A stretch of 64,000 bases of DNA from the human T2T-CHM13v2.0 reference genome, Homo sapiens. Location: NCBI RefSeq assembly GCF_009914755.1, contig NC_060938.1, one strand, 5' to 3'. Numbering within the stretch: position 1 is the first letter of the stretch; every line of letters begins with the position of its first letter. The position numbers and the translations under genes are program-made. This document shows, piece by piece, positions 1 through 64,000 of this stretch. The notes beneath the pieces were generated by a model that was given only the letters and a program-made list of their open reading frames with translations, did not search any database and was not told the origin of the DNA.

Positions 1-488
1 CATTATTGAGTTCTGAGCCTGTGCTAATGCCAGAGTGAACCCAAACCACTATTTCTTACCACTGGAACATCAAAATACAGGATTGCTACTACGCTTCTCC
101 ATAACATTGCCAGCTGGCTTCAGTTGATCTCTACTCAAGAACAGTGCCATCTGTAGAAAAGGACAGTGGCTTTTTAGGGTTAAATGGAATCTACATGTAC
201 CTCTATGTTCTGTTTTTCCATTTTACAATTCGGATTGATCATGCCTGGGGACTTTTTTCTAAGTTTACATAGCAATCCTTCTTAAATCACTGTAGGGCAG
301 CAAGAAAACCTTGCTGGTATTGATAATTATACATTGCCCAGAAGTTATAAAAATCAGCACTGAATGTTGTTGCTGCTGCTGCTGCTGCACATCCATCCCC
401 AGTAATGTTACACTCCAGCTGTAAGTTTTGATTTTAACATATTTTCAAAGTCATTTCTTCACATTTAACTTAAAATATAAAACTTGGT

Positions 489-888
489 TGTTATAGACTG
501 AATGTTTATGTCTCCCACCCGCAAATTCATATGGGGAAGCCTTAACCTCTAGTATGGCTGTATTTGGAGACAAGGCTTCTGAGAAAGTAATCAAGGTTAC
601 GTGAGGTCATAATGATGAGGCTCTGATCCAATAGGACTTGTGTCTTTATAACAAGAGACTCGAGAGCTCTCTCACTCTCTCACACACAGGCACTGCAGGG
701 ATGCCATGTGAGCACACAGTGAGAAGGTGGCCAGTGGCAACCCAAGGAGAGAAACGTCCCCAGACAACATCCCTACTGCACCTTGATTTTGGACTTCTAA
801 CCTCCAGAACTGTGAGAAAATAAATTTCCGTTGTTGAAACTACTCAGTCTATGGTATTTTGTGATAGTAAGCCAAGCAGACTAATACA
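489..888 (+). mobile_element. MLT1-family (ERVL-MaLR) solo LTR
   Basis: Begins TGTTATAGACTGAATGTTT and ends CAGACTAATACA; contains the typical CCTCCAGAACTGTGAGAAAATAAATT. Confidence 0.8.
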
Positions 889-975
889 AGGGTTAAAGAA
901 ATATTGGCAAGGGGTACCAGACTAACCTGTGCATTGAACTAAGTGGTATAGAGATGTTTAATAAAAATGAGTCTA

Positions 976-1359
<384 letters not shown>

Positions 1360-1988
1360 TCAGTTTGACATCATTTTTATCAACATCCAATGGGCCCCAC
1401 TCCATGACAATAGTAAAGGTATTAGAACTCTAGAGCCATTTGCTTAGAAACTTTAATTACACCAGTGACAAAATAAGCAGAGTCATGGAGTGAAAAGACA
1501 ACACTTCTCTGGCCATGATCACTCAATCTGGAACCACAAGAGGGTTTATACCCACCGATATAACATAGACATGGTATTTAAAAGGGAAACCCGCTTGATT
1601 ATATAATTTTAGCCTGTATTAACATGGTTCAATCTTAGTTATTTTTTTCTTTTTCAAAATTCAGTTTACATTCTTCTTTTGCATTTTTGGAATTGGCTGC
1701 ATAGTAATCTTCTGTTAGTTTTCAGCCCTAACAACAACAACAAAAAAAACACATTCTCTACCTGCTACCAAACAAGTCTCAGATTTTTCCAGTTCTATAT
1801 GAAAATATTCAATTTTGTATTTTCTTTTTCTCCTTCCCTTCCTTTTTTTTTGATTAACTAATATTTTTAGTATACATAATTTAGTACACATTTGGTGGTA
1901 AGCTTGTCAATATTTTTTGTAACTTCTAATATAAAAGTATTAATATCTTTTTAAAAATAACTTAAGATACAAAAGTGAAAAAGTAGCA

Positions 1989-2330
<342 letters not shown>

Positions 2331-3619
2331 TTATACTAACCAGTACAGCAGTATTGACATGTTAACAGAGAGTATATCAGAATGCAGTATTATCAGCAAG
2401 ACAATATTACTAAATTCAGTAACACTTCTTAAACAATACTCATATGAAAGTTAAATGCTTTCACTAAAATGAGATATTTTACAATGCAGGTGACAGATAT
2501 GCTGTGGCCACACTAGACGTATTGGTTCATGCCCAGATTGAGAGTCCTGTCCACTGACTCTGAACACTGCTTATTGCTTGTTTTGTTTTGGCTTCACTAT
2601 TAGTTTTATCCTGAACCACAGTATGAAAAACTAAAATCAATCTATGAATCACATGCAAATTGATGCCACATATTATCCTTCCCTATTAAAAATGAACACA
2701 ATCAAGTATTGGATTTTACTGACAATCTTCTTCGAAATGCTTTTATTCTAGGTTAAATAGTAGAAACACTGCCAGCATGAGCTTCCAAGGACTAGATTCC
2801 AGTCTCAGCTCTACCACTAACTAGCTAAGTGAACTTAGGCAATCACTTAATTTCTTAGGTCTGAATTTTTCTCATCTCTAAAGAAAATAAAATGAAATTG
2901 GTGATATACAAGACGCATCCTTGTTCTAGATTATTTCTCTATTTGAAATGAAATCCTAACTCCTGTGTCCTTGTCACCTCCTGGAATCCTTCCCTGTTTC
3001 CTCCCCTTGGACAAACTGAATTCATCTCCTTTATGCCGCCTGTGTACTGAGAATAACCCTCTCGTAGCACTTATCTGACTCATGATCTCTCACTAGACTG
3101 GAGCCTCCTGGAAAGCAGGCACCTGGTCTTTTATGTCCACAACCCCATGTTATGTGTTATGGGCTGGATGGATGCATGGCTATATGGTGAGCCAGCCAAT
3201 ACTTTCTGTGCCACACTTCAACAAAGTGTCTCATGAGAAGACGTATAGAAACAGCAAATAAAATTCCTCTCTTATCCTATTTAAATAGTCAATCTGGAGA
3301 AAAATATGTTCTTGCTATCTTGAAAGTGAAGAAAATATTCAGAAATAATTTAAAATCTCAGGCATGCTTATTGTAGCCAGCAGTATTCATGTAACATATA
3401 TTTTAAGTTTCAAGGAAATGAAATTCGCTTGACTGCCTTATGGACAAATATAACACTTATTTTTAAATGGTTCATTCTCTTTTACTCATAAAACATACTG
3501 TCTGTAGGTTTCAGTATCTTTTATGGAAAAAAAGGTTACAATGAAATTACCAATATATCTGCTGATTTGAGGACCTTTGAGGATACAGATTTCCTACCAA
3601 CCTTTATATATGGAGCACT

Positions 3620-4092
3620 GGTTACCCTCAAGTCCATACCAAGGTCAGACAATCCACTAGGCAGATTCACAGAATTCTGCATATCATCATATTCATGGTT
3701 ATGACTATTGCAGCATAAGATACAAAGAAAATTTAGCAAAGGGAAAAGGGGCATGGGCAAAGTCTGGGGGAAGCCAGGCACAAACAAGAGTATGACAACA
3801 CACGAGAAATGCTGTCAACCAGGGAAGTTCATGAAGGACTTGGTGCTTCTGGTTTTGTACTGGAGATGGTCACAAAGGCATCTTTTCCTGACATATGCCA
3901 AAATTCCACACTTCGGGAAGGAAAGTTGATATTCAGCATCAACCCACCTTGTTAGAACAGACAATTAAGGCACAGAGAGCTACTCATCAGTTAGTGGTGA
4001 GAGTCCCCCGAAATCAAGTTCACAAGAGCCAGCTTTATAAGCAAGTCTTTCAAAGGACAATAGTCATACCTGCCAGGTTAACTCTTTTTTAC
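3620..4092. mobile_element. Degenerate LTR, MER21-like
   Basis: Resembles the recalled MER21 consensus (CAAAGGGAAAAGG..CATGGGCAAAGTCTGG..GAAGCCAGGCACAA). Boundaries approximate. Confidence 0.5.
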
Positions 4093-4499
4093 ACAAATGG
4101 TAAAAATCATTGTGCAACAAATAGGTAAAATGGGAGGAACTGTAATATTAACTTTAAAAGTCTAATAAGAAGTTTTTAAAATGTAGGTGTCACCTGTGTT
4201 ACCTTTTTATGTGTGTGTCAAAGAAGGTGTGTTGCTTACTTTCTTTGATGTATACCTAAGAGCTGGTCATCAATTTAATGAATACCATTTTGTCATTCCA
4301 GGAAATAGCATCTTGAATTGGTTAAATAAATACATACATAAAGTAAGCAAATGAGTCAACTTTCCTCTGCTTCTCTCTCATCCCTTTTCTGAATATGTTT
4401 AAACTTATTGGAAACTACGGAATTGTGTTCTTATTATTGAAAAAAAAACCCCAGCAGGTCCTTCTGCTCAATTCAGTTTAGCTTCTGACTCTCACACAT

Positions 4500-4910
4500 G
4501 GGATCTTAATCTCCAGTAGTCTGGCAGAGCCTGTGGACCTCTCCTTAAAAGAATTGCTCTAAATGCACAAAATAAAATATGTAGGATTGCAAAGGAAACA
4601 TATATTGAAATCCTATCAAAATATTTTCAAATAATTTACAGTAATCTATGTACTTCTGTCTAGCAGCAAGTCTAATAACTATCATAATTGTTAAATAGTA
4701 ATGAGCATAAATGGCATTTCAAGATATCTTTGGCACATATGATATATGAAAATATCCATTAATATAATTGCTTTTGGTACTTCTAATAACACTGTAGTTG
4801 TCTAGCAACCTTTCCAATTAAAGGAAAAGCTAAATGTCAGTTAGAAAATAGATAAAATAAAATTTGTTTTCATCAAAATGTCCAGGCCCCAGGTAAAAAT
4901 CTCAGGTTTC
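4500..4910. mobile_element. Old non-autonomous hAT-Charlie DNA transposon fragment (MER119/MER20B-like)
   Basis: AAATGCACAAAATAAAATATGTAGGATTGCAAAGGAAAC resembles the recalled consensus. Boundaries approximate. Confidence 0.45.
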
Positions 4911-5495
4911 TAGCACCATGAGACCAGGAGTTCATTAACTGATTCCATTTAGATCATGAGCTGTTGAACCAATAGCAAGCAAACTTATTTTGTTTGACCA
5001 CAGAATTTTAAAAACAAATCAAATCAATTACCAAACAAATGTGTTTTCCCATAAAAATGTGCTTCTGGCCTCTTGGAGAAAAAAAAATATGAGGACTAAG
5101 CAACACTAGCCCAGCATCCCCACAAGGCAATGTCCTACCAGAGTGAGTAACAGCTGTCTCGTTCACAGATGAAATGAACTCTCCATTTCCACAGTAACTA
5201 TAAATCCTGCCTTACTCTTTCATGCTATCTGCCTGCTTTGTGTAGCTACTTCTTATTAATATTTATGGCATTTTCCATCTCATAACCCTCTGAATAGGCA
5301 GCAAGTAGAATAGATTTGCTTTCTAATAAAGGTGGGGCGATTCTATTCATATGCCCACTGTTGTCCCCATTTAACTTCTTCCAGTCCTCTTTTTTCAACA
5401 ATTAACACACTTAAGGCCCCTGGGCAGTCACCTGATTGTAAGTAAAGTAATTGAAATACAATCTTCCTCATTTCTTTATGTATTATCTACAGCTT

Positions 5496-6196
<701 letters not shown>

Positions 6197-7471
6197 CTGC
6201 TTTCATACTACAGTGGAAAAGTTGAGTAGTTGAGATTGGCCCACAAATCCAAAATTGTTTACTATCTGGTCCTTGACAGAAAAATTTTCCATTCCATGCC
6301 GTAGTTGTTTCATGGAATTCTAGTTATTCGTCAATTCGTAGAATTTGATGGAATTCTAGTTATAGCTCTAGAATTTTTACATAGAGGGGCTTAAGGATGG
6401 GTAGGAAGAGCTATATTCGCACAGTAAGCATCTTATTTTTCCTTAATGGAGATGAAGGCAAGCAGCTAAAGAAGGCTCACTTTCCTCCTTATTGCAGCCA
6501 TGGAAAGCCACACACTATTCAAACCTCTCCACTGAGCCACTGGATACACATGTGTGGCCAGAACTGTACCATGCCATGGCTGACAACTTGGATTCAAAAC
6601 CTGCTCCCTTACTTAGTAGGAACACACCCTTAACCAATGGCTATGATAGCTATGAGATATCAATAGCATACTAAAGACATAGTTTTGGTTATAGAATTCA
6701 CAATGAATGTTCATTGCAATAATTTTTACAATAATAGCAATAAGAACAAAATGTTTTCATTAATAGATCAATTGGAATAAAGTGAATAAGTGAATGAGAA
6801 ACTATAAATTGTTGACAGTGTTTCTGTGGAATATTATGGAAAAGAAAATGTCAGTGGCTTTGACAAGCTAAAACAACATGGTAGTCTAAAAAATACAGGT
6901 TTTAGAATCATAGAGATGAATTCAAATGCAGGCCCTGACTCCTAGGTTATTAGGGAACTAGCTGTTCCAGTCTTAGAAACTTAACGTCTTCATGGGTGAA
7001 ATGGAGACTATACTGCTCTGTTTGTGGGTCGTTGACATTTAATAAGATATTATATGTAAACTATGTTGAAGTGCCTGGCTATATACAACATGTTCTCAGA
7101 TGGTAGCTAGTATTACTACCCATTAGATAATATTTTCTCACCACTTATCTTTTTCATGAGTATATTGTTTCTCTGAAAATAAAGTGAAACTGAATGACAC
7201 CCTTTTCCTACTATTTGCCAAGTTACTGAGACAATGCATCAAGAGCAGAGAGGCTAGAATTATAAAAATTGACACCAGTTATAACAGGAAACAGGTTGTG
7301 AGGGAAGAAAGCCGCTTGGTGTTACTCAGCAAATTGGCACCCATGGAGACAGGCATAGCGTTTCTGGGTCCTGTTGAAAAACCAACAACAGTTTTCTGTC
7401 TCTAGCTTGTCTTCTTATCAGAAGACTGAGTCCACACCAGTGTGCACTCAGCTGTCACAACCAATGAATGC

Positions 7472-7507
7472 ATGTGTGTATGTGTATTTGTGTGTGTGTG
7501 TGTGTGT
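7472..7507. repeat. Imperfect (TG)n microsatellite
   Basis: Directly visible. Confidence 0.85.
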
Positions 7508-7794
7508 AAGAGAAAAAGTGGTGACAGATGTTCTACTGGTGATCTGTTTCCATTGTCCCTCCTTGGCCCCTTGCATTGCAAATGTGTCACTTGGTTGTTT
7601 GATATTAATCCCTCTGGGCCTGAGTATTCTCATGTGATTTGAAGGAAAAATAACTGCCCATTTTCTTTCACAGGAATATTATAAACATCAAGTCCTGAGG
7701 AATGTACGGATTTTGGATAGGAGTTTTCAGTAATCTTGCAGTATGGGGGAAGATTTTAAAATGCACATTTTAGATTGAAGGGAACTTAAAACTA

Positions 7795-8034
7795 CAGTCT
7801 TCCCTCGGTATACGAGGGGGACTGGTTCCAGGATCCCCTCACACACCCAGATCCTTACATACCGAAGTCCTGCTGTCTGCCCTGTGGAACCCACATACAG
7901 GAAAAGTGGGCTCTTGGTATACACAAGTTTCAAATAACACAAATACTGTATTTTTCATCTGCATTTGGGCAAAAAAAAATTGGCGTGTAAGTGGACCCTC
8001 GTGGTTCAAACCTGTGTTATTCAAGGGCCAACCA
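7795..8034 (+). mobile_element. MER8 (TcMar-Tigger non-autonomous element)
   Basis: CAGTCTTCCCTCGGTATACGAGGGGGACTGGTTCCAGGA ... GTTCAAACCTGTGTTATTCAAGGG, about 240 bp, preceded by TA. Confidence 0.8.
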
Positions 8035-9307
8035 CACTACAAGAGTCAACTACCAAACAGGTTGCCTTGTTGAAGGGAAATTTGTCATTGCAGAAGGCAG
8101 AGCACAGACCAAAGGAGACATTCCTGCTTAATACTGAAAGGGACTCTGAGCTCCCTAACACATAAGTGAGAAACTTCCACATTTAGTTAATATTTAGCTT
8201 CCCTTTCCCACATTCATCATTGCCTTCACTTTCCACTATTTGTGTTTGACATAATATTCACATCTAACTATAGGTCTATTGAGCATACGTACTCTGTGCT
8301 TAAGTCTGTGTGTTCTCTACAGCTATTCATTCTTTCTCACAGATTCTGGATGCTCCATCTATTTGATAACAAAAGTATGAACTGAAAATGATGTTCAAGT
8401 ATAGATCAAATAAATGTGATACAGCCAGTACAAACACTACTCCTGCTAGTCTCATCCTTTCTTGGAACCCTAAGTAGGAATTACATTGATTTAATTATGT
8501 TCATTTCTATGTTGCTACAGTATAGACATTAATTTATCTCTTTGCTCAATTTCTTCCCTCCCTGTTAACTACAGAGAAGGTTTCATTTAAGCAGGTTATA
8601 GAAAGGAATGACTGTTATTTCAAAATACTTCACCACAGACAGGCGATCATTTTAGATAAAATCACTTAAGTGCAGTTATCCAAACATGTATTTCATTCTT
8701 GGCAATAAAAAAGCCTTACCCAATGCCCAATGACCTAGAAACCAGAACTAGGAGATTTCTTCATGCAAATTAAATTTGTGTCACACTCATCGGCTACAAA
8801 ATGGCAGTGAAGGTTAAATGTGCGGCAGCAGTGTAAAATAAAGGATTCTTATCCATATTTGTAGGATGTGTCAATGCGGCTAATTAATTTTTGAGATAGC
8901 GTTCTTTGAAAGAGTAAACTTTGTGAATTGATTACGAAATGAGAAGTGCCTAAAGAGAGCTGAGAATGTAAAACAGGCACCCAGGTTGATTAACTTTACC
9001 AGCTTTAAAAAAATCCATATAAAAAGGTAAAAGACACTGGAGTTGATTTTATGGCAGTATTATAAACTCCAAGAACTAACTACATCATAATAGAGTTCAC
9101 AGCTTGTTTCTCTTCAAGTCTGTTTTTCATTTTGTATCTTAAATGGTAAAGATTCAAATCTTTACTCATAGAAATAGGGTTTTTTTCCTTAAAAAGTAAA
9201 CAAAATATAAATAAAGAGAAGGAAAATTATGCCACTTTACATTGATGGGAATTTAGTGCTGCAAAACAAAATATCTTCTCTACTCTTCAGCTAATAGAGC
9301 TGAATTA

Positions 9308-9577
<270 letters not shown>

Positions 9578-10658
9578 TCAAGTATCTAACACTGTTCTTA
9601 TTTAATCACTCTTGTTATTCAGTTTCATATACAGTATTGACCTTCTAGCATAATTTAGAGCTGAGGGTATAACCACATCTATAAACACATAACAATACAC
9701 AATGCTTTCATATAATATGTAAAGTAACATCACCCTGAATTCAGTTATTGATGAAAATCTGGAGTGGCATGAATAAATGGATCCAACAGAGAAGCCAAAC
9801 ACCTCATTTTAACAAATAATTTCATTATCTTCTGCCACCTTAACTTTTCCTATTTTGACCAGAAGGAGCAAAGGTGACTTCTTAGTTTCATCCTTGCCTC
9901 TGGTCCTTCTGGTAAAGATAACAAAATGCAATACAGAAGGATCTGCTGTAACAGCCTTTATAAATCTAGGGCTGATCCAACATATATTAAATACACATTA
10001 TTCAGTAACTATGTATTGTGCCCCAAGCCAATTAAAACTTGCCACAACTTAGTTCCCCAAGAATGCCCTTCCCTCTCTACCTAGCCAACCTTATACAGGT
10101 TCTCGGAGTCCAGCCCAAGAGCTCCCCATCCACAATTACAAAGCTGAAGGACCCAGGTTGAGTAAAACATGGAGACTCAAATGTATTATCCCATGAACAG
10201 TTCTATAAAAAGTGCTATACTATCATCAAATGTAGACATCTTTTAAAAATTCTAGAAATCACACAAAAATCACCTATTCACTTCAGAGCACTACCCACTG
10301 GTGGCCTGAACTCAACCATTTATCATTTGAAATCAAGTACTTAGTTGCCCAAATAAAAAGAACGAGAAAGAGTCTAAGGTTAAAGGTCCCAAAAGGCCAT
10401 TCTGCCGAGGCAGTTCCATAAAAGCCCCTGGTTTCTGAAGTGTAGTCAACTGCATTCTTTGTTCAACTTCCACGTGAAAGGAAAAGTTTTAAAGTGAAAA
10501 AGACAGGGGGAATATATCCAGGAGGGAAACATCTTCCTAGAGGCACTCTGTTAATGATTTATTCTTTCTGCACTCAAACCACAGAGGTGAGCAACTATCT
10601 GCTGTCATCATGCAGATTAAAATCAGAACTAACAGGAAAAAAAAAAGAAGAAGACCTT

Positions 10659-11726
10659 TATCGGGGAATCTGCCCCGATATTCACATAGGTTCTTTTCTA
10701 TTTTCCCCAAGCATCAGCTGGCTTGAGAAATAAAGGGACAGAGTACAAAAGAAATTTTAAAGCTGGGCGTCCAGGGGAGACATCACATGTTGGTAGGTTC
10801 CATGATGCCCACAAGCCGCAAAAACCAGCAAGTTTTTATTAGGGATTTTCAAAAGGGGAGGGAGTGTGCGAATAGGTGTGGGTCACAGACATCAAGTACT
10901 TTACAAGGTAATAGAATATCACAAGGCAAGTGGAGGCAGGGCGAGATCACAGGACCACAGGACTGAGGTGAAATTAAAATTGCTAATGAAGTTTCAGACA
11001 CCATTGTCATTGATAACATCTTATCAGGAGACAGCGTTTTGAGATCAACCGGTCTGACCAAAATTTACTAGGCGGGAATTTCCTCTTCCTAATAAGCCTG
11101 GGAGCGCTATGGGAGACTGGAGTCTATTTCACCTCTGCAGTCTCGACCGTAAGAGACGGCCACGCCCGGCGGGGGGTGGGGGGCAGTTTAGAGACCTACC
11201 GCCAGGTGCGCATTCTCTTTCTCAGGGATGTTCCATGCTGAGAAAAAGAATTCAGTGATATTTCTCCCATTTGCTTTTGAAAGAAGAGAACTATGGCTCT
11301 GTTCCGCCGGGCTCACCGGAGGTCAGAGTTTAAGGTTATCTTTCTTATTCCCTGAACAATTGCTGTTATCCTGTTCTTTTTTCAAGGTGCCCACATTTCA
11401 TATTGCTCAAACACATATGCTGTACAATTTGTGCAGTTAATGCAATTATTTCAGGGTCCTAAGGCAATATACATCCTCCTCAGCTGACAGGATTAAGAGA
11501 TTAAAGACAGGCATAGGAAATCACAAGGGTATTGAATGGGGAAGTGATAAGTGTCCATGAAATCTTTACAACTTATGCTTAGAGATTGCAGTAAAGACAG
11601 GAATAAGAAATTATAAAAGTATTAATTTGGGGAACTAATAAATGTCCATGAAATCTTCACAATCCACGTTCTTCTGCCATGGCTTCAGCCGGTCCCTCCG
11701 TTTGGGGTCCCTGACTTCCCGCAACA
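10659..11726 (-). mobile_element. MER11 (probably MER11C; HERV-K11/HML-8) solo LTR
   Basis: Minus strand begins TGTTGCGGGAAGTCAGGGACCCCAAACGGAGGGACCGGCTGAAGCCATGG; 1068 bp; perfect 6-bp TSD GACCTT (10653-10658 and 11727-11732). Confidence 0.92.
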
Positions 11727-12198
11727 GACCTTGTATCACCCTTCAGGCCAGGCAGACAACCAGAGAGAAAAGAAAATGTGTAACCACAGAAATGAGAGAG
11801 AGACAAAGACAGTGACAAGACAGAAATAGAGAGGTTGAGTGAGTGAGATTACACATTCTTTGCTCACTTAGGTAGTTGGGAAGCTCTGAGAGAAACATAG
11901 GGCTTGATTTCAAGCTTAAGAGGCACTTCAGGGTACAAAGAGAAAACATGCACATGACTGAAGAGGTGATTAAAACCACCACATGATCATGTGATCAGCA
12001 TGAAACAACAATCATGAATAGTTAATTAATCTTAAGCAATTCATTTGTTTCTGGACCCTCCAAAAATTCCTTTTAGTTCATGACACTGATGAGCAAATTA
12101 ACAACCTAATAACCATTTATTTGGCCAAGGAAGGGAGATCAGAGACTTGGTAGCCAAAGAAAGCCTCTAGGGTTATACAGCATCATAATAACCAAAGG

Positions 12199-12560
<362 letters not shown>

Positions 12561-13626
12561 CTAGTAATCCCAATTATAGGCATTTATTCTAATTGCCTAA
12601 GTGCCAAATTTATTTATAAAAATGCTCACTGAAGTGAAATTTATAATTGCCAAAAATTAGAAATAAATGTCAATAAATAATGAAATATTATGCAGCCACA
12701 AGGTATCATAAATTTTACAAAGTGACATGGAGGTTATATAAGGTTATATAAAATAGTAAAAGCAGGATATCAAACTATACATACAGCATAATCTCATTTT
12801 ATGTACCCCATCTCCCCACCCCCAAACATACACACATACATGCACACAAAGCACAGAAGTAAATGCATCAAAATGGTAGGTCCTCTCTGCGTTATGGAAC
12901 AATGTATGGTTTTTATTTTGTCTTATAATTTGTGTAATACTTTGTAAACAGAAGAGATCAACAACTGTTATATTACCACAGTTCTTGATGGTACCAAAAA
13001 AAGCCAAGCTTTTAAAGGGCTGCTTTGATCTACCTCTTATTTCTTTTCCTTTTTATCCTCTTTCCATACTGGATTTTTCCTTCAAGAGATAGAAAAAAGG
13101 TTACATTTCTCTATGATTCATTTCTGTATCATTTTCTCAAATTGTCAATTATAATCCTTTACCCATTTATGAGTGCTCATTACTTTTCAGCTATTTTGTT
13201 TTCATATATGGTACACTTAAGAATAATCAATGCTTTTGACTCAGTATTTTCACTTCTGAGAATCAAAAGATTAGAACTACTGCATGTAATATTCACTATA
13301 GTGTTACTAATGATAACCCTAGATTTTTTTAAAACCCTATATGTCCAATAGCTATGGCAATTGTAAAAATATGTGTAAAATATTAATGTCTAAAGAATTA
13401 AAACAGCTTTTGAGGTAACATGCAAAAAATTCCTAACTTATAATGTTAATTAAGAAATAATATGAATATGGTTACAACTATAACAAAATATATAAAAATG
13501 AAACTGAGGTGCCAAGACTAAAAGAATTGTCAATTAAGAAATCTACTTTATCTTCTTTTCTTAAGAAAATTCTCTTGATAGAACCAAAGTATAATGTATT
13601 TTATAATTATATGTTATTATATATAA

Positions 13627-13989
13627 TTTATTAGTCTATTCTCACACTGCTAATAAAGAATGAAGACATACCCAAGACTGGGTAATTTATAAAGAAAAGA
13701 GGTTTAATTGACTCACAGTTCTACATGGCTGGGGAGGCCTCACAATCATGGCCGAAGGCACATGAGGAGCAAAGTCACGTCTTACACGGTGGCAGGCAAG
13801 AGCGCTTGTACAGGGGAACTCCCATTTATAAAGCCATCAGATCTCATGAGATTTATACACTACCATGAGAACAGTATGGGGGAAACTGCTCCCATTATTC
13901 AATTATTTCCACCTGGCTCTGCCCTTGACATGTAGGGATTATTACAATTCAAGGTGAGATTTGGGTGGAGAGACAGCCAAACCATATCA
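13627..13989 (-). mobile_element. THE1-family MaLR solo LTR
   Basis: Reverse complement begins TGATATGGTTTGGCTGTCTC; about 360 bp. Confidence 0.88.
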
Positions 13990-15527
13990 TTATACTATGT
14001 TATATAAATTTATCAATTGATATAAATTGAGCTAAAAGTCTAAAGGAATACAAGACTAAAAGAAAATGCATTTAAATAATAATAGCAACTGGATTTAAGT
14101 GGTGTGTTTATGGGTCTTTTTCTTCCTACTGTATGTTTTCCAAATTTTTCTACATTAAAAAACAGCAAACCATTTTCACCGATGTCTTTCATTATACTTC
14201 TTAATAAAACTGAATTCATAAAATACATACATAGACTTGTAGATTGTGAATAAATATTCATTGATTATTAAGTGCATTGTCAACAGGTAAAAGGTACTCA
14301 AAATATAAAGGTAATTTCTTCTTACCAATATGGGCCATTTTTAATTACAGAAGCATTCAAATATCTGTTACATATTTTATTTAACTTAACTGATGAAATT
14401 AAAAATTCTTACACTATTTCTACCTAAAATTTTGAAATTTAAATTATTACATTAAATTACTATGTTTTTCGTATCATGGGGAAATAAAAAGTCTATGATA
14501 TAGTAAGAATAGCAATAAACTAGAGTATGAACTCATGATAAACTTTATTTCCTGCTCCTCTCCCAAAAAAGTTTAGAAAAGCATAGCAAAATTAACAAAA
14601 GTAGATAATTCTGCCCCCAACATCAGAATTCACTTTGTGTAATAAGCAATACTAATTGTTTCATTATATAGAATTTTCATTGGGATATGCAATATGTAAA
14701 CTGGATATTAAGCTAATCAACCATTTCAAAGTGTGTTTACTTTGTTGGCTTTCTATGTCACCTATGAGGCAATCAATTCACAACAAACTTTTACCGTGTT
14801 TCTGGGACTATGGTCATCTTTTAAAAAAATTAATTAATTTACCAGCCAAAGTAAAGTTGGTTAATGTCTTTCTTCAAGCATATTATGCACATTTACAGTA
14901 AGTCATCCCAGAAATCATAGGCTGTGAAAATGTGGTGTTAGGCATAGAATATCTAACGTGCATGCATCCAATATGCATGGAATAGCTAATGAAGAAACAC
15001 TTTTCTTTACTGTACAAAAGATTTTGCACACTTTCAGGGCTGGGAACTCCGGTTCATCTACTTGACTACAGAACATTTGATGCTGGTTTTTAGGTCAGCT
15101 CCCGCTGGGTACAAGTAGTCTCTGCTATAAACATTTTAGAGCTAGAGATAACTAACCTCCCCTCAAAGTACTAAAATTAGTAGAAAGCTTGTGCTAAACA
15201 TGAAAGTTGTTGTTTGGTCTATTTATATTTTCTCAGTTCTTTTCATCAAGTCTTATGAAGTATTTCGCTGTTAAACTACAGGAAAAAGGATTGTAAAACA
15301 GAAATAATTGTTAAAGACTCATATAGTAGGAAACTGGAACATTTAAGACAAAACAGAGACAGAGTTACAACATAATTAAAGGAGTAATACAGACTATGGT
15401 ATGCTTAGGGATTATGGTCCCCAAAGGGGCTGATTTTATAGCCAGATTTATTTTTTCAAATGTGAGACACATTATTTGGTGAGTTAATGACATGAATAAA
15501 ATAAATGCATAAAAATTTCCACAGTTA

Positions 15528-15849
<322 letters not shown>

Positions 15850-16198
15850 TCATCAGTGAGAACTGCTAACTAATATCCAACAGGTTCCAAACAAAATATC
15901 TTTTGAATTTTACTTAGGTAGTTTTGTGTGAGTTTAGGGGTGTGATAGTGGCTCTATTTGAAGATTTTTCTATATAATGAACTTAATCCATGGCTTCACT
16001 TCTTTTTTTAGTAAGTTTTATTGTATATACTTGAGATTTAACATGTAACATTATGGAACACATAAAGATAGTAAAATCACTATAGTGAATCACTATAGTG
16101 AAGCAAATTAACATGTCTATCATCTCACATATTTTTGATTGTGTGTGAGATGAAAGCAGCTAAAATCTACCTATTTAACAAAAATTTGTATTACAATA

Positions 16199-18596
16199 CA
16201 GGCATAATCCTCATTTTATTGTGCTTTACCTTACTGTGCTTGGCAGGTATTATGTTTTTTACAAATTGAAGGTTTGTGGCAACTCAGTGTCGAACAAGTC
16301 TATCGGTGTCATATTTCTAACAGCATGTGATCATTTGATGTCTCATTTTGGTAATTCTCACAGTATTTCTAATTTTTTCATTATTATTATATCTGTTATG
16401 GAAATCTGTGATCAGTAATCTTTCATGTTATTGTTGTAATTGTTTGGGGCCACTACAAACCACACCCATATAAGATGGCAAACTTAATCAATAAATATTG
16501 TGTGTGTTTTAACTACTCCACTGATCTATCATTCCCCAACTCCCTCTTCCTCTCCTGGGGCCTTCCTGTTTTCTGAGACACAATAATATCGAAATTAGGC
16601 CAACCAGCAACCTTAAAATGGCTTCCAAGTGTTCAAGCAAAAGGAAGAGTCACAAATCTCTCATTTCAAGTCAAAAGGTAGACATAATTAAGCTTAGTGA
16701 GGAAGCCATGTCAAAAGCTAAAATAGGCTAAAAGCTAGGCCTCTTGCACCAAACAGCTAGCCAAGTTGTGAATGCACAGTAAAAGTTCTTAAAGGAAGTT
16801 ACAAGTGCTACTCCAGCGAACACATGAATGACAAGAAAATGAAACAGACCTACTGCTGATAAGGAGAAAGTTTTAGTGGCCTGGATAGAAGATCAAACCA
16901 GACACAACATTCCCTTACGCCAAAGCCAAATCCAGAGCAAGGCCCTAACTATCTCCAATTCTGTAAAGGCTAAGAGAGGGGAGGAAGCTGCAGAAGAAAA
17001 GTTTGAAGCTAGCAGAGATTGGTTTATAAAGTTTAGGAAAAGGAACCATCTCCACAACATAAAAATGCAAGCTGAAACACAAGTACTGATGTAGAAGCTG
17101 CAGCAAGTTATCCAGAAGATCTGCTAAAATAACTGATGAAGGTGACTAGACCAGACAACAGATTTTTAATGCAGATGAAACAGCCTTCTATTAAAAGAAG
17201 ATGCCATCTGGGACTTTCATAGATAGAGAGAAGTCAAAAACTGGCTTCAAAACTTTAAAGGATAGGCTAACTTGTTAGGGCCTAATGCAGCTGGTGACTT
17301 TAAGTTGAAGCCAGTACTCCTTGATTATTCCCAAAGTCCTAGAATCTTAAGAATTATGCTAAATCTACTCTGCCTTTGCTCTATAAATGGAAGGACAAAG
17401 CCTGGATGACAGTGCATCTGTTTATAGCATGCTTTACTGAATATTTTAAGCCTACTGTTGAGACCAACTGCTCAGAAAAAAAGATTCATTTGAAAATATG
17501 ACTGCTCATTGACAATGCATCTGGTCACCCAAGAGCTCTAATGAAGATCTACAAGACGAATGCTGTTTTCATGCCGGCTAACACAACATCCATTCTGCAG
17601 CCCATGGATCAAGGAGCAATTTTGACTTTCAAGTCTTATTATTCAAGAAATATACTGGTAAGGCTATAGCTGTCATAGATACTGATCCATCTAAAGGATC
17701 TAGAGAAAGTAAATGGGAAATCTTCTGGAGAACATTCAGAATTCTAGATGCCATTCAGAACACTTGTGATTCATGTGAGATGTGAGAAAGCCAAAATATT
17801 ACTATTAACAGGAGTTTGGAAGAAGTTGATTCCAACCCTCATGGATGACTTTGAGAGCTACAGACTTCAGTGGAGGAAGTAACTGCAGATGTAGAAACGG
17901 CAAGACAATTAGAATTAGAAGTGGAGCCTGAAAATGTGGATGACTTGCTGCAATCGCACTATAAAACCAACAGGTGAGAAGTTGCTACTTACGGATGAGC
18001 AAAGAAAGTGGTTTCTTGAGACAGAATCTACTCTTAGTGAAGATGCCATGAACATTGTTGAAATGACAACAAAGTACTTATACTAGTTCATAAACTCAGT
18101 TGATCAGACAGAGTGGCAAGGGTTTCAGAGGACTGACTCCAATTTTGAAAGAAGTTCTACTGTGACTAAAATGCTATCAGTCAGCATCACATGCTATAGG
18201 AGAAATATTTTATGAAAGGAAGAGTCAATTGATGCAGTAAATTTCATTGTCATCTTAGTTTAAGAAATTGCCCCCTCTATTCCACCCTTCAGCAACCACC
18301 AATCTGATCAGTCTGTATCTGTCAACATCAAGGCAGGACTGTCCACCAGCAAAAAGATTACAACTTGCTGAAGGCTCAGATGATCATTAGCATATTTTAA
18401 CAATAAAATATTTTTAAATTAAGGTATATGCATTGTTTTTCTAGACATAATGTTATTGCACACATAATAGACTAAGTATAATGTGAACATAACTTTTATG
18501 TTCCCTGGGAAACCAAAAAATTGGTGACTCTATTACAACATTGGCTCTATTATGGTGGTCTGGTACCAAACCAACAAAATCTCTGAGATATGTCAG
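16199..18596 (+). mobile_element. Near full-length Tigger1 DNA transposon with decayed pogo-like transposase
   Basis: Termini CAGGCATA... and ...GAGATATGTCAG, both flanked by TA; 2398 bp. Transposase remnant starts ATG 16618 (MASKCSS...) and includes ORF 16876-17094 (WIEDQTRHNIPL...KFEASRDWF). Many stops and frameshifts. Confidence 0.93.
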
Positions 18597-20193
18597 TACA
18601 ATATTATTAGCTATAGTCTTCATCTATACATTAGATCTCTAAAAATATTCATCCTACATGTGTGCTATTTTCTATCCTTTGACCTACATGTACTCATTTC
18701 CTCCCACCCTACTCCACATCCCCACCACTGTTTTATTCTCTATCTTTGTATATTTGACTTTTTAAAAAGATTCTACATATAAGTGAGATCATGCAATATA
18801 TTATTTATGTGTCTGGTTTATTTCACTTAGCATAATGTCTTTAAGGTTCATCCATGCTGTGGCAAATGGCAGGCTGTCTTTCTTTTTTAAGGTTGAATAA
18901 TATTCCATTGCATATACATACTACATTTTCTTTATCAATTCATCCATCAATGGATACTTAGGTCGTTTCCATATCTTGCCTATTGTGAACAATACTGCAA
19001 TAAACATGGGGGTGCAGATATCTCTAGGAGGTGATAAATTCATCACCTTTGGGTATTTACCCAGTAGAGGGATATTGAGTCACACAGTAGTACTATTGTT
19101 AATTTTTTAATAAACCTCCATATTGTTTTCCATAATGGCTGCTCCAAACTACACTCCCACCAACGGTATTCCAGGATTCTCTTTTCTCCACACCCTCATC
19201 AACATTTATTATATCTAGTCTTTTTGATAATAGTCTTCCTAACAGGTGTGAGGTGATATCTCATAATGACTTTAATTTGCACTCCCCTGATGATTAGTGA
19301 TTTGAGCACCTTTTCATACACCTGATGGTTATTTTTATGTTTTATTTGGAGAAATTTCTGCTCAGGTTTCTTGCTCACTTTTTAATAGGGTTATTTATTT
19401 TCTGCTATTGAGTTGTAAGAGTTCTTACATATATGTGGTTTGCAAATATATTTCCCAGTCTACAGGCTGCCTTTTCATTTTGTTGATTGTTTCCCTTGCT
19501 GTACAGAAACGTTTTAGTGTGATGTAACCCTATTTATTTATTTTTGCTTTTATGGCTCAAGCTTTTGGTGTTATATCCAAAAAGTCATTGCCAAGGCCAA
19601 TATCAAGGTGTTTTTTCCTGTATGTTCTCATCAACGTGTTTTATGGTTTCAGGTCTCACAGGCATTTTATCCATTTTGAGTTGACTTTTTTTTTTTGTAT
19701 GGGTGGAAAATAAGGTCCTAATTTTATCCTTTTGCATGTGGAAATCAGTTTTCTCAGCACCATATATTGAAAAACTATTAATTTCCCATTGTGGCCTTTG
19801 GCACCCTTGTTGAAAATTAGTTGACCGTATATGTTTGGATTTATTTCTGGGCTCTCTGTTCTGTTCTACTGCTCCGTGTTTCTTTTTTATGCCAGTACCA
19901 TACCGTTTTAATTACTAGACATTTGTAATATAATTTTAAATCAGGAAGTGTGATGCCTCCAACTTTGTTCTTTCTCAGTATTGCTTTTTGTCTATTTGGG
20001 TTTTTTCTACAGCTTCATAAAAATTTGAGGATTGTGTTCTCTATTTCTTTAAAAATGTCACTGGAATTTTGATAGCAATTGCTTTGACTATGTATATTGC
20101 TTTGGCTAGTATGTACATTTTAACAATATTAATTCTTATAACCCATGAACATAGGACATATTTCCATTTATTTGTGTCTTCTTCAATTCTTTC

Positions 20194-20264
20194 CTTCTTT
20201 TTTTTTTTTTCACTGTTCCTTGTGGAGCAGGGCTAACTTATTGGTGGTATACCCAGAGTCAGCC
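20194..20264 (-). mobile_element. Short (~54 nt plus poly(A)) retroposed insert with TSD, possibly LTR40-like R-region RNA
   Basis: Interrupts contiguous L1 sequence; poly(T) 20198-20210; flanking repeats AATTCTTTC (20185-20193) and AATTTCTTTC (20265-20274). Confidence 0.75.
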
Positions 20265-20720
20265 AATTTCTTTCATCAGTGCTTTATAGTTTTCTGTGTA
20301 CAGATATTTTACCTTTTTGGTTAAATTCATTACTATGTATTTTTTGTAACAATTGTAAGTGAGATTTTTTTCTTGATTTCTTTTTCAGCTAAGTCATTAT
20401 TTGCATATAGAAATGCTGCTAATTTTTGTATGTTGATTTTGCAACCTGCAACTTTATTAAATTTATTTATTAGTTCTAATGAGGTTTTTGTAGAATCTTT
20501 GGCTTTTTCTACATATAGAATCATGTCATCTACAAACAGAGATAATTTTACTTTTTTCTTTCTGTTTTAAATGCCTTTCATTTATTTTTCTTGTCTGATT
20601 GCCTTTGCTAGTAATTCCAGCGCTATATTGAATAGAAGTGGTAACAGCAGGCATCCCTGCCTTGTGCTGGATCTTAGTGGAGAAGTCTTTAGTTGTTCCC
20701 CATTGATCATGGTGTCATCA

Positions 20721-21525
20721 TTACTAGACCATCATATAGGAAATGCTTAATGGAGTTCTTCAACTGGAAATGAAAGGATAATAACTACCAAAATGAAAAT
20801 ATATGAAAGTATAAAACTCACTGGTGGAAGTAAATACACAGTCAAAAGCAGAATATTCCATTACTATAGTAGCAGTATGTAAATCTTCCAAATCTCTAGT
20901 ATGAAGGTTAAAAGTCAAAATGGTCAAAAATAACCATAGCTACAGTAAGTAACTTACAGTAAGTAAGTCACAAGAAGGAAAAAAAAGGACCTACAAAATA
21001 ACCAAGCAACAATGACAAAAGGGCAAGAATAAGTCTTTACCTATCAATACCCTTAAACGTAAATGGATTAAATTATCCAATCAAAAGACAGGGTGGCTGA
21101 ATGGATATTAAAAAAGAAACAAGATCTAACTATATTCTACCTATAAGAACTATTTTAGATTTAAGGACACACATGGGCTGAAAGTTAAAGAATGGAAGAT
21201 ATTCCATGCAAACAGTAGCCAAAAGAGAGCAGGAGTGGCTATATTTACATCAGATAAAATAGATTTCAAGTCAAAAACTGTCACAAGAGACAAATAAGCT
21301 CATTATTTAATGTTAAAGGCATCAATTTATCAAGTATATAACAACTGTAAATATATATGTACCCAACATTGGAGCATCAAAATATATAAAGCAAGTGTTA
21401 ATGGACTTGATGGAAAAAATGCATAGAGATGCAATAACAGCACAGGACTTCAATAACCCACTTTCAACAATGGATAGATCAACCAGACAAGAAATTAATA
21501 AAGAAATACTCGACTTGAACTGTAT
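20721..21525 (+). mobile_element. L1 fragment (ORF1 end and ORF2 endonuclease), inverted relative to the adjacent L1
   Basis: AAATGGATTAAATTATCCAATCAAAAGACA..GTGGCTGAATGGAT and GATATTCCATGCAAAC..AAAAGAGAGCAGGAGTGGCTATA are L1 endonuclease-region motifs. Confidence 0.8.
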
Positions 21526-22384
21526 TCATTTTTATTTATTAGTTGGCCCTTCACTATAAGTTATCATTGCAATTGGCTCATAAACTTCATTATAATTACA
21601 TAGGCCCAAAAATATTCATTTAGAGATGAATAAGACTATATGATTTTTAATTACATTATTTTAAATGGACTTCAACTATGTACAAACTGCAAGGGTCATA
21701 AAGTAATATTTTAAAAAGGAAGAACAGAAAGAACAAAATGAGTATTAAAATTAAGAAATTACATAGTTTTATTAGAATAAAATCTTTTAAAACATTTAGA
21801 AATGATGTCTGCCAGTCTTCAATGATTGATGTCCAAAGTCATTATGTTAAAAATTATCATAAATACAAGCTTGAAGACATTTTCAGAGAAGCAAATAATA
21901 ATTCTTATCTATTAAAAAAATAAGTGATTTAGCTCGTAGATTTTTTTTACACACATAAAGAATGAGCCAAATAGCTCTTATTAAGCAGAAGTAAAGAGAA
22001 GGTATCCTGACATCAGTAAGAAGCTACCTTTAAGGAGGTAGAAGAAATGATAATAAACATGCTGATTATCCTGAGTTTGGCACTATTAGTGTTAAGAACA
22101 AATTGATTGCATATAAAAATCCAAATATATGCCTAAATCAAGAAAGAGAATGGCATATTATAAAAAAGAAATCCATGCAAAAGACTAATTTGGAAATCAA
22201 TTACATCTTGAAACTCTCCTGTTTTCTTTTTCTAAGAAAACATTTAGAGTTGAAGCCTACGATATCGTTCATATTATAACTAAGTCTTACAACTTTTGCA
22301 ACTGTGAAGTGTGAGAAATAATGGCTGTCTTTTCTACCTCATTCAATTAACGAATCTGACATCCTGACTCAACCCTAACTCTAA

Positions 22385-23090
22385 CCTATGATGCAATAAT
22401 CTGACTTCTGAGTATGTATCCAAAAGTATTGAAATCAAAATCTCAAAGAGATATCTGTACTCTCATGCCCATTGTAGCTTTATTCAAAATAGGTAGACAT
22501 GGAAACAACCCCAGTATTTATCAGCAGATGAATTGATAAAGAAAACGTGGCGTATGCATACAATGGAATATTATTCAGCCTTTGAAAAGAAGAAAATTCT
22601 GTCATTTGCAATAATATAGGTGAACCTGGAGAGCACTATGCCAAACAAAATAAGTCAGTTGCAGAAGTACAAATATTTCATGATTCCACTCATATGAAGT
22701 GTCTATAATAGTTACATTCATAGAAGCAGAGAATATAATAGTGGCTGTCAGGGCTTGGAAGATGGGGGAAGGGATAGTTTTTGTTCAATGGGTATACAGT
22801 TTCAGTTATGCTAGATGAATTAAGTTTTAGATATCTGCTGTACACATAGAGCCTATACTTCACAACACAGTACTGTGAACTTCAAAATTTGTTAAGAGGG
22901 TATATCTCATATTAAGTGTTCTTACCATGAAAAAAGGACAGAAGAAAGCTATGGGAGTTTTAGGATGTGTCTATTACCTTGATTATGGTAATGGTATTAA
23001 GAGTGTTTGCATATACACAGACTCATCACATTGTGTGCATTCAATATGTGTAGATATTTGTGTATCAATTATACCTCAATAAAGGTGTGT
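22385..23090 (+). mobile_element. L1MA/MB-type 3' end fragment
   Basis: TGGAAACAACC..GATGAATTGATAAAGAAAACGTGG..CAATGGAATATTATTCAGCC ... CAATTATACCTCAATAAAG. Confidence 0.8.
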
Positions 23091-24921
23091 TGCTGTGATA
23101 GAAATGTGTATGAGTATGGGCAGTGATCACAGAAGCGTATAGAGAAACAAAAAGCAATCACAAGGACAAAGGAGTGAGATTCAAAGCACAGGTTTTCTTT
23201 TTTTCTTTCTTGTATTATTGTTACTTGTCTTCTGTTTTTCCTTTACCTTATGCTATATTATTTATTTATAAAATAAAATGCTACCACTTAAAAAATTTTT
23301 CTAAGTTTTTTGAACTTTTGTTCAAAAGTTGAAACATTTGCTTTATGCTGTGAGGGGATAGGCAGATTCAGGAAATAGAAATCTGGCTCTCAAGAAGTCT
23401 TTAATTTTGTGAGTAAGAGAGACAGACCAAAAAAATTACAAAATAGAAGAAAATGAAGTAAGTGTATACAGATCAGGATAAGCAGAGCACAGAAGAAAAA
23501 TATTGTTTTTAATTTAAAGAAATTAGGAAAGACCTCACAAAGAAAGAAAGCTTCATTTCCACTTTAACATTTACCAACTAAGTAGACTCTGAACTCTTCC
23601 ATAACCCAGATGAAAGAGGAGAGTGGAATGTAACATCCCTATCTTGTGTTCTAAGAACTCATGACATTCACACTCTGGGCTCAGTTCTCCTCAGTCCTAA
23701 ACACCTTCCTCATGGTAAACCAGTCACTTGGAGAAGGACAGTATTTATAGATACTTAGTAGCTGATTTAGCCAATTCATACTTAACTAAGTACCTTAGGT
23801 AATATTTGGTGAAGGGTTTTTGTAACGTATACTGTTATGGTGCCTAATTCTTGGCAGTGGTGTTAGAGAAATCTTTTTTAAAAAATAAAAATAAATAAAT
23901 TGGTAAAGGTAATATAGGTACTCTTATTTTCCATTAAGATTAAACCAAACAGTTGTACTATAATTTCAAAATTCTATTTCAAAATTCCTGTTAACCAGAG
24001 CATCATTTTTTTTTTTTGTAATTTGATGGGTAAAAGCATGCACATAATGTCAGACAGGTCTGAATTAAAATCCTGTACCCACCAATTACTTACTAGCTGT
24101 GACCCAGGGAGAACCACTTGATATTACAGAGTTTCAGTTTCTTCCTCTGTAAGATGACTACAATAATTACTTTCTTCACAGGGTTATTAAACGACTTGGT
24201 ATAATAATGTATACAAAATAATGAGCACTCCATTAATAATTATTGGTATTTTAATCAGACTTCCAAAGACGCCCAAGTGTATTTTTCAAAAATACACTTT
24301 AAAAGTTTGTTAAGGAATATTAAAATCAAAAGGTATCTGTTGGCTTTACATTTTACTTAAGTGGGTGGGGGCTCATTTGCTAATGGAAAATATGATTTTC
24401 CTTTCTTTAAATCCCTTTTAATTCTTAAATGTTTATGTATTAATGAAATTAATTCAGATTTATTGAATCATTCATTCTAGTTGATGACAAAAGCAATGTC
24501 ACTTTAGGAATTAAAGCTAAATTTCCTTCAATGAATGTAATTTAAAGTTTTCTTATTATGGTCAACAAGCAGGTATAAGTTAGTTCCTTTCCTGGCACTG
24601 GGGATCCGTGATGGAGAACAAGAAAGGAGCAACTTATCAGAGAGCCGTGTGTGGTCTGAGATACTTAACACAGTTTCCCCCTCAATTATCTTTGTTCAAA
24701 TTGCCTAGTTAACAGTAGGAAAATGTTTCTTCTGCCTATAACAGATCTAAACTAAAGTTACGGGCTTTTGAGAAATGCATTTTACTATAAACCTCTATCA
24801 ACAAAGGAGGAACAGAGGGCATAGAGGAAATTGGCAAGTGAGTCAACAGAACACAACATATTTTTCTGGGTACCCAGAACTGAAACAATTATGAAAACAG
24901 TTTGTTGGCAAAATATAGCAG

Positions 24922-25263
24922 AGTTGGCCCTCCACACCTGTGGGTTTCTCATCAATGGATTCAATGAACCACAAATAGAAAATATTTGGGGTAAAAAATG
25001 GATGGCTGCGTCTGTACTAAATGTGTACAGATATTTTTTCTTGTCATTATTCCCTAACCAATAAAACAACTATGTACATAGCATTCACATTGTGTTGGGA
25101 ATTATAAGTAACCTAGAGATGATTTTAAATACACAGGATGATGTGCATAGGTTGTATGCAAATACTACACCATTTTACGTAAGGGACTTCAGCATCCTCA
25201 GAGTAGGGTCTCTGTGAGGGTGTTCTGAAACCAATCCCTTGTGGATACCAAGTAACAGCTGTA
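24922..25263. mobile_element. Tigger3a/MER2-type non-autonomous DNA transposon
   Basis: AGTTGGCCCTCC..TGTGGGTT...GGATTCAA ... CCTTGTGGATACCAAG..CAGCTGTA; about 340 bp. Confidence 0.7.
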
Positions 25264-25849
25264 CTAGCTAATCTGTCTCACTCACAATAGCCTTTACTGA
25301 GAACCTATTGAAGAGATCCTATCATAGATGACAGAGAGACAAAAAGGAACAAGAAATTTCAAGTGGTCACTGTGCAGTGGGAGGATAAACAGGGGAAGGA
25401 TAAAAATAGGAGGTACTAAGAACCCTGTATAGGCATCCAAGTGGAAGCACAGAACAGAGGCATCTAATCCAGACTAGGGCAATAAGGGAAAAATAAAATA
25501 GAACAAGGAAGCAAGAGACAAATCACTAAAAAGGAGAGAAAAAGTATTCTAAATAAAGGAGCAGTATATGCAACAACCTGCCAGGAAGAGGGAACTTTGT
25601 TAAACTCAGGAAACTTCCTGCAATTCAGTACGGTGAGAATAGGGTAGGGATAGACAATGACACAAATCAGGCCAGAAAGAAGAGCAAAAGCCAGACCCAA
25701 ATGGCCCCATAAGCCATGCTCGTAGTTACATTTTATCCTCAAGATACTGGAAATACTAATGAGGAGATTGACACAATTATACCTTAGGAAGATTATTGTG
25801 GTGGCAGCGAAACATTGAAATGGAGGTTGAAGCTCATGATAGATTTATT

Positions 25850-26186
25850 AACTCCTGACCTCAAGTGATTTGCCCACCTCGGCCTCCCAAAGTGCTAGGA
25901 TTACAGGCATGAGCCACCATGCTGGGCCTACAGTGGATTTTAAATAACTGATTCTACTTAAAATAGAATCTTAATTCAAGTGCTAAAGACTCTCTTTCGT
26001 ATTAAGTTGATTTAATTATGTTATTCCTGTCCTCATTTATGCTCTTTTTCCCAACCCCATAACAATTTCAATCCCTCCTTCCAAACCATACATAAACAAG
26101 CATAGCTCTCTTGAGAATTTGAAGTTACAATTGAAAGACTTAGATAGAGATTGTCTTAGTTTAATAACTCTAACCCTATGATTCTA
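25850..26186 (+). repeat. Dispersed direct duplication of 27555-27890 (Alu left-arm fragment plus unique flank)
   Basis: Manual alignment gives about 94% identity over about 337 bp; flanked by the 13-bp direct repeat ATGATAGATTTAT. Confidence 0.93.
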
Positions 26187-26239
26187 TGATAGATTTATGA
26201 GCAGGTAAGTCTAATGACTAAGATGGTAGTCATGGCCCA

Positions 26240-26690
26240 TGTGAACCTGGAAAATCTGAGACAGGTCTTGGTTAATTTAGAAAGTTTATTTTGCCAAGGT
26301 TGAGGATGCACCCGTGACACATCCTCAGGAAGTCCTGACGACATGTGCCCAACATGATCGGGACACAGCTTGGTTTTATACATTTTAAGGTGATATGAGA
26401 CATCAATCAATATATGTAAGAAGTACATTGGTTCCAGTCTGGAAAGGTGGGACAACTTGAAGCAAAGGCAGGAAGACTGGAAGCAGAGAGGGAGCTTTCA
26501 GGTCACAGATAGGTGATACACAAATGGTTGCATTCTTTTGAGTTTCTGATTAGCCTTTCCAAAGGAGGCAAATCAGATATGCATCTATCTTAGTAACTTT
26601 GAATAGAATGGGAGGCAGATTTGCCCTAAGCAGTTTCCAACATGAATTTTCCTTAGTGATCTTGGGGGCCCAAGATGTTTTCCTTTCACA
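26240..26690 (-). mobile_element. MER4A-type ERV1 solo LTR
   Basis: TG...CA termini; reverse complement begins TGTGAAAGGAAAACATCTTGGGCCCCCAAGATCACTAAG; perfect 4-bp TSD CCCA. Confidence 0.88.
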
Positions 26691-27182
26691 CCCAGGACCA
26701 AAATTTTAAGAACACTGACTGTGGTAAGGGATATTAAGAATAGGATTAAAAGATATCAAGGGGATAGGATAAATTAGTTTTGAAGGATGATGGAGGGAGG
26801 GTTTGAAGTTTAATCTAAACTACCAAGATTGTTAAAACTCCTATTTTATTCCAAAACCTGCAGGCTGAGGAACTCTAAAAGTGTATATTTTGAACCATAG
26901 ATAAACAATGTTATAATTGCTGCTTAAAATGTTTAAAACAAGACAAGTATGCATGTTTTTAAAAGCAAACAACTGATTTGCCCTTTATAAAAATATCTGA
27001 ATTAAGTAATTTCATCATCATGATCTATAGAACAAATCTACATGTTTCACAGTTCCGCATCTACAACACAGAAGTATGGGTGCAAAAGAAAATGATTTTC
27101 TGGAACTTGGGAAAAACCCTTTTAAGGATTTAAACTGTGAAGCATTTGACTTCTAACAGCAAGTGCACAGGAAGAAATATAA

Positions 27183-27633
<451 letters not shown>

Positions 27634-28889
27634 TACAATGGATTTTAAATAACTGATTCTACTTAAAATAGAATCTTAATTCGAGTGCTAAAGACTCTCT
27701 TTCGTATTAAGTTGATTTAATTATGTTATTCCTGGCCTCGTTTATGCTTTTTCCCAATTCCATAACAATTTTCAACCCCTCCATCCAAACCATACATAAA
27801 CAAACATAGCTCTCTTGAGAATTTGAAGTTACAACTAAAAGACTTAGATAGAGATTGTCTTAGTTTAATAATTCTAACCCTATGATTCTAATAATCAATG
27901 AACACAAAGACAAAATGAAAATACAACAAAACAAATGTCTTAGGAGCACGGTCTATTGTTAGCAGGGAAATGTCATTTTTATAACCTCAGAAAGGCACAA
28001 TATACTTGTCAAGACATTGAGAAGTAACCTGGCTATTTCAGCCATACCAACAAATCTGTTCACATTAAGTAATTATAGGATAGGAACTAAAAAGGAATAA
28101 GACATTAAAGAATATAAAATATTATGTATGCATCACGAACTTAATTTGGAATTCTTTGTGTTTTATAAAAAGTGGGAAGGTCAGAAAAAGGTGGAGGTGT
28201 AGGAACTGAAAGAACTTTGAAAGAACTTCAAATTGAAAAGAGACATGAACTGCAATTATATTTCATATGCCCTATTTAGAAAAACATCTTGAAGCCATCC
28301 TCCAGTGTTAAAGGAGGTTATTTGTTGACTAAATTTTTTATCTTTCCATTAATTAGTTATGCTTCAGAACTTATTCATTAAACTCCTTAGCACTTTTGAC
28401 ACACTAAAGAATTACGTGCCTATCGAGAGACTGTTTAGTGGCAAGAATCCAAAAACATGAAACTGCACCTGTTTTTGGATTCAGAGATTCTAATTAATTT
28501 TAAAATAACCTCCCTTCTCTACCTTTTAACTGGCAAATGTATCAGTGTAAGAGATAGCAAGGCCTTCTTGTTTCTCCTATCAGACTAATTTAGGCAAGTT
28601 CCCATTTTTGTGAGGTGTCCTCAGATGTGAGGGATGTAGGGATTTTGTTCCTCTCTGACCCTTGCAAGATTAAAAGCAAAGAGCATTAAACATGATGGCT
28701 TTTGGCATATTTAAATGCCAAAGGCCACAGTTGACAACTAAGACATAACAATCATAAATAATCTGTACACCAAATAACACAGCAGTAAATGTTATATAGC
28801 ATAAACCACAAGAGATGCAAGGAGACATAGATAAAACGCATGAATGATAAGATATGTTAACCCACCACTCTCAGTACCAGGGCAAATCA

Positions 28890-29252
<363 letters not shown>

Positions 29253-29304
29253 TTAATAAAGCAGAACTTAAAAATATACATATATATCTTTTCTATGTAT
29301 ATAC

Positions 29305-29307
<3 letters not shown>

Positions 29308-29367
<60 letters not shown>
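29308..29367. repeat. (TA)n(CA)n compound microsatellite
   Basis: Directly visible. Confidence 0.95.
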
Positions 29368-29512
29368 TATCAGGGTGTGAAGGGATTATATATTTAATAT
29401 TTTATATATTTAATATATTATATATTTAATATTTAATATATAATTAAATATTAAATAATATATTATATATATTTAATATTTAATATATATATAATCCCTT
29501 CACACCCTGATA
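29368..29512. repeat. Inverted repeat: perfect 26-bp arms around a 93-bp pure A/T spacer
   Basis: TATCAGGGTGTGAAGGGATTATATAT (29368-29393) is the reverse complement of 29487-29512. Confidence 0.95.
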
Positions 29513-29568
29513 ATTTTTGTAACTTTTCATTAAGCATGCAATTATTTCAAAATTAAACTATCAAAAAT

Positions 29569-29633
29569 GAGAAGAAGAAGAGGAGGAGGAAGAAAAGGAG
29601 GAGGAGGAGGAGAAGAAGAGGAAGAAGAGGAGA
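29569..29633. repeat. GA-rich (GAA/GGA) low-complexity tract
   Basis: Directly visible polypurine run. Confidence 0.85.
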
Positions 29634-31914
29634 ATCAGGAAAACAGGTGCTGGTAAGTTACTATTTTCCTCCTCCTTTCTTAAAACATCATTAAAGCATT
29701 TTGTATGTTAAACAAACAAACAAAAAATCCTGATCTGATGGGCTTTTGAATGAACTAGTCTTTTTCAGAGCCTATAGAAAAAAAAGAAAGGTCACCAGAG
29801 AGTTGTCCGTATAATTTGACTCATTAAGCACAAGATGTGAAAAGTCTCTGAATCCCAAGACTTTTGAGGAGAGAAAACAAAAAGCACAAACTCAAAATAA
29901 TAAAATGTGACAGATATATGATGAGATGGGTGCAATACCCAGGGGTCCTGTGTTCATTTTTACTGTGTCATTGGGCAAAACAAGTTACCATTTTATTTTA
30001 AAATGAAAGGAAAATGCATTTTGTCTGTCTCACTGAGCAAATTGTCTCATTTGAGCAGACCCAGGCTAGAGGCACTGTACCCAGGACTTTCTCCAACCTT
30101 CTTTTAGAAAAGGAGTTACCCAAATGAAGTTGTAATGAAGAAAACGGGACAAAGCAAATAATAATGAGTCTACAGCTGAGGTAATTTATCATGAGGGTTA
30201 TCATGATATTACATTTTCATGTAATACATTTGATATTTTTTTCCTACCCACGTTTGATGTGGACATTCAGGAAAATAAAATACATTTGTTTTGGCCTTGT
30301 ATTTTATCCTCTTCTTTAAGCAAACAAGAATAGTTTGCTTAGTGTGTATGTATCCTCTTCTTTAAGCAAACAAGAATGGTTTACAGAGTGTAAATATGCT
30401 TCATTTTACCACAAAGGATTGCTCTGGTGAAATGTACAACTTTTTATGAAGGGTTATATTTATCTCCTTTATACTCCAGTAAACAAAGCAGAACAAGCAC
30501 TAACGAGCATTAAACATACCCAGAATGTTGACTCTAAAATGTCGTATTTTCTTCTTGAAAAAAAAAAACAGTTCCTAGAAGAAATCTAACTGTAATTCTA
30601 ATATTATTTATATGCAGTTAAGGAAAGGCTTACAAACCTTGGTATTCAGTCATTTGCAACCCTGAACCATTTTCTAGAACTCACAATTTTTACAGAACCT
30701 GTTTCCCTATGAAGGGTCATTTCTTTTCCATTCTCAATTCTATATTTTTCAAGTAATGGTGCTTTTTGAAGTCAATTTTTCATTATATTGTGGTGGATTT
30801 TGCTTTTGTAGTTTTTAAAATCTATCAGTTAATCTTTTACTTTTGAGAATAAGTGGCATTCAAGCTATGGTAGGTTGACCTCAGTAGCTGAAAATCCAAT
30901 AGTTTAAAAATTGAGCTCATTTTTCATGAGACACAAGCCATGAACAATGTGATCAAAATGAAGTCGACATCCTGCAATTCTAACTTATTTTACCTGGTAA
31001 AAAAAAAAAAAAAGAAATGATTCTCCTCTGACCTCATTATTACTTCCTTTTATATCTGTGGATTTCAGGAAACTGCTGCAGATATTTGAGCAGAAAATGA
31101 TCTAAAAGGTCATTTGGCAATTTTTTTTTTTTTTTTTTTTTTTGCCAAGCGTATATCCTACACTGTCCCCAAACATGCAACATTTTTTATTTTATCACTT
31201 ATATATACTGTTACTGCCCTTTTATTGTTGTGGTTGTGGTTAGTACAACTATCTACTGAATTCTAAATTCTAAAGTGCTCTAAATTTTAAAATGAATTTA
31301 TTATTAGCCAAATAATTTTTATGGCCTATTAATATAGAGGACAGAACCAGCTTTATAAACCTAAATTTAATTTACTTATACTGCGATCACTCTGCTATAA
31401 AGAGTCAGACTCATTAACCTCCTCCACACTTTCAGCTCACTACTTAGGTTGACCGTGATGAGGGAGAAAGTTCTGGGGTAAAATGATCTATTTTCAAGCC
31501 TCCATTCATTTACTAATTGGGAAAGTCACTAAGCTTCTCTGGACCTCACTTGGCTCCTCTCTAAAGAAAAGGGTTGAACTAGACAGGTTCTGTTGCCCTT
31601 CTGAGACTAACACCCTTCATCACTACCACGTCAATCATTCCACAAGCCATTTTCACACTTACTAACATGGAGCTACAAGGCACGTTAGGCTGCGACCACC
31701 TTTAGTCTAAAAGGTACTGTCCTACTGTTGCCAAAGAAAGTTTAATCAAACTCAGCCCATTAGGTTGTGACTGATACTAATGTTCTCTGCTGAAATAGCA
31801 TTATTAGTTTTCATTAAGATTCACGTCTCATTAGTGACCCAATTTCCAAAGTTACCAAACAAAGGAAATTTCTCTTTAAAAATGCGAAAAGCAAAATATC
31901 TAAAACTGTTACTA

Positions 31915-32202
<288 letters not shown>

Positions 32203-32484
32203 CTAAAGAAGGTGAGAGACGAATAAGTGAAAAGGAAAGAGGAAGGGGCCACTTCAGAAAAACAATCATCCAACAAATATTTATTGACTATGACTATGTC
32301 TGCTACACTGCTACACACCTTGCTGGGTACTGGGAAGGCAAAGGGAACAAGACACAGCTCCGCTCTCAAGGAGGTAATAATCCACTGAGATGGGCTGATG
32401 AGCATATGGACCATGACAATGCAGAACTATGTAGTAAATGCTTTGAGAAGAGTATGGATCTCCCCTCAGAAAGAACACAGCCTT

Positions 32485-32787
32485 GGCTGGGCATGGTGGC
32501 TTCTGTAATTCCAGCACTTTGGGAGGCCAAGGCGGGTAGATCACTTGAGCTCAGTAGCTCGAGACCAGCCTGGGCAACATGGTGAAACCCTGTCTCTGCT
32601 AAAAAGACAAAAAAAACAAAAATTAGCTGGCCGTGGTGGTGCATGCCTGTAGTTCTAGCTACTTGGGAGGCTGAAGTGGGAGAATCACCTTATCCCAGGA
32701 GACAGAGATTGCAGTGAGCCAAGGTCGTGCCACTGCACTCCAGCCTGAGTGACAGAGCAAGACCTTATCTCAAAACAAAAACAAAAC
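32485..32787 (+). mobile_element. Alu (older, AluJ-like)
   Basis: Dimeric Alu with (CAAAA)n tail, about 280 bp from the exon acceptor. Confidence 0.92.
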
Positions 32788-35496
32788 AGTTTTGAGGTGG
32801 TCAAGAAGAGTCTCATAAAAAAGTTAATGTCATTTCATCAAAGAGTCAAGTAAAATAGGGCATGAACATTCATTTTAATCTAGCAGATGTTTCAGAATTT
32901 TTTTTATAACTAAATCAAAATTCCACATTGGAGGTGGATTCAGAAAACAAAATCAACAAAAGCACCCTGGCAACTTGACATACTGGCACTGGCAGACTAA
33001 CTCCACTCTTGATATATTTTTTTCACTCTGAAGATTTTCCTTTTACAAATAAATTCATGTCCAGGAAGGGACAAGGGTATTGACCAGCCTTCTGTAAGGC
33101 TTGGGTGGTTGGAAATGTCAGTGCTGGCAGGGTGGGTATGTTATTTTGTATGGCAGTCCTTGTTCATTCTGGTCTCTGACTTCTGAAGACTACTGCAGGC
33201 AGTAGCAGAATTCACGCTGTAGGCATCCTTTAAAAGAGGAAGCAAATGGCAGAAGTATGCTTATACAGCAAGGGGTAGAGAGCTTTTATTGGCTACAGCT
33301 TTCTGACAGGGTGATTAAAGACCCACATTAAAATGGACATTATCATCATATTTAATCAGAACATCGTGGAGCAAGATGTGATTGCGGAAGTTAATACCAC
33401 CCATTTTAAAGATGCAAGTGCAAACTCATTTAGAATCCTCCTCAAACCCCCTTTGTAAACTATTCTTTATAGCCAGAAATGATTTTCTTTGATCGGATTT
33501 CAATCCCTCAAAGCTGAAGCTAAATTGATTTACCCCATTAAGTTATACTGCATAATATTTTAATAAATATAAAATAGTTTTCTTTCCTCTACTAATTGCA
33601 TTTTAAGCTTTAAAAAATTTCCTAAGGCTTGAAAATGTCCCCTGACTATTCCTTTTATTTGGGGGTCACTATCAATGAAAACTGGGTTGCTTCCCTGTAG
33701 AGAAGACAAGCCCATCATAAATGCAAAAACCATTAATTAAATTATGCTTTCAGTATCCCTTCTCTTATCCTTTCTTAATGCTCTACATACATTTCACATT
33801 ATTTAATCATCTCTGGGTTTTTTTCATACTCCCTCAAATTTCTATAGGCAGCAGCAATCTGCTCACCCACCTTTCTGAAAAATCTGATCTTTGAGGAAAG
33901 GAATGCCTAACACAGCTTTAAAAGTAATTGACGCTGTTTTCACATCAGTTATTTTCTATAAGGCAATGTTTTATTTAATATATAAACCTTTACTGACTTT
34001 GGACAATATATTAGTCATTCTATAGGCACTTACTGAGCTTCCACAATGGGTCACATCACTGTGCTAAATCCTCAGAACTAGAAGGATAAGACACTGTGTT
34101 TGCCTCAGGTTAGCTAACCAGAAAGTGTGGGAGGTGGGCGTGTAAAGGGACAATTGCAATACAATGAAAAAAGTGGTATGATGGGAGCATGGCCAGAGTG
34201 ACATAAAAGCATGTGCTGCCTGTGAGTCTTTACTTAGAGGCAGCAAAAAAGGTCAGGCTCAAGAGGACGTAAGTCTGGGTTCAAAACTATCACAACCTTT
34301 GTAACCTGGAGCACCTTATTTAATTCCTCTAAACCTCATCTGTGAAATGGGGATAATGATAGTGCTTATATCTTAGGCTTATTGCAGAAATTAAATGAAA
34401 GGGCATGAGTTGAGCCTAGTTTAGCCTGGCACATAGCAAGGGCAGAGGAAATACTAGCTCTTATTATCACTACGGAACATCTGTCTTCCTACAGAGTTTA
34501 TTGTTGCTTAAACTCTCTACAAAAGCAATTTTCTTTTTTCACTTTCCACTCTGTCTGCAGTCTTCATCTGGACAGTTTGACTGGTTTCCAGACAGAATTA
34601 AGAAAATATTTCAGCACAAACCTGAAGATATTTTAAGCACTGATTAAGGTTAATATTTTTTTCCCAGTTGAAAATGAAATTAGCTCTAGAAGAACGAAAA
34701 AATTTAAATACATACACACATACACAAACATTACACTGAATACCTTAATGGAAAAATAGACTGCTCTATTTTGATCCATTTACCACATAGGACTTTCATT
34801 GTTTTCTATTCATTTTGGTAATAGTCATGTTATTTCCTTTTAATAATGTTTTTCAGGATTCATGTTGCAAATGAAATAGTCCAGTATTTGCAATATTCTC
34901 TGTTTATTGGCATGTCAAAAGAGGATTTTATTACATTATGAGTACACCTTTCCTTTTTTGTTTCACTTAACATATGACACTAATTGATTTATTATTTTGA
35001 TTGATGGTATCTACTTATATCCAGATATCAAAAAGTGACAAGGTAAAACTAAATGCTAAAAAGATCAACCAAAGTCACACCCACTGGCAAGCACCTTCCT
35101 TCTCCAACCTTAGACAGAGCATGTGTGTTACATGATGTTTTTGTCATCAAAATATAAGTATCTTGTTATTTACTCTGGAAATGAAATGTTAATCACAGTC
35201 TTAGCCAAGGCAAAACTTGGTTTTAAGGGATGGAGTAAAATTATCATTCAAGACCTGGCCCACTGGTCTCACTTTCCATGTATTCTGCCTTGAATATCAG
35301 ATCCAATTTATTGTAGGTAGGTTTCCTAATGAGGATTTCATAGTTACAAACAAATAAAATTATATTTCAGAAGAAAATACTTAGGTTAAAAGTGACTTTT
35401 GTTTGTTTTCAGAGTTGTTTGTCCCCTCTTTGCAACAGAATATTAATAAATTAGACTCGTTAAGATGAGCAATAAATTTTCTTGTAAGAGCTATGG

Positions 35497-38400
35497 TGTC
35501 AGAGGCATGTGAACCAGAACAACTCCATCTTGAATAGGTGCTGGGTAAAATGAGGCTGAAAGCTACTGGGCTGCATTTCCAGACAGTTAAGGCATTCTAA
35601 GTCACAGGATGAGATAGGAGGTTGGCACAAGATACACCTCGTAAAGACCTTGCTGATAAAACAGGTTGCAGTAAAGAAGCTGGTCTACCAAAACCAAGAT
35701 GGCCACGGAGTGACCTCTGATTGTCCTCACTACTACACTCCCATCAGCACCATGACAGTTTACGAATGTCATGGCAACGTCAGAAAGTTATCCAATATGG
35801 TCTAAAAAGGGGAGGCATGAATAACCCACCCCCTGTTTAGCATATCATCAAGAAATAACCATAAAAATGGGCAACTAGCAGCCCTTGGGGCTGCTCTATG
35901 GAGTAGCCATTCATTTATTCCTTTACTTTCTTAATAAACTTGCTTTCACTTTGTACTGTGGACTTGACCTGAATTCTCTCCTGTGTGAGATCCAAGAACC
36001 CTCTCTTGGGGTCTGGATCGGGACCTCTTTCCTGTAACATATTTCTGGCAACCACAGAAGGGACTATAGTGCAGAAACCCTGACCCAACAGCTACCTTTG
36101 GGTAAGTGTTGGGGTCCTGTAACATATTTCTGGTGAACTACAGAAGGGACGATACTGAAGAAACCACCCTCCCTACAAAGGAAGCAGACCGCAGCACTGA
36201 CTGGATAACTTTGGGTAAGTGGTGGGCTACCCAGATAAAGAATGGGATTGGGTTAGAGGCTCAACTTAGGGGAGTTAGAGTCTCTCCCAAGACAGAGTGG
36301 GTTAGAGGCACCTCTTAATAAAAGGCAAGGATGCCTGACTGACATTGGGTTAGAGGCCCAACTTAGGAGGGTTAGAGTCCCTTCTAAGATTTAGGGGGTT
36401 AGAGGCCCCTCTTGGTAAAGTCCCTCTCAGCTAAGAACAGGTTTGGCACTATGGGATGTTAACTGCTATTCTCTTTGGATTAATCTGCCTTGCTCTCTTT
36501 GCTGATGGCTGTGGGTGACAGGGTTAGGCATGTACAGGATTGTGGGATATGGGGAGGTTTTTCCTCCCTGAAAGGGGAAACTTGAGAGCTGACAGGATTG
36601 CTGGAAAAGATCCCTTTGCTACCAAGAAGCAGCTGCCTGAACTTTTCAGTGTCACTGCAATGGGAAGGTCTTTCTCTGGCCTCCCTGATCATTTTGCCTT
36701 CCCCACACTGCACAGGCAATGCTTTTCTCTCTCTCCTTTCCCTTTCTTATCATTTCTATTACTCAGGGTGACCATCTTGCCCAGAGACCACTTGTTGAAA
36801 CTCCAAGTCAGAGGTTGGATTAGACTCTGTCAAAGAAAACAAAAAATAAAAAACATGAACCTAAACACAGTAACCCAAATAATAACTCAGAAACTTGCAT
36901 ATGAAAAATCTGACAACTACTCTAGTAACCTTCTGTCTTTCTGTGTAGCTATATATATGTTGTATGTAATGTTTATATAAAAGAGCTCTAATTAATTGGC
37001 TGAAACAAAAATAAGCACTTCAATATTCTGAAAGCAAAATAAAAAACTATAATGCCTTTTAGTTCATGTAACTTTAGTAATATTTGCAAAATAAAAACAG
37101 CTTTAAAAATTATTAATAAAATAAAAACATTTAGTCTAAATTATGCAGGTCAGATATTAAGTTTGCTAAATGCTTTAAGGTCATAAACTGCTTCTTGAAC
37201 TTTTAAAAATTGTTAAATTTACCTACCTTAAAGCCATTAGATTATAGATAAGACCTGGGGACATGTGGAATTCGCCATGCCCCCTAGCTATACAAAGATT
37301 ATAAAGAAAGAGATTTTATATAAAAAAGGATCTTGTACCGTAAATTCTTGTCCTAAAGTAAAATGACTGGTTGTTTAAAAGGAGGGATGTTTAGAGCAAG
37401 TCAGAAAGTCCAAGAATGTCTCAGATGGTCTGTGTAAGCTGCGAAAGGATTTGTTAAAGGGAATTTATGCAAAAAATGTTGTACAATTTAAAGGTTGTTA
37501 GGCCTCCTAAATGCTTCATAAAATGACACTATAACTCTTACTGTACAACTTGCCTTCTTAAGTAAGGTAAGGCCTAGGGACGTGTGGAGTTAGTCATGCC
37601 CCCTAGCTATGCTGGAGAGTTGGTTCTTATCTGCACTTCTGCCTGGTATATCTCAGGCTAGGCTCCACACCTAGTACATGATTAAAATTGCTTACCAACC
37701 AGGGTTTTCACCAAAAGTAAAAGTCACTAAAAGTTAATAACATAACATGTAATTGAGACTACTGAAGATACAGTTTTACATGTAAGGTGTGTAAGGAAAG
37801 TGGAATGGACTTTTGGTAAAAGATTCTAAGAAGGCCTGGGAATGTGGATTTTTTTGTGTGTAAAGGGTGTTTTAAGTTAGATAGAATAAAGCTAAAGATT
37901 TAAACAGGTTGTGGAAGGTTTATAAAAATTAACTGTAAAAGATTCTGTGTGTAAACATATTGGCTAAAGTTAAAGAGGTATTATTCAGTTTTTCTGTAAA
38001 TTAAACATTGGAATAGAAGCACAACAGGTTTTTCTTAGAGCACTGATCTGCTCTTTCACAAAAAAATGTAAAGGGTTATAAAAGGTTTATAAGAATCTAA
38101 CCTTATGGTTAAACATTAAAATTGAGTTAATATGTCTATAAAGTTTTATGAAAAATTCAGTTTAACATTAATAGTACATTATTATAAAGGTGAAGTTTGG
38201 CTTATTTGGTATAAAAATCATACAGGAAGCATTATCAAATGTGAAATGGTGTTTTGCTTTCTTTGGACTGTATTTGCATAAATATGTTACTGGTATATGT
38301 TCCAAAGTTATGGGAAACTCCTGTAATTCTAATATGACTTAGTGTATGTTATTAATAATTATAATTGTTATGTAAAACTGTGTATGCCACAGAAGTAACC

Positions 38401-40646
38401 AAAGTTCCTTATCAATTGTGGCTTTAATTGTGGCTGTCCTAAAACTTTTTATCATCCACAGTCAACTGTTGCCTTGTTTTAATCCTCTTTAGAAGGTGGT
38501 TTGTAATAAACTATAGAACTCTAGCAGGTGTTCTTAAACACAGGTTTCTAATACCTTTGGAAATTGTAACATTAGAATAGAGAAAATAACTTTCAGAACT
38601 CTCATGAAGAGCTGGAACGTTCATGAATATCAAACAGAACAGGAGTTAATTGAATTAACTTAACCAATAGAAAACTTTTTAACTTTGCTTAAAACGTTGC
38701 TGAGCCTTTGTTTTGTTTTTCAGAGTCAAAGAATCTTTTCTTTTGAGCTATTTACAGCTTGTAGCAATTGAGCAAAGTATACTGCTGTGAACAAAATTTA
38801 GAACATATTTGTTTCTCTCTAACTGATTTCTCCAGAATTTGGAAACTAGTTATGAGTATTCTTAACTTATGGCAATATAGTTATTTGCTTAAGTGCAATA
38901 AGAATCTGTTTTATTTTGTAACAGGACACAACTGGAGAAATTGGTTATTTTACCAAGACTTTGACTGGAATGGTTTGCTTTCCTTTAAGGAATCAAACTT
39001 GACTTGTAGAGCCAATAAAAGCCCTTTGGGGAACTAGCCTCATACCTTGCCTACACAGTCCCTTTACAGGGTTTCTGACCTATGGTAAGTAAAGAATGTC
39101 ACTTTCTCACAGGTCCAGGAGCCACAGGTTATCGTGGAACCTCAAAAGGAGAGGAATTTACTCAACTCATAGGTATTTGAGGGTACAAACCCATGGCAGG
39201 GCTTGGCTTTAAAAAAGTCTTATATGAGATTCCTTATGAAACAGAGTTCTATCAAAGCCAATTAAGAAGCTTATGTGAAATATAATTATTCTTGCTGAAC
39301 TTTATACAAATTATCACGCCAAGTCTAATAAAGCAAATCAGTCTTACCGGAATTTGTCTTTAGTAAAAATGAGAAACTGGAGAGAGAAATATTATTTTTC
39401 AAGAACTATGGTACACGTATTACTAAATTCTAGTCTCAGTAGTTGTTTTTAAGTTTGTTTCTGCAATTTAGGCTAACCCTGCTCATTCCTGTGAACCAAC
39501 CAATGATCTCTGACTGCTGTTTAGAAGAAACAAGAGGGATGGGTAATATAAAAACCTGGATCAGTATTCTAATTCTGGGCATATTACAATCAGCTAACAA
39601 GCCCATATCAGCTTAGTTCCAACAGTTGCCTAGTTCATGAAAAGTCTTCTAATTTAGTTTACCTGGAATAACTTTATTCATTTTGCTTTGCCCTTGTGGA
39701 ATATATTACTGTTATACTCTTTGTGTAGGAATACAGAACAAGCTTACTGAATGATTCCTTAAACTAAACACTTATCAATCTTCCAGATATCACCTCTTGT
39801 CGAAACTCAAGAGTTATAAATGGCCCTCGCCATACTGATGTTTTCTGACTAAGCTCCTCTTTACCTGAACACAAGAGACCCTAATAGTTAGGCAGGAATA
39901 TCATCACCCCTATTAAGCCTGAAGACATTACAGAAGGTGGATCTTCATCCCTCTGCAACCCTTATGATTAAGGGTTCTCTTATAAAGGGGAGGGGGAAAT
40001 GTCAGAGGGATGCGAACTAGAACAAGTCCATCTTGAATAGGAGCTGGGTAAAATGAGGCTGAGACGTACTGGGCTACACTTCCAGAGAGTTAAGCCATTC
40101 TAAGCCACAGGATAAGATAAGAGGTTGGCACAAGATACAGGTCATAAAGACCTTTCTGATAAAATAGCTTGCAGTAAAGAAACTGGCTAAATCCTACCAA
40201 AACCATGATGGCCACAAGAGTGACCTCTGATCATCCTCACTACTACACTCCCATCAGTGCCATGACAGTTTACAAATGCGATGTCAATGTCAGGAAGTTA
40301 CTCTATATGGTCTAAAAAGGGGAAGCATGAATAATCCACCCCTTGTTTAGAATATCATCAAGAAATAACCATAAAAATGGGCAATCAGCAGCCCTCAGGG
40401 CTGCTTTGTGTATGGAGTAGCCATTCTTTCACTCCTTTACTTTCTTAATAAACTTGCTTAATAAGTCACAGTTTGTAATGTGGACTCGCCCTGAATTCTT
40501 TCTTGCAGGAGATCCAAGAACCCTCTCTTGGGGTCTGAATCAGGACCGCTTTCCTGTAACATATTTCTGGTGACCACAGAAGGGACTGTAGTGCAGAAAC
40601 CCTGACCCAACGGCTATCTTTGGGTAAGTGTTGGGGTCCTGTAACA
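35497..40646 (+). mobile_element. MER41A (ERV1) provirus: 5' LTR, non-coding internal region, 3' LTR; antisense to KCNH5
   Basis: LTR cores 35497-36039 and 40000-40561 (TGTCAGAGG...CCTGTAACA); PBS-like TGGCAACCACAGAAGGGAC; polypurine tract AAAGGGGAGGGGGAAA at 39984-39999; flanks ATGG / ATGA. Confidence 0.92.
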
Positions 40647-43600
40647 ATGACAGTATGTAAGAAACCATTTTTCAGAATTCTGCAAAACAACCCTGGGGAA
40701 AAAAAAATGAATGTCATGGTCTGAAAAAGAAAACCTTTTTCAAATTCTTTATGATATTCACTAAACCCAAAGTCAAGAGGTATCTTAGCAAATATTCTCA
40801 AGCTCCAAAGATGTAACCTCCACATTTTGACTACAGAACTCTTAGTGAAACACATATATTATCATGTCATCTCTGTTTTCTTAAAATATCTGATGGCTTG
40901 CTTCCCCACCAACTACAGCCAAAGTCCTAACCAAGCATACAGGGCTCTTTATGGTGGAATCCTGCTCCAATCTTACTACCGTCCTCCAACCATGCCTTCC
41001 AATAACATCACCTTTCTCACCACCTAAGCTTGCCATGTTCTCCCATTACTCTTTGCCTTCACACATGCTTTTCCTTTTTACTGGCATGTCCCATCTTCCC
41101 TTTCTCTGTCTAGTCATCACTGATTTATCTGTCAAAGCACAGATTATCCTTCTTTCTACCATGAATACAGTATAGACACAGCTTTCTCATAGAATTTAGT
41201 AATACATAGAAGAAAATGAGAGTAAGAGGTGTTGTAATTTGTTGTTGTTGTTTTTAAATAATAACCAGAAATAGTAACACAGAATTATCAATAGATATTT
41301 CAGACTTGGTTTCAACCATAAAATCATTCTTTACTTTTTTTAATGAACACCTTCCTTTATGCTCAACATATAAATTAGATATAAGCAGAATTATGCTGAC
41401 AGAAGCTTCGCTGGAAAGGCAGACTCCCAGGCAGGATTGCTTAGAGCACATTCAGTCATTCATTTAGCTGATGATTATTAAGCACTGGTTACGTGTTAGT
41501 TATGTGCCTGGTACTATACAGGCCCTCCAGATCCATCAGCAAAAACTCTTATTGAGCCTGCTCCCCTGAAGCATCCAATTAGGCATGGTTTGAAAAGTCA
41601 CTGTTCCTAGTTCACTGCCATTTTACAGATAAAGTGAATGTGTCTCATAAAGGTTATGTGACTTGCTCAAGTCCTCTCAACAAATTACTAGCAAAACCCC
41701 AAACTCTTGAGTTCCAGCTATTAAGCTACGCTCCTTCGTGAAGCTCAACCAGGAAAAAAATATAATATCTGGTACCTTCTCATGTTTTCTGGTTCTCTGT
41801 ACTAAAAAAATTAAAATGCTGATTTTTGAAAATTATTTAAGGTCCAATTGATCAAATCTATAGTTTATTTATTAGGAAACCATAAATGCCCCGCCACTGC
41901 CATAGAACAGCCTAAATTTCATTGCCAATTTATTTCCATCTTTAAGCACCTTTTAATTTCAGCTCCAACAAATGTATCACATACTTCAATATGTTGATAA
42001 AGACATAGGATTCACTGTTAAGTTGTTATATCACATTACTACTCACCCAGAGGAAGACATCTTATTTGAAACACAAGTTTTATTGTATACATGAAAAGGA
42101 CCTGAGCCAGAGGTTAGCATTTGATAAATGTTACTTTCCTTGGGTCCCTTCCCTCTATCACTTTCATGCACTATGGTATCAATAATGTCACAAAACCTTA
42201 GAAGATAAGGGAGTCTAAATATGATAATTAACAGAGAAGGCAATAAATTAAACCAAAATCCTCTAAAGAAATGGTTGACTAGAGAGAGTCAAAGAAAGAA
42301 GGCTTTATCTTCTCACTCGTTCTTTGAATATACTTAAAATGCTTTTTAATATTTATTATATAAAATATGGAAAATAAAAATCATAGAGGAAAAAACTCTT
42401 CCATTATTTACACTTATCTATGTGTAGATACCATCGTTACAAAACTTCAAACTCTACTATTTTATTTCTTGCTATAATGACTCATTATCACATTATAATC
42501 AATTCCTATGCTATGAAATACATATTTTAAAACCAAATTTCAATCCTTGTACAATATCCCATCAAATATTTATGGCACAATTAATTTAACCAGTACATTA
42601 TAATTGGATATCAAGATTTCCAGTATTCCCTTTCATAAATCAAGTTACAACAAATAACCTTGTACCTATATCAGATTGTCTAAGCACAAATTTTTAGAAG
42701 AAAAATTAGTAGGTAAAATGCCAAAACATCTTTAAGGCTGTCGCCAAACTGCATCCTAGAAAAGGTAAACCAAATTACACTCTAACCAACTGTGTATGAG
42801 AGTATGTTGCATGTTCTTAATAATATCTCTCTTTAATCTTCCAAATGCATTTGAAAGAGGAATGGCAATTTCACCTGAAACAAAAGTAGAATTGTATAGT
42901 GTAATGAGGCAGAATCTGGGAGATCTTTAGTCTTAGTGAAGTTATTCTACTACCACTACCCTCTAGCTCAGTGTTCACAGACTGAACACTATTAATGAAG
43001 CTATAACAAATTTCTAATGTGCAAATGGGGATAATGAGGATAATTTCACTTTAAGTGCCTGAAGGTAGTAAACTAAACAAGGCTTCTTCTTGAGGTCTTT
43101 TACTGCTCTAAGTTATTGTATTGATTATCTATAAAATCCTTCTTCAGGAATAATTCAGTATCAGCTATTTCTAATAATAATGAATAAGTTAAATGATCCC
43201 TCTATTTTTAGGACAAAGGAATAAATGCATTAATGACATTTTGATAGACATTGGAGCTACCACCAAATCTCTCCTTCTTTTGACACAATTAAGTTATGCA
43301 CTGTTAATTAATCTCTCTTCATGAATCTAATGGAGCTGGTATTATTAAGTCAGTGAAAGCCAGTGGAGAGAGTCAGGCAAGTGACATTTGCACATAAAAT
43401 ATTTTTACAATCCTTCCTGGGAATGAGGAGCTTAAGTAGCTCTTTACAGGAATTTAATTCTCATTCATTTCTTGGGAAGAAAAGAAAGCTCACCTTTATA
43501 TTTAAAGGAAATAAAAAGTATAACCAGGCAGTCATGCAGTCATGCCAAGCAAAAGGAAGTTGCTCTCTGGATGTCACTCTGACAATCTCTAGGGGTGTCA

Positions 43601-44177
43601 AAACCTCCAAGGAAATAACCCAGGAACAATGTAGTGAATAAAACCAAACCAAATTAACTTCCATTATTTAAAAATAAAAGGTCATATTTAGCAATAAAAG
43701 GCTGCCGCAACCAGTGAAGTATTATAGGTTAAACCTCATTGGTTTCACTTTAGAGATAAAGTTCCTGTGACTAGACTTCATATATAAAAATGAGACCTAA
43801 AGTTTTTGCTTCAGAATCATCGTGAACCAATTCTACCAGGTTTTTCACAATATTAGTTTTGCAGTAACAACAAACAGCAATTGTTACCATTTTTTAACTT
43901 GTTAGGCAGCAAATGTCTTGGGCCACTGGCTTTCCAAAGGCAGGGCTTTGATGAAATTTAGAGCTTCTACTGTGCTTTGCTCTTAATCTCGTGTCTTTAC
44001 TGTCTTACAGGCAGATATTTGACTAAATAACAGTGCTTTTACATACCTGTGAAAGTATTTTCTAAAATTAGAAATATACTTTTAAGTGTATTTACTGCCC
44101 AGAAAAATACAAACAATATTGTTTTCTACTGGCCATGATCTTTTTAGTCCCCATGACAAGTGATGTTCCCATCCTTA

Positions 44178-45290
<1,113 letters not shown>

Positions 45291-46281
45291 TATAAACAAA
45301 GTTACCTATTAAACAAACAGGTAGTATTTAAAGAGAAAAAATAAATACATGAAACAGAAATTAGAGATGCCAAATAAATTATTTCTTGGAATGACTGTGA
45401 TTTTGAAAGTTGATGTTTAAATCTACCAGTCTTCCAATAGAGAGAGCAAAGTAAAGTAAGCTGTCTTTCCAAATTATTTATACAATTTAAGACATATACA
45501 CACACACACAAAACACCAACTGTAGAAAGTAAAGGTAGTCAAAATAGGTCACAGAGTAGTAAATGAAGTAAAGAATATATTGATTGATTATATTTTTTAT
45601 ATTACTTCTAAATCCAAAAAGAATTTGAGAGTTGATGGTATAAAAGAATATATATATATTCAGATACATACATACATATTCTCATATGCCATATGTGTGT
45701 ATATTCATGTGTCTGTGTGCATATAGATTTTTTAAATCAAGTATATATAAAATAACAGCTACAAAGTTATCTTGAAAAGATTGGGAAATTATTAAGTGTA
45801 AGAAAAGCTAAACAAGATAAAACAAAATATAGTTCAGCAATTGAAATCATATTCAAACATTTTTTCACAACACTAACACTTACATAGGTTATAGATTTAT
45901 ATAAGTATATCAGTGTGTATATGTATACATGTACATATATCAGCGTGTATGTGTGAAAAAATATATATATATCAGTGTATGTATGTGTAAACTGACTATG
46001 TAAAATAAAATCAGAAATCTTTCAAAGAGTACAAGCTCTTCCTTTCACTCTCCCACTATGCTGACACTTAACAAAGCAGACCCTGATCGATATGTTTTCA
46101 TTTAGTAAAGCCTGTTACATTATTAGTTATAGTTGAAATAGGATAGCAATATTTGACTGAGCTTTCTGGTAAATTAAACTCTTCATTATAAGTAAAGTTT
46201 GCCTCAGGAATTTAGTCCTCTGGAACCACTGAAATAGACAAAAAAGTATAGTTATTTAAATATTTATATGCACAAGTATGC

Positions 46282-47317
46282 TTCCTAGAATTTTCCATGG
46301 CAGTAATGCATGCATAAATAATGTGTAAGAAACAACATATGCACCATAATAAATATAATTGACATATAGTAGATATAGCAAATACATATTTGACATGTAG
46401 CTGATAGGATGCTGGCTATTCCCATCAAGTGAACCATTTCCATAAGCTCTCTTCACTCTTTTTCATTCTTTTTTCTTCTCAAACCGAATATTTTCAAATG
46501 ACCCATCTTCAAGTTCACAGATTCTCTCTTCTTCCTGACCAAATATGCAGTTGAATTCTCTATTGCATTTTTCACTGTGTTCATTGTATTCTTAAGCTCC
46601 AGAATTCCTGTTTGGTTCTTTTTTGTGACTTTATTTATTGAACTTCTTATTTTGTTCACGTATTACTTTTCTGATGTCTCTGAGTTCTGTGTGTGTGTAT
46701 CTATATATATATTATATATTATATATAATTATATATAACATAATATATTTATTATAATATATAATATATATATACACACATATACATAATATATAATATA
46801 TAATATACTATATATTATATATCATATATCATATATTATATATTATATATAATATAATACATATATTATAGTATATCATATATATATAATATATATATAC
46901 ACACACACACACAACTCGGAGACATCAGAAAAGTAATACGTGAACAAAATAAGAAGTTCAATAAATAAAGTCACAAAAAAGAACCAAACAGGAATTCTGG
47001 AGCTTAAGAATACAATGAACACAGTGAAAAATGCAATAGAGAATTCAACTGCATATTTGCTCAGGAAGAAGAGAGAATCTGTGAACTTGAAGATGGGTCA
47101 TTTGAAAATATTCGGTTTGAGGAGAAAAAAGAATGAAAAAGAGTGAAGAGAGCTTATGGAAATGGTTCACTTGATGGGAATAGCCAGCAGGCTATCAGCT
47201 ACATGTCAAATATGTATTTGCTATATCTACTATATGTCGATTATATTTATTATGGTGCATATGTTGTTTCTTACACATTATTTATGCATGCATTACTGCC
47301 ATGGAAAATTCTAGGAA
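46282..47317. repeat. Long near-perfect inverted duplication: 405-bp arms (46282-46686 and 46913-47317), 226-bp TA/CA-rich spacer
   Basis: Manual base-by-base comparison finds 6 mismatches and no indels. Mirrored ORF pairs appear in the ORF track. The inner ~245 bp of each arm is an L1 ORF1-like fragment (KKNQTGILELKNTM). Confidence 0.97.
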
Positions 47318-47445
47318 TATATTCTATATAATAATATATATTCTAGGAATATATTCTATATAATAATATATTCTAGGAATATATAATATTCCTATATATT
47401 CTAGGAATATATATATATATTCTATATATATTCTAGGAATATATT
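47309..47445. repeat. AT-rich tandem repeat, about 30-bp period, core TTCTAGGAATAT, 5 copies
   Basis: Core at 47309, 47341, 47371, 47399 and 47431. Confidence 0.9.
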
Positions 47446-47537
47446 ATATATATTATATATATATAATGGACATATATATACACATACATACATATACATA
47501 TAATAGCCATAAATATAAATATAAATATATATATATA

Positions 47538-48015
47538 TGGCTATTACTCAAACTGGAAAAGCATGGAATCTTGCCATTTGTGAAAACGTAGAATGAACCT
47601 TGAGGACATTGAGCTAAGTGAAATAAGCCAGATGAATAAAGACTAATACTGCTTGATCTCACCTATATGTGGAATCTATAAAACTCAAACCCATAGAAAC
47701 AGGGTAAAGGGTGGCTACCAGGAGCTGGGGGGGGGGGGGGGGGTGGAAGAAATGGGGAGATGTTTGTCAAAAGATACACACTTGCAGTTATAAAATGAAT
47801 AAGTTCTAGAGACCTAATGTGCACCTTGTTGACTGTAATTAATAATAACTGTCACGACACACACAGAGAACAAAGGTAACTGTGTGAGATGATAGATATG
47901 TTAATTAGCTTGCTTTTGGTAGTCATTCACATATATATCAAATTCTCACATTGCACACTTTGAATACATATAATTTTTGTCAATTATACCTCAATAAAGC
48001 AGAAAAATAAAAAAT
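47538..48015 (+). mobile_element. L1MA-type 3' end with a G17 run
   Basis: GAACCTTGAGGACATTGAGCTAAGTGAAATAAGCCAG ... AATTATACCTCAATAAAGC plus A-rich tail. Confidence 0.8.
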
Positions 48016-48545
48016 AATTTTCTAACATAAAAATTTCAAAAGGTTCTAAAACCATTAAGTATGAAAAAGATAAATTAAAATCATAATAAAATACCAATAC
48101 ACACATCACAGTGGCTAATATGTAAAAGGATGACAATGTATCAAGTCTTGAAGAACATGTAGAACATCCAAAACCCTCGGGTATCCCAGTAGAAATGTCA
48201 AATAGCATACCACTACTCAAAACTCTTTGGTAATTTTCAATAAAACTAAACATCAACCAACACTATAACCCATCAAACCACGTCTTAGGTATATACACTA
48301 AAGAAGTGTGTAGATATGTTATTAAAAAGATATATACAAGAATTTCACAACATTTTTGTTAATAACAGCCAAAAATTAGAAGCAACCCTAATGTCTATCA
48401 GTCATATAATGAACATATAACCCCATTATATTTACAAATTAAATGCTATACACACCGTATGATTCCACTTATATGAAGATCCATGTCAAAATAATGGTTA
48501 CAGGAAACAACCTAAATGCTTACCAAATAATGAATCGGTAAATAA

Positions 48546-48890
<345 letters not shown>

Positions 48891-49932
48891 AAGAATATTC
48901 TTTAGATATAAAAATATAAAGTACTGATTCATGCCACAATATGGATGAACTTTGGAAACAGGTCAAGTGAAGGAATCCAGTAACAAAAGACCACATATTA
49001 TATGATTCCACTTATATGAAATGAGAAGAATAAACAAATCCATAGACACAGAAAATAGAACAGTGGTTGTCAGGGGTGCAGGGGAGGTTGAAATAGAAAG
49101 TAACTGCTTATGGGAATGGGAATTCTTTGGGGGATGATGAAAATGTTCTGGAATTAGATAGTGGTGATTGTTGCATAACCTTGTGGAAATACTAAAAACT
49201 ACTAAATTGTACATTTTTAAATAATGAATTTTATAATATGTGAATTATATCTCAATTTTTAAAATACTGGCTACTTCAGGGAAAAGAGAAGTAATTGCCT
49301 GAACAAGGCATGGAGGAGGCTTCAGAGGACATAAAAATACTTTTTAAAATCTTGATCCTAGTAGCAGTTACATGGTATATACATATGCAAAAATTTATTA
49401 ATCTGCATACTTATGACTTGAACACTTTACATGTGTGCACGTGTATATACCTTTCTATGATAAAATACATGAAAAATTATTACTGTTACTTTCTCCAACC
49501 ACTAAAAATATTGACTTTAGGCAAATTTGATCAAAATTAATTTGCACTATCTGTAGAGAAGAACATCTCATGAGCCATAAGTACTTCGTTTCATTTAACA
49601 ACTACATGGGCCTGGTATAGAGTGTCTACTATATGGGGGACATGTATAGGAGGTTGCATTTAAAAATGGCTCCAAAAAGTTTCCACATGCAGGTTACTTG
49701 CTTATCTCACTAGGAAGACAAGACAAATCATTGGCATTTTGCAACAGGAAGCCAGCTTCAGGGGAAAATATAGGCAGCAGCTCTGAGGGGGGTATATAAA
49801 AGGAATGCTTGGGGAACAATGAGTTGGTTTACATAGGCCAAAGCAAAGTGAAACTAATCAATTATGCAATTATTTAATTAACTTTATGAATTGTGAAACC
49901 TCTATCTTCATGTGGTTAATTCAGCTTTTCTT

Positions 49933-50836
49933 TATTTTTTTGTCATTCCATTAAGTAATTTATTTTGTTATATACTTTTTTTTTTTTTGAGATGGAGTCT
50001 CACTCTGTCACCCAGGCTGGAGTGCAGTGGGGGTTTGTTGTACAGATTATTTCATCAGCCAGGTATTAAGCCTAATACCCATTAGTTATTTTTCCTGATC
50101 CTCTCCCTTCACCCACCCTCCATCTTCCACTAGGCCTCAGTGTGTGGTGTTCACCTCTATGTGTCCATGTGTGCTCATCATTTAGCTCTCCCTTATAAGT
50201 GAGAACATGCAGTATTTGGTTTTCTGTTTCTGCCTTAGTTTGCTCAGGATAATGGCCTTGAGCTCCATCTATGTCCTTGAAAACGACATGATCTCATTCT
50301 TTTTTATGGTTGCATAGTATTTCATGGTGCATATGTACCACATTTTCTTTATTCAATCTATCATTGATGGCTATTTACATTGATTCCATGTCTTTGCTAT
50401 TGTGAATAGTGACAATGAACATATACATGCATGTGTCTTCCTAATAGAATGATTTATATTCTTTGGGGTGTATACCCAGTAATAGGATTACTGGGTCAAA
50501 TTTATATTCTTTGGGGCATATATGCAGTAATGGGATTACTGGGTCAAATGGTATTTCTGTTTTTAGGTCTTTGAGGAATCACCACACTGTCTTCCATGAT
50601 GGTTGAACTAATTTACACTCCCACCAACAGTGTATAAGAGTTCCTTTCTCTCCACAACCTCACCAGCATCTATTACTTTTTGACTTTTTAATAATAGCCA
50701 TTCTGACTGCTGTGAGATGGTATCTTGTTAAATTTGCAAGAAAAAAAAAACCCTTAAAAAAGCGGGCAAAGGACATGAAAAGACACTTTTCAAAAGATGA
50801 CATATGTGCAGCCAACAATCATATGGGAAAAAAAAA
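49933..50836 (-). mobile_element. L1PA-type 3' insertion with 5' inversion; its 3' tip is replaced by a ~40-bp Alu 3' fragment
   Basis: Alu tail 49976-50030; L1 on minus strand 50031-50725; L1 on plus strand about 50730-50840; flanking repeat AGCTTTTCTT (49923-49932 and 50837-50846). Confidence 0.8.
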
Positions 50837-51599
50837 AGCTTTTCTTAAATAACAGGTACATGATAATGATTTCTATAATTAAATATAGGGTACATTATCT
50901 TAACTAACTTTGTATCAATGCTATTGATAAGACTTGAAAACAGAACAGTAAACACTGCTAGTTGTTTACTTAGTAATATATGTGCTATCATAGTAATTAA
51001 AATGCTAGGAACCAAAAATTAGCAAACTTTTCTTATTTGCATGAGCCCATTTTGTAAACACAGGGGAAATATATTTTTTTAACTTTAAGAAATGCCTTTA
51101 AAGCTCATCAGTATTCTACATGTTAGACATCAAACTATCATCTTTTTGAAAGAGCATATTATGCTCACATTATTTAAAGGGGCTTTAGGGCAATAAGCCC
51201 TAACTTGAATTTTAGTTTATGTATTATTTACATTGCTGTCTGTCACCAATGTCTTCAGAGCTGAAAACCTTGACATGTCAGTAATATTATTTATTCAGAC
51301 ATAATTTTCATTATCCATAAAAATAGCCATGAATATCAGAATAAGTAAAAATATCCATGAGTAGCAAAAAAGCTGTCACAGAGTATACAGATTTCATATG
51401 TAAAAGAGACCCTCAAGCATCTCTTAAAGCCTCGAATAATTCTATCCGTCTCAAATCCTGCAAACATGATCTACTTTGTGCCCATGGCAGATCGAAGACA
51501 GCAAATTGATAAAAATGTTCCTGGAGGTGAATGTACTGATGGTAAGGAAAAACCATAGACCACAGCCTAATGCCAAAGAAATATTCAAAAAGCTAAAGC

Positions 51600-52400
51600 A
51601 TAATAATGAACATGTGGAAACCAAAGTTAAAAACACAATAACATTTTCAATGTGTCCACAGAAAATGAAATACTTAGGTATAAATGTAATAAAATATGGA
51701 CAAGAGCTGTATCCTAAAAATTACATTTGATGAAATTGATGAAAGAAATCAAGGAATTTGTGGAGAGATATACCATGTTAATAAATTGGAAGGCCTAAAA
51801 CAGTAAATATGTGAATTGTCCCTAAATTAACCTTTACATTTATGCAACTCTTATAAAAATCCCAGAAAATTTTCTTTGTAGATATTGATAAGCTTATTCT
51901 AAAATTCATACATTAAGGCACTACACCTAGAAGACCTAAGACCACTGAAAAACGATTAAGGAGGAGAAATCACTCTATCCAATGTTAGGCATACCTTATA
52001 GCTATAGTAATTAAGACAGCGTGATGTTGGCAGAGGGACAGACACATAGATCGATGGAACAGGATAGAAAACCCAGAAATATACGAACACAGATATGCTC
52101 AACTAAGTTTTTACCAAGGAGCAAAAGCATTTTAACAGAGGAAAGATAGTATTTCAACCAACTGTGCTGGAGAAATTAGACATCATCTAGCAAAAAGCAA
52201 ACAATCAAAAAAGCTTAACCTCAACCTAACCCTCAAACCTTACATACACATTTTCAAAAATGTATCAGGACTTAAGTGTACTACGTAAAATGAAAAAAAA
52301 AAAAGCTTTTTAGAAAAAGAGAAGAAAATATTTAGGACCAGGGCCAGTTAGAGTCCTAAACCTTGACACCAAATGTACAATCCATAAAATGAATTTTATC
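51600..52400 (+). mobile_element. Old L1M ORF2 fragment
   Basis: KMKYLGIN motif in ORF 51476-51730; GACACATAGATCGATGGAACAGGATAGAAAACCCAGAAAT. Confidence 0.75.
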
Positions 52401-54234
52401 GATCATTTTCATAGATAGAGTAGGTACACACATTAAAAGAAATAAAAAAGAACACCAAAAATTTAATCCTTTAAAAAACCATACAGTGCAAATACTATTA
52501 TCTCTATTTCACAAAGGTTAATAACACATCCATGGTCTGGGTGAATTTAAAGTCCTCTTTCTCTTTCTATAACAGCATTCCTTCTGGATACCGAAATAAT
52601 AAACAGAAATTTATTCTAGGTCCAGTTGTAATGGTTGGAGGTGTACCTGACTGTAGAATCCTGGTCTAATTCAGCATGCTCTCCAGTATGGTTCTCACAA
52701 CTCCACCTGGCTCTTTTGGAAACATTTCCTGAAACACCCTCAAATTGTGACCCTGGACTCCTCTGTGGAGTCCACCCTATCCTACAACACTTCTATCAAT
52801 TTATAGCAACATGTCCACCTGTCCCTTGTTCCAACTTTTCTAACCTTTTGATATTATTTCTGTTCCTTGAATTGACCATTGATCTTATCCTACTCACTTC
52901 CATAATAAGTATAATCATTTTCTGCACTTAGATTATCCCTTTTCAAAAGTCAAAATTTTTCTGTTTCAGAGTAATTGAATCAGAAAGCTCATACGTTGCC
53001 CTGATATGAGGTACAGATTGTCATGCTACACCTTATTAGAACACTGAGAGATTGGGGGTATGAGTAATGGAGTCATGGTGAAATTAATACCTCTAAACAC
53101 CCAGCAGTCAAATTCATGCACAGTCTCTGTTAGCAGCAGTTCATTAACTTAATTATGATCCCCAAACCACTGGCCATCCTCAACACTTCCACACTATCCA
53201 TTTAACCCCTCCTGTCTTCACTTTTTGAAAGGCCAGCAGAAATTCCTATTGGTCATTATTATAAACACTTCAGATTATTCTTTCTCCATCATGTCATCTC
53301 TGATTTACTCCTTTCTGGCTAGATAACATCACATAATTCTGCTGAATGGTTTTGCTTTAAAATGATGAGTATAATCTTAAAATTGGCATTCATCATTATC
53401 TAGAATTACTATTATATTTCTCTGACATTTATGCATCCCTGCTTGTCAATATGACTATTTCATACGTTTTCCCCTTTCTTCAATCGTCCCCTAAATCTAC
53501 TCATTATTTCCTCTTATTTGTTATTTAAAAACAATAGAAGCTGGCTTTCTTTCAGCTTAATGATCTGCCTTGCAGCAAACGAATCTTTCTATGCAGAGCA
53601 ACTATAAACCTTGATAAAACACAAAAAGCAAAGAAAAAAACTTAAAAAAAATCTGAAAACATCAAACATACAGAAAAACATCCAGGATTTAACCAATCCC
53701 AGAGAGAAAAAAAAATTCACCAAGATGAGCCCCAAATTCTGTTTCATTGTTTCCCTATAGACTATATTTACTAATTTATAAGTGATGCAGACATAGTTTC
53801 AGATGCTGAGCAAAAATTTCAGCAGTTCAGGGCTACCAAGACAACCAATGCTTGAGATTCCAAGATTTTCAAGAAAAAGAAACCACAGAGACATGAGCAA
53901 GAGTCTGAATACTTTTCCCCTAAAGGCGTTCACTCATTCTTAAGCACCACAGGTCAAAACGTGGTAAAACTAAGCAGTTTATGGAAATCTTACTGTGCTG
54001 AAAATACAAAGTTTGGAGTTCAGGGCCTACAAGGTAAGAGGAGCATTAGTAAACAAAGTTTTAGCTGGGATTCCTGAAATATTACATGCAAAATAGAATA
54101 CTTCAGTACTTCAAAAAACGCTTTTTTTTTACTTTAGCAATAAAAGTTTTATATATTGAAACATTTTTCACCTTAAAAAGAACATGCTTAATTTAAAAGT
54201 CCACAATTGTGAAGATTTATTTTTTATGATTATT

Positions 54235-55072
54235 ACTTTATTCTTTTCTACTTTTATTTTACATTCAGGGGTACACATGCTGTTTTATTACTTGGGTATA
54301 TTGTGTGATGCTGAAGTTCAGTAAACGAATGATCTTGTCACCCAGGTACTGAGCACACTATCCAATAGTTAGTTTTTCAACCATTGTCCTTCTCCCTCCC
54401 TGTCTCCTCTAGTAGTCCCCAGTCTATTGTTGCCATCTTTACGTCCATGAGTACCCAATCTTTTGTTTCCACTTATAAGTGGAAACACCTCTGGTTTTCT
54501 GTGTTAATTCACCTAGGATAATGGCCTCCAGCTGCATCCATGTTACTGCAAAGGACACGATTTCATTGTTTTTTTTATGGCTGTATGGTTTCCCATGGTG
54601 TATATGTATCACATTTTCTTTAATCCACCATTGATGGGCACTTAGGTTGATCCCATGTCTTTGCTATTGTGAACAGCACTGCAATGAACATATGGGTGTA
54701 CGTGTCTTTTCAGTAGAACGATTTGTTTTCTTTTGCATATATACCTAGTAATTGAAATTGCTGGATGGAATGGTAGTTCTGTTTTAAGTCCTTTGAGAAA
54801 TCTCCAAACTCCTTTCTACAGTGGTTGAACTAATTTACGTTCCCACCAACAGTATGGAAATCTTACTGTGCATATATGTATATATGTGTTTCCTGTTCTA
54901 CGAAGCCTTGCCAGCATCTGTTGTTTTTGACTTTTTAATTATAGCCATTCTGACTGATGTGAAATGGTATATCATTGTGGTTTTGATTTGCATTTCTCTG
55001 ATGATAAGGGATGTGGAGTATTTTTTTCATATTTTTTTTTGACCACTTGTATGCCTTCTTTTGAGAAATCTC
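54235..55072 (-). mobile_element. L1PA15/16-like 3' fragment
   Basis: TTTTATTTTACATTCAGGGGTACACATG ... CCTTCTTTTGAGAA. Confidence 0.8.
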
Positions 55073-56007
55073 TTACTACATTAAACTAACCGACACCTAG
55101 TCTAATTTCCTTCCAGAAGACAAAGAAAAATCTCTCTGGAGAAAGGTGACTTCATCAAGAGTCACATCACTTTTTCATATTCAGCATCTAATAAAAATTT
55201 AACAGGCAAACTAAGACAGGACCAAGAGAAAAAATAGGCAATACAAACACATCCATAGGTGATTAACATATTGAACTTGTCAGATTATTGCTTTTTAAAA
55301 TATAGTCTATATATTTCCAGATGGAAAGGTTTCTCTTTCTTTCTTCATTCATTCATTCTTCCTTTCTTTTTTCTTTCTGTCTCTTTGTTCCTTTCTTTCT
55401 TTCTCTCTTACTTTGTCTCTCTTGCTTTTATCCTTCATTCTCTTGCTCCTTCCCTTACTTCCTCCCTCCTGCCTTCCTGTTTCCCTTTTTTCTACTATAA
55501 TGAGAGAACATGCTTTCATTTGTTCTGCCTAATTGAAATTTTTGAGGTTCTCGTTGTGATCAAATATACAGTTTAAAATTTCCATATTTATTTGAAAGGA
55601 ACTTTATATTCTATATTATCAGAGTGCAAATTTAGGTATCTATCAATAAGCTGTAGCTTACTGACTTTAATGTTTAAGTTACCTACATCCATTCTTATTT
55701 TTGTGTACCTGACTGAAAGTGATGTCTTAAAGTATTATATTATATGGACTTAAAGTGGACTGAAAATGCTGTGTTAAAGTGTCGTATTATTTTTGTGCTA
55801 TTTAAACTCTTCTTTCATCTATATTTTCTATTTTATGAAATTACAGCTATGTTATTTGTCACATATATATTAACTCCTATAGCTTCATTGTGAATCATGT
55901 TCTTTATGCAGCCAAATGCATTTTGCCAAATTTCCTTATTTATTTCATTTGCCTGGTATACCTTTACCCATCTCTTTATGTTTGGCTTTTATTATTGTTG
56001 AGATTTT

Positions 56008-56030
56008 GTGTGTGTGTGTGTGCGTGCGTG

Positions 56031-56069
<39 letters not shown>
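56008..56069. repeat. (TG)n microsatellite, interrupted
   Basis: Directly visible. Confidence 0.95.
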
Positions 56070-56070
<1 letters not shown>

Positions 56071-56505
56071 AGCATTTTCAAGGATTTTCCTTTGTAAGCC
56101 AATCTAAAAATATTTTTCTTCTAATAGGTGAGTTAAGCATAACTGGTAGGTTAGGGCTAAGCTCTATCTTATATTTACTATGTTAGCATATAAATATGTA
56201 TCTTTATAATATAGTTTTTTGTTCTGTTTTTTACTTTAAAAGATGTATATTGTAATGTATTTATTTTGATATTTAAAACTTTTGTATTAAAACTTACCTA
56301 CATATAACCCTTAATCTTTTTTCCTTACTAATGATATCTGTAAGATCAAGTTGATTTTCCTTCTAGTATTCATGTGGTTATCTCTTTTCTCTCCCTATTT
56401 TGGTAATTTTGTTGCATCTATTTTATCAGAGCATTTATAGTTACTTTCATCATATGTATTTTACTTTACTATTTTTTCTGTATTTTATAAAAATTTTTCA
56501 TGTTT

Positions 56506-57818
56506 AAGGAATTTAAACATGAAACGACTTCATGAATCAGAAGTTTTAAAAAATCAGTGTAGAAATAGAAATATAGGGGGTGATCAAGATCAAAAGATAC
56601 ATGAAAGGAGAAAAGAAAAATAATCTTATAAATGAAGACTAACTTACAAGGTGCCCACACTATATCTTCTATTATGTAAGGAGCACAAGAATAAATATAG
56701 AAGAGTAAATGAAAAGATTCAAAAAACTTAATGCAACTAAAACATAAAAAGTTGTATAAAAGGAACAAAAATGTAATAAAGAAGACAGGTGTAAAGGCAT
56801 TTAAAGACAGGTGTTTATATTTGCAAACAAATATATTCAGTGCTTACCAACAGTCTCTAGCAATGTTTCCCCAATAATATCTTGGCTGTTTCATTCTTTT
56901 ACTTTGCTACCCAAAGTACGGTTTGTGAGCCAGGAGCATTGGCATCACCTTGCCTTGGTGCTTGTTAGAAACACAGATTCTTCACTCACATCTCTAGACT
57001 AATAATCTCCATTTTTAACAAAGTCTGCTTGCAATTCCCATGTGTATTAACATTTGAAAGCACTGTCATAACAGAATCATCGAAGTAAGTCTCTGAATAC
57101 AATATTCCCTGAGATCATTAATATTTTTCTATTTTCTGTAAACTTTATTCATAAAGGACAGCTTGCTGAAATATAAAATTCTTAACTCACACATTTTTCT
57201 TGAGGATCTAAAAAATGTTGCTCTATTGTTGTTTTGTTGTATATATTACTATCAAGAAGTCTGTTGTCAACTTTGTCATTTTACTCTGTAAGTGACCAGG
57301 TTTTTTGTCTGATTTTATGATACTTTAAAATCAAATTGTTCTTGTAGAATATACTTTGAAGTTGATTACAACAGGTCAATTTTCCCAGGTATACAATGGG
57401 CCAGATATGTAGCTTTGGGTTTTTGTTTGTTTGTTTCAGTGATGCTTTCCTGAATTATAGTTTAGAAGTTAGTTCTGTTTTATTTCATGTTTTGATGGGC
57501 ACCAACTATACACATATTGGATCTTTACACATGTCTTCTCTATTACATGTTTGCACCCTTCATACCTCTTTTTATGTTTTAGTTCCATTAATTTTTTTGA
57601 ATTGCTTCATTTACTCCTCTATATTTGTTCTTATGTCCCTTACATAATATGAGACAAAATGTGGGCACCTTATAAATGAAGTCAGTCTTCATTTATAAGA
57701 TTATTTTTCTTCTTTTGTTCATTTATCTTCTGACCTTGATCAGCCCCTATATTTCTATTTCTATACTGATTTTTTTGGATTTCTGACTCATGAAGTATTT
57801 TAATATTTTAAATTCCTT
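56506..57818. repeat. Older inverted duplication: ~290-bp arms (56506-56796 and 57523-57818), ~730-bp spacer
   Basis: Colinear reverse-complement match, roughly 80% by eye; for example AGAAATAGAAATATAGGGG and AGAAAAATAATCTTATAAATGAAGACT are shared exactly. Confidence 0.85.
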
Positions 57819-57995
57819 GTTTTTCTATATTTAATTTAATCTGTGTATTATATTAGTGTTTTGCATTATAGCTCTTTGTGGGAGATAGGCTTTCAGGTTG
57901 AAAAGTCTGATTTTTATTACCTGATTTCTTTTCTAGAATCATTATGTGAATTATTTCTATTTATGCTTACATTTTTCTTAACTAGCAATAGTTGC

Positions 57996-60364
57996 TGTAT
58001 TAATCCATTTTCACACTGCTATAAAGAACTACCTGAGACTGGGTAATTTATGTAGAGATGAGGTTTAATTGATTCACAGTTGCACATGACTGGGAAGGCT
58101 TAAGGAAACTTGCAATCATGGCAGAAAGGGAAGGGGAAGGAAGGACCTTCTTCACATGGTGGCAGGCAAGTAAGCAAGCAAGGAGGGAACTGCCAAACAC
58201 TTTTAAACCATCAGATCTTGTGAGAACTCACTCACTGTCATGAGAGAACAGCATGGAGGAAACTTCCCCCATGATCAAATCACCTCCTACAGGTCCCTCT
58301 ATAACATGTGGGGATTACAATTTAAGATGAGATTTGGGTGGGGACACAGACCCAAAGCATATCATTCCATCCCTGGCCCCTCCCAAACCTCATGTCCTTC
58401 TCACATTTCAAAACACAATCACACCTTCCCAACAGTCCCCCAAAGTCTAAAGTCATTCCAGCATTAACCCAAAAACCCAAGTCCAAAGTCTCATCTTAGA
58501 CAAGGCAAGTTCCTTCTGCCTATGAGCCTGTAAAATCAAAAACAAGTTACTGCCAAGACACAATAAGGATACAGGCATTGGGTAAATGCTCCCACTCCAA
58601 AAAGGGAGAAATGGGTCAAAACAAAGGAGTTCCAGGACTTTGTCTTGAAGTCTGAAGTTCAGTAGGGCAGCCATTAAACCTTAAAGCTCAAAAATATTCT
58701 CCTTTGATCCCATGTCTAACATCCAAGGCATACTGATGAAAAGTGTGGGCTCCCAAGGCCTTGGGTAGCTGTGCACCTGACGTTTTGCAGGATACAGCCC
58801 CCATAGCTGCTTTCATGGGCTGGTGTTGAGTGCCTGTGGCCTTTCCAGGGGCACAGTGCAAGCTCTCCATGGATCTACCATTCTGGGGTCGGGAGGACAG
58901 TGGCCCTCTTCTCACAGCTTCACTAGGAAGTACCCCAGTGAAGTCCCTCTGGGGGCTCCAACCCCATATTTCACCTCTGCACTGCCCTAGCAGAGGTTCT
59001 CCCTAAGGGCTCCACCCCTGCAGCAGGCTTCTGCCTAGACATCCAGGCATTTCCATACATCCTCTGAAATCTAGGGGAAGGCTCCCAAAGTTTGAGTCTT
59101 GTCTTATGTGCACCCACAGGCCCTATACCACACAGAAGTCACCAACGCTTGGGGCTTGCACCCTCTGAAGCAATGGCTCAGGCTGCACTTTGGCCCCTTT
59201 TAGCCATGGCTGGAGTTGGAGTATCTGGGATGCAGGGCACCATGTCCTGAGGCTGCACAGAGCAGCAGAGCTCTGGGCCTGGACCACTAAACCAGTTTTC
59301 CCTCCTAGGCCTTCGGGTCTGTCATGGGGGGATCTGCCCTGAAGATCTCCGAAATTCCCTGAAGACATTTTCCCCATTGTCTTGGCTATTAACATTCGGT
59401 TTCTCTTTACTTATGCAAATGTATGCACCTGAAGGCTTGAATTTCCTCCAGAAAATGGGTTTTTCTTTTCTACCACATGGTCAGGCTGCAAATTTTCTAA
59501 ACTTTTATGCTCTGCTTCACTTTTAAACATAAGTTTCAATGTCAGATTATCTCTTCATGAACGGATATTACTGTATACTTTCAGAAAAAGTCAGGTCACG
59601 TCTTGAATGCTTTGCTGCTTAGAAATTTCTTCTGCCAGGTACCCTAAATCATCTCTCTCAAGTTCAAAGTTCCATACATCTCTAGGGCAGGGGCAAAATG
59701 CCACCAGTCTCTTTGCTAAATCATAGCAAAAGTGACCTTTACTCCAGTTCCCAATAATTTCCTCATCTTCATCTAAGACCACCTCAGCCTGGATTTCATT
59801 GTCGATATCACTGTTAGCATTTTGGTCAAAACCATTTAACAAGTCTCTAGGAAGTTCTAAACTTTCCCATATCTTCCTGTCTTCTTCTGAGCCCTCCAAC
59901 TATTCCAACCTCTGCCCATTACCCACTTCCAAAGCCACTTCTATAGTTGCAAGTTATCTTTATAGTAGTACCTCACTCTTCTGGTATCAGTTTCCTGTAT
60001 TAGTTTTCACACTGTTATAGAGAGCTACCTAAGACTGGATAATTTATGAAGAAAAAGGTTTAATTTACTCACAGTTCTGCATGCTGAGGAGGCCTCAGGA
60101 AACATACAGTCATGGCAAAGGGGAAGGTGAAGCAACGACCTTATTCACATGGTGGCAGGAGAGTAAGCGAGCAAGAGGGGAACTGCCACACACTTTTAAA
60201 CCATCGGATCTTGTGAGAACTCACTCACTATCATGAGAGAACAGCATGGAGGAAACCACCCCCCGATCCAGGATCCAGTCACCTCCCAGCAGATCCCTCC
60301 CTAAGATGTGAGTATTAAAATTCGAGATGAGATTTGGGTGGGGACATGGAGCCAAACCATATCA
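57996..60364 (-). mobile_element. Full-length THE1 (THE1D-like) MaLR element: LTR, internal region, LTR
   Basis: LTRs 57996-58364 and 59996-60364; internal region about 1.63 kb with a MaLR ORF remnant (EGSEEDRKIWESLELPRDLLNGFDQNA...). Confidence 0.9.
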
Positions 60365-61336
60365 ATTGGTGATCCTCTGTGTGGCAGAAAAGGAAGAGTT
60401 AGGTCAAGGGAGGATGCAAGGGAAGATATTTTTTCTGTATATTACCAGATTTTTTTTCAAGAGCATCCTCTTACGTCACTAAACAATGCTATTTGGATCT
60501 GACTTCTGATATCCTGTTCATTAGGTTCCTTATCTAAAACATTTCCTTACTTCCTTCCCTTCCTCGCTAAGCTTCCAAGGAAAGCATTGCTTTTCCAAGG
60601 CTTTCCTTATCCCCAGAAGTGTGGCCTTCCCAAAACTGTTTCCTCTTACCCATGCATTTTCTAAGCCATCTGACTGCACAGTAGCACGTCCCTTGATCCA
60701 CCGGCCTCAGTCCTGTTCTTAGTATTTTCCATTTAGGACAGGATTCTTTTTTCTGCTAGTGAACCCTGGTGGCTATTTGTTCTCCTCCATAAGTAACAAA
60801 ACATCTCTCTTCCTCTCTTTTGTGTAATTTCCTCATGACTCTCAGCTCTGGTGTGAGCCTGGAAGCCTACTTTATTGGTTTGGATAGGTATTTCCCAAGG
60901 GTCAGTTTAATGTATCAAATTTGCAGTATTTTCTGTTTTCATCTGAACTGTAGCTACACTATGAAAGTGACTTTATTTGTTCCCCCTCTTAATCTGTAAA
61001 TTTAGAGAAAAGATTTCTGAGCACATTTAGGCCACCATAATTAACCTATGGAAATCCAGAGGTAAGCACTGGGTTTTTTAGTTGTATTTCCCTTACTACT
61101 GCTGAAGTTAAGCTTGTTTACATGTTCATCGACCATTTATATTTCTGCATTTGAGAACTGTCTGTATCTCTTGTCTATGTTTCTATTATGTTATCCATAT
61201 ATTTCTTACTGATTTTCAAGAATCCTTTATGTATTGTGTTGCTAATGCTTTACTGATTTTGTATATTTCAATATGTTCTCCCAGTTTGTAGATTATTTTT
61301 TCACTTTTCTTGTAATGTGTTTTGATGAACATAAAT

Positions 61337-61705
<369 letters not shown>

Positions 61706-61749
61706 TAAAGCAATTTAAAACACATAATCATAAAAATCGTCTATATATT

Positions 61750-63285
61750 ATTTTTTTAAATTACAGTAAGAATGTTTAACATGAAATTTACCCTACTATT
61801 AAACTTTTTAGCTATATAATACAGTAGTAATAATTATAAGCATAATGTTGTACAGCAGTTCTCTAGAACTTAATCATCTTGTGTAACTGAAACTTGTATG
61901 CATTGAATAGCAACTCCCCATTTTCCTCCTCTGTTTCTATGTGTTTGACTACTTAGATACCTCAAATAAGTGGTATCATGCGGTATTTGTCCTTTAATGA
62001 TTGGTTTATTTCACTTAGCATAATGTCCTCAAGGTTTATCTTTTTGATCATCTATGGCAAGATTTCCTTCTTTCTATAGATGAATTATATATCGTTGTTC
62101 GTATTTAGCAGATTTTCTTTTTCCACTTATCCATTCATGGGCATTTAAGTTGTTTCCACATCTTGGCTACGGTGAATAATACTAAAATGATCATGGAAAT
62201 ATAAACATCTGATATTTTGAGTTCGATTCTTTTGGATAAATACCCAGGAGTGGGATTGTTAGATCATATAGTGGTTCTATATTTTAATTTTTTGAAGAAA
62301 CTCCGTCCTGTTTTCCATAGCAGCTATATCATTTTTACATTCCCACCAACAATATATAAGCATTCCAGTTTCTCTATATCCTTGCCAACACTTGTTATAT
62401 TTTCATTTTTTGGTAATAGCCATCCTGGCAGTTGACAGGTAATATCTCACTGTGGTTTTGGTTTAAATTTCCCTGATGATTAGTGATGTTGGGCACCTTT
62501 GCATATACTTGATGTACCTGTCAGCCATTTGTATGTTTTCTTAGGAGAAATGTTTATTTAAGTCCTTTGCCCATTTTTAAATTTGGTTATTTGTGGGTTT
62601 TTGCTATTGAATTGATAGTTTCTTATCAATTTTGGGTATTAACCCCATATCTGATTTATAGTTTATACATATTTTTTCTTATTATATAGGTTGCTTTTTC
62701 ATTCTGTTAATTGTTTCGTTGGTCCTACAGAAGTTTTTTAGTTTGATGTAGTCCCACTATTCTCTGTTTTTTTTGGTCCCCTCACTATCTAGTTTTGGTT
62801 TTGTTGATTTTGCTTTTAGTGTCACATTCAAGAATCATTGTCAAAACCAATGTAAAGAAGATTTTCTCATATGTTTTCTTCTAGTAGTTTTAGTTTCAGG
62901 TCTTATGTTTAAGTCTTTAATCCATTTTGTGTTGATTTTTATGTATAATATAGGGGTTTAAGTTCATTATTTTGAATATGGATATCCAGCTTTCCCAATA
63001 CCATTTATTTAAGAGGCTATCCTTTCCCCACTATGTACTACTGAAGCTTTTGTCAACGATTAGTTGACCGTATGTGCATGGGTTTATTTATGGTCTTTCT
63101 ATTCTGTTCCATACATCTGTCTGTATGCCAGGACCATACTGTTTTAATTATTCTAGTTTGTAAAATATTTTGAAATCAGTAAGTGTAATGCCTTTAGCTT
63201 TGTTTTTCTTTCTCAAGATTGCTTTGGTTATTTGGAGTCCTTTGGGGTTCCATCGTTTTTTCTACTCTTATTTTAAAATGCCACT
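61750..63285 (-). mobile_element. L1MA-type 3' fragment
   Basis: TTTATTTCACTTAGCATAATGTCCTCAAGG ... GGATATCCAGCTTTCCCAATACCATTTATTTAAGAG. Confidence 0.82.
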
Positions 63286-64000
63286 TTTTAAATAGTTAAT
63301 TCTTAAAGTTCAGAATTGATTGATGTGGTGTAAAGGAGAGATCAAACTAATTTTTGCCCATACAGGTAAATATTAATCCTAATAACATTCATTAAATGTT
63401 TCCTTCTTTCCCCACAGATCTAAATTTGCCTGTCTTTATCATATATAAAATCTCCACGTATGTATGAGGTTATTTTTAGAATCATTATCTTGTGCCATTA
63501 TCATATGTCAGTTTGATGGTCCCTTTGACCAAGTCCCACTGTCTTAATTACCTTACATTACTCCTTACCTCACTCCAGTGTTGCATCTGTCTCTACTACT
63601 CTAACAAATCTGCCTGTATCAAATCCACCAGTAATCTCCATGTTGTAAAATCCAAATGGAACTTTTTTACGTTTTACTTTATTTATCTTTTAGAAGACTG
63701 CAAGGCAGTTTTTCATTTTCTCTCGTGGCTTTTATAAAATCAAACAATTCAGCTTTTCATCTAATATCACCAGCCACTCCTGAGTATCCTTTCTGGCCTT
63801 TTCTCATCTACTTAACATCTAAGTGTACAAGTACCTCAAAGCTCGATCTTAAGCTCTTTTCCTTTTCCTAGCTAGAATGTCATTTTGAGTGATCATAACT
63901 ACCTATTCATGGCCTTATTAATGGCTCCAAATTTATGTGTCTTTCTGAACTCCAGAATTACATTCACGGATATAATAAATATTTATTGAACACATCCCAC

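What the first reader, a model, noticed from the sequence alone, without database searches (positions are those of the whole stretch)
46282..47317. 1-kb near-perfect palindrome (405-bp arms, ~98.5% identity) inside a KCNH5 intron
Seen: 46282-46686 is the reverse complement of 46913-47317, with 6 mismatches and no indels. The arms continue imperfectly into (TG)n/(CA)n and a TA-rich 226-bp spacer that holds its own nested fold-back (ATATACTATA 46803-46812 / TATAGTATAT 46867-46876). Each arm joins an old L1 ORF1-like fragment to about 160 bp of apparently unique DNA, so two independent L1 insertions do not explain it. Inference: a recent fold-back duplication, or an older one homogenised by arm-to-arm conversion. 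The KCNH5 pre-mRNA could form a ~400-bp almost perfect dsRNA, a likely ADAR substrate. The DNA could extrude a cruciform like known palindromic AT-rich repeats and might invert or delete polymorphically.
Basis: partly seen in the sequence, partly recalled or inferred. Interest (0 to 1): 0.8.

Follow-up and report, generated by a model that had tools for sequence, protein, structure and literature searches.

The report
Intronic 1-kb inverted duplication in KCNH5
A real, one-of-a-kind 1-kb DNA palindrome sits in an intron of the human potassium-channel gene KCNH5; it most likely arose when DNA copying folded back at a TA-repeat, and it belongs to a rare but already described class of long near-perfect inverted repeats with no shown function.

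Summary
46282-46686 is the exact-register reverse complement of 46913-47317: 405 nt, 6 mismatches, no indels. It extends to 456-nt arms at 96%.

In the whole T2T genome the full arm occurs only at these two places. Its inner ~248 bp is an old L1 ORF1 piece, 72-80% identical to other copies. Its outer ~157 bp matches nothing else. Two separate L1 insertions, a transposon family and chance are therefore excluded.

Derived changes lie on both arms, and the centre is asymmetric. That argues for a real duplication roughly 5-15 Myr old, or an older one kept similar by conversion.

The best mechanism is fold-back or template-switch copying started in the self-complementary (TA)n tract.

KCNH5-sense RNA folds into one long hairpin of -782 kcal/mol. 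Editing was not testable here.

A PATRR-like cruciform is unlikely. The arms are only 67% AT, the centre is 124-226 nt and imperfect, and a 9-bp central spacer with four nearby mismatches already abolishes PATRR22 extrusion.

Published scans count 197 such repeats in RefSeq pre-mRNAs and 2,018 genome-wide. This locus was not named in anything I could search.

The parts
46282..46686 (.). Left arm of the palindrome (405 nt)
   Evidence: Reverse complement of 46913-47317 with 6 mismatches and no indels. Second-best genome hit of the right arm, 99%, E 1.5e-200.
46282..46438 (.). Outer part of the left arm, found nowhere else in the genome
   Evidence: Mirror of 47161-47317. A whole-genome search with 47155-47317 at E<=10 returned only the two arms: 2 candidates, 2 matches.
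46439..46686 (-). Old L1 ORF1 fragment (about aa 62-148 of ORF1p), antisense to the + strand
   Evidence: Mirror of 46913-47160. BLASTN to L1 copies L003-L008 at 75-77%.
46687..46912 (.). Spacer: (TG)n, TA-rich microsatellite, (CA)n. 226 nt, 88.9% AT. Its outer ~50 nt on each side still belong to the palindrome.
   Evidence: TRF finds period-2 TA at 46698-46899. As ssDNA it folds at -44.9 kcal/mol, z -5.35 against 200 shuffles.
46913..47317 (.). Right arm of the palindrome (405 nt)
46913..47160 (+). Old L1 ORF1 fragment (coiled-coil region, about aa 62-148), sense on the + strand
   Evidence: 38 other genomic loci match arm positions 1-~249 at 72-80%. In 18 of 26 such loci examined, tblastn with the ORF1p of a young L1 copy hits at or just downstream of the arm-homologous piece, e.g. 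L043 aa 1-158, L038 aa 89-329, L005 aa 89-321. A direct tblastn of ORF1p onto the window was not significant (E 3.6).
47161..47317 (.). Outer part of the right arm, found nowhere else in the genome (66.9% AT)
   Evidence: only the two arms hit. Sensitive BLASTN against 26 L1 loci gave only AT-rich low-complexity matches.
47308..47464 (+). Tandem array of ~5 units (period ~32) abutting the right arm. Each unit starts with ATTCTAGGAA, the last 10 bases of the arm. It continues as an AT-rich microsatellite to ~47556.
   Evidence: TRF reports 47308-47464, period 32, 5.1 copies, 84% matches. Sequence. 47318-47556 is 84.9% AT. It may be a junction scar; this is an inference.
47557..48017 (+). Old L1 3' end (ORF2 C-terminus about 47563-47673, 3'UTR with a G17 run, AATAAA and an A-rich tail at 48003-48017). 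Same orientation as the ORF1 piece of the right arm.
   Evidence: Thousands of genomic candidates at 67-82%. tblastn of the ORF2 C-terminal part onto loci L016, L017, L018, L020 and L021 lies collinear with the window match. Sequence.

Best explanation
This is a genuine, single-locus inverted duplication (a quasi-palindrome), with no evidence of function. An ancestral KCNH5 intron carried a compound (CA)n/(TA)n microsatellite. Next to it lay a 5'-truncated relic of an ancient L1 (ORF1 coiled-coil region), followed by ordinary unique intronic DNA. (TA)n is its own reverse complement. A nascent or resected 3' end lying in that tract could therefore fold back, prime on its own strand and copy at least 456 nt in inverted orientation. 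It then returned to the original template or was joined to the other end (fold-back / snap-back / template-switch synthesis). The result is: arm, TA-rich loop, inverted arm. The arms then diverged by 6 substitutions, with derived changes on both arms, and the microsatellite centre slipped into asymmetry. With recalled human rates of 0.5-1.2e-9 per site per year, this puts the event about 5-15 Myr ago if no arm-to-arm conversion occurred. Shown here: the structure, its uniqueness in the genome, its composite L1 + unique content, derived changes on both arms, and the folding potential. Inferred: the fold-back mechanism, the date, and neutrality. Expected consequences, all inferred: whenever the intron is transcribed, the KCNH5 pre-mRNA can form a ~405-450-bp near-perfect hairpin, which would be a strong ADAR substrate confined to the nucleus. 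The DNA is probably stable, because the long imperfect centre blocks extrusion of the whole palindrome as a cruciform.
For: Exact 405-nt arms with 6 mismatches and no indels. Arms extend to 456 nt at 96% into (TG)n/(CA)n/TA. The full arm occurs only twice in the 3.1-Gb genome; its inner 248 nt is an old L1 at 72-80% to 38 other loci; its outer 163 nt hits only the two arms. ORF1 identity of the inner part comes from 18 of 26 related loci. The symmetry axis (46799/46800) lies in a TA microsatellite. Polarising with 26 L1 copies shows 46918 derived on the right arm (outgroups A 23/26) and 47122/46477 derived on the left arm (outgroups G 21/26), so each arm carries a change of its own. Jukes-Cantor distance is 0.0124-0.015. 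The anatomy of arms, single-copy spacer and short inverted homology at the spacer edge matches the fold-back model for human inverted duplications (PMC3907307, passages). RNA MFE is -781.6 kcal/mol as one long hairpin; ssDNA MFE is -517.8 kcal/mol. Long near-perfect intronic inverted repeats are a described class, and the few that are expressed are often heavily edited (PMC7006430).
Against: No outgroup sequence could be examined, so the date and the absence of gene conversion are untested. There is no microhomology at the outer edges: 0 of the first 7 outward bases pair. The mechanism is therefore inferred from the centre alone. Which arm is the original is unresolved. The L1 3' end at 47557-48017 has the same orientation as the right-arm ORF1 piece, which hints that the right arm is ancestral. 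The tandem array beginning with the arm's last 10 bases at the right edge looks like a junction scar, which hints that the left arm is ancestral. No expression, editing or population data were available. A templated snap-back copy of ~450 nt is much longer than the short templated insertions I recall for end joining.
Confidence: 0.72

Rival explanations
1. The duplication is old (tens of Myr), and the arms have been kept 98.5% alike by recurrent arm-to-arm gene conversion, as in larger human palindromes.
For: The L1 relic inside the arms is ancient, at 72-80% to its relatives, so the locus had a long time in which to duplicate. Conversion between close inverted repeats is established knowledge for the Y and X palindromes (recalled). 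The microsatellite centre is much more decayed than the arms.
Against: Nothing in the sequence requires it. The six differences are spread along the arm in perfect runs of 78, 47, 0, 67, 61, 141 and 5, and derived states sit on both arms, as simple divergence predicts. Fast slippage alone explains a decayed microsatellite centre.
Confidence: 0.18
2. The hairpin has a role in KCNH5 RNA biology. It might be a hyper-edited, nuclear-retained or splicing-modulating dsRNA, or a source of small RNAs, and it might be maintained by selection.
For: A very stable predicted pre-mRNA hairpin. Three of the six mismatches in KCNH5-sense RNA are C.A pairs; that an A opposite C is a favoured ADAR editing context is recalled. 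Published work reports that expressed long near-perfect duplexes are often heavily edited (PMC7006430).
Against: No Rfam family comes near threshold in or around the arms; the best hit is mir-297 at 37.9 bits against a gathering score of 90, and it lies in an AT/CA-rich flank. The arms are an L1 relic plus anonymous DNA. Such structures are reported as depleted and mostly unexpressed. No conservation data were available. No paper links KCNH5 to such an element.
Confidence: 0.05
3. It is an assembly artefact: a chimeric fold-back read carried into the T2T-CHM13 consensus.
For: Palindromes are a known failure mode of library preparation and cloning (PMC4057610, passages).
Against: An artefactual fold-back would be a perfect palindrome. 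Here the arms differ at 6 sites, with derived states on both arms. The 226-nt centre is asymmetric, with a different (TG)/(CA) repeat number on the two sides.
Confidence: 0.02
4. It is a mobile element with long terminal inverted repeats (foldback-type transposon), or two independent L1 insertions head to head, or an L1 twin-priming inversion.
For: The arms contain L1 sequence in opposite orientations.
Against: It is single-locus in the genome. The bases flanking the two outer edges show no matching direct repeat. Both arms carry the same L1 segment and the same non-L1 157 bp at 98.5%, whereas independent L1 copies of this family are 72-80% alike. As I recall it, twin priming joins different, not identical, L1 segments and leaves a poly(A) tail and target-site duplications.
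Confidence: 0.01

Closest known systems
[quoted passage not shown] 2020, PMC7006430; dsRNAscan preprint, PMC11838218)
   Same: 405-nt arms at 98.5%, both inside one RefSeq pre-mRNA, intronic, built partly of LINE sequence. These papers count 197 such structures in RefSeq transcripts. They count 2,018 genome-wide, mostly inverted LINEs, 88% intergenic and 74% unedited.
   Different: The arms here are not two separate LINE insertions. They are one duplicated composite of an L1 relic plus unique DNA. The locus is not among the 10 chr14 rows of Barak's Table S8 (the KCNH5 hg19 position is recalled as ~63.2-63.6 Mb). The probable reason is that a self-BLAST returns one 1050-nt alignment through the spacer at 93.5%, below their 96% cut-off. 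The dsRNAscan tables were not readable: only one supplementary text file is held, and it has no 'KCNH5'.
Palindromic AT-rich repeats (PATRR11, 22, 17, 8, 3...)
   Same: Several-hundred-bp near-perfect palindromic arms, an AT-rich centre, a non-repeated unique locus, and an intronic position like PATRR17, PATRR3 and PATRR8 (PMC7999016, section 4.3).
   Different: PATRRs are >90% AT throughout and symmetric to the centre. Here the arms are 66.5-66.9% AT, and 124-226 nt of imperfect TA tract separate them. A 9-bp spacer plus 4 mismatches already abolishes PATRR22 extrusion and instability (PMC1851657). No translocation or size polymorphism is known for this site.
Fold-back inverted duplications of human chromosomes (Hermetz et al. 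2014, PMC3907307)
   Same: An inverted and a direct copy separated by a single-copy spacer, with short inverted homology at the spacer edge. Here the self-complementary (TA)n supplies that homology.
   Different: Those events duplicate kilobases to megabases, have spacers of 766 bp-70 kb, and end in terminal deletions or translocations. This one is a 0.4-kb interstitial copy with both flanks intact, so a second switch or end-joining step must be added.
Inverted Alu pairs, the usual ADAR substrates
   Same: Intronic inverted repeats giving intramolecular dsRNA. One such pair, 44250-44436 / 48576-48762, brackets this locus.
   Different: That Alu pair is 187 nt at 81% and 4.1 kb apart. The palindrome is 405-456 nt at 96-98.5% and 124-226 nt apart, so the duplex is far longer and tighter.

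Membership tests
Long nearly perfect inverted duplicated sequence in a pre-mRNA (Barak 2020 definition) | Arms longer than 300 bp | tested here: met
   405 nt exact register; 456 nt extended.
Long nearly perfect inverted duplicated sequence in a pre-mRNA (Barak 2020 definition) | Identity above 96% | tested here: met
   399/405 = 98.5% for the arms. One self-BLAST alignment run through the spacer gives 93.5% over 1050 nt, which would fail their filter.
Long nearly perfect inverted duplicated sequence in a pre-mRNA (Barak 2020 definition) | Both arms inside one RefSeq transcript | not tested
   Taken from the supplied RefSeq table: KCNH5 lies on the - strand, the nearest exons are 9356-9552 and 31950-32202, and the gene spans the whole window.
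Long nearly perfect inverted duplicated sequence in a pre-mRNA (Barak 2020 definition) | Expressed and A-to-I edited | not testable with these tools
   No RNA-seq or editing database is available. Literature searches found nothing on KCNH5.
Palindromic AT-rich repeat (PATRR) | Near-perfect palindrome of several hundred bp | tested here: met
Palindromic AT-rich repeat (PATRR) | More than 90% AT | tested here: not met
   Arms are 66.5-66.9% AT. Only the spacer reaches 88.9%. The definition comes from PMC7999016.
Palindromic AT-rich repeat (PATRR) | Symmetry up to the centre (no or minimal spacer), which is needed for cruciform extrusion | tested here: not met
   124 nt (lenient) to 226 nt (strict) of imperfect centre. 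The criterion comes from PMC1851657.
Palindromic AT-rich repeat (PATRR) | Breakpoint of constitutional translocations; size-polymorphic in people | not testable with these tools
   No population or cytogenetic data. No paper was found with KCNH5 + inverted repeat.
Fold-back / template-switch inverted duplication | Inverted copy next to its template, with a single-copy spacer | tested here: met
   The arms are the only two copies in the genome.
Fold-back / template-switch inverted duplication | Short inverted homology at the fold-back point | tested here: met
   The axis lies in a TA microsatellite. Many nested TA-rich inverted pairs are present. The spacer folds better than all 200 shuffles.
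Fold-back / template-switch inverted duplication | Ancestral single-arm state in an outgroup | not testable with these tools
   No primate genomes are held.
Foldback transposon / MITE with long terminal inverted repeats | Multiple copies in the genome and target-site duplications | tested here: not met
   Only this locus carries the full arm or its outer 163 bp. No matching direct repeat lies at the edges.
L1 twin-priming inversion / two independent L1 insertions | Arms are L1 only, different L1 segments or independent copies, with a poly(A) tail | tested here: not met
   Both arms hold the same ORF1 segment plus the same 157 bp of non-L1 DNA at 98.5%. No A-tail lies at either arm end.

The most novel reading that the evidence does not exclude
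The palindrome is a hominid-lineage snap-back insertion. It created a ~450-bp almost perfect intronic dsRNA in a neuron-expressed ion-channel gene (the expression pattern is recalled). It is hyper-edited in brain and is polymorphic in people, through loss of an arm, spacer flips or length variants. Haplotypes would then differ in KCNH5 pre-mRNA processing or in the load of immunogenic dsRNA when the intron is retained. The tandem array at its right edge would be the preserved scar of iterative templated synthesis at the novel junction, giving a rare natural record of how such palindromes are born at (TA)n tracts.
Probability: 0.07. Interest if true: 0.6.

Novelty: new member of a known kind. 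Interest (0 to 1): 0.33.

Why it matters
Long, nearly perfect intramolecular duplexes are scarce in human genes. Published scans count 197 in RefSeq pre-mRNAs and about 2,000 genome-wide. They are of interest as the strongest potential self-ligands for ADAR and MDA5.

Most of them are two LINE copies that landed head to head. This one is a clean example of another origin: an in-situ inverted duplication centred on a TA microsatellite, copying L1-relic and unique DNA together. The breakpoints are well enough preserved to study the mechanism.

It also shows a blind spot in self-BLAST catalogues. A close-spaced palindrome aligns to itself as one lower-identity hit and drops out of a >96% list.

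If comparison with apes dates it to the hominid lineage, or if pangenomes show it to be polymorphic, it would be a handy natural test case. It could be used to study palindrome birth, stability with a long imperfect centre, and hyper-editing in neurons. As it stands it is an ordinary, probably neutral, structural relic.

Tried and rejected
(1) Pfam on the three longest open frames of the right arm gave no L1 domain, only chance hits far below cut-off.

(2) BLASTN of 43000-52000 against a young L1 copy (L028) did not hit the arms; it found only the L1 3' end at 50080-50825 and A-rich tails. tblastn of that copy's ORF1p onto the window was not significant (E 3.6). The ORF1 identity had to be shown indirectly, through 26 intermediate old copies.

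(3) I tested whether the right-arm ORF1 piece and the L1 3' end at 47557-48017 are one internally deleted element, which would mark the right arm as ancestral. Only 1 of 26 related loci (L007) shows a similar adjacency, and its junction is at a different base. A combined query found no locus with both parts among the 40 scored. Left unresolved.

(4) I first guessed from memory that 47557-47662 was L1 in - orientation. tblastn onto related loci showed + orientation, so the guess was dropped.

(5) CpG-decay reasoning for the mismatch at 46918 was wrong. The outgroups show that the right arm gained the G.

(6) L044 appeared to extend homology through the 'unique' part. On inspection this is AT-microsatellite alignment only.

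(7) Rfam at E<=1 gave only sub-threshold AT/CA-rich miRNA-family hits in the flanks.

(8) Barak Table S8 does not list the locus. I do not read this as absence from hg19, because their method explains the miss.

PMC1310899 and PMC2818517, both on evolution of the NF1 palindrome, are not held.

(10) No target-site duplication or microhomology at the outer edges.

Full report
**Observation**

46282-46686 is the reverse complement of 46913-47317 over 405 nt, with 6 mismatches and no indels. The mismatches are at 46360/47239, 46408/47191, 46409/47190, 46477/47122, 46539/47060 and 46681/46918.

None of the first 7 bases outside the arms pair, so the outer edges are sharp. Inward, the repeat finder extends the arms to 46282-46737 / 46862-47317 (456 nt, 96%, 124 nt apart). 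This means the arms run into (TG)n / (CA)n and the first part of the TA tract.

The strict spacer, 46687-46912, is 226 nt and 88.9% AT. The arms are 66.5-66.9% AT.

Chance is excluded: log10 P of >=399/405 complementary positions per placement is -215. Across the 64-kb window only 5 inverted pairs >=120 nt within 5 kb exist, and the next best is 153 nt at 84%.

**What the arms are made of**

The T2T genome that holds the window could be searched.
- The right arm finds itself (100%) and the left arm (99%) at full length. It also finds 38 other loci that match only arm positions 1 to ~249, at 72-80% (1125 first-look candidates, 40 scored).
- The outer 163 bp (47155-47317), searched alone at E<=10, finds only the two arms.

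The multi-copy inner part is L1 ORF1, but this needed an indirect proof.
- Pfam sees nothing in the arm's frames.
- A young L1 copy (L028) does not align to the arms at DNA level.
- Its ORF1p gives only E 3.6 on the window.
- In 18 of 26 other genomic copies of the arm-homologous piece, that ORF1p aligns at or immediately downstream of the piece, in the same orientation. Examples are L043 aa 1-158, L038 aa 89-329 and L005 aa 89-321.

This places the arm's L1 piece at about aa 62-148 of ORF1p, the coiled-coil region. It is sense on the + strand in the right arm and antisense in the left arm.

So each arm is a composite: (CA)n, then a 5'-truncated old L1 ORF1 relic, then ~157 bp found nowhere else.

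**Surroundings**

- Left of the palindrome (45300-46281) there is no L1, only a low-complexity tract with weak matches.
- Right of it, a ~5-unit tandem array (47308-47464, period ~32) begins inside the arm. Each unit starts with ATTCTAGGAA, the arm's last 10 bases, and one unit contains a small inverted copy of the motif.
- The array grades into an AT microsatellite up to ~47556.
- Then comes an old L1 3' end in + orientation (47557-48017). It has the ORF2 C-terminus, a 3'UTR with a G17 run, AATAAA and an A-rich tail.
- An inverted Alu pair, 44250-44436 / 48576-48762 (81%), brackets the whole region.

**Which arm is the original?**

I could not settle this, and the two hints point in opposite directions.
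- The same-orientation L1 3' end on the right hints that the right arm is in its ancestral context. However, only 1 of 26 related loci (L007) shows a comparable ORF1-piece / 3'-end adjacency, its junction differs, and no other locus carries both parts among the 40 scored.
- The array at the right edge looks like the messy scar of a novel junction, while the left edge is clean. This hints that the left arm is ancestral.

An outgroup genome is needed.

**Real, and moderately young or converted**

Using 26 L1 copies as outgroups:
- The right arm carries the derived base at 46918 (outgroups A in 23 of 26).
- The left arm carries the derived base at 46477/47122 (outgroups G in 21 of 26).
- 47060 is ambiguous.
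- The 47190/47191 columns lie beyond secure L1 homology.

Changes private to each arm, plus an asymmetric centre with different (TG)/(CA) repeat numbers, are not what a fold-back read artefact would give.

The Jukes-Cantor distance is 0.0124-0.015. With recalled human rates of 0.5-1.2e-9 per site per year, this gives about 5-15 Myr. That is far younger than the L1 relic, unless arm-to-arm conversion has erased older divergence. I weight the simple recent-duplication reading higher because nothing in the data calls for conversion.

**Mechanism**

The symmetry axis (46799/46800) lies in a TA microsatellite, which is self-complementary. The spacer alone folds as ssDNA at -44.9 kcal/mol, better than all 200 shuffles (z -5.35).

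The anatomy consists of an inverted copy beside its template, a single-copy loop, and short inverted homology at the loop edge. That is the anatomy of fold-back inverted duplication described for human chromosomes (PMC3907307, passages). Here it is scaled down to an interstitial 0.45-kb copy.

I infer four steps:
1. A 3' end in the TA tract snapped back.
2. It primed on its own strand.
3. It copied >=456 nt.
4. It then switched back or was end-joined.

There is no microhomology at the outer edges, so this last step is not documented by the sequence.

Two other origins are ruled out.
- A transposon with long inverted termini is excluded by single-locus occurrence and the absence of flanking direct repeats.
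- Twin priming is excluded because both arms hold the same L1 segment plus the same non-L1 DNA.

**Consequences**

KCNH5 is on the - strand according to the supplied annotation.

*RNA.* The - strand RNA of 46262-47337 folds into one long hairpin, MFE -781.6 kcal/mol, with the TA centre as a branched tip.
- Perfect runs are 78, 47, 67, 61 and 141 bp.
- In RNA sense the six mismatches are C.A (three), C.C, C.U and G.G.

By established knowledge such a duplex would be edited promiscuously by ADARs if transcribed. Published scans say that the few expressed human structures of this kind are often heavily edited and that most are barely expressed (PMC7006430: abstract, passages and Methods). I could not test expression or editing. 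Rfam gives nothing near threshold.

*DNA.* I disagree with the PATRR analogy, for four reasons.
- PATRRs are >90% AT and symmetric to the centre (PMC7999016, section 4.3).
- A 9-bp spacer with four nearby mismatches abolishes extrusion at physiological conditions and instability of PATRR22 (PMC1851657, passages).
- Inverted Alus with a 52-bp spacer no longer stall eukaryotic forks (PMC7999016, passage).
- The arm/spacer ratio here is 1.8-3.7, against the >16 quoted for strong recombinogenicity (PMC5414712, passages).

The ssDNA hairpin is very stable once formed (-517.8 kcal/mol). Its nucleation across a 124-226-nt imperfect centre should nevertheless be rare. That fits the element's survival with sharp edges.

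**Comparison with what is known, and novelty**

The element meets the published definition of a long (>300 bp), nearly perfect (>96%) inverted duplicated sequence within a pre-mRNA.
- There are 197 such structures in RefSeq transcripts (PMC7006430).
- There are 2,018 genome-wide, mostly inverted LINEs, 88% intergenic (PMC11838218, section read).

It is not among the 10 chr14 rows of Barak's Table S8, judged against a recalled hg19 position of KCNH5 of about 63.2-63.6 Mb. The likely reason is technical. A self-BLAST of a close-spaced palindrome returns one alignment through the spacer, 1050 nt at 93.5%, which falls below their 96% filter (Methods).

Literature coverage was as follows.
- A search for KCNH5 + 'inverted repeat' found 1 paper, unrelated by its title.
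- A search for KCNH5 + A-to-I + intron also found 1 paper, unrelated by its title.
- The one supplementary text file held for the dsRNAscan preprint has no 'KCNH5'; its tables were not visible and may list the locus.

I therefore file it as a new member of a known kind. It has an instructive origin (in-situ duplication at a TA tract rather than two LINE insertions) and no evidence of function.

**Verdict**

- Observation: confirmed.
- Fold-back duplication: well supported by anatomy.
- dsRNA formation: a sound but untested prediction.
- PATRR-like cruciform behaviour: unlikely.
- Interest: modest. It would rise if ape comparisons or pangenomes show a lineage-specific or polymorphic event, or if brain RNA shows hyper-editing.

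Noticed in passing
window 47308-47464 (to ~47556): A tandem array of ~5 units, each beginning with the last 10 bases of the right arm (ATTCTAGGAA). One unit holds a small perfect inverted copy of the motif. It may be a scar of iterative templated synthesis at the palindrome's junction, or a later minisatellite expansion.
   Followed up: partly
window 44250-44436 and 48576-48762: An inverted Alu pair (187 nt, 81%, 4.1 kb apart) brackets the palindrome. The KCNH5 pre-mRNA could therefore form nested duplexes here. Further Alu pieces lie at 49959-50030.
   Followed up: no
window 47727-47743: A run of 17 G inside the old L1 3'UTR at 47557-48017. It matches the G-rich tract that I recall as typical of L1 3'UTRs.
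   Followed up: no
L044 (G000:C7:72977000-72979600), locus positions ~1170-864: Another old L1 copy has a long AT-rich microsatellite starting at almost the same ORF1 position where the window's arm leaves L1 homology. This could be coincidence, or this ORF1 region may tend to seed AT microsatellites.
   Followed up: partly
L007 (G000:C3:19824965-19828211), locus positions ~1750-1180: An old L1 copy in which the same ORF1 segment is followed after ~47 bp by the ORF2 C-terminus and 3'UTR. This resembles the order seen in the window (ORF1 piece ... L1 3' end), but the junction base differs.
   Followed up: partly
window 45899-45986 and 45648-45728: CA/TA-rich tandem tracts give sub-threshold Rfam hits to AT/CA-rich miRNA families (mir-297 at 37.9 bits against 90; mir-3149 at 31.1 against 100). 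These are most likely low-complexity noise.
   Followed up: no
window 50080-50825 (- strand) and 51602-51910 (+ strand): Further L1 relics: a 3' ORF2/3'UTR piece at 72.6% to a young L1, and an ORF2 piece covering aa 745-848. They are unrelated to the palindrome.
   Followed up: no
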